A stretch of 58,601 nt of DNA, counting the filler, from Dugesia japonica (lineage: Eukaryota), in assembly GCA_001938525.1 (NCBI GenBank). It is 5 parts of 5 records of this genome, joined end to end, with 100 filler letters (N's around TTAATTAATTAA, not from the genome) between each part and the next. Parts side by side here need not be neighbours in the genome. Positions count along the whole stretch, not along the records: positions 20,601 to 37,515 come from MQRL01498933.1; 4 more parts are not named here. One strand, 5' to 3'. The translations under genes were made by a program, and so were the position numbers. The notes beneath the pieces are model-generated. The model searched no databases. It was given only the letters and a program-made list of their open reading frames with translations, and had not been told where the DNA came from. Positions within the stretch are counted from its first letter, which is position 1, and every line of letters begins with the position of its first letter. This document shows, piece by piece, positions 1-58,601 of the stretch.

Positions 1-2329
1 ACAAGATTAATTACATTATGTAACGCACACAAATGTGTGCTACCGCCTATTTACATTAGAAAAATACAACCTCATTTATATAATAATCCGATTTAATTTA
101 ATTTAAATTAATTTAATTAAATTAAATTAATATGACTACATTTCCATATTCACTCTACATAGGATATTTTATTTTATATTAGATTGTTTTCTGTAAATCT
201 AAAATGTTAATGTTACTATTTAATAACTAATTGGCAGGAAACTTTTAAAGAAATTCATTTCTTTTCAATAGAAAATTGTTTCTTTTCATTTTTTACAGTA
301 GTTGAGATGTATTATTATCGATGGGAAATAGTTTTCAATAAAAATTGTTGAATAAAATGAGAACTACAAAAATGCAAAGTATAGGAAATAATAAATAATA
401 ATTTANNNNNNNNNNNNNNNNNNNNNNNNNNNNNNNNNNNNNNNNNNNNNNNNNNNNAAAAACATGTGTGTAATCATTTTATATGAACACGTTTTATTTC
501 GTCATAACTTTTTATATAGACCTACTACAGATTTTAATTAATTTTAATTAAAATTAGTAATTAACTGTACTAGAATCTAAAATATGTCTTGTTTAAATTC
601 ATTGTTTGCAATAAATGTAATCTTTTCAAATTTTTAAAATTTGTTATTCGTATATACAAGTAAAATCTTTTAGACATTTTTCAATATTACAAAGGAAAAT
701 TTGACAACACTGTATACCTTATATCAAGACCAATACAAGTCATCAAACCCAATACATTAATTAACCCAATACAGTCAATAAACTTACTACATTCAATGTA
801 TGTGATACATATAATAAACCTTAATATTCAAATTCATTTACATATTTGACTTACATGTTTTATTCAATGTTTTCATTTATCTTAATCTAATCGTTCAAGT
901 TAATCAATACAATCAATCAATTCATTGGATATGCTTAATTTGTTCCATTAGACATAAATCTATAAGCAATAATCATTAATTTCATTCAAAAACACTTAGT
1001 TGATTCTTATGTTTACTGAGGGTTAAGATAATTTCATATTTATAATATATTTCATATAACTAATGATATAGTTAATCAAATTACATAGTTATTGAGTTAA
1101 AAAAAATTCTTTGGGGCAAATACAGTAAATCAATCCATTAATCAATGAACACAGCAAAGTCTATACGTGTTAGTTTTATCATACAATTATTTCAATCTTC
1201 TTCATAAATAAATAAGTACAGTAACTTAATGTAATAGAGTAAAACCAATGGAAAGGTAAAATCATTTATTAAAACCAAACTTAAATGCTACAGTAAAGCT
1301 AATGTGTTACAGTAAAACTAGTGTAATATAGTACAGTCAATTAATATCATACATAGTACCAGATAAAATCANATTGTTCAAGTAAATTATTTGACTTCTT
1401 ACTAATTTATCAATTTAATATGGATCAAGACTAACCATTTATATACAAATTTTAATACAAGCAAATTATCACCAGTTATATACTAATTACAACAGCCTAT
1501 GATTAAATTGTAATCAACTATAATCAAATTGTCAACACCTATGTGTAAAATATAGTAAACTATATACAAATTGTTGCGTGCCATGTGAAAATTATAACTA
1601 CCTGCGTATCAATTGAGACATTAGTTTGTAGTTTTTCAAGTCAAAATTTTATTTAGATAACCATGTTTTATAAATTCATATAGATATAAATAAATTCATA
1701 TAGATATAAATATTACTAAGTCTTTAAGTAATACCATTAAAATATATAAGCCCACGATTAAAATATAGACTAAATTTATTCAGATTTGTTAACTAGTGCT
1801 TATTAGAGTTCAGCAATTGTATTTACACAGTATACCATTGGTTACAGTATATATATATAAGTAAAAACAAAACTCTACCATATGGACAATATAGCACTTT
1901 ATTCGTAGATGATCATGATTCAAATCAAGAATAGTTACAAGTAATTATTTTATTTTGATATTTTCTAATAGTATAATTATAAAATTTAGTAGTTTCTTTC
2001 AAGATAGTAATCAATCGGATCATCCATTCATTAGAATTTTATTTTATTAAAAACATCTTTGTATTGTTATTTTGTTAGTTACTTTGATTTTTTTAATAAT
2101 ATTTATATTGTTCAGTGAGTAATCCATATAAAGTACTTGGTTTTCAATTTATTTCATCAAGGATAAGTATTGATGATTTGTAACCGTATTTGCTTACTCA
2201 ACGTCAAATTCTCTATTAAATAGATACTTTGATGTTCAAATTCGAGTTACTTTTTCCAAAGTTCATTAACTCTCAATGCTGTTTTTCTTAAAATTTTCAG
2301 AAGTTTTTGCTTAGAAAATTCTTCGAGAA

Positions 2330-3330
2330 GGTTGATTTTGTATGATTTTAGTCAATTCTTTCTTCAGAGTTGATCAGTTTGGGCAAACTTGGTCGGTTTT
2401 AGGTCATTTTTGAACGATTTGGTCAGAAATGTCCTCGGTGAGGTGAAATAAGGTTAATTCTTTATTGGTTCAGGTAAATTTGGTGAAAAATCTCTTAAGA
2501 TTTGGTTAACTTGGTTAATTTTTTGGGTAATTTGGTTGAAAGTTTTCTCGAAATTGGTATTATTTGGATGATTTGGTTAATTACTTCCTCCAGATTGTTC
2601 ATTTTGGGTAAGATTTGGGTGATTTATTCCAATATTTCCTCAAGACTGGTTATCATGGTTAATTTTGGGAAGATTTGGTAAATTATTTACTCGGTTAAGG
2701 TAATTTTGGTCAATTATTTACTTGTGATTGGTTAATTTGGGGGATTTTTGAGTAATTCAGTCAAATATTTCCTCGGATTTGGTCAATTTAGTTCATATTT
2801 GGGCAATATTGGTGAAATGTTTTCTTGAAATCTTTTAATTTGGTTAATTTTTGGAAGATTTAGTCTATTTACTTGGTTTAGGGTTTATAGGTCAAATATA
2901 TTCACGGTTTGAGTAATATTGTTCAATTATTTACTCGGTCTGGATATACGTGGTTAATTATTTACTCACAAAGGTTATTTGTTAGGTAAATTCAGTCAAA
3001 TATTTACTTAGTAATGATCAATTTGGGTAATTTTAGGGCAAATCGGTCAATAATGTCTTCGGGTTTGATCAATTTAAGCTAACTTTCAATGATTTGGTGA
3101 ATTATTTACTCACAGTGCTCAGATTATGGTTGAAAATGCTCAGAATATGGTTGATAGTATTCAGATGTCGATTTACAGTACTCAAAGTTTGGCTCATAGT
3201 GTTCAGAATTTAGTTAAAAGTGCTCAGATTTTGAATGGTTATAATCAATTATTTATTCAGAAGGGTAGTTTTTCGATGATTTGGGGTGATAATGTTCTTA
3301 GTAAGGGTGATTTGGTCAATTATTTTATTT
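2330..3330. repeat. Degenerate G/T-skewed minisatellite-like repeat (ggttaattttggtcaattatttactc-like units)
   Basis: Many imperfect recurrences of ttggtNaatt / aattatttactc with strong strand skew; no credible ORF. Confidence 0.6.
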
Positions 3331-6107
3331 AAATTAGTTAATCTCATATGATAAAATCCAAATTATTCCCGGAACATTACAAATTAGTTGACCTTAATTA
3401 TTAAAATGTTGATAAATTTAAAGATTTAGAAAAATTTTTAATGCTTATTGAAGATTTCATCGATGAAATCGATTATAATTAATTAGCACAATTATTGCTT
3501 ATTTTTAGTAAATTAAGCGAGTTTTCAATGACTTTAGTTGAATAATTCTTTCAATGAGATCAAATCGGATTAATTTTCAGCCAATTAAGGAATTTCCGTT
3601 AAGGGATTTCCTAAGAATCATATATTTATAAAGAGATGTCATTGAAATTTAAATTTTTAACAATTAATAAGTCGTTCCAATTGATATTTTAACATTTATA
3701 GTTATAAGATGATAAATAATTTATAAATTAATAATTAAAGGATAAATTATTTTCATATTTTGAATTTCAATAATAGCTTGTTTTCCTTCCATTTCATTAC
3801 ATTACCTCATCCGGTTAGTACAGTCGAACAATTATTCCAACTGTTCACATCCAGTCTCAAGTTGTAAACGCTCAAGACCGTTAGCTTCCAATCGAGTCCG
3901 TTCATATATGAAATTGTCGATCAGCTTGCGTAGCTTTAACTAAGCTAAGCTCGATAACGGTATGTGCATCTATGGTAGCAATGATTCCAAATGTTTACAT
4001 CTGGTCATGAATGTACGCCACTACAATTGTTTAAAAACAATCAATCATCATCGTCAATAATTGACTAGACACGGATTTGCAAAATGATATTGAACTCCAA
4101 CTCACTATTATCAAAGCTAATGTATGGTATTATATAAAATTAATTTAATGAAAACATAAAGAAAATAATATTCATAATAAATCAATAATGATTGTCACAA
4201 TTAGAATAATAATTTCAATGATAATGATAATTAACTACTAATAATAATACAAATAAATCAACTATTAATATTAATCTTAAATTATAATTAAACAAGTATT
4301 GATTAATTCATAATTAACATTTAATTCCGCTTTTAATATTTTTCTGACATGATTAATATTAAGTGCTTACTCAAGGAAACGGTTAATATCTTAAAGTCAA
4401 TTTTAATTTTTAAAAAAGTTTATTAATATGTCATCAAAATAATCAAATAATAATAGTAAATGAGTTATAATAATACAATAATAATATTTAATAAATGAAT
4501 AATATTTCATCAATAATATTAATATTTATTCAAATAATAATAATAAACGATTAAAAAAAGAATAATAATAATAAATGTATAATAAAAAATAATTGGATAT
4601 TAATAATAATAACATGATAATTAATGGTTAATAATAATTAATTAAATAAAAAACAATAATCAATAATAAAATTAACTTAATAATAATAATAAAAAAAAGA
4701 AGAAATTAATAATCGAATAATATTAATAATTATCAATCACTTATCTTAAATAATTTTATTTTCAATAAATGTCATATTCATTTTAAATATCTGAATAATA
4801 ATTTTTTTCATTATTTCATTAAATCTACATCTTTCTCATATTCTTCTAATTCTAAGATAAAAAAATCAAATAATTACAAAACTAAAAAAAATTTTAAAAC
4901 ACTTACTTGCTATGAAAATTTTAATTAAAAAATTCAGTTAATATTTAAACAAAATATATTTTAAAAATTAATTCTTATGCAATTATAATAAATTTAATTT
5001 TAAATAATAAATAAATTATTGAAACTTATTGATAAAATTTAAGCTTTTACAATTAAAGAATTAATTATGGTAGCAAGCATTATATATTAAGACTTGATGA
5101 TTGTAAGAGTTGTGTATGTCAATAGCTGTCTGTAACTTGTATTGTGTATGTTTAGATACTTTCGTCGATAATATTAACTTTTGAAACCAACTTTTACTTA
5201 GTAATTATATGAATCAATCAGTGAGTTATGAAACTTGCTAGTATTATAAACATTATTTTACATGTATTCCTTTCCTTGAATAATGTTAGATTGACATGTA
5301 AATGATATTCATCTTGCATTTATCTGGCATACATCATGTAAATTTCATAAAATATTACATATATAATTTTATAAATAAATTTGTGACTACTGTGTAAATT
5401 CATAAAATTCATAAGATCTCTACCAATTTTTTTTACATATTTTTAAAGTCTTAGTTTATTTTTTTTTAAGTTATATTTTATTACAATGTTCACAAATACA
5501 TAAGACCCTTTTGGATTTTCTATTTTGAAATTCTATATCCATTTTATATATTTTAAACTTGAAATTTAAAAAGTCTGCTTGCAATTAATTTTTCAAATCT
5601 ATTCTTCGTTTATTTTCAATCATAACAATTTTAGAATTTGATAATTTCATTTCTATATGTTTTTCTTTTAAAATACACCAACATTAACTTCCTTTAAAAT
5701 CAGGATCTTTAGTTATATGTAAAGTTATATCTACATTATATATATTTAATTTATTATCCTGTGAACTTACATCGAAACAAAAGATGGGATACAAATACCC
5801 AAATTCTTGTAAAGATAACTAAGGTTCAGTGAAAAAGTCTTTACGACAATTTACATAATTTAAATAAGGAAAAAATCATTTCATTTTTATCTATATTAAA
5901 TTTACATTCATTTATAGGATAATATGTATTTAATTTTAATTTTTATTTAATTGTATTTGAATAATTTTAAGAGAATATTTTGTTGTAACTTTTTTGTCAA
6001 CAGTCCCTTCATTTNNNNNNNNNNNNNNNNNNNNNNNNNNNNNNNNNNNNNNNNNNNNNNNNNNTTGTGAGAATAATTGTTGGACTTAACCATTGATCGC
6101 ATTTGAG

Positions 6108-6211
6108 ATTTCATTAAAATAAGAAAAGGCTTCGATAAAAATAAATTTTATTTGAACCTTTTTACAAATAAATTTTATTTTGATCGAAGCCTTTTCTTCT
6201 TTTAATGAAAT
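6108..6211. mobile_element. Fold-back/MITE-like inverted repeat (~100 bp hairpin)
   Basis: atttcattaaaataagaaaaggcttcgat...aaataaa pairs with tttatt...atcgaagccttttcttctttaatgaaat. Confidence 0.6.
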
Positions 6212-6219
6212 AAATTATT

Positions 6220-7086
6220 ATTCTTTTGTTATAAAATTTCTGAATCTTTTATTCCAATAAATACATATCTTGGTTTATAAGTTAAATTACTTAGTTTTAC
6301 CGAATAATAATTTCCTGAATCTAAAGTTGTTTTAGAGGTAATTCTTTTTAAAAATGAAACTTGAATAGATTTATTTGTGTTAATTCTTTCCAAAAAATTT
6401 ACTTCCATTTTTGGAACTTACCTACATTCTGGGATGTGTAGTTCTAGAGTCATTAATTTTAAAGTAGCAGTTGTACCTGCATCTCAATAAAATATTAAAT
6501 TATCGTTTATTTGTCGATTACAAGTAAATTCAATCATTGTATTATATAATAATCTATTTTAGAATTGTAAAAAGCAAATAAATCTTTCAAAGGAAAATAA
6601 CCTTCAAATTTTTTTTAATTATAAAGTTTCTTTCTTTTAAAAAACCAGTATTTGCATTCCAACTAGTAACATCAAAATTATCACCATTTGCATCAGAAAT
6701 CCATCCAGATAATTGTCCAATAAATATTTTTAAAAGTTGAACTAGTTGTTATAAAATTTAATATTGTTGATGAAATTCCTAGATCATTAATTATTTCTAA
6801 ATCTGAAGATCTTAAAGTTAATCTCATTGTTTTAAATAAACTTGGAAACCAATTATTTTCTAATAATTATTTATCTTTATCTGAAACAGTTATCTCTACT
6901 TTAAAATCTTAACATTGAATTACAAATATCTAATGGATATGAAGATTGTAAAGATTGAAAAACTATATCTCCAGAAGACATAAAATTATTAATTGAACAA
7001 GATGATGGTAAAATTCTCAAAACATCATTTTTCAAAAATAAAGGTTGGAAATTAATATTATTTTCAAGATTAATTTTTGTTTCCAT
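6220..7086 (-). pseudogene. Polinton/adintovirus double-jelly-roll major capsid protein, frameshifted and 3'-truncated
   Basis: Manual translation across frameshifts: LENNWFPSLFKTMRLTL..LEIINDLGISSTILN..LSGWISD..NTGF..FEGYFPLKDLF..ELHIP..IQVSFLKR..KPRYVFIGIK, matching the motif order I recall for Maverick MCPs (NN.F..LF, G..ST, GW, PLK.LFGF, KPRYV). Confidence 0.75.
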
Positions 7087-7398
7087 TTTCTAATAATAAA
7101 AAATGTTTATTTAAATTTTACTTGTAATTGAATTTTATTTGTTATCATGTTTTTATTTCCATTTTTATTTTCATTTGTATTTTTACTTACAGTTGTATTG
7201 TTAGGTGTTGTAGTTTTTAGTGTTGTGTTTCTATTCATGTTTTTATTTATGTTTAAATTTTAATTGTTAACCATGTTTATTTTTTTAATTTATTTTAATT
7301 TTATATTTTCAAAAAAATCAACTGATAACCCTAGTAGTTATGAAATGACGGTTTCCCGACAAATTTTTATTTTTATTTACTATACACTATTTTTTCCC

Positions 7399-7833
7399 AT
7401 GACAGATTCAATTTTTATAGAAATCATTGGTCAATAAAATTTAAATAAAGTGTTAAGTTTATTAGGAAATAATTTATTTTAAATGAAAGATGAAAATCCA
7501 AATAATGAAATTACTAAATGTGATTTTATTAAATCAAAAAGATATGCTTACGAATTTGATAATAAGTTAGATAAAAGACATAAAAGAATTCGATAAAGCT
7601 TTAGAGACAAAAGAAAAAATTTATGGTACTAATTATAGTTGAAAATCTAATAAACATGAAATAGAATTAGTTGAACAAAAAAAGATAGTTTTACAGATTA
7701 TGACGATAAAAAACTAATTGAGGATAACGGAAAGAACTTGGCCACATGAAAATAAGTTTAAATGTGAAATTTGTAGTGAGTGGCATTTAAGGTTAGATAA
7801 ATTAAAACAAAAATTAAATTGTAGTTTAATATA
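7399..7833 (+). pseudogene. Protein-primed DNA polymerase B (pPolB) C-terminal fragment
   Basis: TDSIFIEI (degenerate DTDS), MKDE....IT..FIKSKRYAY, KSNKHEIELVEQKK, DYDDKK.IEDNG..TWPH, which is the typical Polinton pPolB C-terminus. Confidence 0.75.
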
Positions 7834-10800
7834 AATAAGNGTGTCTCGATGGACACTATTTTTCTAAAATGTAAATATAAAAACCGATTAACAATTAAAT
7901 CTAAAATATTAAAGTGAAGACCGTGGTCTTCAAATTTATTTTTTTAATTTGTTAATAACGTTTTGTTGATTTTCAATTTGTTCTTCAAATTTCTTTAAAA
8001 TTTCACTTTCATATTTAACTTGACTATTTTTTCATGTGAAATTAAATATTTAACTTGTTTTACTATATTTTTGCTTATTGATATTTCATCATCTGTTAAT
8101 ACATTATCAGATAAAGCTTTTTAATGAAATAAAAATAATTTGTAAATATTATTAAAAATCTTTAAATTCTCTTATATTTCGTCTGAAGAAAATCCTGAAG
8201 AAAGTAGAGAAAATTGTGAAGAAAAACAAGAAAATTCTGAAGAAAATTTTGTAAAAAAAAATAAATGAGAACGAATACCGGTCCTCTTAGGACCACAATT
8301 TGTGATTGTAAAAATTGTTACACATTGTGAATGTATACCGGGTCTCATTAGAACCAAAATGATTGTTATCTACGATGGATAAAAATATTGGATTGTTGTC
8401 TCCGGATTGTTCTAACTTCAATGAAACAGAATAAAATTGGTATTATTTATTTACTTTTTAAATATTATTTATTTAATTTTGGCATTAATGAGAAAGTAAA
8501 GTTAAGTCATATAGAATAAAAATGAGAACGTATACTGGTCCTCTTTAGGACCAAAATTTGTGATTGAGTGAACAAAAAAAGGCAGCATGATTGCTAAGTA
8601 AACAAGGAAGAATGCATCTCAGTTGCAGATTTAACAAAGAAATATTCAGTTCCAAGTTCAACAAAGAAAAGTTCAGTTGTAAGTTTAACAAACATATATA
8701 CAATACAAAGTCAAAATGGTTATAAAAAAATTTAATTTTTTCTTTTATTAATAATTATGAATTTAGATTCAATTATAGACGACATGGTTGAATTTATTGA
8801 AATCTCTTATTCAGAGGAAAATCGACAAATACATGTAAAAAATAGTCAATGTAATATTGAATTACTTATATAATATGTTACATAAAATACAATAAAAGAA
8901 ATATAATGAAAACAAGATTATTAAACTAAATTTATTAAATAACATTAAATAATATTTAAAAAAAGACATTTAAACATATGTTTTTAATGAATCCATATTG
9001 AAATCTAGTTTTTTGACGCTTTTTTCTTTTCCTAATAATACCAAACTATCCAAAAATTGAATTTCCATCAAGGCATGTAAACTAGCTTCTAGTATATTCT
9101 CCAACTTATGTTGATAAAGTTATACCTCATTATTTGAAATCTCCTTAAAAGCGTCCATGAACATATAGAGATTGTAAAAATTTTTCAAATTTTTTGCTTA
9201 GTTGCCTTTACAATCGCTTAAGAAATCTATATAATTCAATCTTACGTATTTTTCCTCAGTATTTGGATTTAATGATGAAAGAATTTTCAGAATTTTGGAT
9301 TGATCCATTTCTTTCTTGTATTCTTTTCAAATCTCTTCATTTCCCGAACACAAATATCAATATTGTTTCAGTGATAATGCATTTACTTTGGTAATATTTA
9401 TTAAAAATAAATTAATCGGATTGGCTAAAAACATTGAAATAATTTTGATTGGATGTTAAAATCTATATATTTGAAATACAAATGAACTAAAATCATTTAT
9501 TTTCAAATTGTATTGAAAATTTATTGAAAAATTTACAGATGTTGAAGACGATAATCAAAATGGAGAATTTGAGCCAAATTTAGAATATTATGAAAAAGAA
9601 TGGCCGACAATTGCAAACGAAGAGGAAAAATATTTTGAAGCTACTGGTAAGTTATTTTTTTTACTAATTTAATATTTTAAAAAATATGTTTGATTTAGAA
9701 AACATTGAATCTGATTTACAAATGTTGGAAGAAAAATAGTTGTCAAAAAGTATAGACCTGCTAGAAAAATCCTCAAATACATTTGATAAATGTTTGACTT
9801 AATTTCATTTTAGCTATATTATTTAGTTTTAGATTTGTTATTAGAATTACTTGGACTTATTTATCTATGCCTTAAGGATGATATCATTTATTGTACACCA
9901 GAATTAATTTGGTACAAATAAAAAAAGTTGATAGAAGTGGACATGAAAGAGGTCATGGACATTTACAATGATTATCATAACAACGATATTGATTGCGACT
10001 ATTGTTCTGAAAAAAAGAAAGATTTGAAGAGAAAATTTATTGACTATATCTATCCAGAGTTTAATAAAAGACAATGGTAATCAATTTATTTAATTAAATT
10101 CATTTTATTAAATAAATATTAACTTATACAGTATTTATCTTTATTATTGTTTATTAATTCAAAAAAATAATTTAAAAACAAAAAAAATTTCCTGTTGGGG
10201 GTGGGGTTGAGTCATGATCTATAAAAACGATGAGTCATTAATAATTTTTATAACGATGAATCATTGTTTTTGTTATAAAAGTTCTTTGTCTAGTGGGGTG
10301 ATTCAGTGCGCTACTATCTACCTACTTCCGTGTGTATTTATCCATACCAATTTAAATAGACAAATATTAACATCTACAATGATACATCTACAACTACTAT
10401 GAACAACCATTTGAAATTTATAATTAAATTGTTAAAATTCACCATATCTAGTACCATTTGATTTTACAAAATATAGAAAACATTTCATTTCTACAGAAGG
10501 CTGCCAAACACTNGGAGGTTCCCAGCAATCAATTAAATGTTACAAATTATGGAAGAACGGGATATTCATATTACTTGACAGATGGCGAAATGTGTTTGAA
10601 TTAATTGGTATATAAATTTTTTGATTAAAATTTTTAATAATTATAAGAAGTTAACTTTTAATTTTTCTTAAAACTAAAACTAATTTTAACTCCACACAAT
10701 ATTGATATTGAAAATTTAAATCATTCTGTAATTGGATAAAGAAATCTAAATATAGAAATTGAAATTGAGATCGTTATGAAGTGTATACAATTAGAAATAA

Positions 10801-10951
10801 ATGGTTAAGATCAATAATTACAAAATCGATGTTATTAGTAATTGTATTTATATTTTGACAAATATTACAAATCAATTAATATTCTCCAATGTGCAGAAAC
10901 TAAATAAGTTAAACTAATTTGTTTGTTAAACTAATTAACAAATTATAAATG

Positions 10952-11728
10952 TTAATAATAAATAATTATGTTTGGATCATAGATTCCCACAAGTTCTAGT
11001 GATTTGTAAGGTATTGAATATGTACTCCAAGATGCTGCCGTTCTATTATCATTCAACACATATATCAATTGATGAGGAGTAAATTGTGTTCCATTAGGCC
11101 AACTATTTAAACATTTATCAGGAATTAAAGCGATACCAGTTATTCGTTTACTTCCTTCACAAGTTCCGTAATTCACAGTTATGGAAAACGGAGCGAAATA
11201 ATCATATTTTTCACTTCTCATATAACTAGCATTCCATGGAAATGATGCAACTAAATTATGTGAACTAAACCATGATGTAATANNNNNNNNNNNNNNNNNN
11301 NNNNNNNNNNNNNNNNNNNNNNNNNNNNNNNNNNNNNNNNNNNNNNNNNNNNNNNNNNNNNNNNNNNNNNNNNNNNNNNNNNNNNNNNNTAATATACTTC
11401 TAAAATTTGTTAATTTGTTAGTATTGTCTTCTTGAACAATATTAATTAACGAATTGGTTCCTAAAAAATATGAAAGATGATAATAACCACTTCCAGATAA
11501 AACTCGGAATAAATAAATTGAACGAGATAATTTTGTAAATAGTTTCTGAGATAAATATTTTTCACTAATTGATGATAGTGATTTCGGAATTCTGCAGGCA
11601 TTGGATATCATTGAAAAATAAATTCGTCTGTTATTGACAGCATCAAATGCACAATTCATGGTGTCAACATTATCAGCATTTAATAATGGACAAATGAAAA
11701 TTGTAATGATGAAAAATAATAAAATCAT
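10952..11728 (-). CDS. Predicted secreted protein of unknown function (~258 aa, contains an assembly gap)
   Basis: Splice acceptor ttatgcag just upstream of the ATG; signal-peptide-like MILLFFIITIFICPLLNA; frame open on both sides of the N run; several Cys and Trp residues. Confidence 0.6.
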   Translation of the reverse strand: MILLFFIITIFICPLLNADNVDTMNCAFDAVNNRRIYFSMISNACRIPKSLSSISEKYLSQKLFTKLSRSIYLFRVLSGSGYYHLSYFLGTNSLINIVQEDNTNKLTNFRSILXXXXXXXXXXXXXXXXXXXXXXXXXXXXXXXXXXXXITSWFSSHNLVASFPWNASYMRSEKYDYFAPFSITVNYGTCEGSKRITGIALIPDKCLNSWPNGTQFTPHQLIYVLNDNRTAASWSTYSIPYKSLELVGIYDPNIIIYY

Positions 11729-12021
11729 CACTCTGCATAAATAACAAATAATAATTTGATATTTTAATTAATATTTTTTTTCTGTTGAAATTAACAACTA
11801 ATAAAAATTAATTCACTGGCAAATGAAATATTTTGCTTTTATTTTAGATACATAAATTGAATGACCAATAAGTAGTAAAATTTGCATGGTGATAATTGTT
11901 GATATGTCTTATATTTGTCTCTAGATCTATTGTTCTTAATATGTTCCTACAATTTCATGATGACATCGCTTATGTCTNNNNNNNNNNNNNNNNNNNNNNN
12001 NNNNNNNNNNNNNNNNNNNNN

Positions 12022-12033
12022 TTAATTAATTAA
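12022..12033. other. Artificial assembly spacer (44N-TTAATTAATTAA-44N)
   Basis: Six-frame stop linker in a fixed 100-bp gap; identical at four sites. Confidence 0.9.
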
Positions 12034-12206
12034 NNNNNNNNNNNNNNNNNNNNNNNNNNNNNNNNNNNNNNNNNNNNTTAAATAAACAACACCTAAAATA
12101 TACATAAGTTTAAAATTCTTAAGTTTATAATTAATATTAATAATAAATTATTTTTTGTTTAGACGTGTTAAAATAGCTAAATACTAATGATAAAGAAATA
12201 GTATGT

Positions 12207-13242
12207 TCATCGATTGCATAATTGATAATATATAAGCAAGAGCCACATACTATTTCATCATTTTTAATGAGATTTAATTGACAAGTAAGATTTTATTTAA
12301 GTAATTATTTATATTTTAATTTTATTTTAGATTAATTATGAATAAAATCAAATAACAAATATGTGTTGCAACAAAAGGGGATTACTTTGATAGTGACAAA
12401 AGAAATTTGGTTGATTAAATAAATAATTTGTTTTATTTAAAAAGTAACTTTACTTTTTCAACACAGTAGTAGTATTAGATCTCGTTAAACATGATGAATT
12501 GAATTTCGGTTCTTCTTTTTAATGACAAAGAAGAATCGTTTTTATGCAGGTCCAAGTCTATTATTTAGGAATAAAAATTGCGGGCCAGATAGGCTGTTTT
12601 ACACACTAATTTTAATCCTTTTGTATTTTTTTATTTTGTTTTATCGATTTTCAAATATTAAAATTTTTTCATTTAATTTTTTCTCATCGTTAAAATTGTN
12701 NNNNNNNNNNNNNNNNNNNNNNNNNNNNNNNNNNNNNNNNNNNNNNNNNTCATCGATTGCATAATTGATAATATATAAGCAAGAGGCACATACTATTTCA
12801 TCATTTTTAATGAGATTTAATTTACAAGTAAGATTTTATTTAAGCAATTATTTATATTTTAATTTTATTTTAGATAAATTATCAATAAAATCAAATAACA
12901 TATATGTGTTGCAACAAAAGGGGATTACTTTGATAGTGACAAAAGAAATTTGGATGATTAAATAAATAATTTGTTTTATTTAAAAAGTAACTTTACTTTT
13001 TCAACACAGTAGTAGAATTAGATCTCGTTAAACATGATGAATTGAATTTCGATTCTTCTTTTTAATGACAAAGAAGAATCGTTTTAATGCAGGTCCAAGT
13101 CTATTATTTAGGAATAAAAATTGCGGACCAGATAGGCTGTTTTACACACTAATTTTAATCCTTTTGTATTTTTTTATTTTGTTTTATCGATTTTTAAATA
13201 TTAAAATTTTTTCATTTAATTTTTTCTCATCGTTAAAATTGT
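12207..13242. repeat. ~490-bp near-identical tandem duplication across an N gap (12207-12699 / 12750-13242)
   Basis: The two copies differ by only a few substitutions; probably an unmerged contig/haplotype overlap. Confidence 0.75.
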
Positions 13243-14589
13243 AATTAATTTAATTATTTGTTTTTCCGCGCTTCAGAAATGTTTTGATTTTAAACCATAA
13301 TTTATTCAGAACAAAAGGAAAAATATTTCAATAATTTGTTCTTATTCAAACAAAATAAATATTGCAACACAAATAAAAACAATATGAAAAATTAGTTTCT
13401 ATGTCCCATATTATTTTTGTTTAAAAACAATTATATTATAAAATTAAGTTAAACATCTAAAATATAATTTCATTATAAATTTACAAACTTGATTTTGAAA
13501 AATAATTATTTTTAAAAAGTATTTCAAAAAGTAATTATTAAATAATTATTAATTAAATGTTGTTAGAATGAAACGACAGAGAAATTCAAACAAGTTCAGA
13601 CGAAAATATAATTCTCGATGAAATAAAACGAAAGACAAGAAATTGTTAAATACATATTAAACATTAAAAAAATAGATTTAGAAAGAAAATGGATGGGATT
13701 ACACGAGGGAATACAAAAATCTATTTTGAAAATATTAATAATAATCAAAAGGTTGGTAGAACCACAGGAAAACAATCTGAATGGAAAATAGCACCATCCA
13801 AAGAAGAGAAATGAAATTAATGGAAATTAAATAATTATTCAAACTAGCTAATAATAATAAAAACAAAAACATAATAAATAAAAAATATGAAAAATCTAGC
13901 AAAAGAATAGAAGCAAGGATTAAGAAAAACGGTTACTAAATGAGTAATCATAGAATCTGAAACACTAGAACTAGTTGACTAAGAAGTTACAGGTGTAAAC
14001 ATTGTGCGAAACCTTACTATCCGGTCTACTCAACTCAAAACCCTAAAGTATATTCTTGTTNAAATAAAATTAAACTTATTTATACTTATATTTTATTAGA
14101 ATAATATTAAACAAATATTTTGAAAAAACAAATTTTCAATTAAAATTTATTTTTCAATGCAAAGCTCAAAATGATGTTCTTCTATTTTCATTAATTGTTG
14201 AACATTTCAGCTATGCCTTCTTCAGGAACAATTGTTTAACTCATTCTGGTTATAAATGTTTAAATAGAAACACAATTTATATTAATATGATTAAAATTAA
14301 TTTTCATTGGTCACTAATTATGACATTAAATTTTAAATTTATTGAACATATTCATCTACTTTACAGATCAATGGTTAGAATAATTTTTTAAAAAGTTTTA
14401 ATATTAAACAATTTAAAAAATTTATGAAATATTTAATCACTTGACAATAAGACCGTGATCTTATTATTGGGTGGTCATATTTTCAATTTTCTTTAAAAAT
14501 ATTTTTTATAGTTTTAGTACTTACAACAATTTTATAAAGATTTACTTCTCTGTATTTTTTCGTCGAGAAAATTTACAATCTATCAGCTT

Positions 14590-14980
14590 CTATCATTTCT
14601 TGAGAAAAATAATTGCGAATCAGTTTCTATTACTCCTCGTATACCTCAGCCGCTTGGTGTGCTGATAAATTCAAGTTTTAAAGCTAAAATGAAGAAAAAA
14701 TCGGAGGAATGGTTCCTTAAGGAAAAAAAACTTAATTCTAAGGAAGGATATTGTCAACGGCCTACATTGGGAAAGATCTTCTAATTTGTTTCTGAAAGTA
14801 TTATGGAAATTCAAGATGCAGATGTAGTGAAATCTTTTCGATTCTCTGGTATATTTCATCATGGTATAAATTTGAATGAAGAGTGTTTAAATGACAGACT
14901 AAAAGATATCTTATACTCTTCAAATGTGAGGAACTTGGATTTAATTGACAATAATGATGATGTAAATGTTAATTTTATAT
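14590..14980 (+). mobile_element. pogo-like DDE transposase fragment
   Basis: QPLGVLINSSFKAKMKKKSEEWF (compare LQPLDV..N..FK..L...W..W), then VVKSFRFSGI. Confidence 0.55.
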
Positions 14981-17900
14981 AAAATTAAAAACAAACAAAT
15001 GTTATTAATTAATTTTAATTGGTCTTATTTTCAATTTTCTTTAAAATACAGACTACGGTCGTATTTTTTAAAAAATTTTTGTTAGTAAAATTAGTTAATT
15101 GCTTCAAACCTGGCTTAATTGTCAGGAAAAACCAATAAATAATTTTAAAAAAATCTTTAGAAATCAATCACAACTCCTTAAGAAGATAAAATCGAAAATT
15201 CGGAAAAAACAAATTTTTNAAATTTTTTAANTTANATAGAAATTTTTAATTAAAAAACATTTCTGATCTAAGCCTTAATTTTTTTCTTAATTTTTAAAAA
15301 ATTTAATTATAAATATTAAACAAATTTATAAAAATAATATTTCACTATAAATTTACTAAACTTAAGTATTGAAAATAATCAATTATTAAATATCTTTAAA
15401 AAAATTAAAATTTATGAAAATTGAAATCGATTTCCGAAAAAATTTAATTAACTCTAATTAACTTTTCCTTGTTTGATAAAAATCAATATTTGTAAATGAT
15501 TTACTGGCCAATATTTTCAATTAATGAGTTTGTTTTCAGAGAATATACAATTAACAATTACTATTGTTATAGAATATTTATAAAAATATTTATAAGAATA
15601 TTTATATTTATAATTTTACAGACAAACGAATTGTTAATGAATGAGCAAAATATTGGGAATAATTATTTGGAATCACGAGTTTCAATTTTTAAATTTATAA
15701 TAATTTATGCAGTCTTAAAATTCTATAAAATTCTAAAAATAAAAAAGAAATTATTTTTATTAAAATTCTATAAAAGTCTAAAAATAAAAAAAGAAATTAT
15801 TTTTATTTTTATCAATGTTCAAATAATCGATTTTTAAGTGTTCATTAAGTCTTTCAAAACCTTCAATCTAAAAATAGAAATTAGCTTTGTAAATTTAATT
15901 TAACGCAAGCCAAAATTTCGAAACTAATTTATCGAAAAAATAGCTTTGTATTGACACAGTTAAAACCTAAATAGCAGATTTCAATGAATTTTATTTCTAA
16001 ATTGATAATAATAAAATTGATTTACTAATTTAAATATAAATGAGAAAAAAGAGAATTTTTTTTGTAACAAATTATAATTGGAAAATTATACCTCTTTGAA
16101 AAATACATTAAATAAATTTAGTTTATAAATGTTGATTGAAAAACATACTTTAATATGTCCTAGACAAATACGTTTTATTGCTAATGGGAATGTAATTAAC
16201 TTATGTTAATAACTATGTGCAGAATAAATATTTGTTAACATATTTAAAAAAACATGGAATGTCTCTAGCCCGCCTAATAATAATAATAATTGTGAGGATT
16301 AATTGTAAATAAGGAATTTTTTAGATTTTGTTTATTCATTGTAGTTTGTTTTTTTGTACTGAATTTTGTGTAGAATCTGAAATAGAAATCTTGGTATAAA
16401 CTTTTAGTTGTATATTTTTTTTTGGAATTTCGGCAAGTTTACTAAGGTAATATTGTTAGCTTTATAAATTTTAAATTGTAATTTTTATTAATAATTATTT
16501 GTGAATTTTAAGTTTATTGTAGATGTAAATTTAATATTGTAAATTTATTTAGAAACTTTGTTATTTATTTAAAAAAAATTAATTTATGATAAAAGAAGAT
16601 TTTTCTTTACCAGAGGTATGTATGCCTTACAATAATAATAATAATCATCATAACAACAACAAAAATACCTTATTGAACGAAGGCGATGCTTGAACGCAAG
16701 AGTAATTGGCTGAGAAAGATTCAGAAGGAAGGAAAGTTGGTATACCTTATGAATTGACATAAAGAATGAAATAGCAGAGGAAACTATTTGCAAAGTTTTC
16801 ATAGAAAGAAATATAAAACGTCATTTGATGAATCGTGTAAGAATATTGTTATAATTATAAATACAGATTCATATTAAATTATTGAGTATGCATATTTATT
16901 ATAGCAAATGAAATATATATTTAAATGTTGTGTTATTAACAATGCTGTTTATTATTTAGTAACGTACATTGATGAATCTCTGTGATGCTGTTTTTCAATT
17001 AGGTATTAACCCATTTGTGTCCACAAATATTTTTTTTAAATATTTTAAGATTTCTTATTAATTGAATAAATCATATAATAATAACTTTGTATACTTGATC
17101 AAGGTCAATTTACACTATAAAAATAATTAACATAATATATCTTCATTATATATCACTTCATTCCCGCATTTCTAAAATTCCTTAAATGAGTATAGTGAAC
17201 AGTTAATTAGTACTTTCTAGCACAAATTTATCTAAATTATTTTGCTACAAACCACATGTTAATTAAATTTCCATATTAATTATTTTTCTAAATCAAATGA
17301 AAAATCATGTGCAAGCATTTACAACTCGGCAAATAAAATTAAAAAGATTATAAACCATTAGGATCTTTGTATAATGTNNNNNNNNNNNNNNNNNNNNNNN
17401 NNNNNNNNNNNNNNNNNNNNNNNNNNNNNNNNNNNNNNNNNNNNNNNNNNNNNNNNNNNNNNNNNNNNNNNNNNNNNNNNNNNNNNNNNNNNNNNGTTGT
17501 TGATATGTATTCAATTTTTGAATTAAATCAACAAAAAAATTCGATTAATTTTGATTTTCAATATTTATAGCAGAGATAATCAATTTTTTTGTTGATATTC
17601 TAATGATTTTGTATAAAAAATTTTGTTCAATCTTTTAAACGGATTTATTAATAGAAAATTATAGAAAATATTATATGAAATTCATTTGTAGTATTATAAA
17701 AAATTATTAGATTATACTGCATTATAGTGATTGTGAGGTGTAATTATTTTTGAATGATTTAAGGTTTTATTATTTATTAAACTTTGATATTTTATTATTG
17801 TAAATTAGTATTTAAATTTTTGTTTTAATATTTTTGATTGGCAGATTTTTTTGAAATTATGAATTTAATAAATTATAGTAGAATATTTTAAAACTTTTTA

Positions 17901-19963
17901 TTATTCGATTTTGGATATCAAACATTTTGTGTTGGAATTTATTTAAAAAATATAAAATTTCGTTGACGATATTTTCAAATTTAACAGATTTGGAACTTAA
18001 GATTTTTTGTGTTAAATTTGTAGCTGTATAATTTTTATCATTTTATTTTATTTAACGGGTGTAAATTTTATATCAATTGTCAATAAATATTTTCAGAAAA
18101 AGAAGTTGTTTTAAATGATGGGTATGTATCCCCTTTTCATAACAGTGATTATGTTTTACATTTTTGTTAGATATAACTGTTAGGCGCGTCTGAAACGGTC
18201 ACCGAAGAATTTAAAAGAAATTTATTAATAAAATAAAATGTAATTTTCTCAAACAAATAATTTACAAACATATAATCTGAAATTCAACTACAATTTTCAT
18301 TATAAATTTTTATAAATATCAAATTTAAAATTTTCTGATTTTATTTTGGAAAAATACATTGCAATAAAATTAACTTATTCTTTATTATAAAAACAATTAA
18401 TATTTTAAAATTTTGACAATAAATATGTATTTAAGAGTATTACAAAAAAAACATAATTAAATCTATAATTAAACAAATGAAAGTAAAACGGATTTATAGA
18501 TTCCATACACCAGAACCCATTCTTATAAATTGAAGAAAAATATTCGAAGGAGAACTCATGAAACAATTTCTAGAAAAATTTGGAATTGATAAGAAATTTA
18601 CAAGAATCAATTAAACCGTTAGTAGAAAGAACAATAAGAACACTACGATTGTCGATATTTTTCGAAGTGGAAGTCAAAAGGTTAGTTTAGAAAATCTATT
18701 AGCTTTAATACAATTCATGCAATTTAACGATAGAAGGCTGAAGTGTAAGCTTTTAAGATAAAATTTAGAATGAAAATTATAATTCAAGAAATTCAAAATT
18801 CAAAATACTAACAACAACTAAAAAGAATAATAAAAAAAAACATTTTAATCAAATCTTATAATTTAATGAAATGACAAATATTATTCAACAATCCTTGCAA
18901 TTCTTGCAATTGTAAAACCATAATAATGCAAATAAAATAATGAAATTATCCGTAACACTGATCAAATTATTGCCGGATATGCAAAATTCAGTAATACAAT
19001 GTAATTAATCAATTATATATATTTTTTATACTTGGTAACCGCTTGAGGAGAAAATGATATAATTAAAGAGTGAAGCAGATTGTAACGGAACATCGTGCTG
19101 GTAGAACAGGATTACAAGCTCTTGAAGATCATCCATTATTATCATTCGTGAGAAAATTGCCTTGAAGCGAGAAATTGTTGAAGAAGATCCAGATATATTG
19201 TTGTTGACGTTAACTAGATTAAAATGAAACATACTCACGATGTTATCAAGTGCTATGAGAACTACACTTCTGATTAGTCAATTCCTTTTCCTATTTCATG
19301 AAAATATTGTGCAGTTCATTATATTCTTGTATGATTATTTTACCTATAATAAAAATTAAAAACGGCAATTATTTTGGGCCACCTTATATAAGCAGTATAG
19401 TTATTACATAATGTAACTAAATAGAGGTTTTTAAAAGGTTATGTTTAACTCATTTTAATTTAAGCTTATTTAAATCGATTGAATTATTTCTATAACTGCA
19501 TTTCATATGACACTATTGCTTTACATTCGATGGGATGTGTTTTACCGACGAGTCACCTATTTCCTGAGTTGTAATAATTCAAGTTGAAAAGAGTTAAAGG
19601 ATTTAGGATAATCTTTCAAAATTCATTATAATTTGACATTTATTTTAAATTTCAGTAAATTAAAAGCATCTATCAAAATGTTGTTGTTAGTAATTCGAAT
19701 ATCAAAAATTCGAAATACTAACAATACTAACATTTGGATCGAAGCTTATAATTTAATGAAATCTCAAATGCGATCAATGATGAAGTCCAACAATTATTCT
19801 CACAATAATTGCAATTGTAAAATTTATTAAAATTATTAATTTAATTATTTTTAATAATTTTAATTAATTTTATTTTATATTAATTTTTATTTATTTAGTC
19901 TAAATCATAATTGAAAAGCATTTAATTCGAAAAATGAAAAAAAAATAATTTGAAATAATTTAC

Positions 19964-20396
19964 TTTTTTCATGGTTTTCACTTTTTATTAAAGTTTGTTT
20001 ATCTGCGTATTTTGATTTTTCTTCTATGACGTTGAATTGTGTTTTATTTTTATCGCTTAAATGATATACTTCTATTTCTTCATAATTTAATCTTTCAATA
20101 TTTGACATTTCAAACGATTGTGGTCCATCATAAACTTTAAATAAAAATAAATTAATGAAACGTTTGAAAAGTAATAAATAAAACTGACCAAATTTACCGG
20201 TTAGTTCATTATCAATACTATTGCTTTTTACTAACGGACTACTTTCATCTTTTAGAATTGTGAAATTCAAATTTTGTATATTTTCATTATCATTAATTTG
20301 TATAGGTTTCAATTGTTGAATATGTTTTTTATTTTGATTATCTTTAATTTTTTGTCGTTGTTGATTTAATTTCCGTTGTCTTGCTTCAGAAGACAT
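19964..20396 (-). CDS. Two spliced exons (20396-20198, 20134-19964) of an unidentified gene
   Basis: ATG start; in-frame 63-nt GT-AG intron 20197-20135 explains the hydrophobic GKFGQFYLLLF.. stretch in the ORF track; next donor at 19963. Confidence 0.4.
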
Positions 20397-20544
20397 TATA
20401 AAAAATAGTCTTACAAAATCATTTTGTTAAAAAATAAAAACAATAAATTTAACAAATAATTTCAATGAAACTTCAAAAATTACTTGACCTTAATAAGATA
20501 NNNNNNNNNNNNNNNNNNNNNNNNNNNNNNNNNNNNNNNNNNNN

Positions 20545-20556
20545 TTAATTAATTAA
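20545..20556. other. Artificial assembly spacer TTAATTAATTAA
   Basis: Same 100-bp linker structure. Confidence 0.9.
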
Positions 20557-20600
20557 NNNNNNNNNNNNNNNNNNNNNNNNNNNNNNNNNNNNNNNNNNNN

Positions 20601-20658
<58 letters not shown>
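20601..20658. repeat. (ATT)n microsatellite
   Basis: Directly visible. Confidence 0.95.
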
Positions 20659-20959
20659 GTTAAATTCAAAACCTTCCAACTCTCCATAAATTTTATTTAT
20701 TATTACAAGTGTTTTTGATTAAAGTAAAATTTGATTGAAGAATAATTCATAGTATTCATACAAATGATCTGAGAAATATTTCAATAAAAAATTTTTAAAA
20801 TATCGATTTTATTTTTATGAAATATTTTACTTTACATAATTATTTCATAAAATATTTTAAAAATATCGATTTTTAATTTTATATAATATTTTATTTTACA
20901 TGTTTCAAAAAAAATTTTTAATATGATATATATATATATATAAATTAAAAAATCTCTCA

Positions 20960-21300
20960 GATATTTAAATCTATGAATGATTCTTACATCCCCCTCTTCA
21001 AAGTTTTTTTTTGAATCTTTTCCACATTTCTTTCAATCATCTTGCCTTTTGAACTCTTCAGCAGGTATCGTCTTTCATGAATCTGTTTTATCACCTCTTG
21101 TAGACCTGTATATCTTTCTTTGTCTTTTGATCTGTTTTCTTCCTTGATTAGCACATCGTCTACAACTTGAAAATGTCTCTTTGTTGGTGTCAACTGTCCG
21201 GATTCTTAATTCTTTTCTCCATTATTGAAACATCTTTCTCTATATATTTTCTTACCCAATATCACTTCTGCTGGACTTATCCCCAAAGTCTTCTAGCTTG
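20960..21300 (-). mobile_element. Ty3/gypsy fragment: integrase C-terminus, PPT and LTR start
   Basis: TLGISPAEVILG..; FQVVDDVLIKEE..RYTG..VIKQIHERRYLLK..GKMIERNVEKI followed by aagagggggaTGTAAG. Confidence 0.7.
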
Positions 21301-22699
21301 TTGCTTCTAGCTTGTTTTTACCAACCATATTTTAATTTTTTTATTCGATCGATTTTTATCGGTTAATTTCAGATTTTTGCACAGTATTATTTAATTAATG
21401 ATAGATTTTAATTAGATTAATCTTTATTCTATAATTTCTTTTTATATAACATTTTAACATAGATATTTTTAGAAGGTTTTCCTTAAGAATTTTCTCTTGG
21501 TTATATTTAATTTTGTATCATTGCTAGTATTTGAATTTTGTCTCTTTTTTTTAAAATTTCTCTGTTTTTATTTAATATTTTAATATAGTAATGTAAAAGA
21601 TTTTTTCCATGGTAACATTTTTTTTCATCAGTTAATTTTCCCTGGAGGTATTTTAATTTTTACTTATATTAATAGTTAATTTTTACTAGGTTGTTCTTCA
21701 AATCTTTGTCCCTGTTTATATTTCTTCAGTAGTTTTTATATCTATTTAAATTTTTGAGTTCATTTGTTACATTAGGCTTAAATATAATTAGTATAGGATC
21801 TGATTGATTAGGATTATTATTTAATTAAATTATGAATTAAGTAGGTTAAAATGAATTAAACATAAAGATTAGATCTATTTAATTGTATTTGATGAAGTAA
21901 ACATATTAAATTAATTAACTATGGTGATTAGATTAATGGATACATTGTATTAGCTTTATGAGTGTATTATATTTGGTTTATTTAGAATATTAAGTATATT
22001 GAGAAGATTAAAAAGTAAGATANNNNNNNNNNNNNNNNNNNNNNNNNNNNNNNNNNNTTTTCTTTTTAAAATGTCTTCTAACAGTACCTAACAGTTAAAT
22101 ATGTCAAATTTCAGATAGAAACATGTGATGACAACAAATTTAATATTTTTAAATGGAAAATGATATGACAAATACAATAGCGTAGTTTAAACTTGAGTGA
22201 GACTCATTTGTAAAAGTTTTTAAAGATTTTAAATTTGAAAGTTGTTTAAACATTACATAAAACCGCCAGTTTTAAACACATTGTTTTACAATTAATGCCA
22301 TATAATAGAGAATTGAAAGTAGAATATATATTACGCAATCAAATTCAAGTACAAGTGTTTTCTCCACAGTAAAATGTTTTGCCCATGTTTATATGTAAAT
22401 CTTACCTTTGTAGTATTTTAGAGTTTTGCAACTGTAAGATTTTTAAATTTTTACCCCAGTTTATATTTCTTCCATCGTTTTTATATCGTTTTAAACTTTT
22501 TAGTTACATTAGGGTTCAATGTACGTATTTGATATAGAATCTGATTGATTTAATTTATTATATAGGTCATTTATGAATTAAGTAGATTAAATAAATTGAT
22601 CATATATAGGGAATATAATGTATTGATGTAATTAAATGTATTTGACAGTAAGTATATTAGATTAATTAAAAATGGTGATTAGTTTAGGGGATACAATGC

Positions 22700-23030
22700 A
22701 CCGAATAATACCAAGATTTGATCCGATCAAAATTGTGGGTGGGGCAACTTTTTATTCTTTGATGCATTCTAACTTTTCATCTTCACGCTTGATTACACTG
22801 AGAATTGAACCATGAGGACCGTCGAGTCATTACGCATCCAACGATACCATGGCGATAATTGTACGTTGAAGTATCGTGCGGGAAGGTCAATACAAATATT
22901 TGAACTACCGAGCATGTATTTCTCTATACAAATTTTCAAACCATAAACAGATCGAAAGTCTTAAACACTAAAGTCATAAACACTTTGCCAGCTGGGGAGG
23001 GGTGTTTATGTGCGCCACTATCTACCTGCT
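22700..23030. mobile_element. Isolated Polinton-type terminus fragment
   Basis: Ends in gtgcgccactatctacctgct, homologous to the terminus at 10306-10326; both are preceded by G-rich tracts. Confidence 0.55.
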
Positions 23031-24830
23031 TAAGTCAACCATTCGTGAAATTTATCAGTTACGATCTACGAAATATCTTTCTTATCATTAAATAATGAAC
23101 GATCAAAATAATGAAAAATCAAGAGATACCCTGACATTGATGAAGGATCGTGGAAGACACAGATGAAGATAATTGTGATCATAATTAAGCAGTAAAAGTT
23201 ACAGTTCACGCTTATTATATCACAAACACGAATTTGGTCTCATTGGAACAATTGATTATGAGGAATTTCTATTGTTTAAAGCCAGTGCCATGAATGCCTT
23301 CACTAAGTTATTGACTTTATGACAGGTAAGAGACCTAAGTTATAAAGATGAAATTGTCAGGGTTATTTTGTAACTCAGTGTGTCCTAAACTGTAAATTTA
23401 GAAACTACTTATTTTTTTGTATAACTTCGTGATGTTCTAGTTACTAGTAGATATTAACTTACATTTTTATGCTCTATCTCAATCACCAAAAAAAGAACAA
23501 AAAGGAAATTGAAGTGATCACGCATTTTGGTACCGAAGAATATTAACAGTCCTCTCTCAAAAGTCAAAAATAAGAAACATCTCATGCCAATTCTTGTTAG
23601 TTACATAGGTGAATAGAGACCAACAAAATAATTTATACATACCTACTTAAAAATTTTATGGATAAGAAAATGATATAAAAATACATTTTAAAATCTTGCA
23701 ATTTCCATTTTATAATTTAAATAATTTGTGAATGTGATATTTTAAAAATATTTAACCTACTCTTTAAACCTGGCCGTCCAAATTTTCAAGTTTTCATAAA
23801 ATATTGTTTTGGAAATTTCTAATTCGTCCTGTAATTTTACAATTTCCTAAATTTTATATTAAATTTCAATTATTTCAGATATTTGTCAGTTATTTTTTAC
23901 AGAAATAAACTTAAATTAAGCGTTGCAAAATAGCTAATTTCTATGGTTTACAAAAAAAATGATACAATCATCAAATTAAACGACTTTTGAAAGGAATGAA
24001 CTAAATGTAAACGAAATTAAAAAAATTAATTCTAAAGAAATAACCAAACTGATAAATTAAACAAATTACAGAAACACAGATAAAATCATTGTCATATAAA
24101 TTGTTTAATAACGAAATCAATATATTTAGAAAATAATAAATAATGTCAACAATGATAAATATTAAATCATTATCGACATAGACATATACAATTTTCACCA
24201 AGTTAAACTTATCCTTAGTACACCTGGGTCTTTTTATGTGGAGAATACATTCCCAAGAAAAACACATTAAAAAATCGAATTTAAAAAACCTAACTCTTTT
24301 TAATTGTTTCTTAAACTTTTTAATTTATTTTATTCAAAAATCAAAACGATACATTTTGAATGATATAAAATTGTATTCGTCTTACGGTTTTTTTTGTATT
24401 GTTTAGTATGTTTTTAATCATCATCACTAAAAGAAAAATAAACAGTGGAATTAGTGCCCACTTCAGTCTCATCAGTTTTAAAACACTTAATTAATTTAAA
24501 ACACAAATTTTAAGACAAACAAATTTAGTAAAACACTTACGATGCTTAAAAAATTTGCGAACACTAATTTTATTTTAAACAAATCAAAGTTTCAACTAGT
24601 ATGAACCTACAATACATACATGCTAATGTTCTGTGTAAATGCATTAACTTATTATCATGTACAATTACATAGAACGTTTCTCATAATTTCATTTAGTCAC
24701 TTTGTAGCAACAAGAATGTAGAGAATGCAATAATACAAAAAAACTTCAATTTCAAATAATTTTTTTATGGAGAATATAAACACATTTACAATACAATTTT
24801 GACGTAACAACAATAATAAAGCTTTAAAAC

Positions 24831-25155
24831 TAGGGGTCTACCGATATCAGGGTTTCGGATATATCGGTATCTGTAGTATGTATATGTCCCGATATTGACG
24901 TCACCGATATTTCATAATAAGTAACATTTTGACAAAAAATCCAGAAAAAAATATCATTTTGATTTATAAATATCTCAAGAATTTAATTTATCCATACTGA
25001 TAACAATATTAGGATTAGAATGCTTTTTAGCATGCTTAGAGTTTGGATGCAATTCTGGAAAGTCATCAAATAACAAATACTCATGTATCAAATAGTCATG
25101 TCCTAACAACTACTCGTCGGCAATATCAGCAAAAATGCATATCGGTAGACCCATA
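24831..25155. mobile_element. hAT-family MITE (325 bp)
   Basis: TIRs TAGGGGTCTACCGATAT / ATATCGGTAGACCCATA; perfect 8-bp TSD TTTAAAAC at 24823-24830 and 25156-25163; CCGATAT subterminal repeats. Confidence 0.85.
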
Positions 25156-26090
25156 TTTAAAACAATATGTATGCTGCTCAAATAAAATGGGTAATTCCTT
25201 TTTACTAAAACCTTTAACTAAAATTTGAATTCCGAAATCGCATTTAAAAAACTCGCATATAAAATCAAAAGAAATATGAACCGCATAACTTTAAAACTGC
25301 ACAAAAATCCACATAAAGAGACTTGAGTGTATAAGGCAATAGTTCTGAAGAATTTCAAACAATAGAAATGGATTAAAATAATTAACTATAGACAATATTT
25401 TCTATTAACCATATATTTATTTAAATTAGCTATATTTGTTAAAAGTGAATAAAAAATAAGTCTGAAATTAATTATGATTTCGAAAATAAATTATTTTTGA
25501 ACGATTCAATTGTAGATAAGTTATTACATAAGTTATTGACATTGAAAAATTAATAAAGCGCTGTGATTTATATTGTTACGCTAAAAACATTACCCAGAAG
25601 AAACAGCAGGAAAGATTAGTTCCTTGTTTGTTAGATGGCGATTCGTAGGGAAAATATGAAAAGTCGTTGAAAAATATTGAAAGGTTTCAGGCATGCTAAC
25701 GTTTGGTAGTTAAGTAAGAGAAAGTTGTGTCAAAGAATTTCAAATTTTCATTAACTATAGAAGTGAAAATGAAGATGAAGTTTATTTGAAAAGTGTTTAT
25801 TTAGTAAAATCATTGTTTACAAATCAAGATTTTACAGAGAAAAAATAGTTACAAAGATGCTAGTATATTTTGCAGATAATAAAGATTGAAGAAAATGGTG
25901 AATTTGTGGAACCAACAGAATATAAAAGAAATTGGAAAAACAATGACGTTAGTAGATCGAATAGAAAAAAAGAGATTAAGTTGATGCAGTTAGAAGTTAC
26001 GCTTAAGTTACAAGTCAAAATTATCAGAAACTTATAAATCATTGAATTAGTAGACATATGGGTTAAAATGAAGGATAAACGAATTTGGAA

Positions 26091-26257
26091 TGCTGGCAAT
26101 GTCATAAGATCGGTCATAATAAAGCAAATTGTCCGACAGAAAGTGGTAGAATGTTGGACTTGCCATAAGAAAGAACATATAAATTGAGTTTGTACTTATA
26201 AAAAATAAAACAAAATGCTTTCTTTGTAAAAAGATGGGCTATATTAGAAGGTTATGT
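26091..26257 (+). pseudogene. gag: gag nucleocapsid with three tandem CX2CX4HX4C-type zinc knuckles
   Basis: CWQCHKIGHNKANC; CWTCHKKEHIN*VC; CFLCKKMGYIRRLC (His replaced by Tyr in the third). Confidence 0.8.
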
Positions 26258-26639
26258 CAAAATCTGAGTTGTAAACAAAGTGACAATGGTGAACAGAAGA
26301 ATGCTACTCAAATTTGAAAATGAAAGGACCACTAAAATATTTGTGACTGCTACAAGGCTAGGAAACTGATATAATAGAATAAAGGCGATTGCTGATGAAA
26401 AAGTCAAAAACGATGGATATGAGGAAGTATATGAAAGTGATTTTCGAAGGCAGTATACAAAAGACAGGGCTCAACTAGCAGAGGAGTTATTTGGAGCAAT
26501 CCATTGTTAAATTAATTGAATGATCATACCTAAGAGGTTGAAGAGTGGGATAATATTGGGAAAGTTACAGAAATAATATCCAGGTTCTTAAAAACTGAAA
26601 ATTTAGGAGGGGATAGAGCTTGAAGAAGAATCTCCAGAA

Positions 26640-28610
26640 GAAAACTGCGTTTTCAACGAATCACGAACAATATTGTTTTAGGAGAATGCTATTTGGTATG
26701 GCAGTGACCCCGGGAATATTTCCGGAGATGATGACAAAGGTGGTAGAAAATAAAGAATGGAGCCGTGGTAAATCTTGATGAAATTCTCCTATTTACGAAC
26801 AATAAGGATCAGCAATATGAAATAATTCACAGAGCATTGACGAAAATAATAAAGGCTGGTTAAAACTTAATCTACAAAAGTGTCAGTTTCATCAAAGCTT
26901 AATCAAATTTCTTGTGCACATTCTAAGCAAGGATGGTGTTAGAACTTACCCGTCTAAAATAGAAACAATAAGAACATTTGGTAAACTTAACTATTTGAAA
27001 AAGTTACAAAGTTTCTTGGGAATTCGTAATTACTACTAAAGGTTTATTGAAACCTATGCGAGAAAATGAAGGATCTTAGAACAGTTATGTAATGGACCAA
27101 GCAACAAGAAATTAGAATGGATAGATGAAATAAAAGATAATTTTGAGGTTCTGAAGAATTTTCTAATGACTGCGTCAATATTGTGTTTTCCAGACATAAA
27201 CAGAGAAATTTTATTAGTTATGGGTGCCCATTTTGATATAATTAGAGGCGTATTGTCACAGAGCGATAAAGGAAAAGAAAGAATTGTTGCCTACGAGTCA
27301 TGAAAGGGGATACTGCATCACACAAAGAGTTATTGGATGTTTATTATTTGTGCATATATTTCAAACCTTACTTGTACGGCAGAAAATTTATTCTTAGGAC
27401 AGATCATAAGACTTTCATGATAATGACGAAGAAACCAATCACGTCACAATTCCAAATATAGATAAATTATTTCATTAGTCTAGATATAGTAATAGAAAAT
27501 ATAAAAGGAAATCAAAGTGGTAATGCAGATATGTTATCTAAATCAAGATGTGAAGTTACACACAGCAATGTCAAATGTCACACAAAAATGCTAAGGAAGG
27601 TAAGATTAAAACAAGAGTACTGAACACAATTGAAAAGGAAAAATAAGAGCAATTATATATTTTTGAGGAAAAACGATTTAATCAAGAAAATTAAAATTCC
27701 GGATGATAAAATACATTAAACAATAGAAGAAATACACATATTGTTATATGATGCAGGAGTTTAAAAGTTGTACGAATATATAAAAGACAAATACATTTCG
27801 AAGGATTTGTGGAGCCAAACATATGAGATAGTTCACAAATGTGAAATCTTTCAGATGACCAAAGTATTGACAATAGCAAACCAAATAGAATACAAAGAGA
27901 TTAGACGCTACGAATTTTTTGAAAACATATTCCCATATGAGAGCCAATACGGGATGCTAGTAAACAGAAAAAATACATTCTTGGAATAAAAGACCAGTTC
28001 AGTAAATATCTGATTCTTATAACATTGCCAGGACAAGATGATGAAGGAAACAATGCAAAAAGCTATTTTTGAGAAGTTGATATTGAGATGTGGATGCCCC
28101 AGAGAGATAAGACAAGATTGTGGAAAAGCTTTTGAATCCAGAGTTATGAGAAAGTTTAAATTAAATTTTGCTTTTTGAGTTTTTATCATCATAGTGCAAA
28201 TTGAAAGACAGTTTAATACAATTTGAAATTTAATTAATGCCCCACTTTAGAAGAGATGGATCACAGATTTGGCAGACTTATTTCCGGAAATAAAATTTAT
28301 AATTAACCGAAAAAAGGAGAAAACGACTGGAAAGACCAAGGTTGAAATTGTGTTTTGAAATAAAAAGGATACAGGTCAAAGAAATACAAGTTTCCAAGAG
28401 AAATAAAGAAAAATTTCGAAAGTGACTACTAATAAGGAATCAAAATTAAAAAAATTATGTCATTATGTATTTAGAAACAAGAAATGAAATTCAACACAGA
28501 TTTGTAGGTCTTCATCGAATAATTGAGAAAATTCACGAAAGACAATATGTTGTACAATAGAAAAATGGAAAGCGATTGGAGAGAAATGTAGAAAACTTAG
28601 AAAGTTTTTA
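26640..28610 (+). pseudogene. pol: pol (RT-RNase H-integrase), heavily disrupted
   Basis: Motifs as above, in RT-RH-IN order, with many stops and frameshifts. Confidence 0.85.
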
Positions 28611-28676
28611 AGAAGGGAATGATTCTAAAGAACTTAAACCAATAGAAATGGATTAAAATAATTAATTACTTGCTTA

Positions 28677-28811
28677 CTCCATCCCACAAAAAGTGGATTT
28701 AATAAATTTTGACATTTTAAAAAGTAACATTTTTTCTCGTATATATTTGAAAAATACAAATTTTCTTCGTTTTTTAATTTTTTTAAAAATCCACTTTTTC
28801 ATGGGATGGAG
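28677..28811. mobile_element. 135-bp MITE inserted in the gypsy 3' LTR
   Basis: TIRs CTCCATCCCACAAAAAGTGGATTT / AAATCCACTTTTTCATGGGATGGAG, flanked by TTA on both sides; absent from the 5' LTR. Confidence 0.8.
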
Positions 28812-29993
28812 TTAGTATAATATTTTCTATTTACCATCTATTTATTAAAATTACTGCTTTGTTAATAGTAAATAAAAATATGTCTGAAATTAACAGTTAT
28901 GATTTTGAAAAAAAATTATATTTAAATATTTTACTGATACTTTGCATTATCAGGTTTCTTAGTAAAGTTGGGGTTCCCCCATGGGTTTGGTGTAGAAAAA
29001 TACGGCTAGGAAAAAAACAGCCCTCAGGGGACCCTTTCAAAAATTTGGTCTCTTATTTTCTTTTGGCCAATCGGTACAAATTCCAAGTCATTTCAAGGTC
29101 CTCACTTTCTTCGCGTAGTTTCTTAGTCGCATTGACGGATCGGTTAAGAGATGAATGCCCTAAATGAGATGAAAATGGTTAACAGCTTAATAATTACTAC
29201 AGGTGAATCGTACGACATGTGGTAAAATGACAAACTTAGACAAACTAAGAGATCTTAACTAAATTAAGCAGTAAAACATTTATTAAAATTAGGACACAAA
29301 ATCACAATCAGTTTTCATTATTCGCAATAGTTTCTACATTCTCGGAATTCTCAAGACTTTCTGGCTTCTAGCTTGCTAAAGTAAGTTATTGATGGCTGCT
29401 CTTACTATAGGGGGAGCTTGTGGGTTACCATGCGAAAACTAGGTCACTAAACTTTGCGATAGGACATGCTACGAATAATAATTATGTCTTTCACCAAAAT
29501 CTCTTATTATCTCCACTACCGCTTCTATTACCGGTAAGTTGGAGCGGTCATTTAACACGCCAGCGTCCTTATTGTAGGGGTTAGTGTGGCATCCGAAAAC
29601 CACTCGCCGGTTCCGTCGGTCCCAAACTTGTTCCCAATAGATATTCACTAAAAGTAATCAAGAATAAAACTTCATTTCATCATTATGATTTCTCCAGATT
29701 TCGTTTATCGACACTTTTGAAGGTGCATTGGTTTCATTGTTAACTATCGGTGAGGGACTTCTTGTGGGTCTGCTGCTTATATGACTTGTATTTGGACTAA
29801 TTGGATCGATTTGCGAGTTACTTTCTTCATTCTCACTTGTACTTGAATATTCATTTTTGTTTTCGGTTGCGATAAAGCTCATTTTTGAAAGTGAAGAATC
29901 TATTAATACCACAGTTATAATTACATGTATACATAATCATCAACATAATTGTCTTTAACAGGTTTTACATTATCTACAGAGAATTAGTTTTAG

Positions 29994-30300
29994 CTAACAC
30001 GTCATTACCTTCGATACCTGATAGAATCTAGGCACATACATGGTTAGCTCGTTTGACACCATCCCTTCCGGCATCCTTTCATAATTTGGTGAGGCTTCCG
30101 GTAAATGTCGTTCCCTTCTTATTTGAGTGTGTTTATTTTTCTTTGATTTTGCTTTTCTGCATAGACATAGATACGCAATACCTATTCCTATTATTGCAGC
30201 GGTGAGGCTTTCAATTATTATCGTATAATCTGCTTCATTTTTGTGATTTGAGGTGTAGTAACTGGTATTTTTTCTGTAGTGGGTCTATCTAATGGTACCA
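29994..30300 (-). pseudogene. C-terminus of a type-I membrane protein (T/P-rich stalk, TM helix, cytoplasmic tail)
   Basis: PLDRPTTEKIPVTTPQIT / YTIIIESLTAAIIGIGIAYLCLC-RKAKSKKNK..PNYERM..*. Confidence 0.55.
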
Positions 30301-30446
30301 TATAATTCTCCTTTGATTTTGAATTAGATAGTACTCCTGTGCTTCCTCTTCTTTTTGGTTAGTGTTATTAGCCAATAAAGTCATTTTCATTCTTTCAATC
30401 CCGTCTAATGCTGTGCTGGCTAGCTGTTTTCCGACTTCATCCATTT

Positions 30447-30560
30447 CAGGTATTGTAGTTGTACATATTCCTAATTCCTCATCCGTTCATGCGAATATAT
30501 CTCGAAACTCTTCCAAGAGCTGTAATATTGCCGTTCGCTGTTCCTCTGTTAATGTTTCGG
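30447..30560 (-). pseudogene. Gypsy pre-RT/RT N-terminal segment, cut by a deletion
   Basis: TLTEEQRTAILQLLEEFRDIFA*TDEELGICT, matching LTxEQ..L..LLxEFxDIFA....LG.T. Confidence 0.7.
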
Positions 30561-30594
30561 GTTACAACTTTAAATGTCCTATCAATTTCATGTT

Positions 30595-30757
30595 ATGGNN
30601 NNNNNNNNNNNNNNNNNNNNNNNNNNNNNNNNNNNNNNNNNNNNNNNNNNNNNNNNNNNTAAACGGTAAACGGTAATTATCGGTTTTACCGGAAATTTTG
30701 ATTTTTTTTCGGTAAACGATATTACCAATTACCGCAAATTTTTTCCGTGGTGAATAC
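30595..30757. mobile_element. hAT-like MITE nested between protease 2 and RT (partly N)
   Basis: aacggtaa/ttaccg subterminal repeats; candidate 8-bp TSD ttcatgtt (30587) / ttcatgat (30758). Confidence 0.45.
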
Positions 30758-30779
30758 TTCATGATCATTGACATGTGTA

Positions 30780-31135
30780 TAACCTTTCAATGTTTGTAAT
30801 CGCAATGTTGAAAATTTTAATATTCCATCTTTCATCAAATCTGGCAGTATGTCAGTACCCAAAGTACATTGTCCTGGCATTTCAACAACTATCATGTTGT
30901 GTCTAATCTTGTTTTCCACATATTTTACATCACATGATAATTCCCAAAAAACTTTGAGGCTACTTTAGTTAGCCACATCTGTCGTAGTAGTCGTAGATAG
31001 TATATTTTTGTACTCTGTTATTGCGAATTCTTCAATTGATAATAATGAAATGGTTGCTCCAGTGTCCAACAACACTAGTGTGGGTCTAACATTGATTTTA
31101 ACTTGAATTGTTAGCAATGGTTCTCCACCGAAACT
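30780..31135 (-). pseudogene. Retroviral-type aspartic protease 2
   Basis: PLLTIQVKINVRPTLVLLDTGATISLLS (DTG at 31058-31066) ... QCTLGTDILPDL. Confidence 0.85.
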
Positions 31136-31439
31136 TACACACACTACATCGAATGGTTTGTTGTTCTGACCGATAACTTGTTCCCTTTCTTTCCATCTCG
31201 GTTCACGATTTTTGAATCTTGTCTAGTCTGGTCTTATCATGGTGGATTTCTAGTTCTCCGGCATCCCCAATTCTAGTTATATTGATTATAGCCACGTGAT
31301 GGTATATAATTTGGTTTATTAGTCGGTGGTTGATTCCATTTTGGTTATGGGTTTCGTCCGTTTGTCACTCCTTGGTTGATTCGTGGTTGTCGTTCAGTAT
31401 TGTTACTGTGGTTATCTCGGATAGATAATTTCCTTAAAT

Positions 31440-31680
31440 CCAATAAACAGTTTGGGCATAATCTTGGAAGGATGTCTAATCCCAATAAGCAATCGAAGGT
31501 CAATTCATCCATTATTCGCACTTTATGATATAGTTGAATTCCATCACTCTTGACCATACATATTACTTCTCCAAGTGGGGATAATTTTTATGGATTAAGG
31601 TCATACTAGCTCCGGTGTCAACGATGCCCGTTATTCATCTTCTATCCACTTTTATCTTTTTCTGTAGTAACTTTGATCTA
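31440..31680 (-). pseudogene. Retroviral-type aspartic protease 1 (small internal deletion/frameshift)
   Basis: KKIKVDRR*ITGIVDTGASMTLI (DTG at 31611-31619) ... PLGEV ... FDCLLGLDILPRL. Confidence 0.85.
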
Positions 31681-32299
31681 TGGGTGGTCATCATGCATAC
31701 GGTTTGTGTTTCCAACTTGTCATCTTCTGTGATCTGATTATTCGTTGCACCCAAACTTTGGTCAATTTTCCTCTTATCGTTAACTGATAATTGCGATACG
31801 TTGTTATCTGTTAGTAATGCAATGTTAGGTAACTGAGGTCAACCAATATATGTGGAGCCGTACATTGGACTTGGTGCCCACATTTGTGGTGGTTGATGGT
31901 TCATTGGATGCCAGCCATGTTGCGGATAGACGTTATAATACATTTGAGCGGGTGCTGAAGTGCTTTCAGCTCCGCCGAAAAGTAGCGCATACTTGATCTG
32001 TTGCAATTTACTAGTCTTCAAATACTGTTGCATTTTGTAATCCGCTTCGTATACTGTAGCAGTTTTATAACTGGGTACATTAAGCAGTCCACTGTTTTTG
32101 CCTCTATCATCGTCACTACTACTGCTACTCTCAATTTGGTTTTTAAATCTCTCTTTAAATTGATCGAAGTATGATATTTTCATTTTACTATTCCCCATTT
32201 CCTCGCATAACAATCGGAGTTGCATTACAACTTCTTTATCAGAACCTCTTATTTGTCCAGGTTTGCAGATAAATCGCTTTACCCTGTCGATATCTTTTG

Positions 32300-33454
32300 A
32301 GTGACTGTTGAGTACCATCGTTTCAGCTAAGAATGGAAATATCCCGGTTATCATTTTCCACTTCACTTTCTTCTCCCTTTTGTAAATGTCAAAGCAAGCG
32401 AATACTTGTGTGATTACTACCCGTGCTACTGAGATTATCAACATAACTCCTAATAATCCTGCGATAGCTTGACCGAATACTATGAATCTTCCCCACATTT
32501 TCCTCATGACGTTTTCGGTAGCATTTTGGAAATTATTAGCTAATAATAGTGCATCATAATTGAAACAACCGTTTATGTTTGATCCACTAGTTAACTGTAC
32601 GATGTAAGACAGAATCTGCATTCTCCTGACAGAAAACAACATATATTATCGTACATTCTCTAAGTCTTCTCTGCTGTAAATACCTTCTTTGCTTATATCG
32701 ATTGAAGTGAATTTCATCCCTCCATTTAACCATAACATCGAAAATTTCCGAGGTGCGAGTCCTACTGCGATATGTTGAGGGTATCTTATTCATGATCTAT
32801 TTGATAGGACGTACTGGGGTCCAAATACATTGGAGCAATTTCTGATGTTTGGTCGGTAGCCAAGAGGTGATATTATTCTAGTGATTGGTTGTATGTACCG
32901 CTTCTCATTTTTATGTATAACCTCCAGTTCATTGTAACAATGTTTCGGGTTGGATGAGAATTTGGCATCAATGGCTTTACATTGTTATAGGTACATAACT
33001 TCTCTCACTATTCTTCCAAATTGTCCTTTTTCGAGTGGAAGCAGTGGGGTTACACTGTTTGAATTTGTAACCGCCATGGCTAATTTTGTTTTCAATATTT
33101 CCTTGTTTAACGTGCAATCGTTTTGGATTAGGTCATGGTACATTCCTGCATCCTATTTAATAGGTTATTAATTTTATTAGATATGTAACTATGGTAACCA
33201 CAGTAGAATATGAAGGTCTTTACGGTTACTATACATTCTCGAACCTGGACTTTATAATAATCCGATTCTTGATAGAGGTGGTATATTGAGTTATTCCTGA
33301 CGGAAATTTTTTCCGGGTTTGCATCTGGGCACTCTTCGGTGTCTATTAATGAGAACACATCTTTCCCTACTTGCATACCGTTGCACTTATATGTAAGGAT
33401 AGTTTCTTCTCTGCCCATTAATAGGAATAATAGCAATATAGTAGTTGTTAATGA
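32300..33454 (-). pseudogene. Chuvirus-like (class III fusion) envelope glycoprotein, internally deleted
   Basis: Signal-like TTILLLFLLMG; ILTYKC..FSLIDTEEC..LYQESDY..RECIVTVKTFIFYCGYHSY; REVMYL*QCKAI..HCYNELEV..YIQPITRII; GIYSREDL..MLFS; KMWGRFIVFGQAIAGLLGVMLII (TM), collinear with chuviral G motifs as I recall them. Confidence 0.85.
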
Positions 33455-36400
33455 TTGCCATGAATTCCGCTGAAGTAACTGTGTCCATCCATTTTCAATT
33501 TCATTTAACTGATGTCTTACGATTCTAATTACTCTGGTTGCGTTATCATGTGATGGTTCTGGTTTGGGGCATATTGACTCAATAAATTTCTTCGACCCTC
33601 CGTACTGTTTTATTAGTGGAATGATTTTGTTCTGTATTAATTCTACGATGGGCAATTTGCTGAAGATAAAGTTTTTTGACGGCTTGCTTCTGGGTATGTA
33701 AAGGTGTGTTTGGTTGATTAGATGAGCGATAGCTACAACTATTCTTTTTTTAGTTGGTTTTTCTTGTAATAATTCGTCCAACACTCCCTCTAAATTCTCA
33801 CTTCTTCCATGCCCCGTACCCTTACTGGCAGGAAATTTCTTGATTGCTGATTCTAATAACTTTGCTAACGGCCTGAGACTGTCAGATAACTGAAATTTTT
33901 CAATCTATATTTTGAGCTCTGAATACAAGATTAATAGTAGCTGACGTATTACTAATTCAGTTGGTATGTCATCATCCGTAGTGTTACCACTATATCGTTC
34001 TTGCAGTAATGCTGCCAGGTGCTTAGTTTGATTATTTACTGAAGTTGCTAATCTTTTTTGCTTTAGGGCTTCTTCTACTTCTGGGTAGCCAGGCGGTTTC
34101 GCTCAATGTCTACCACGGCCTTTTTGTTCCGTAATCGTTTTCGTATTCTTTTTCGTTTGTACCGGTTCTGGGACTTTCTCTTTTTCTGTTTCTATCGGGT
34201 TCTCCGTCTCTAATAGGTGGTTTTGATGCATTAATTCATTCATTACTGATGACGGGAACTAATTAGCAATTTTGCTCAATATTGGTGACAATGGCTGTTC
34301 TTCCAGTATATTGTCTTCACCTAGATCTACCTTACTTGCCTCGTATTTGTTATTTTCGCCTTTTATTGCTTGTGGGGAATATCTGGAAAGGGTAATTCGT
34401 TTTCACTCGCTGAGAGCTCATTCATTGATGGTGATCTGAATATTTCCNNNNNNNNNNNNNNNNNNNNNNNNNNNNNNNNNNNNNNNNNNNNNNNNGTTTC
34501 TGTACTCCCGGATTGGTCAGTTGTGGGTCTTAGTATTTGGCTGGCAGCTAATTTTGTACGTTGCTTGAAGGCTTTTAATTTACCTGAAGCTTTTTCCATT
34601 ACATGTCGGGTTTTGTCAGCTGCTTTAAAGGGATTAGCATCTTTTTGTATGAGGGTACACCCTGGATCCAAAATAATCCACAGGGTATTTGGCTTAATTA
34701 CATCTATTTTCATTAGCCCAATCGGTGTAGTTTACTTGACTACTCCGCCGTCATCCAGGACTCTGTGTGGTAGATTAAATGGCAACTTTCCCGTATTTGT
34801 TTTACTGTGTTATAAACCGGTGCTTTAACTGGAATTTTGTCCCCATCAGGGCCAATTATTCTGAACTTAATGTGTAATGACGTAGATTGTTTCATTTCTG
34901 TTTTTCTCCATTTGACCAAAATCTTATTGAACTGAATCGGATTCCATACATTTGATACTATGATTGCCAAAATCAATCTTCGTAATTTCCTTCCACTGCT
35001 AAATTTTGTTGCATGGCTATTTTGGATCTTTGTATGATTTCTGGCTTCATTAATTTATCCCTGACTAATAGTTTAATTAGTTTTGGTAGGTTATCTTCGG
35101 GTTTTTTATCCTTTACTGAGGTGTTGGTTAAAGCTGCTACCATTTCTACTTGCTGTTTCCCTTGTTCTTGTTTGGTAAGTCTTGCCCTCTTAAATATTAT
35201 TGGGTGTATTTCCTCCATATAGTATTCAGCTATTTCCCGGGCTCTTTGTTTCCATATTTCTTCCGGGACTCGTGGTCGTCTTACTTTTCATCTTTGGTTG
35301 TTACATAAATTTTTTGCTTAGTGCCTGGCCACACTCCCAGATATTTAATCAGTAACCTCATGTGTTCTTGCTCAGTTTCCTGATTATAGAACAGTACAAT
35401 GTGCTTTTCCTGTATAAGTGGTAACCGTACTGATTCCTCGTCATCGTGAGTTTTTGCTTATTCATGAATTTCATGATTCTTTTCCTTAGTTTGGCCCAAG
35501 GGTCATTAATTTGTATATGAAACTGTATTTCGCTTTTGTTCGGAAATCTGATAACTATAGGAACCTCTAACTAACATTTTAGTGGCTTTATAAAGTATTT
35601 CGTCCATTAATTCCTATGGCATTCGGCTTATGGCTCGTAACTGGTTTAGTTGCATGATTAAGTGTATGATTCTTTCGTCTCGTAGTAGTTCTAAGTGTTC
35701 GTGGAGAGTCAGCAATATTTTCATTATCACGCGTGCCAACGTTCCCCATCATTTATTATCCTACCAATGCTCAATGTTTATCTCCACTTGTCTTCATCGA
35801 TTTCTTCGAATAACTTTCCGCTGTTTATCTCTTTTTCGTACAGGTCCTCTAACTGTTGCGTCACCTCTTCTTTAGGTTTTAATACGTCTTGGGTGTATTC
35901 GTCGAGGTTTTGTATTCGTAAATAGGTAATTTCTCCCGGCCCCAGTCCAAGATCCATGACATGTTGCTTCCCTTCGAACTTGATTGGGAACCTTAAATAA
36001 TCACTGGTGATTTCATTCCCTCTTTGTACTCTTGCTATATCTAATGATTCTATAATTTCTTTTAAGTCCTTAGCTTCTGTGTTGTTAAATTGGGGTATGT
36101 GTATCAGGATCAGTTCCGGTTTCATCTTAGGATTCGTACTTTGGGTTTTATATTCTATGGTGACTTTGAAGTACTTTCCTTTTGAACCTCCATTGATTGA
36201 GCCGATATATGGCCTATTACCTTATCCTATTTGTAACGTTCTTCTCTTGGGATACTAGTATAATTTGATAAATCCATTAGTAAATTCATAGCTTTCCAAA
36301 ACGTCAATAGGGGTAGCTTCTCTTGGAAATAACAAACATCGGTGATTATCCTGGCTATCAGTTCTGTTTGCGTGTAGCTGAAAAACAGCAAATTCTTGCT

Positions 36401-36895
36401 ACCAGGGTCGCAATTTGGGTTTAATTATTTGTTCCGGCCTTTCCTCCTTCTCTTCATCTGACATGCCGGGCGTTACTTCGTCGTTATTACTCCGGACCAT
36501 ATTTACATGTGACTTGCTTTCGCTATGTTTTTATGAGGCGTTCATTTTCCACTGGAAAAATATCTTGTAAATATAATTTCATCATGTTAAATATAAGTAG
36601 ATCCGTGTCTAGCATTTCGGTATCGGGATTTTTGTCGTCATCTTGCGTGGCGTTAGTTTGATATCCGTGGTCTCTCATGGTTTAATGTCGTATAGAAAAA
36701 TGTGGTCTTCCTTGTTAGCTTGTATTATAATCGTTGCTCCTGCCTGCATCTTATATGTCTTGAGCCATTTCGGCTATATCCATTTCTTGATCGGTTTCAC
36801 CCCATGCCGGATAGTTAGTCCTTCGAGACCTATTATGTCAACTTTTTTTATTACTTCTTTCTTGTTGAGGAGGCTTACTCGGATTGAGTAATTTG
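33455..36895 (-). pseudogene. Upstream polyprotein region of unknown domains, including a SUMO/ubiquitin-like segment (~34670-34874)
   Basis: Chain of same-strand ORF fragments (35778-36125, 34973-35218, 34740-34976, 34363-34713, 33128-33784) broken by single stops or frameshifts. Confidence 0.6.
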
Positions 36896-36899
36896 ATAT

Positions 36900-37515
36900 A
36901 GTTGAGGTTATTGTTTAACAAGAAAAGAACTGTTAGCTATTTATTATTTCACTCAACACTTCAATCATTATTTGTATGGTAAACAATTTATTCTTCGAAC
37001 GGACCATAAGGCGATTACTTTTATGTTATCTACAAAAAAGCTGATTACTTCACAATTCCAGACATGGATAAACTTCTTAAGCAGTTTAGATATTAAGATG
37101 GAATATATAAAGAGAATTTTACATGCAAACGCTGATTCATTATCTCAACAATCATGTACAACTTGTTCCCAGTGTAAAATGAGTCATCCACAAGCTAAAT
37201 CAAGTTAAAAACTCGTATCTTGACATTAATGACTGATAATGTTGGAAAAGAATGGCAAGATGGAGTTCAANAAATAGAAGAAATAAGAAAAGCAAATCGG
37301 AAAAACTAGAGGGGGTTAATTTTAGTCGGTGGAAGATATATTAAGAACAAAAGATAATAAAATATGGATACCAGAAAGAGAGTTGAATTAATTAAAAAAA
37401 ACTCATTTTATTTTGTGTCATGCTGGATGTGAAAAACTAAAATTATATATTAAAACTAATTTTGATATGAAAAATTTAGCAAGCTTTGTGAAAGAAATTA
37501 TTGATGGATGTGAAG
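36900..37515 (+). mobile_element. pol: Ty3/gypsy pol fragment (RNase H C-terminus to integrase zinc-binding region)
   Basis: GYCLTRKELLAIYYFTQHFNHYLYGKQFILRTDHK...HANADSLS; THFILCHAGCEKL...GCE. Confidence 0.85.
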
Positions 37516-37559
37516 NNNNNNNNNNNNNNNNNNNNNNNNNNNNNNNNNNNNNNNNNNNN

Positions 37560-37571
37560 TTAATTAATTAA
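37560..37571. other. Artificial assembly spacer TTAATTAATTAA
   Basis: Same 100-bp linker structure. Confidence 0.9.
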
Positions 37572-37892
37572 NNNNNNNNNNNNNNNNNNNNNNNNNNNNN
37601 NNNNNNNNNNNNNNNCGGACGCTTCATTTATCCCAAAAAGTATTTTGTATTGAATTATCAATTGTACATTTATCTCGTAATTAACATCTACTAAAGTGTT
37701 TGTACTAATAAATATGATAAACGGTAACTCGAAGTAGTTTTTTTGGAATTATTTGCTTTATTAAAATAAACCTTTTTAATGAACCGTTCTAGGATTACTC
37801 ATTATTTCTTTGACAGCAGATATAAGTATAATAACTGTTATTNNNNNNNNNNNNNNNNNNNNNNNNNNNNNNNNNNNNNNNNNNNNNNNNNN

Positions 37893-37934
<42 letters not shown>

Positions 37935-37995
37935 TCATTTATTTTATAAAATTTATATTATTTATGTTATAATTTTAATTTACAGGTCACAAGAA

Positions 37996-39516
37996 ATGCC
38001 TAATTCTCACAAAAACCTATTAAAAATTTTAATACTCATTTTTATTTTATCTAACGTTTCATCACAAATGGATTATTGTGGAAAGTTCTGTGATGCATGT
38101 GTAGAAGATTCAATATCATGTACTAAACCTGGATTCAAAGAAATGCCACAGCATATTAGTAAAACCATAAAAAGATTCATTTTAATCAGTCAACAGTTTA
38201 CAAATAGTTTTCTCTCACATGAAAATTTTTCTCATTTCAGCCCTCCTAATGTTAACATTGAATATTTGTGTATTAGAAAATCAAATATAAAATTCATTAA
38301 ATCCATGACATTTTCTGAATTATCTATGCTGCGATCATTGGATTTAACGTATAATAGTAATCTATTTATTGATTCTCGCTCATTTTCCGGTCTTAAATTG
38401 AAGCTTTTAAAACTTGACAACAATGATAATCTGAAATTCTCAATAAACGCTTTTGTTGATTTAGTCGTCGATTCATTGCATATGTCGTCATCATCTATTG
38501 ACCAATTACCCTACGATTTATTGAAACCAATTTTGCCTTTTTTGAAAAAACTTTTTCTTAATCATAATAAATTGGTTGTATTAGATCCAAGATTTCAAAA
38601 TTCTTTCAAAAATCTTCAAACTCTATATTTACATGAAAATGAATTTGACTGTTCCTGCCAGATGAAATGGTTAACAGCTGTGTATACTTTTAGAACTACA
38701 AATGAAAAACACAGTAAAATAACTTTTTCTGATGAATCCGAACCCAGACCTATATGCAAAAAACCTGATTATATGAATGGGAAACAAATACATGAAATTC
38801 CTTTGTCATTATTTAACTGTGATCCTCCAAATCTTACTCAATTGAAAATTGACTTTCAATCTGCTACCGAAACTGAATTAAGTTGTTCAGCTGTTCAAAA
38901 TGTTGATCAAGCTCCAATGTCGATTGGTTGGTTTACTGATATGTTAAATGGAATTGGTAAAAAATTGTCATCAATTTTAAATCCTATTTCAAATTCTGAT
39001 CCAGTAAAAAAAGTTCATGTTGATACTGTCTTAATTCAAAAAAATAATTCTGTTGATTCTTTTCAATGTATTGCAAAAAATCTCAATGGAAATGCTACAG
39101 CAATTGTTCGAATTAGTTGGCCTCCGTCTGATAAGTTAATTAAAAGTGACAAAAACTTTTACCAATCAACAATTGATAGTTGGCAAAAATCGGATGAAGA
39201 CAATTATCTTTTTCAAAAACGTTTTACACTTCTTGAAATGTTTGGAGCTGTTTTCGGAACATTTTCTTTAACTCTAATTTTATTTTTTATGATTTATAAA
39301 TTGGTATTTATTAATAAAAACATTGATAGAAAATCCATGTTACCACCAAATGGTTATACTACTTATGAGGCTGCTGTTTACTCTGATAGTCAAACCTATG
39401 ACATTCCCGGTAATTCCTATCCACAGTCAGTTTTATTACCCATGCCTCATTTATCAAGTACCCCAGATCATTTTATAGATTTTAAAACTCAGAGAAAGTT
39501 CTATCAAACAACATGA
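37996..39516 (+). CDS. Leucine-rich repeat + Ig-like single-pass membrane protein (LIG/Kekkon/LRRN-like), 506 aa
   Basis: Acceptor tttacag at 37985 then an in-frame ATG; signal peptide; LRRNT (C..FCDAC..ISC); LxxLxLxxN repeats; LRRCT (ENEFDCSCQMKWL..C..P); Ig (LSC..W..FQCIAKN..G); TM (MFGAVFGTFSLTLILFFMIY); Tyr-rich tail. Confidence 0.9.
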   Translation: MPNSHKNLLKILILIFILSNVSSQMDYCGKFCDACVEDSISCTKPGFKEMPQHISKTIKRFILISQQFTNSFLSHENFSHFSPPNVNIEYLCIRKSNIKFIKSMTFSELSMLRSLDLTYNSNLFIDSRSFSGLKLKLLKLDNNDNLKFSINAFVDLVVDSLHMSSSSIDQLPYDLLKPILPFLKKLFLNHNKLVVLDPRFQNSFKNLQTLYLHENEFDCSCQMKWLTAVYTFRTTNEKHSKITFSDESEPRPICKKPDYMNGKQIHEIPLSLFNCDPPNLTQLKIDFQSATETELSCSAVQNVDQAPMSIGWFTDMLNGIGKKLSSILNPISNSDPVKKVHVDTVLIQKNNSVDSFQCIAKNLNGNATAIVRISWPPSDKLIKSDKNFYQSTIDSWQKSDEDNYLFQKRFTLLEMFGAVFGTFSLTLILFFMIYKLVFINKNIDRKSMLPPNGYTTYEAAVYSDSQTYDIPGNSYPQSVLLPMPHLSSTPDHFIDFKTQRKFYQTT

Positions 39517-41055
39517 TCAGTTTCAGATTTCTTCCATAATCTAAATGTCATTCCATTATATCAGTTATCAAAATAATCATGGTATACTGCTGAAGTTATT
39601 CTAAGTTTTTTTAAATATGATCTCAAATGACATATTTCTTGTGTATAAATTTTGTTCCAGGCTGTGCCTAAGTTAAAAATAAATTATCACTGTTGTTCAG
39701 ACATTGAAATAATAATAAGAATAATACATATTAAAAAGTTTCTAAAATGTCTATATTTTTCTATTTTGAATATCCTTTTGTTCACTTNNNNNNNNNNNNN
39801 NNNNNNNNNNNNNNNGTAAAGATGGCATTCAAGTGTAATTGTTTATAATTAATATACGAGAGTTTAATGATTTATTTCGTAAATTTTGAAATTTAATATT
39901 TAATATTTCTTGTTATTTTGTTTAACTTTGATGTAAAATATCTAAATTTAAGATTAAATATAGGTCAAATTTGATTTATTAGTTTAACCGGAGAGAAATT
40001 TTTTTGTTTAAATATAAGTGTTTTAAACAATTCACATAAACAGATAGGCGAATTAATCATTTTCAATTTAGATTCCTTCGGGACAAAAAATTGAATATTT
40101 TATTGATATTTTGCAATCGATAAATATTATAGAAAAGTAATATTTTCGTATTCAAAGATTTATTAAGAATTTGAGAAATTAATTAAAAAAGCATATAAAT
40201 GATGTAAATTTAAATTCTGAATATTTTTGATAGTTTTGATACGATTAACATTTTGAAAAAAAATTTTTTATAAGTTTTATTTTTCAAAAGAAATTTTTAA
40301 AAATATAAATAAAATCATCAAAATTTAATCCATTTCCTTTTGTATGATTTTGTTGAACTAGAAAAGGTTTTATATAATTAGTGGAAAAATATAGAAAANA
40401 CGAAGTGTGACAGTAAGATTTATTAAGCAGATATAAGTAGGTGGAAATGAGTGCACGACAACAAAAGAAAAAGCCGCCGTTATACGCATCATTAAATTAA
40501 TGAAGCATGAGTGTCACTTCCGGTAAAGTGTTAAATTTATTAGTTTGGTTGATAATATGGCAAGTCTCAATAAATTGTTTTGGTTTTTTGGGGAAATTTA
40601 AAATGAAGTTTATAATATTCAAACAGATGAACTCGCATTAATATTTTAATGTAAGAATGTTTTAGAAAAATCAGAGATATTCAAATATTTATACATAGAT
40701 AAAATACAATTTCGTGTATATTTAAAAATATTTCATTTAATATTTTAATATTTAAAATCTTTCATAATACATTTTACAAAAATATATTTGAATATATACT
40801 CAACAATTTCAAAATTGATATTTGAAGAAATACTAACATAAAATATATACCAAATAATTTTAATTATTAATTTTAATATACTATAATAATTTAAATATAT
40901 AAATAATCAAAGAAGAACGGCAATTTTTAATAAAATCTCTGAAATACCATTAAAATATTTTTTTTTGTACTAAATGCTTCGACAGAATAAGATACAATAT
41001 TTATTACTTCTTTTTAAAAGCTGTGATTATGTTATCAATTATGTAATCTCTCCAA

Positions 41056-42220
41056 TTAATTAAAAACATTCAATGAAGATTTGGAAAGACAAATTTGAAC
41101 ATTAATTTTTGGAGCAATTGACCTAATCAGCAATGCTTCACACAACTCTCTTCCAATAATTTTTACGTTTTTGCATGAAATCTTAAGATTATTTGTACTG
41201 ATAACTGATTTACAATTAATATTATGTTCAGCAATATTACTTCCACTACCAACTCGACGATGCTCCTGAATTCTTGTACAGAGATGATGGAAAGTCTCTC
41301 CAATGAATGTGACATTACTCATATTACATTTATATTTATAAAGAAGATCTGAACACAATTGAATTGGTGTTCTAGACTTATTACTCAACATATTTATGCT
41401 TTTAAATGATTGCGAAACAATTTTAAAATTTAATGAAATTAATATAAAGTAATTTCTTAACAACCCACTCTTAAATTGTTTAAATCCTTCCGAATACGAA
41501 ATAGTCAATTCTTAATTAAACGTATCCATCTTATTTGGGTCTTTGATAATACTTTCATAATTTAAATTATTATTACCATTTTTATTGATATCTTTTATTT
41601 CATTATTATTTTTGTGAACGATCTTATCAATTGTTTCACGATTTAATTTCAACACAATTATTTTAAAATAACCATTTTTATTTAGTAAAGAAATCAAAAT
41701 TTGAAAATATTAGCACAAGACTTCAAATATGAAGAAGAAAGAGTTCACGATCTATACAACAATCCTTTCATCATATTATACTTATAACGGGATTCACAAC
41801 AACTATCCAGAGATGTATATAAGCCTGAATTCGTTGGTTTATGATAAATTTCTGTTTGATAGTGTTTGTAGTTTTATGTAAAAGAAGTTTATATTTTAAA
41901 GAAAGAAAGTTTATATTTACATTCCATTTCTGTAGTGAATCTAATTTTTATGCAACGAATTCATGTCGTTTAGGAATGCGTTAATGTCTACTTGAATTTT
42001 AAAAACCAGAAATTTATCATCATTATATCTTTTCTATACTAATGGTTTTTTTCAGTAAACAAATTAATCTTTTTCTTAATATTTGAAAGAAACAAAGAAT
42101 CTAAAGTAGGAGCAAGAAGTCAAACCATCGCAACTCCACCAACTTGTTTGTACTATACATCAATAAATAAAAAATGTACATTAGTCTTAGCAAAACGTAA
42201 AGGATCCCTAAAACTTAACA
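41056..42220 (-). mobile_element. Penelope-like retroelement (RT + GIY-YIG endonuclease), decayed
   Basis: GGVAM..LAPTL..LFLS, RYNDDKFLVF, FTTEME, YHKPTNSGLY; LLYKYKC...FIGETFHHLCTRIQEH...IAEH...EALLI..PKIN. Confidence 0.85.
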
Positions 42221-42239
42221 AAAATTAATGGGCGTTTCA

Positions 42240-42490
42240 GAGTCTTTAATTTAAATATACTCTATTAAATTTTAAATTTCTTATAGTATGATCTTTTTCT
42301 TACATTCTCTTTTTTAAAAATTTTTTTAATTTCTTTTACATTTCTTGCCTTCTGAATTCTTCAACAGGTATCGTCTTTCATGACTTTGTTTTATCGTCTC
42401 AAACGGGCCTCAAATCTTTCTGTCTTTTGATCAACCTTCTACCTTGATTAAAACTCCGTTGTCAGCTAAAAAATATCTCTTTGTTGGTGT
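42240..42490 (-). mobile_element. Ty3/gypsy integrase C-terminus/PPT fragment
   Basis: Homologous to 20984-21190 (VLIKVE..RFEA..KVMKDDTC; aaaaaagagaaTGTAAG). Confidence 0.6.
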
Positions 42491-43089
42491 CATATCAATG
42501 GTATATTGTAGTAAATTGTAGTCAATAGTTTAATTTTTTNNNNNNNNNNNNNNNNNNNNNNNNNNNNNNNNNNNNNNNNNNNNNNNNNNTTTTTTCGGCG
42601 TACATTATTTGCAACGATAGTTTCAATTACTGGTCTTTTATTTATTGTTGATGTTGTTTTGATTTTTTGTTGAGGGTTGTCAACCACTTCCTTTAATGTA
42701 TAATTGGCATCGTCGTTCACTTCAGACAACACATTCATTGCATGATTTTTTTGATGATTCTTCAATTGATTGTTTCTTGCTTATCACATCATTTACAGTT
42801 GTTAGTGCTGCTTAACTTTGCAAATGAAAGTCTAAATTGTGATTACATCAATTTCATTTATCGAGCTATTTCTTTCAATAATAAAAAATTTTAATTTTTA
42901 AGGTATTGGTGGAATGTTATCTAGCATCAATTTCTCACGAGTTTTAATTTTACCACAGTTGTTTCATCAAATTTATCGTGTTCTTTACTTGACTTGTAAG
43001 TACAAACCGAATATCTAATTAAATATTTNGTATACTAGAAGTAAATGGGGCCACACCCATTTATTTCACGATCAGAAAATTCTAACTTG

Positions 43090-43410
43090 ACTGTTTATAC
43101 AGAATCAATAATTTTCTTTGTAGCATATCCCGTAACAACTCCAACTGCTTTCGTTACAGCAACTTTACCCAACAAACTTAAAAATGGTAAAAGAACAGCC
43201 CAAACAAATTCAATTTCATGTTGTGGTGAACCATAATATACTTGATTTTCCTTTATTTCTTCTTTTTATTTTGTATCTGAAAATTGTTGTTGAGAATTCG
43301 TTTCTTTGCTTCCAAATTGATTGCTTTAGCCATATCTACAAGAGCATCTTGTTACTTTTTCAGTTGATATTTCTTATTTTTACTTTTGATGACATATATA
43401 ACTTAATTCA
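43090..43410 (-). pseudogene. Possible Polinton/adintovirus basic core protein with a C-terminal amphipathic segment
   Basis: QLKK*QDALVDMAKAINLEAKKRILNN... then HEIEFVWAVLLPFLSLLGKVAVTKAVGVVTGYATKKIIDS, resembling the KLKK..L..LA....K.R.L.Q.GGFL..LL pattern. Confidence 0.4.
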
Positions 43411-44199
43411 CNNNNNNNNNNNNNNNNNNNNNNAAAAAAACAAGAAATTTGTATATTATATACGAGATAAACAATTTATCTAAATTAAAATTGAAGTTAT
43501 TCATACCACTTTTTAATATATGAATTAATATGAATTATGCAAATAATTTGAGAAATGAAATTAATTTTATGCAAAAATATGTAACATGAACTTATTTTAA
43601 AAACTTATTAGAATTTATTAATTTTATTTTAAAGTAAATTTATTGATTTCCCTTGATTTAATATGATTATTTTTTAAGTTAATTTTTTTAATGAGTTTAT
43701 TAATGATTTAATTTTACTTTGATAATTTTTATTTTTATTTAATATTTTATATAAAAACAATAGAAATACATTTAATATGAACAAAAACAGAAATATTATA
43801 ATATTATAATATTATAATATTACTATTTTTACTGAAAATATTATGACGAATTAAAATAGTTTTATGCAAATAATATGACAAATTTTACTTTGCTTAATGG
43901 AAATATTATGAAATAAAATTATTATGAAAACAGATTAAGATTTACTGATTTTTGTTTTAAATTAAAATAATTGTCAAGACATCATACTTTAAATTTTGAT
44001 TCGTAATAAATAAGGCTTATATTCAATTTTGTCAATGTCTAAGGTAATTAATTTATTTGAAAGTATTTTATTTATTATTTAGTAATCACATAAGAAAAAC
44101 CAATCAAATCCTGCTTTAATCAAATTCATTACATTTGTATGGGTGAAAAATAATTTTATTATGATTGAACTTTTAACTATTTTTGTATATTATTATTGG

Positions 44200-47100
44200 G
44201 GTGAAACACCGCTTGGCAAAGAAAATAAAGGCCAGAGGGCCCAAATCAGAAATAATAGCAACGGGTGCTGCGAATAAAGCTAGTAAGGGTTAATTATCCT
44301 CTAGTTGGAATTATAACCATTTTGTCTATATAAAAATTTGAGGGNAAATGCAATAGATCATAAGAAGNTACCAGTTGAATGAAATATGGGTTCAAATCAA
44401 TCGCATAATCAAAAGAAAATAATTTACTATTATAAAAACCGGAAAATTATTATAAAAAATACCAGTTAATTAGCAAGAAAAATTAATTAATTTTAACAAA
44501 AAATAAATTGAAATTAGACAAAAATCGGTTTTTGTGTGATAACTCCACCCTAGAAGATTACACGCAGCTCTAATAAAAAAAATTAGAAGGAGAAAGTGAC
44601 AAATAAGACAAAGCCCTGAGAATTACAAGGTGCTCCAAAAATAGGCACCAATAGTAAACCAAAAACTCTAAGAAAAAATCAGAAGATTGGGATCAGCACC
44701 AATGAAAACCAAGAATCAGAAAATAAAAATAGATAGCCAACAGGAAAGCAGTTGGGTTGCACGGAAAAACCTATTAAAGCTTCAGAAAATTTAGTCTACA
44801 AACATACTTATTTATAATAAAATTCCAAGTATTGAAGGCTTATTCGTTAACTCACTATTGAAAAAAAAGAAAACTCATCTAATACTCGGTAACAAGTTAT
44901 CGCGCATTACGTTCAACGAAATTTCTTGATTGATTTAGAGATTACTAAAGTAAAATTGTTGCTGTATTAGCCAGGATTCATTTTTAATTTTAAAGAACCA
45001 GAGTCCAAAGAAGGAAAACATTAACCGTATCGGTATAAGTCCATATTTGTTAACAGAAAAACGAGAGAAAACTGTTGCAGAAATCCCTGATTTTGTCATA
45101 AAAAAGTAATTTTGTTGTTATTATTTATGTATTGAAAATTTAAAATTGAAAATAAATGTTTTATTATAAATTAATTATATATTTAATATTATTCTGTTTA
45201 CTTAATAGGTATAGGAAACAACAAATAGGTCACCTGACTATTTTTGAGTTATTATATAATAATAAATTACGATATCATATGTCCAGTTATTGCAAATAAA
45301 TAAATAAAATAGGCATTGAAGTTGAAAAACAAATTTTATTTAAAGAAAAAAGATAAATTTTCCATTATGAATGTTTCTGGTCATTTTATTCTAGTTGCAG
45401 CAAAAAAGATTCACCCATGTGAAAATAAATCCAATCAGTAAATGTTCAGCATCGACTATAACATGATCACAAGGTCGGGTAAATCTTAATCGTAACTGCT
45501 GTTGATTTTGTTGGTATTAATAAATAGTGAATTCATCTGTTATCCTATCGATTTTTTCTGTTCGTGTTCGACAGGCGCTTAAACTCCTTTTGACATATAA
45601 TGGAATCCACAGAAATATAATGGGTGTGTGTGTCGATGATGGTTACAGCAACTGGGTCATTAAAGTCCTCACTTTTTGGATATTTGTGTATACAATGCAG
45701 TAGATTTCATGAATAATTCTGTTACAGACGGCCTATGGCTTGAGGAATGTTACTCATAGTAATGCACATATACTTGTAATTTTTATATTCCTGACAATGA
45801 TTAGTTGTACAACCAATCTTTAGCGATAATATCAGTAACTTGGTACAACAGAGTTGTCGATTTAAGCTCAATAAGTGTGTACTTGTATGCTAACGGAATC
45901 TGATCAATGAATGAGTTATCGACAGTAAAGTTATGTATAACGGAAGGATTTGTTACACGGGTAGCATTCATTCTTAACAGTCACAATGGCATGCACCACT
46001 ATTATTTTTAAATAATCGATACTCCGAGTTACCCCTGGACTATTTAAAATCAAACTCTTTCATGGCTAATCGATTAATTCTTGATTTCTAACACCAGTAG
46101 TTATTCCAAATTCTATTGTCCAAATCATATTTTAAACTGGGGCTCCTAATTAAATGTCCTGATTGGATGATGACAGTGAAGATTTTTCTCGTTCTCATGT
46201 TATGAACTTCCCCTCCAGTTGTTAACAGTTTTATGACTATCACTATTAAATGCTATATTTATCATTTTTCCAGTTTGATTTTGTCGATTAGTATTATGAC
46301 TACGAATATAATTATTATTAATATGGTTATTCTTATTATCATGATCATCATTATTCTTACTATTTTAATAAATATTCTTATTAATGTTATGAAGATAATT
46401 ATAAGTCTGATTATTCTGAACATTAACGTAAATAATCCTATCAACCACATCACCTTGGTACTAAGATAATCCCTAAGTATCGCACTTGGTCTATTATGAT
46501 TCTCACTACTACGCTTATTGCACATTTTATAAGTCTGATTGCAAATAGCAAAATAATACAACTTTCCAGCGATTTGTTCTCATTGTATATTGCATGTATA
46601 ATCGTGTTTATACAATTTTTAATTAAAATCGATAATGGGTATACTCGGGATTGGTGTCATCCTCATTACCACTGTCATTACATTGATTTGATGTGATACG
46701 TTTATTATTATTATTAGTGTTAGGATCATCATTAATGCTATAATTGCTATTAAAATTTGAACCATAGCTATAGATAGGCCTCCTAATATATTACCAACGC
46801 CCACCATCCTCGAAATTTCAGCTACATTCTTTAAACTACCAGTGAATGTCTAGGATTATCAAGAATGCGGTAAATTTCGAACGATAGGAAAGGAAACGGT
46901 CACGACGCAGACAATTAATTGGCCATCTTCTCTTCCCCGACATTGTTATTTCTCCCAAAGAATTGGACCTTCAATGTTTTGAGGAGTTATATCCTTTGTC
47001 GTGGGAGGTGAATCTGAATAAGGAGCGTTAATGTGTTGATTTTCGTTTTATTTAATATATATTTTTCTGCCTAAGTCATGTTGATTATTTTAATCTGTAA

Positions 47101-48923
47101 TTAACTACACACACATCACCATGTTGATTCTATTTAGGATAACTCTTATAAATTATGATTTCTACTACATTTAACCCCACCCTTTAAATTTCAGTTGGAA
47201 TATGGAGTATAAATGGGAAATGCTCTTCGATTGCCGAACCAACCGTACAGTTTTTAAACGCTATAAGAATCTTTATAGCCGAGATGAGGGAGTTTTTGCT
47301 GACCGCTCCAATTTACCGGCTGAGGAGGCCGAGGAGGAAAGGCAGTGGGACGCTACCAAGCACCACGCCTTCTATGACTGGAAAGGTCCCAATCGAGCAA
47401 GCGCTGTCTATCATGCGGTCACCAGTACACAGGTAGGCGCAATTGGAGAACTGCAAATCATTCGAGATTGGCAGGAAGGTCCTTATGCAGTTGGTATTAC
47501 TACCAACCAGCTACCACCTTTTACCAATCTAAGTGCATTCGTACAAAATCATTTATGGAATATTCAAAATTCAGAAAAGGGAAGTAGTTCAGAGAACGTT
47601 CCAGATGTCACCCATAATGTAACCCTAACCTAATTAGCATTATGACCTTGAAATAGTTGTAAAAAAACTTTCTTGTCATAATTAAAATTTTTTTTTGTTA
47701 CATTTATTTACTAATTTATTCTTGCCTTAATAAATGAAGTAGTGAGCAACCATCTTCTAATACGGTTTGTCATTGCGGAAGTTCGTTTCCTTTACTTATT
47801 GACGTCATTTTATTTTATAGTGCACTCTTCACTGAACCGGTCAACAGCTCCTACGAAAAAGGTGAGAGAAAAGAGCGAGGACCTAGAAATGACCTGGGAC
47901 GTTTACAAATTAGCTAAGCGTCGTTGGGAGGCAGATACCATTACTGTGGAAAGCAAGGTGCGCCGGTACAAAAATAAGTGCATAGCGTTTAGAAAGAAAG
48001 CCGAGGCCACGCATGAACAAGAGCGGCTATGGAAAATTCAAGTAGTCTTTTGCCGAGATCATCTGGTTACTCCACGACAGTGAAAATAAACTGGTGTCCG
48101 ATATTTTGACTTTAAAGAAGGCCATGCCACTTGAGCCGCTGATGATCGATAAGGGCATGCAATCTTCACGGCCCTGACCTTTTATGAGATTTTAGTTTTG
48201 CAAATAAAATGCTTTTTGATTTATATTAACTTGCTTTCCAGTCGTTTATGTTGATTTTCAGAGTTTTCTTTTTAACTAAAGATTAATGGTGATCGGATCA
48301 ACTTTTAATTTTAATTTGTTTTAGTGCCACGAATCCAGTTACCCATCAGTTTGCGTAGGTGTCATCGTCTGATCAAAAAGTAGCTTCTAGAACGCCACGC
48401 TAAGCGACAAAACGAAAGAGCATTGTTACGACACTTGACCCAGAGAAATCGCCTCATTAAGAAACTTGACCTAATCGTCAAAAAGCTGAGTGAAATAGCC
48501 GAGAAGACCAAATAACTACTCACGCATGAAATCAAATTCTTAGAACAATATATTGCGGATTTGGCTAACCGGCTAGAACAAGAGACATGGACTCGCTGGA
48601 ATAGCGAGGATGATGAACCCGCTTTTGGATTCTCATCTGAAGAGCCTACCCAGTGGTTAGACCCGGGTGCTCTCAATTTCATGTGATTAATTAGTTATAA
48701 ATTTTTGTATAGAATCATGTTCATTTAATTTACAAATAACTATAAAGGGAAAATAGTGAACTCGAAACAAAGGTAGACGAGTGTGTACCTCAAATAAATG
48801 ATGGGGGTAAACCGCTCTTTACTGAAAATCTAATTAGGGACATTAGATAAATTCTTGAAGGGGTCCCCTAAGGGATGATTTTTCCCCAGCCGGAAGTTTT
48901 CTAAAACTATCTCATGGGGAACC
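44200..48923. mobile_element. Unclassified decayed multi-ORF element
   Basis: GC-richer block with convergent and divergent ORF remnants (+ ending ~45110; - ~45300-47000; + spliced ~47200-48900); right end GGGGAACC followed by TTAA. Confidence 0.35.
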
Positions 48924-48927
48924 TTAA

Positions 48928-48928
<1 letters not shown>

Positions 48929-48981
<53 letters not shown>
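48929..48981. repeat. (ATT)n microsatellite
   Basis: Directly visible. Confidence 0.95.
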
Positions 48982-49025
48982 NNNNNNNNNNNNNNNNNNN
49001 NNNNNNNNNNNNNNNNNNNNNNNNN

Positions 49026-49037
49026 TTAATTAATTAA
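49026..49037. other. Artificial assembly spacer TTAATTAATTAA
   Basis: Same 100-bp linker structure. Confidence 0.9.
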
Positions 49038-49422
49038 NNNNNNNNNNNNNNNNNNNNNNNNNNNNNNNNNNNNNNNNNNNNTTATTATTGTTATTTGCAT
49101 TATTATTTTTATTAATTTTGATTTTTTAATTGAATTATTTTTCATTAAAATAATTAAAATGTAATAATTTAATCATTATTTTAAGTAATTCGTTCATTCT
49201 TCGTGAAAATAAAACTTTTTTTGAAATAGTATTTTTCACATAAAATATTTTTATTATGTAATTTTTATTTTTATTATTTCTTTATTATGATTTTGATTAG
49301 AATAAATTTTTCTAATTTTCTCTTTTACACACAAATAAATTCATAAATATATTATAATATGTAAATAGTTAATCCAATAATAATCAGTTATTAATAATAA
49401 TTAATTAATTAATAATTATTAC

Positions 49423-49800
49423 TTGCAATTCATCTGCTTTCTTTCTAGCAAGATAACCTTTACAGTAGCACTTAAATTTCGGCAGCCAATTAGATGCATG
49501 CACATACGGATCAATTTCATTTTTGAACTGGTTAAATGTGACCTGAAAATGAAAATCATCGTTGAAATTTGCGATATTTCTCAATAAAATTTTCTATTTT
49601 ACATTCATTGTTGTACGTTTTCTATTCGGTAACGATTGATATTGATTACCAATCGGGATATTCTCCAATTTATAATGGTAATCCTCATTGATTTTTGTAC
49701 GAAAGCTTGGTTTTTTACTAAGAAACATTGATCCAGGAGTTGATAGACTTGTCAATGACGATGTTAAGGTTGGAGTTTGTGGCATATCACGAGTGGTCAT
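49423..49800 (-). CDS. Two exons (49800-49603, 49542-49423) of a host gene with an IQ-like motif
   Basis: A 60-nt phase-0 GT-AG intron (49602-49543) removes the TAG; exon 2 reads VTFNQFKNEIDPYVHASNWLPKFKCYCKGYLARKKADELQ, then a GT donor at 49422; start codon uncertain. Confidence 0.55.
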
Positions 49801-50207
49801 AAAATTATATTTTAAAAATTTCAAATCTGAAAAAGAAATTGATCAACTGATCAATTCATTAATGATCTGAGCAGTGTGTAAAATACAGTGTAGTTTTGTG
49901 TCAATCGATTTCACTTTTGTGTGTACAGCAACAAATTTATGATGAGATCATACAAATTAATATATCGACTATTGTCAAATGAAGGTGTGTAATTGAGTGT
50001 TTGTGTGCATCTGTATGAGAATCATTGAGTATTTATTGACTTGCTGTCGGTGTTCTGTGACATTTTATAGTTTTGCTAGATTTCTATTGTCTAATTATTG
50101 AATGGGATTAGAATTTGATTAACAATTTTAATTAATTTAATTATTACTTTTATTTTATGATATAATTTCAATATTCAAGATTAATTCATTTCGTGAGATC
50201 TTTGGAA

Positions 50208-50245
50208 ATAATAATATTAATAATTATATTAATAATAATAATAAT

Positions 50246-50291
<46 letters not shown>

Positions 50292-50364
50292 NNNNNNNNN
50301 NNNNNNNNNNNNNNNNNNNNNNNNNNNNNNNNNNNNNNNNNATAATAATAATAATAATAATAAT

Positions 50365-50398
<34 letters not shown>

Positions 50399-50411
50399 GT
50401 AATAATAATAA
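50208..50411. repeat. (AAT)n microsatellite (spans an N gap)
   Basis: Directly visible. Confidence 0.95.
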
Positions 50412-50619
50412 TGTTAGCAATAATAAATACATAACTAATTTCCCATATTTATTAAAATAACAAATAATGAACTGGGTGTTTGATATATATGTCAAATCTT
50501 AACCTATGGCCTAATATAGAATAGGTTAAATTATGAAAGAGTAATATTCGATTATTATATAACAGTAATTATATGTTGAAGATATTAAATGTAGAAGTTA
50601 TCTGACACAAATATAAATA

Positions 50620-52270
50620 CTAAGACATTCAAAATACCGGAAACTTTCAATACTGGTATTTGGTTTTAGATTTTAATAATTATCGGTTGCACCAGTATTA
50701 AATAATGAAAGAAATTATCAAAGTAAACACATTTATTTATTACCGTAAAATCTTAAAATNAAACTTAAATTATAAATACTTTCAAGAAATGCGCTCTTAA
50801 AAAACAAACTATTTAATGTTTCATCCTACAAAGAAGATCTCAGCTTCATGCAAATTATACCAGAAGCAGAAAAGGCTCTTTTAGATTCAATACTTGCAGG
50901 TGCAATAGAAAGTAAAGAATTATAGAGCATATCTACATCTTGCCCTCTAGTATTTTGTTTGGTAAACAATTTAATTTCAGTTTTTTTCATATTTTTAATT
51001 GATTGCGGCGATGATGATGTTTTATTAGTTGTTGCTTCAAAAGGCTGCATTTTTTGTTGAATTACAAGATATAACTTTTCCTTCTTTGATAAAGTTGTAA
51101 ATTCTGCATTAAATCGTTGCATATTAGAATCTTATTTATCGGTTTTTGTAAAAATTTTAGAATGTCTGCATAAATAGTACGTCTTTCTTTTATTAGTTGA
51201 GATAAATTTTCTTTTAATAATAAACTTAGTGAAGAATTTTGTGCAGAAAATTCAATTAGTAGAAATTTTAAAGTAATATATGCAGTAAGAAGTGTTGCAT
51301 CTTGCTCACAAAGGGTTTTCACAGCGACTTTAACTGTTTGTAAAGGGTATATAATATTTTACTTCGGTAAAATTTAAATCAATATTTGTGTTTAGCAGAC
51401 ATTTTCTAATACAAATACGGATTTTAAAAAATCTTTCTAGCATATTTAAAAGACTACTCCATCTGGTTTTTGAATACATAATCAAGGCTTAATGTCTTTC
51501 AAATTCTGTTTTAACAAATTATTTTATAATATCATTCTTTGTAAGGGATTTTCTATATATTTTAACCACTTTACGGATTTTTTCAACAAGAGGTTTTATA
51601 ACAGAATTTAATTCTGTAGTGATCTTAATGCATAAATATCATTGAAATCATCACTACCACCATCACCAAGCTAATCTTCATTGTCCATGTCTTTAGTTTT
51701 TTTTGTTGTAACGAGTATTAACAACAGCAAGATGAATCCCATGAACAATGCACAATTGATGAACAAACCCCGATAATCTATTAAATATTTTCATAACTGA
51801 AGCTTTATCAATTGTAAAAGCAAAAAAATCATTTAAAGTAAGACCACACGTGGCAAGTTTAGACTTTAAACTTTCCAAATATTTTCCAGCAGGCATTGAT
51901 TTATGTACACTAATAAGCCCAGAGATCCCGAAAATATCTTTTGAATGGACATTTATATTTATATATCGACGATTTTTTGAGGAAGATCATTCATCCAAAG
52001 TAAGACTAAATTTAAAACCCGTAGTTTCGTATTCTAATATTGTTTTACAAGTTTCTCGGTGAACCATTTCTGTTTAATCCATTACAATGTTTTTATTATT
52101 GCTGGAGATATGGAAACATCATATTTCTCCTAACACTAGCCTTAAATTGAAGTCATTTACGAAGATCACCAGAACTACAAAATGTTAAATAATAGACCAT
52201 GCTTTGCCACCATACGAGAGATAGTTGCTTATAAAGAATCATCCATATCTTTTACAAATATAGTATTATT
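50620..52270 (-). mobile_element. hAT transposon with decayed transposase
   Basis: FSLTLDE*SS, FTIDKASVMK, CIVHGIHLAV (CxxH), KTRWSSL, LLSIAPASIESKRAFSASG..KLRSSL (dimerisation domain); aataccgg subterminal repeats near 50630. Confidence 0.85.
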
Positions 52271-53999
52271 CTGGTTAGAATGAAGAATTTTCAGTGGAGA
52301 TATTTCTAATATTAATTTGATCTACAAATTTTCGAAAGAAAAATATTATCAAATAATATTCTGTAAACAAATCCAGAGAATATCAAAAACACTGTAATAC
52401 AAAATCAAGACTACTTTCGAGATTTGTAATTCGATTATAATTATATCTGTAAAAAGAAAAATACAGAAACAAAACCAAGAAATTTGAATAAGTAGTGAAA
52501 TGAAAAATTTTTAAAGAAATCTACGATAAATATTATAATATTTATTATGTTTACAGTTTTAGATATTCGCTGTCTTGGAAATTAAAACATTTGTAAAATA
52601 TTATTTGTTTCTTATCAATTTGACTATTATTGAAATTTTTTAAAGACCAATAATAAAANTTTATTACGTTAGTGTTGTTTAAAGAGTGGAATAAAAGCCA
52701 CTTTTCTTTAAAAAAAATCATAAGTGTGATTTATTTCTTAGTTGTTAAATTTGAATTTATTTTGTCTTTATTTATTGATAAATGTGTCTAGTTAATTTGT
52801 GAATCCTTCTGATAGCATTGTGTATTTGAAATTTATTTAATATTTGATGATTCATTTTTCGTAAACATTCCCANNNNNNNNNNNNNNNNNNNNNNNNNNN
52901 NNNNNNNNNNATAATTGTAACCTATTGTTGTAGATTTAATTCAATATTCCTTTAAATATTACTATTAGAAACCGAGCATACATGCTCATTCAGTAAAGAG
53001 TCCGTCATGATTTAAAAGATTTATTTCACGACAATTTATAAATTCCACCTTTAAATAATTATCTGCTTCTTTTTAATTTTCGAACTTCTGCCAAAAAATA
53101 TGAATATTAAAACCACTTCTTTCTTTATTAAAATTACTTTTTAAAAAATTTAAACTTAAAAAAATTCATTTACTTATCCTGGAAATTACAATATATTTTA
53201 CTGATATTTCGATTCTTGTTGAATTATATTTTTGTGGAATTAATACCATTTATTACAATGATGAATTTTAATGAAAAGCGTAACGATAAATATGAAATCC
53301 CTAACTATTATTACTATTTTTATTATCATAATTAATAATATTATCATTATTATTCTTATCATATAAGTATCTTTAGAAAATTTTTCAAATAATCTTGTTT
53401 TATGTCGATCATTGAAGAAAATAAAATTATGAACTTATATTTCTGTAATCAATAAAACGGAAAATTTTAAATATATTACAAAAGATTAGAGTTATGAAAT
53501 TAATTCTACTTTTTCATATGAACAAATATGACATTTAATAACATTTTGTTCATTGATAGTGCGAATAAGTCCAACAATCATCCTCGCAATAATTATAATT
53601 ATAACAATTGATTTTTAACTGAATGAAAATTCGATTATTATGTGATAATAACTTTTATGATTAAAAAAAAAATTTTTCATTCAGTCAAACAAATAATTAG
53701 CTGAACACGACGTATGCCGATAAAATTACATTCCGAATATTTTGTATTGTAATATTCTATTTTAATAAGGTGAGAATGATTTGATTAGTTAACGACAATA
53801 TTGGACTATTATTTGTTATTGAATTGATCTCAAACGTAATTAATGAATATGATCCGTGTTAATTATATTCGGTGTGAATATTGGAAATGAGTCACATTTG
53901 TGGAATTTTGGCATGCATATATTCTAAATTGATTTGTTTTTCTCGTACAAAAATATTAATATTAAATTATCATATTGTAATATGATTAACATGTTTAAT

Positions 54000-54420
54000 T
54001 AAAATTATCAGGTGTGATCTAATTGTTTCATTTTTTTTGTTGTAAAACCAGTTATAAAAATTACTCGGGACCATTACTTGTCTTTTAGAAATAATTTTTT
54101 TAATAATTATTATTTTAATCCATTTCTATACGTTAAAATTCTTCATAATTATTCATTTCCTTATATCTACGATCTTAAGAAATTTAAAGTTTTCCATATT
54201 TCCCTCCAATCGCTGTCCATTTTCTATTTCAACAGCATTACGTATTTCGTAAATTTCTCAATTATTCGACAAGAATCTTCAAATTTGTAATAGTTTTTAT
54301 TTCTAACTTGATGAGGACATAATCTCTTACTTTGAATTCTCTATTAGTAGTTACTTCTGAAATGTTTTCTTAAGTTTTTTATTTCACAAATTTCTCAGTT
54401 ATTTTTTTCGATTTCAAATT
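54000..54420 (-). mobile_element. Ty3/gypsy 3' fragment (integrase C-terminus plus LTR start), same family as 25330-28934
   Basis: The reverse complement aligns by eye to 28480-28670 (cgaataattgagaaa..aatggaNagcgattggag..aaaact..tagaaatggattaaaataa). Confidence 0.7.
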
Positions 54421-56959
54421 AGTGTTGCACTCTTCTGCCCTTTGTCCACCATTAACTGATCTGCCAATGAGTCGGTGTTTACCGCTGTCATCATGTTAGA
54501 TAATTTGTCCAAAAATTATTTGTTTTCAATATTAGAACTAATAATTGGATACGTATTTTTATTCAAAATAATCAAAAATAAACATTTAATAAAACAAATT
54601 CCTATAATTAACATATTATAAATATACAAAAGCATTTCAATAAAAAAATGCAATAAATGTCGTACTTTTTTTCTTAACACTTGTTAATTATTACAAGAAA
54701 TACCTTTTTGTGGCTTTAAAAAGCACATATTTTAAAGAGTCGTTTACTGCTGAAGTTACCACAACTAAAACGGGCTGTTAATTGTTTAAAACTTTCTACT
54801 TTTTCACATAAGATTCTGAGGATTTGTATTTAAGAATATTTTTAATTTATATGATTTGCTTTTACATATTGTTTTTTGATTTTGTAGATATTTTATAAAA
54901 GTTTAAAACAGAACGGTTGTTTAAATATTGAGAATTGTGTTGGGCAGTTTTAAAAATTCAAATTATAAAAATTTTAATATTCAAATTCAAGAGTTTTTAT
55001 AAAAAGAAAGAGAAGATCAGTTTTATTTATTATGAATAAACTTTTGTAAATTAATTCTTTGCCTTTTTCATTCACCTTCAGAATTAAATATTTTATTTTC
55101 ACTGCTATATTTGCATTCACAAAGTCACTAAAAATAGTTAAAAATAGTTATACATGATTTTGAACAAGAAAACATTAAAAGTTACCTGTGAATATAGATT
55201 TATAAAAAAGAATTCGAGCTTATGTTCATTTGTACTCATATTTAGAAAATTATAATTCCAAATTACAACTTTCTTATGCAAACAAACGGGAAAATATGAG
55301 TAAAATCAATCTACTCAAGCTTTGTTGCACAATTAAGAATTACATAAAAGTTGAAAACTTCTGTCTTTCATAGTTTTTGTTTTTAAGTAAAAAGTTTGAA
55401 ATAACCAAGAAATGTTATTTCATCTATATTAAAAGTTATTTTTCATATAAATAATATGGTTGGAGCGATTCCATTTGGCTTTTGGGATTTCTGGAAATCA
55501 AGATATTCATTACATACTCTTTCTTTTACGGAAATGCAATTTATGGTGATGCTATTTGCACGCATAAATTTTAATACGTCTTGCATATTTACTATATAGC
55601 ACTTGTACGGGTAAACATGCGTTATCAATTCAAATATATCAATATAATTTGATATTATAACTCATTTTGAATCTTATTTATGAATTTAAAAATAAAATAT
55701 AAACGAATTTTTGCAATTTTTTACAAATATGTCAAAATTATATCAAAATAAAAGCTCCAACCAATTTTTGATGAGGTACAAATTAGACTTTAACTTTCTT
55801 TCCATTTTTTAACAAAGATTTGTTTAATCCAGTTTGTTTATATTTGGAAAAATTTGATTTTTTTTAGTGATTTTCATCAATAATGAATCACCAAGTAACC
55901 CGTTTGCTGATTTTAAATGACACATTTGAGTTCTGCAAAAATTATTTTGTTTTTTCAATATTTGTAAATACACCTGATTACCTTTTACAGTGTTACGACA
56001 AGACTACTTATATCGTTATAACTTATAAGGAACAAAAATCTTAGCCTCGCATTGCCGTCTTGAACTGTCTTTATCTCTCAACAGACGGACATCCACAGTT
56101 GTCACTTGTACACACATCGTCAACGCTCGACCTTGACCGCCCCACGAGAAAACTCTTTGAGCTATTTAAAAAATAGCTAAAAAGAAGATTTTATAAAAAT
56201 ATCAAAAATGTTTTTTATTAATGTGTATTTGTAAATACCCAGTTATCCGAATAGTATTCTTAATAATCATAATTTTTACTTTATCACGCCGCTAAAAAAG
56301 GTTGCCGACTCAAGTTGTAGAGTATATTTATATTTTGCTATCATGTAAGTTTCATTTGTGACTGTTGTGAAACAATATGTTTGGCTACATGAAGTGTTAC
56401 GTGCAATAAAAATCGAGGAACGGATAGCATGATTGAAATGGGTATGATGTTATAAGGGATTTGTGTAAATAGGAAGATTAATTGGGAAAAAATAAAACGT
56501 TGAAATTGCTATAGAGTTAAATATGTTATTACGGAATGCTAGTAAAAAATGAATAATGGATTAGTTAAGTAAACTACATTTAAATGCATATCGGATAACA
56601 ACATATTCCGTTTAAGAGCATAGCTTACATCAAGTCCCAAATTATTAACAGAATTTCAACTGATTTTTACTTTATGATAAGAAAATATTCCGATTAAGTG
56701 CATATTTCTTTATAATAATTGGCACTACAAAAGAAAATTTGTATCAGATGTGTACATGAATAAAAAATTTAAATTTTTAATTCGAAAAATCTATTACGTT
56801 TTATAGTATTAGATTTATGCTATAAATTTTAATTTTAAATTTTTTAACCTAGTAAAAATATAAAAACCGTTCTGAATATCTAACTTTTGTTGGAATAAAA
56901 CTATTTGCACAGAATTTTAAAGAATATCTTGGGTTAAAATGACTTAAAAACGTAAATGT

Positions 56960-57860
56960 AAAACTTTAACGATACACGATCGCAGTGATGTTCTTAAAAG
57001 ACTAGAAAATAATTCCAAGTCAAATTATTTTGGCAAAAGAATTTGGTGTTAATCTAAATATCATTTTTAAGAGTTTCAAAAAGAAAAATAATTTGATAAA
57101 TGGCAAATGAATCTAAACCACGAGAGAAAACGTAAAAGAGTTGGAAAAGATTAAGAAATTTAAAATTCAGTACGTTGAAAAGCNATATGAAGATANTTTT
57201 TCGGATTGTTGAGATGTTGATGTGTTGCCTGGAATTTTTTAAGATTATCATCCTAAGGATAATTTCAATGCTGAGGAAACTGGGTTGTACTGGCGAGTTA
57301 TTCCTGAAAGTGTATTGTCTTTAAAGGTGGAACAAGCAAGCAGCTGCAAAGTTACAACATAAAAGAGCGATAGCAAATGCAAAAAACTTCACATTTCACA
57401 ATTCTCTGCATATNNNNNNNNNNNNNNNNNNNNNNNNNNNNNNNNNNNNNNNNNNNNNNNTGCCGGTTTCAAATTAATTATGAAAATGAAGATACTTCAA
57501 ATGCTTTTGATATTGAGTTTAATGAAGATGGTGGTATACCAATTCCTCGAAATTTAATTAAAAAAATCCATTTCTAGCCATTGATAACAATTTGCAAACT
57601 TTCAAAGATATTGTAAGGATAATTTTGTTGCTAAATATAATGTTGAATAGAGGAGATAAAAGAAAAATTCAATCACGAAGTTGATAATATTTCACCAACA
57701 ACCGCTGTAACATTTTCTGCTGCACTCGAAGCTCCTAACACGTTACGTGAATACTCGGAAAACATTATTGTGATTCAAATCAAAATTTTATTAGTTGGAA
57801 AATCAAATTTTTGTTATTGAAGAAAAAAAGTCGTTCAAAAAACATTACGATATTACTTTT
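56960..57860 (+). mobile_element. Tigger/pogo transposase remnant
   Basis: DYHPKDNFNAEETGLYWRVIPES (compare Y...DIFNADETGLFWR.LP); N-terminal ERKRKR-like region; C-terminal QKTLRYYF. Confidence 0.7.
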
Positions 57861-58018
57861 AAAAAGTTTTAAAAGTTTTAATAAATAAACAAGTATTTTG
57901 ATAAATCCAAAAATACTTGTTCTGCAAGTATTTTCAAAATTCATTTCGGATATTTGCATTTTTTGATTGGTTAAGTTTTTTAAAATTTTTCTTAAAAATC
58001 CTAGCTTTGACAGTAATA

Positions 58019-58601
58019 CAGGGGGTCCCAATTATCTATCGACAACTTTGGTAGGTCTTAGAAATCATAATATTTGCTAAAATATGACCAAATGTTTGCA
58101 GTAGCAAGAAGAAACAATTAAGTTTTAATTGCTTATTTTCCATATCAACAGCATAAGTATTTTAGGACTTATAAATCTCCACATGATCTCCACCATTTTT
58201 TGAAACTTGAAACAATCGGTAGCGATATTCCAGAATACTTTTCTCTGTAATTTCTGCTGTATTATTACTGAAGGCCTCAATTATTGGATCCTTCAGACTT
58301 TCTATATCTGCTGGCCTGCTGTTGTAAACTTTGGATTTAATATATCCCAAAACAAAGAAATTAAGTGGTGTTAAATCCGAGGATAACGGTGGCCAAGACA
58401 TGTTTGGAGAATCTCTGCCAATCCAACTATTCGGGAATTTTTTAATAAGTCATTTATGCACTACTTTCCCCCAATGCTACGAGCTTCCAGATAAGTATAA
58501 AATTTGATTTTAAGCATTTCTAAATACCGAACACTGCCAATAGTTTCTTCGAAGAAAAATAGTCCAATGACCGCAGATTGTCAGAAATATTTCGATTGCA
58601 T
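58019..58601 (-). mobile_element. Tc1/mariner transposon 3' part (runs off the window)
   Basis: FPNSWIGR..SWPPLSSDLTPLNFFVLGYIKSKVY (compare WPPRSPDLTPLDFFLWG); TA + CAGGGGGTCCC TIR at 58017-58030. Confidence 0.85.

Follow-up and report, generated by a model that had tools for sequence, protein, structure and literature searches.

The analyzed window is a 58,601-nt stretch of DNA from Dugesia japonica, and the element described here occupies approximately positions 29047..36905 of its minus strand (~7.9 kb), with both ends truncated; all features below are encoded on that strand unless otherwise stated. A host repeat adjoins the remnant near 29046, and a plus-strand RNase H fragment adjoins it at 36906. 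The minus strand of the remnant is A-rich with a GC content of 35-40%, and the surrounding DNA has a GC content of ~25%. From about 36.9 to 29.05 kb, two ubiquitin-like (Ubl) domains come first, then a BCL-2-like domain and a signal-like helix, then a chuvirus-type fusion glycoprotein (G; PF24664) with its transmembrane (TM) helix and tail, and last two retropepsins and a pre-RT linker. An initial annotation of this DNA had proposed the order signal peptide, G, TM, protease and protease, and both the domain searches and the hydropathy analysis agree with it. No LTR pair was found around the remnant, domain searches detected no gag, CCHC knuckles, MATH, BIR, ankyrin or dUTPase-like domains in it, and the window lacks the RT core, RNase H and integrase of the same element.

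The region upstream of G, whose domains had been described as unknown, turned out to be partly identifiable. Using HMMs built from the relatives only, we searched the 399 ORFs of the window and obtained the two Ubl domains as the first- and second-ranked rows: a partial domain at 35361..35570 (E 1.2e-4), which also has a weak match to Pfam UCH_UBL1 (E 0.08), and a second one within the ORF at 34743..35054 (E 1.7e-3). The third-ranked row had an E-value of 0.75, and the Ubl profile of the relatives matches ubiquilin/ISG15. These matches came from a Ubl-only HMM run on single ORFs; a first HMM combining the helical and Ubl regions, searched against the six-frame text, did not match the upstream ORFs of the window, nor did a helical-only HMM on single ORFs. 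Further 5', the broken coding sequence at 35778..36860 consists of open stretches without a useful match in Pfam, the ESM Atlas or the relatives and without a gag match. NFACT was considered for 35778-36221 and discarded, all of the ESM Atlas leads being below 0.9.

The BCL-2-like domain (33571..33890) lies immediately 5' of the signal helix and was the top-ranked of the 399 ORFs with the relatives-only HMM (E 4.1e-7). Profile A1 of this region matches Bcl-xL in the PDB (E 0.003), and Pfam Bcl-2 was found on the relatives P0009 (E 9.6e-4) and P0158 (E 0.0015), in both cases under the Pfam cut-off. The window ORF alone gave no Pfam match, no usable ESM Atlas match and no match in a word-index homolog search, which is a weak test; folding it from the single sequence gave a low-quality model (pLDDT 47) that matched no fold. 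As had been noted initially, the upstream ORF reads into the signal peptide: from stop to stop it spans 33128-33904, with 258 open codons across the BCL-2-like domain and the signal helix, and continues unbroken into the N-terminus of G. The internal signal-like hydrophobic helix itself (33413..33457) has a hydropathy of 1.68 over 15 residues, misses the stricter threshold of a second scan and aligns with the helix preceding G in three relatives; we infer signal-peptide cleavage at this helix.

G is present in two pieces, both above the PF24664 cut-off. The N-terminal part (33179..33400) covers PF24664 positions 6-106 (E 4.5e-15), and the C-terminal half (32379..33143), which includes the TM helix at 32468-32412, covers positions 329-579 (E 3.4e-41) with 48% identity to P0162 and carries three stops (32985-87, 32790-92 and 32646-48). 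Positions 107-328 are missing. At the junction between the pieces (33143..33179) the frame changes and ~250 residues are lost; correspondingly, the alignment of P0162, the closest whole relative, passes directly from its residue 565 to its residue 827 at window positions 33179-33143. Since contigs from both of the two contig runs examined cross this junction without a gap, the deletion is not an assembly error. The initial annotation had overlooked this loss in the middle of G, which goes beyond a mere frameshift. Downstream of the TM helix, a cytoplasmic tail and linker with one TGA (31668..32378) continue in the frame of G, and beyond ~32270 the tail has no match among the long relatives.

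Two retropepsins follow. Domain 1 (31393..31667) contains one TGA and has an RVP match (E 0.0069) with its D-T-G at 31619-31611; it is split over two frames, for which the protease HMM gave E-values of 5e-6 and 5e-9. Domain 2 (30821..31120; RVP E 4.2e-6) has its D-T-G from 31066 and one stop, and lies in a third frame (protease HMM E 5.8e-15). The C-terminal half of G, the TM helix, the tail and the D-T-G of protease 1 share one frame, and the stretch from TM to protease is broken solely by two TGA codons, 31839-31841 and 31635-31637. The earlier statement that TM/tail and protease 1 lie in the same frame, separated by two TGAs, is confirmed as far as the D-T-G. The feature previously called the start of a gypsy RT had to be reduced to a pre-RT linker of 45-50 residues (30436..30573; E 0.002 to P0160 and E 0.085 to P0162), a match that stops before the RT core; an assembly gap lies at 30599-30659. 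The last ORF (29994..30284) encodes a TM helix (hydropathy 2.1), a basic stop and a tail. It is possibly a remnant of the membrane protein that follows integrase in the relatives; because no sequence match was found among 23 long relatives, this assignment rests on position and shape.

To place the fold of G, we turned to a relative. The AlphaFold model of P0009 (pLDDT 82.9) matches herpesvirus gB in the PDB (E 3e-13, Z 11.7) and a chuvirus G in BFVD (E 8e-39). With the fold read from P0009 rather than from the window's own G, the G of the remnant is assigned to the HSV/gB-type class III family, as predicted from sequence and model. The class III fusogen expected at the outset is thereby supported by PF24664 on the window G and by the gB match of the modelled relative. 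The remnant's G shares its sequence family (PF24664) with Jingchuvirales/Mononegavirales G and its predicted class III fold with these and herpesvirus gB. Chuvirus and mononegavirus G and gB are each encoded by a gene of their own, with the signal peptide at the N-terminus, whereas the signal in the remnant is internal.

Database relatives supply the layout of which the window holds a part. A protease follows G in the same ORF in 12 of the 20 matches scanned (the top and long ones chosen among the 150 matches listed) and in 6/6 further relatives. All seven relatives that reach integrase carry G ahead of RT and integrase, with a single ORF spanning G, protease, RT, RNase H and integrase and with RVT_1, RT_RNaseH, Integrase_H2C2 and rve in gypsy-type order; Ty3_capsid is found in P0158. 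The single ORF expected by the initial annotation thus exists in the relatives, the window itself lacking RT, RNase H and integrase. P0162 (4099 aa) reads BCL2-like-G-PR-RT-RH-IN and P0158 reads Gag-CCHC-Ubl-Ubl-BCL2-G-PR-PR-ankyrin, each in a single ORF, and env is in frame and unbroken in P0158, P0162, P0154 and P0156. The window is collinear with P0162 through BCL2-signal-G (E 7e-22), G-TM (E 2e-82), the protease (E 5e-11) and the pre-RT linker. A CCHC-bearing Gag occurs in P0158 and P0012, and ankyrin in P0158 and P0156. The number of proteases in a polyprotein ranges from one to seven among the relatives, and a second membrane protein follows integrase; a limited literature search found no published account of either, and Grohme 2018 may describe them. 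For the ectodomain of this second membrane protein, comparison with FN3-bearing chains gave only E 1.2-1.4, with no Pfam match under E 0.05. A word-index search with P0002 for longer proteins, a weak test, gave no match.

In the G tree, the window G falls into a 17-row clade (support 100/97), separate from a set of 28 rows, most of them with lengths of 570-880 aa. Of the 16 database rows in the clade, 11 carry a protease in frame; the phylogeny proposed earlier thus nests the window G among polyprotein-embedded G. P0122, which has DUF5641, a BEL/Pao C-terminal domain, ahead of G, lies outside this clade. These data bear on whether a chuvirus G gene landed by chance in an env-less gypsy element as a nested EVE. 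Solo chuvirus glycoproteins are frequent in mosquito genomes, according to PMC7642597, and in run X1 the summed contig depth, which is not a copy number, was 5,000-32,000 for G and 63-100 for the proteases, so that DNA resembling G is far more repetitive than the DNA next to it. However, the reading frame of G continues into its neighbours on both sides, P0162 and P0158 contain the same BCL2-signal-G join within one ORF, and the tree separates the window G from free-standing G. Because of the seven single-ORF relatives with G first, the nesting of G and the gB-like model of the relative, we regard a chance insert as largely refuted and very improbable. Copies lacking G or carrying it solely downstream of integrase, nested-EVE junctions and a missing class III match, which the initial annotation had named as telling against its reading, did not turn up.

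The layout has precedents. According to PMC6431247 (Arkhipova and Yushenova 2019, citing Grohme 2018 and Jurka 2007), Burro/GYPSM1 are giant planarian gypsy elements of 25-30 kb with LTRs, whose single polyprotein runs from a Ubl/SUMO-like domain through a BCL2-like domain and env to the protease, env lying in the same frame as the BCL2 and protease parts that flank it. There, Burro env matches mononegavirus fusion glycoproteins and is likened to a gypsy/paramyxovirus-type Env (HHpred 96.7%), the accessory-domain set differs between species, and decayed Burro fragments with stops and frameshifts are reported from Dugesia japonica. By description rather than by sequence comparison, the remnant shares the Ubl-BCL2-env-PR order and has an env that, decay aside, is in frame with what lies on either side of it. 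It differs in lacking gag, LTRs, RT, RNase H and integrase, in having two Ubl domains and two proteases, and in an env that is class III by the relative's fold. According to PMC13524379 (Chary and Hayashi 2026), gB-type GAG-ENV-POL gypsy elements occur in flatworms and also in Nematoda and Bryozoa, and combine a Ty3/gypsy pol with a chuvirus-like gB-fold env upstream of pol, as in the remnant's family. Six Schmidtea mediterranea elements (1-215 copies) are given there, and by eye their G N-termini are similar to that of the window. That paper contains neither the word Burro nor a "single ORF" or "in-frame" passage, and uses "protease" once, in a figure legend on the canonical ORF layout; "Burro" is also absent as a whole word from PMC8532177. 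Anakin, described in PMC7642597 as mosquito BEL/Pao elements, likewise bears a chuvirus-type glycoprotein on an LTR retrotransposon, but has a BEL/Pao pol with G behind it, whereas in the remnant's relatives the domains are gypsy-type and G precedes pol, which places the remnant outside Anakin. The arrangement in the remnant is therefore not new, contrary to what had been implied: env in frame between gag and pol is in PMC6431247, and the gB/chuvirus-type GAG-ENV-POL order is in PMC13524379.

The remnant could instead descend from a separate, non-Burro GAG-ENV-POL gypsy lineage, with the shared layout due to older common descent or module swapping. GAG-ENV-POL elements are not monophyletic according to PMC13524379, in several members of the window's clade (P0011, P0015 and P0075) G follows Gag and no BCL-2-like domain was detected, the closest relative is at 48% identity and MATH, BIR and ankyrin are absent from the window. 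Nevertheless, the Ubl-BCL2-env-PR order is that of Burro as described in PMC6431247, and P0158 shows it together with Gag, CCHC knuckles and ankyrins, which leaves a separate lineage improbable. Judging from sequence, the locus is very probably a dead, twice-deleted Ty3/gypsy copy that likely belongs to the planarian Burro type; its intact relatives carry a class III G in frame between the BCL-2-like domain and the protease; given the 48% identity, it may possibly represent an undescribed Burro subfamily. The relatives' ORFs, the G tree and the relative's fold likewise agree with the earlier view of an env-bearing gypsy lineage with G in the middle of its polyprotein and kinship to the giant planarian retroelements.

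Decay also argues against a host-domesticated env or BCL-2-like gene. The 258 open codons of ORF 33128-33904 would fit such a gene, but stops and frameshifts occur throughout, the middle of G is deleted, and almost no reads were found in two partly read raw RNA runs (6% and 25% of the runs), with a mean depth of at most 0.32 in 25/25 bins from 29102 to 36626; domestication is barely credible.

For an intact element, we infer co-translational insertion and particle formation. Synthesis would start in the cytosol with the Gag end of the polyprotein; the internal signal helix would then thread G into the lumen of the ER, where its N-terminus would be released by signal peptidase, and the TM helix would bring the chain back to the cytosol, where the proteases would excise RT and integrase. 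Because all would be made as one polyprotein in this topology, Gag, G and Pol would arise 1:1:1 at one membrane. Enveloped particles would bud from this membrane and use gB-like fusion to enter other cells, a route that has been proposed for errantiviruses. The present copy is incapable of this cycle, since it has lost the middle of G together with the entire RT, RNase H and integrase. It is conceivable, if doubtful, that Burro-type elements are retroviruses with a polyprotein like that of plus-strand RNA viruses, in which the cleaved signal helix of G would remain on the BCL-2-like domain as its C-terminal membrane anchor and so yield a viral regulator of apoptosis with a tail anchor, as many as seven proteases would cut the chain at different places and the post-integrase type I membrane protein would partner the gB-like fusogen in attachment.

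As a locus, this is a fossil, and its use lies in connecting two reports, that of an in-frame env in Burro (2019) and that of gB-type GAG-ENV-POL elements in flatworms (2026), which look like the same thing with a class III env. Such elements may spread between cells in animals with lifelong stem cells, and for this a broken copy is no better a test than the intact published ones. If the proposed topology is true, one ORF would fix Gag, envelope and Pol at 1:1:1, unlike in retroviruses, and a BCL-2-like protein would be anchored by the signal helix of the envelope.

The window is AT-rich and eukaryote-like (GC about 25%), and the element stands out as a block at ~36.9-29.05 kb with 35-40% GC, an A-rich minus strand and numerous broken minus-strand frames, which were translated with X at stop codons before the Pfam scan. 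Two pieces scored above the cut-off for Monjiviricetes_fusion (PF24664; profile positions 6-106, E 4.5e-15, and 329-579, E 3.4e-41), and two matched retroviral aspartyl protease. The C-terminal half of this glycoprotein (G), the TM helix, the tail and the first D-T-G motif share one frame; within it, between the TM and the protease, lie the two TGA codons named in the initial annotation, and the G C-half has three further stops. The arrangement described there, G ahead of two proteases with the first protease in the frame of G, was borne out in outline, but the middle of G is missing and the RT core is absent. G profile positions 107-328 are not present in the window copy; the alignment with P0162, the nearest whole relative, skips from residue 565 to 827 across 33179-33143, and on this alignment about 250 G residues are lost. 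The deletion junction is crossed gap-free by contigs of both contig runs mapped (X1, which may be the source sample, and X5, from a different study). Another relative, P0065, is 87% identical to the window over the 46 residues directly behind the junction and has PF24664 profile positions 244-369; therefore, part of the G lost here is retained in a close relative.

After the second protease and an assembly gap, only the pre-RT linker remains (30573-30436, minus strand), and this is all that the proposed gypsy RT start matches; the RT core, RNase H and integrase of the element are absent beyond it. The RT/RNase H matches at 26620-27569 and 36909-37148 were ruled out as the element's own, being on the plus strand and part of other gypsy remnants. 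A search for an LTR pair around the element found none. Mean depth across the element was at most 0.32 in two raw RNA runs, in which flanking repeats were covered (6% and 25% of the respective runs sampled). This copy is dead.

A distinct decayed gypsy remnant with a CCHC-like knuckle and RT, RNase H and integrase traces occupies 25860-28300 (plus strand), and the 5' end of the element adjoins a partial RNase H (36906-37208, plus strand; 69% identity to 27324-27505) from a gypsy family that is highly repeated. A 577-codon open frame at 37783-39516 (plus strand) has leucine-rich repeats and, on visual inspection, an Ig-like segment and then a TM helix behind them; it probably represents a host receptor gene and lies 0.9 kb away from the element along the joined window, on another record. 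The 151-codon ORF at 41056-41511 (minus strand) gave only a weak unrelated Pfam match; by eye it resembles a GIY-YIG/Penelope-type endonuclease. A 300-nt direct repeat (12207-12506 and 12750-13049, 97%) lies next to assembly gaps; 21007-21192 and 42310-42492 form a dispersed pair of repeats (about 79%).

Homology search of 1.84 billion representatives returned 435 matches at E <=0.001, 150 of them listed. Among 20 listed matches that were domain-scanned, picked as top or long ones, PF24664 was found in 20, a protease behind it in 12, RT in five and integrase in four. In six relatives added via cluster mates and word search (P0154, P0156, P0158, P0159, P0160, P0162), a protease follows G in every case, and all seven proteins that reach integrase carry G-PR-RT-RH-IN in one ORF. 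The order in P0158 is Ty3 capsid, CCHC knuckles, two Ubl units, Bcl-2, G, two proteases and ankyrins. Two of 28 relatives checked were named in the databases, both as 'hypothetical protein', one under a bacterial metagenome bin; this gypsy polyprotein, P0005, filed under Flavobacteriaceae, is probably contamination, presumably misbinned animal DNA.

A tree built on the C-terminal half of G (44 hand-picked rows of the 150 listed matches plus the window; midpoint root for drawing only) places the window G in a 17-row clade (support 100/97). Of its 16 database rows, 11 have an in-frame protease, two bear a BCL-2-like domain and stop within G or shortly behind it, and three are short fragments. 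The other 28 tree rows are mostly 570-880 aa, with a protease in none of the four scanned. The fold model of relative P0009 (96-row alignment, pLDDT 82.9) matched herpesvirus gB (E 3e-13; Z 11.7 with an rmsd of 8.9 across 388 residues) as well as chuvirus G (E 8e-39); a chuvirus G or class III match is what the initial annotation had expected of the reconstructed 32300-33454 protein. Relatives with G and protease in one ORF, the tree placement and the P0009 model together reject a chance nested viral insert, support the reading of an env-bearing gypsy-like lineage with env in mid-polyprotein, and confirm, on the predicted fold, class III for the G family. Over 31811-33917, summed contig depth on G reached several hundred times that of neighbouring protease bins, which may reflect either stronger conservation of G across sister families or the existence of G-only derivatives.

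According to the available part of PMC13524379, env in the elements of flatworms, nematodes and bryozoans is exclusively of the chuvirus-like gB type, with a GAG-ENV-POL arrangement, and nine flatworm elements are tabulated, six of them from Schmidtea mediterranea; the element thus adds a decayed new member to a kind already published. The accessible part of PMC7642597 bears out the earlier remark on glycoprotein capture by Anakin. By the published layout description the element is Burro-like, a remnant without RT or LTR and a candidate relative of Burro-1 to -4. The Burro env was likened to gypsy Env (PMC6431247), whereas the env in the Burro layout here is class III, and Burro is not named in the available text of PMC13524379; a class III env in this layout may be unreported.

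Three further features may also be unreported; the literature searched, to which Grohme 2018 and figures did not belong, gave no account of them. First, protease number varies. By an HMM built from the same 23 long proteins (two pairs being 90% cluster mates), 13 of the 23 have a protease domain and eight of these have two to seven; the window has two, and P0160 and P0162, which are nearest to it, have one each. P0156, P0012, P0003 and P0007 have three to seven retropepsin domains per ORF, some behind integrase and some without the catalytic motif. Second, in six of seven integrase-bearing relatives the ORF extends beyond integrase, and this extension contains a signal-like helix together with one or more further hydrophobic helices. 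A signal-like helix, ectodomain, TM and tail were seen in P0005, P0007, P0027, P0154, P0156 and P0162, the last with three hydrophobic helices; FN3 in the ectodomain was a hint only, not significant. The window TM ORF 30284-29994 (minus strand) fits this membrane protein by position only. Third, in all four rows of an alignment (the window, P0003, P0009 and P0017) a BCL-2-like domain precedes the G signal helix at a spacing of ~15-70 residues, the helix thus occupying the place of the tail anchor in cellular BCL-2 proteins. The domain is helical, with a terminal G-G motif just before the signal helix. Its profile matched Bcl-xL and Bcl-2 best in the PDB (59 of 60 rows shown; best E 0.003), and Pfam Bcl-2 matched P0009 and P0158 weakly. 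With an HMM of five relatives only, window excluded, ORF 33131-33904 ranked first of 399 (E 4e-7; next 0.58); searched singly, this ORF gave no match, and its predicted fold was poor. Further upstream, an HMM of seven Ubl segments from relatives put 35361-35570 at the top of the 399 ORFs (E 1.2e-4), followed by 34743-35054 (E 1.7e-3; next 0.75), where an earlier HMM had not recovered them; the Ubl profile of relatives matches ubiquilin and ISG15.

For the working of intact elements, domain order and single ORFs form the sequence-level basis, and topology was inferred from hydropathy and established ER targeting. The Gag end would remain cytosolic while the internal signal helix directs G into the lumen, where signal peptidase would free it; the TM helix would bring the chain back to the cytosol, and the proteases would release the Pol enzymes. 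Particles would then bud with a fixed G ratio and enter other cells; the available part of PMC13524379 states the entry route of gB-type elements as unknown. Tentatively, and with considerable doubt, we propose that Burro-type elements may use a plus-strand-RNA-virus-like polyprotein with a signal-helix-anchored BCL-2-like regulator, multi-site proteases and a second membrane protein as attachment partner.

Follow-up and report, generated by a model that had tools for sequence, protein, structure and literature searches.

Two retropepsin domains in a decayed Burro-like Ty3/gypsy element of Dugesia japonica and multiple proteases in related polyproteins

Introduction

Burro (GYPSM1) elements are giant planarian Ty3/gypsy elements, the single polyprotein of which includes env, in frame, after gag and before pol (PMC6431247). 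The locus reported here was found in a stretch of 58,601 nucleotides, filler included, of the Dugesia japonica assembly GCA_001938525.1, and this whole stretch is called the window below. Like Burro as described in that text (PMC6431247), the locus and its relatives have a glycoprotein of mononegavirus-like type and, upstream of env, putative ubiquitin/SUMO-like and BCL2-like domains; ankyrins are present in some relatives. One protease is named in the text of that description (PMC6431247), whereas two, here called PR1 and PR2, are present at this locus and up to seven in its relatives. The locus further differs from Burro, as far as the latter's text goes, in that no BIR or MATH Pfam domains were found in the frames of the window, and in that this broken copy is devoid of gag, RT, integrase and LTRs.

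Also described are GAG-ENV-POL errantiviruses with an env of the HSV/gB type, which occur in flatworms, nematodes and bryozoans (PMC13524379). They share gene order and glycoprotein class with the locus, and a visual comparison suggests that their listed Schmidtea env sequences are similar; the word protease appears once in the main text of that report and in none of seven supplement files, and multiple proteases are not mentioned there (PMC13524379). The element Anakin and arthropod insertions of Jingchuvirales glycoproteins likewise show a chuvirus-type glycoprotein beside LTR-retrotransposon sequence, but Anakin belongs to BEL/Pao, the others are mostly fragments, and no in-frame glycoprotein-protease-pol polyprotein is described in the text of that report (10.1101/2022.06.22.497255). 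The element type is already known. No report of multiple proteases in LTR elements was found in the literature searched, although the original Burro descriptions or figures may show more than one protease box.

LTR elements and retroviruses are commonly described as having one protease, which is homodimeric and is activated by Gag-Pol assembly. Several proteases per polyprotein are found in positive-strand RNA viruses, e.g., the papain-like and main proteases of coronaviruses and the tandem leader proteases of closteroviruses. The analogy with these viruses would be functional, with accessory proteases releasing particular modules from a very large polyprotein, but their enzymes are unrelated cysteine proteases and there is no homology. 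Pepsin-like bilobed enzymes and the engineered single-chain HIV-1 protease likewise have two retropepsin-fold domains per chain; in contrast, the domains in a model of relative P0035 are not packed as one enzyme, and the number and spacing of the domains vary among the relatives.

The window copy is dead, and what makes it of value is the family to which it leads. The presence of two to seven retropepsins of two classes, catalytically intact by motif, bears on the question of how Pol is freed and packaged when env lies between gag and pol, and provides a natural series for studying the choice of dimer partners by retropepsins and the step from a homodimer to the two-lobed pepsin. If the wider proposal offered below is true, these would be reverse-transcribing elements with divided, multi-protease processing akin to that in large RNA viruses.

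Anatomy of the Decayed Element

The locus holds the decayed remains of a Ty3/gypsy element with internal deletions, a dead copy that yields no product (Table 1). It is assigned to the Burro-like gag-env-pol type by its layout. The GC content over its span is 33-41% as compared with ~22% over most of the window, and its minus (coding) strand is A-rich. No LTR pair was found for it. The pol profile had no minus-strand match to RT, RNase H or integrase, and most of pol is deleted in this copy. Capsid and knuckle profiles also remained empty on the minus strand, which bears out the sequence-only reading that no gag is recognizable elsewhere in the element. An RNase H fragment of another element (36900-37163, plus strand) is located at the 5' edge of the copy and may mark the site of gag loss; the truncation of the 5' end by this fragment can explain why gag is missing.

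Table 1. Features of the decayed element, in positions of the window.
Feature	Position	Strand	Basis
Whole decayed Burro-like Ty3/gypsy element	29500..36900 (ends approximate)	-	GC content and A-rich strand
Ubiquitin-like module 1 (weak)	35406..35567	-	Best match, relatives' ubiquitin-like profile, iE 0.004
Ubiquitin-like module 2 (very weak)	34770..34925	-	Second-best match, same ubiquitin-like profile, iE 0.21
Putative Bcl-2-like domain upstream of glycoprotein	33554..33790	-	Relatives' pre-glycoprotein profile, iE 5.7e-5
Internal signal-like segment and glycoprotein N-part	33134..33448	-	PF24664 positions 6-108, E 3e-15
Glycoprotein C-part with membrane anchor	32379..33143	-	PF24664 positions 329-579, E 5.7e-40
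Glycoprotein cytoplasmic tail and linker	31665..32378	-	Translation, in frame with PR1 start
PR1 retropepsin, canonical-like, frameshifting deletion of ~24 codons and stop	31459..31664	-	Profiles, motifs
Low-complexity N/R/Q/G-rich spacer	31125..31430	-	~115 residues, no capsid/knuckle match
PR2 full-length retropepsin, canonical-like, one stop	30821..31111	-	Pfam RVP, relatives' profile
Assembly gap (N) directly after PR2	30599..30659	.	Linkage across gap rests on assembly
Remnant of pre-RT segment	30433..30582	-	phmmer iE 5e-4 to L001 residues 2059-2111
Hydrophobic segment followed by basic residues, like relatives' C-terminal membrane anchor	30141..30227	-	By eye, translation

The two weak ubiquitin-like matches are colinear, and their spacing resembles that of the two modules in relatives P0031, P0035, P0036 and P0037. 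The Bcl-2-like region was matched again in a second profile search (iE 0.005), and the corresponding part of P0036 matches Pfam Bcl-2 (E 0.0015). Its model is of low confidence (pLDDT 44); the top Foldseek rows are mostly members of the Bcl-2 family at E-values of only 0.6-0.9, and comparison of this low-confidence model with BAK1 gave a Z of 6.0 and an rmsd of 3.8 over 115 aligned residues.

The glycoprotein is of the mononegavirus/chuvirus fusion type, with profile positions ~110-329 deleted in this copy. Its C-terminal part shares one frame with the start of PR1, i.e., env is in frame upstream of the protease. The first part of the tail and linker matches relatives P0013 and P0014. Atlas searches with the tail and with the Bcl-2-like part gave no match above 0.82, and neither viral contigs nor prokaryote genomes had a match to the alignment of the glycoprotein. 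Downstream of PR2, ~100 nt before the gap (30660-30760) are off the reading frame and perhaps represent a small insertion. The profile of the relatives' tail did not match the putative C-terminal anchor segment.

The Two Retropepsins at the Locus

Two divergent retropepsin domains had been read from the sequence, ~550 nt apart. Both are real; they are located on the minus strand at the positions claimed, both match Pfam RVP, and their catalytic Asp codons are 553 nt apart. PR2 matches Pfam RVP with an E-value of 4e-6, above the curated cut-off, and the N-terminal half of PR1 with 8e-4, just under it. A protease profile made from the relatives only scored 43.9 bits for PR2 (iE 6.5e-15) and 23.6 and 17.2 bits for the halves of PR1, whilst codon shuffling of the region, repeated 100 times, gave a top score of 3.7 bits. 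This control rules out a misread protease motif.

PR1 is marked by GIVDTG (31628-31611) and LLGLDIL (31488-31468), and PR2 by VLLDTG (31075-31058) and TLGTDIL (30865-30845), all on the minus strand. PR1 is broken by a frameshift and a stop, a point missed in the earlier reading. It has both the D-[ST]-G and the hydrophobic-G-x-D motif, but a deletion has shortened their spacing to 131 nt as compared with 65-72 residues in 40 domains of relatives; thus, ~24 codons are missing, with a frameshift. In the full-length PR2, which has one stop, these motifs are 67 codons apart, a normal spacing. PR1 shares 39-42% identity with the RT-proximal protease of P0031, and PR2 33.6% with that of P0037. The retropepsin fold was modeled for both domains of P0035, and the models resemble Ddi1 and the XMRV protease (TM ~0.72).

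Public contigs are identical to the window at 30760-31207 and at 31195-32571, which rules out a simple assembly artefact for either protease half, and no contig among the matches listed bridges the whole PR1-PR2 pair. Weak searches for PR2 relatives gave none among proteins of 339-2,000 aa (323 candidates) and none that could be confirmed among 77 pattern matches in metagenome contigs. Regarding expression of the window copy, 42 reads from approximately one quarter of one RNA run aligned, none of them reaching 95% identity.

Proteases in Related Polyproteins

A search of 1.84 billion representatives for relatives gave 17 matches, 15 of which were taken on; longer ones were obtained by cluster look-up, a further search and a metagenome scan. 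Thirteen relatives are open from the glycoprotein to RT, and in 11 of these RT is preceded by at least two proteases (9 of 11 if the near-copy pairs P0025/P0041 and P0040/P0042 are each counted once), a count that leans high because one search query itself held two proteases. A further protease follows the integrase in 7 of the 12 relatives that pass it. The maximum is found in P0033, with seven proteases in 4,844 aa. In the first search, 5 of 11 matches with a glycoprotein and a protease show two or more proteases, and several of the others are fragments. Thus, most relatives carry several proteases in unbroken frames, and the presence of two can be regarded as a feature of the family. The sequence-only reading had proposed that single proteases in other members would mark the locus as a chimera of two elements; most relatives contradict this, but P0017, P0020 and P0024 do have a single protease only. 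The existence of these members means that the extra proteases are not required. None of the relatives found is an intact member of the sub-lineage to which the window copy belongs.

The catalytic Asp is kept in all 47 complete domains of the relatives, as DTG in 43, DSG in three and DTA in one, a count without fragments and without the duplicates P0015 and P0016. The sole DTA is found in an extra protease of P0037 (residues 1957-2055), which is a possible weakened or regulatory copy. In each of the four sister pairs, conservation is higher in the extra protease than in the spacer next to it (92/76, 76/39, 52/25 and 44/27%).

RT, RNase H and integrase are present in the relatives in Ty3/gypsy order, and most long relatives show hydrophobic peaks on both sides of Pol. 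A second module, probably membrane-anchored, follows the integrase in P0020, P0025, P0031, P0033, P0035, P0037, P0038, P0040, P0042 and L001, and it has no convincing Pfam family; L001 seems to hold an extra copy of it between its proteases. Separate open reading frames with a match to RNase T/DEDD exonucleases are located 3' of the polyprotein in L001 (10617-12107; E 1.4e-5) and L002 (12085-13473; E 0.0011). P0020, a single-protease member that also has the membrane tail, is annotated in its source as hypothetical and assigned to a metagenome bin of Flavobacteriaceae, yet it is a full gag-env-pol retroelement polyprotein and probably represents animal DNA in that bin. In sequence searches of the PDB, P0005 had no match, and the best 60 of 267 rows for P0036 were all on its ankyrin region.

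Origin of the Pair

Two classes of proteases are defined here: canonical for the RT-proximal ones, and accessory for the extras before RT or after integrase. They were told apart in 37 of 37 leave-lineage-out profile tests. A tree that included the C-termini placed 32 accessory domains on one side of a branch (99/75) and the canonical ones opposite, a split that was not resolved in a tree from a shorter alignment. The classes differ at the C-terminus, and two C-terminal strands are present in the modeled canonical domain only. As judged from their sequences, the extra proteases of the relatives are shown to be a distinct accessory class that keeps the catalytic Asp.

PR1 and PR2 do not belong to this accessory class, both being located on the canonical side of the branch. 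Their profile margins toward the canonical class, +7.4 and +6.6 bits, respectively, are small and similar to those of the single-protease lineages, whereas the 23 placed accessory domains are all at -8.4 bits or lower. The glycoprotein of the window is sister to the fragment P0013 (100/98) and stands apart from all multi-protease relatives in a midpoint-rooted tree without an outgroup; P0013, the closest relative, ends inside its first protease. Given the position of the glycoprotein and the canonical side taken by both proteases, the window pair is not the canonical-plus-accessory pair of the relatives. The window lineage probably doubled its protease separately, by duplication or capture of a canonical one. 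Comparison of the phylogeny of PR1 and PR2, as the sequence-only reading had suggested, gave a divided answer: they are sisters in one tree (78/67) but not in another, and the AU test did not decide between the two (p 0.47).

Alternatively, the pair could be a one-off chimera, in which a Burro-like front half reaching to PR1 was joined to the nucleocapsid-like linker and PR2 of another element, an event that would have nothing to do with the several proteases carried by the relatives. This is unlikely, albeit deserving of attention. A chimera would be consistent with the canonical-like nature of both proteases, with the nucleocapsid-like composition of the spacer, with the several other deletions in the copy and with the grouping of PR1 with the canonical set of P0031, P0035 and P0037 (89/90), a group outside which the window glycoprotein falls. 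However, diverged contigs of the same organism cover PR1, spacer and PR2, and one of 472 nt, carrying 72 differences, links PR2 with 96 nt of the spacer; no contig of another copy among the matches listed spans PR1 to PR2. Summed contig depth, which is not copy number, is similar in the two protease bins (943/917 in X1 and 664/606 in X6), and at the spacer the same measure is ~124-150 from diverged contigs vs. ~20 from exact-match contigs. Moreover, base composition is even across the junctions, sisterhood of PR1 and PR2 is not rejected by the tree test, and the downstream remnants look like those of the same family. The reads lean toward a family trait.

Processing of the Polyprotein

The intact form of these elements would be one polyprotein consisting of Gag, accessory domains, a signal, the glycoprotein and its anchor, one or more proteases, RT-RNase H-integrase and a second membrane-anchored tail. 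As predicted from hydropathy, signal and anchor would separate Pol from Gag, and Pol would form a cytosolic loop held at the membrane at both ends. Since Pol would thus be cut off from Gag and held at the membrane, activation of the protease presumably cannot just follow from the assembly of Gag. In the relatives, extra proteases are located behind the glycoprotein anchor and before the tail; L001 and P0033 have additional hydrophobic segments between the accessory and canonical proteases.

The reading that we favor, with somewhat more confidence than doubt, is that each extra protease works as a homodimer of its own with its own share of the processing, and that the window lineage arrived at such a layout on its own, through duplication or capture of a canonical protease. 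The protease behind the glycoprotein would free Pol from the glycoprotein tail and may trim this tail, whilst the RT-proximal protease would perform the usual maturation of Pol and Gag. Of the two ideas raised in the sequence-only reading, a dedicated protease for the accessory/glycoprotein half is, accordingly worded, a plausible one and is preferred here, with the qualification that a protease predicted to be cytosolic could reach only the tail of the glycoprotein and not its ectodomain. A wider proposal is offered tentatively and could well prove wrong: Burro-like elements may have left the one-protease rule by means of an accessory class, with one to six copies per polyprotein beside membrane anchors, that frees Pol and trims the glycoprotein tail, and the window lineage may have evolved the same solution again from a canonical protease.

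The extra proteases might also be redundant passengers, i.e., a self-excising protease cassette that is easily duplicated and is kept for its own excision or for dosage. The copy number of 1 to 7, the shifts in position between lineages and the existence of single-protease members would all fit such a cassette, as would the finding that, in each of the four sister pairs, the accessory domains diverge faster than RT, the glycoprotein and the canonical protease. Yet, redundant copies would hardly be expected to form one accessory class with its own C-terminal signature, common to all multi-protease relatives, and none of the relatives has a duplicate of the canonical type; passengers are, on this evidence, rather unlikely.

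The other idea of the sequence-only reading, a tethered dimer, is not favored over separate homodimers. It would have the protease domains fold together as one pepsin-like enzyme, the activation of which would be independent of concentration, and we regard it as improbable. Some inter-protease spacers are indeed short (32-76 aa), and a two-chain model that pairs the accessory domain of P0035 with its canonical one gave weak support for a heterodimer (score 0.38; best of three controls 0.00). The runs of this model agree in at least 73% of the contacts and the partner pLDDT is at least 69. Of 78 solved complexes, 51 passed the mark used, as did 2 of 108 mismatches; the passes at 0.60 or under comprise only 5 of the 78 solved complexes but all 4 passing mismatches of 180. 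The likeness to solved retropepsin dimers can explain this weak support. In the single-chain model of P0035, by contrast, each domain is folded but the pair is unpacked (pTM 0.41; alignment of only 10 sequences), with an rmsd of 8-9 Å to the single-chain HIV-1 protease. Furthermore, pre-RT counts are often odd (three in L001 and five in P0033), spacers extend up to 420 aa and contain zinc fingers, ankyrins or hydrophobic segments, and some copies are located more than 1,000 aa away, beyond the integrase.

The Spacer and the Position of Gag

The spacer between PR1 and PR2, which contains the motif RGYNQYN at 31296-31276 (minus strand), is N/R/Q/G-rich as had been claimed, with a share of 0.44 over 80 residues. 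The 21 inter-protease spacers of relatives all fall below this value (0.15-0.30), and the nucleocapsid regions of the seven relatives with a full gag end reach 0.45-0.56 in their best 80 residues. No DNA-level duplication was detected between the neighbourhoods of PR1 and PR2. C2H2 fingers are found in 5 of the 21 spacers of relatives, which makes a nucleic-acid-binding linker a fair guess for the window spacer as well; it is possibly such a linker.

The sequence-only reading had further taken the spacer as the remnant of a gag, in the order G-PR1-gag-PR2-RT. This order is not supported: the knuckles are N-terminal to the glycoprotein in 8 of the 8 relatives that have them and the spacer has no Pfam, capsid-profile or knuckle match; of the remnant itself, the nucleocapsid-like composition is what stands. 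A Ty3 capsid match, below the curated cut-off, is likewise N-terminal in P0036 (E 3.5e-4). That the spacer is a leftover of gag, in the order env-PR1-gag-PR2-RT, is very improbable: it would agree with its composition, with the lack of a gag upstream in the window and with the ENV-GAG-POL elements with a short gag that are reported from two mites (PMC13524379), but the capsid or knuckle between env and pol that marks such elements is not found at this locus, although a capsid may have been deleted, gag is also N-terminal in Burro as described (PMC6431247), and the cut 5' end offers another explanation for its absence.

Other Features in the Window

A separate decayed gypsy element is located on the plus strand at 26082-28160. 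It has three knuckle-profile matches (26082-26272), RT (26629-27333), RNase H (27321-27644) and a trace of integrase near 28044-28160. A very weak match to the protease profile is present at 7026-7250 on the minus strand (iE 0.2). At 47175-47633 on the plus strand, the end of an open reading frame has a weak tubulin-like match (Misato segment II; E 0.005) and is possibly a host exon. A direct repeat of 300 nt with 97% identity (12207-12506 and 12750-13049) surrounds an N gap and may be an assembly duplicate. Another repeat, dispersed and of ~79% identity, is found at 21007-21192 and 42310-42492.
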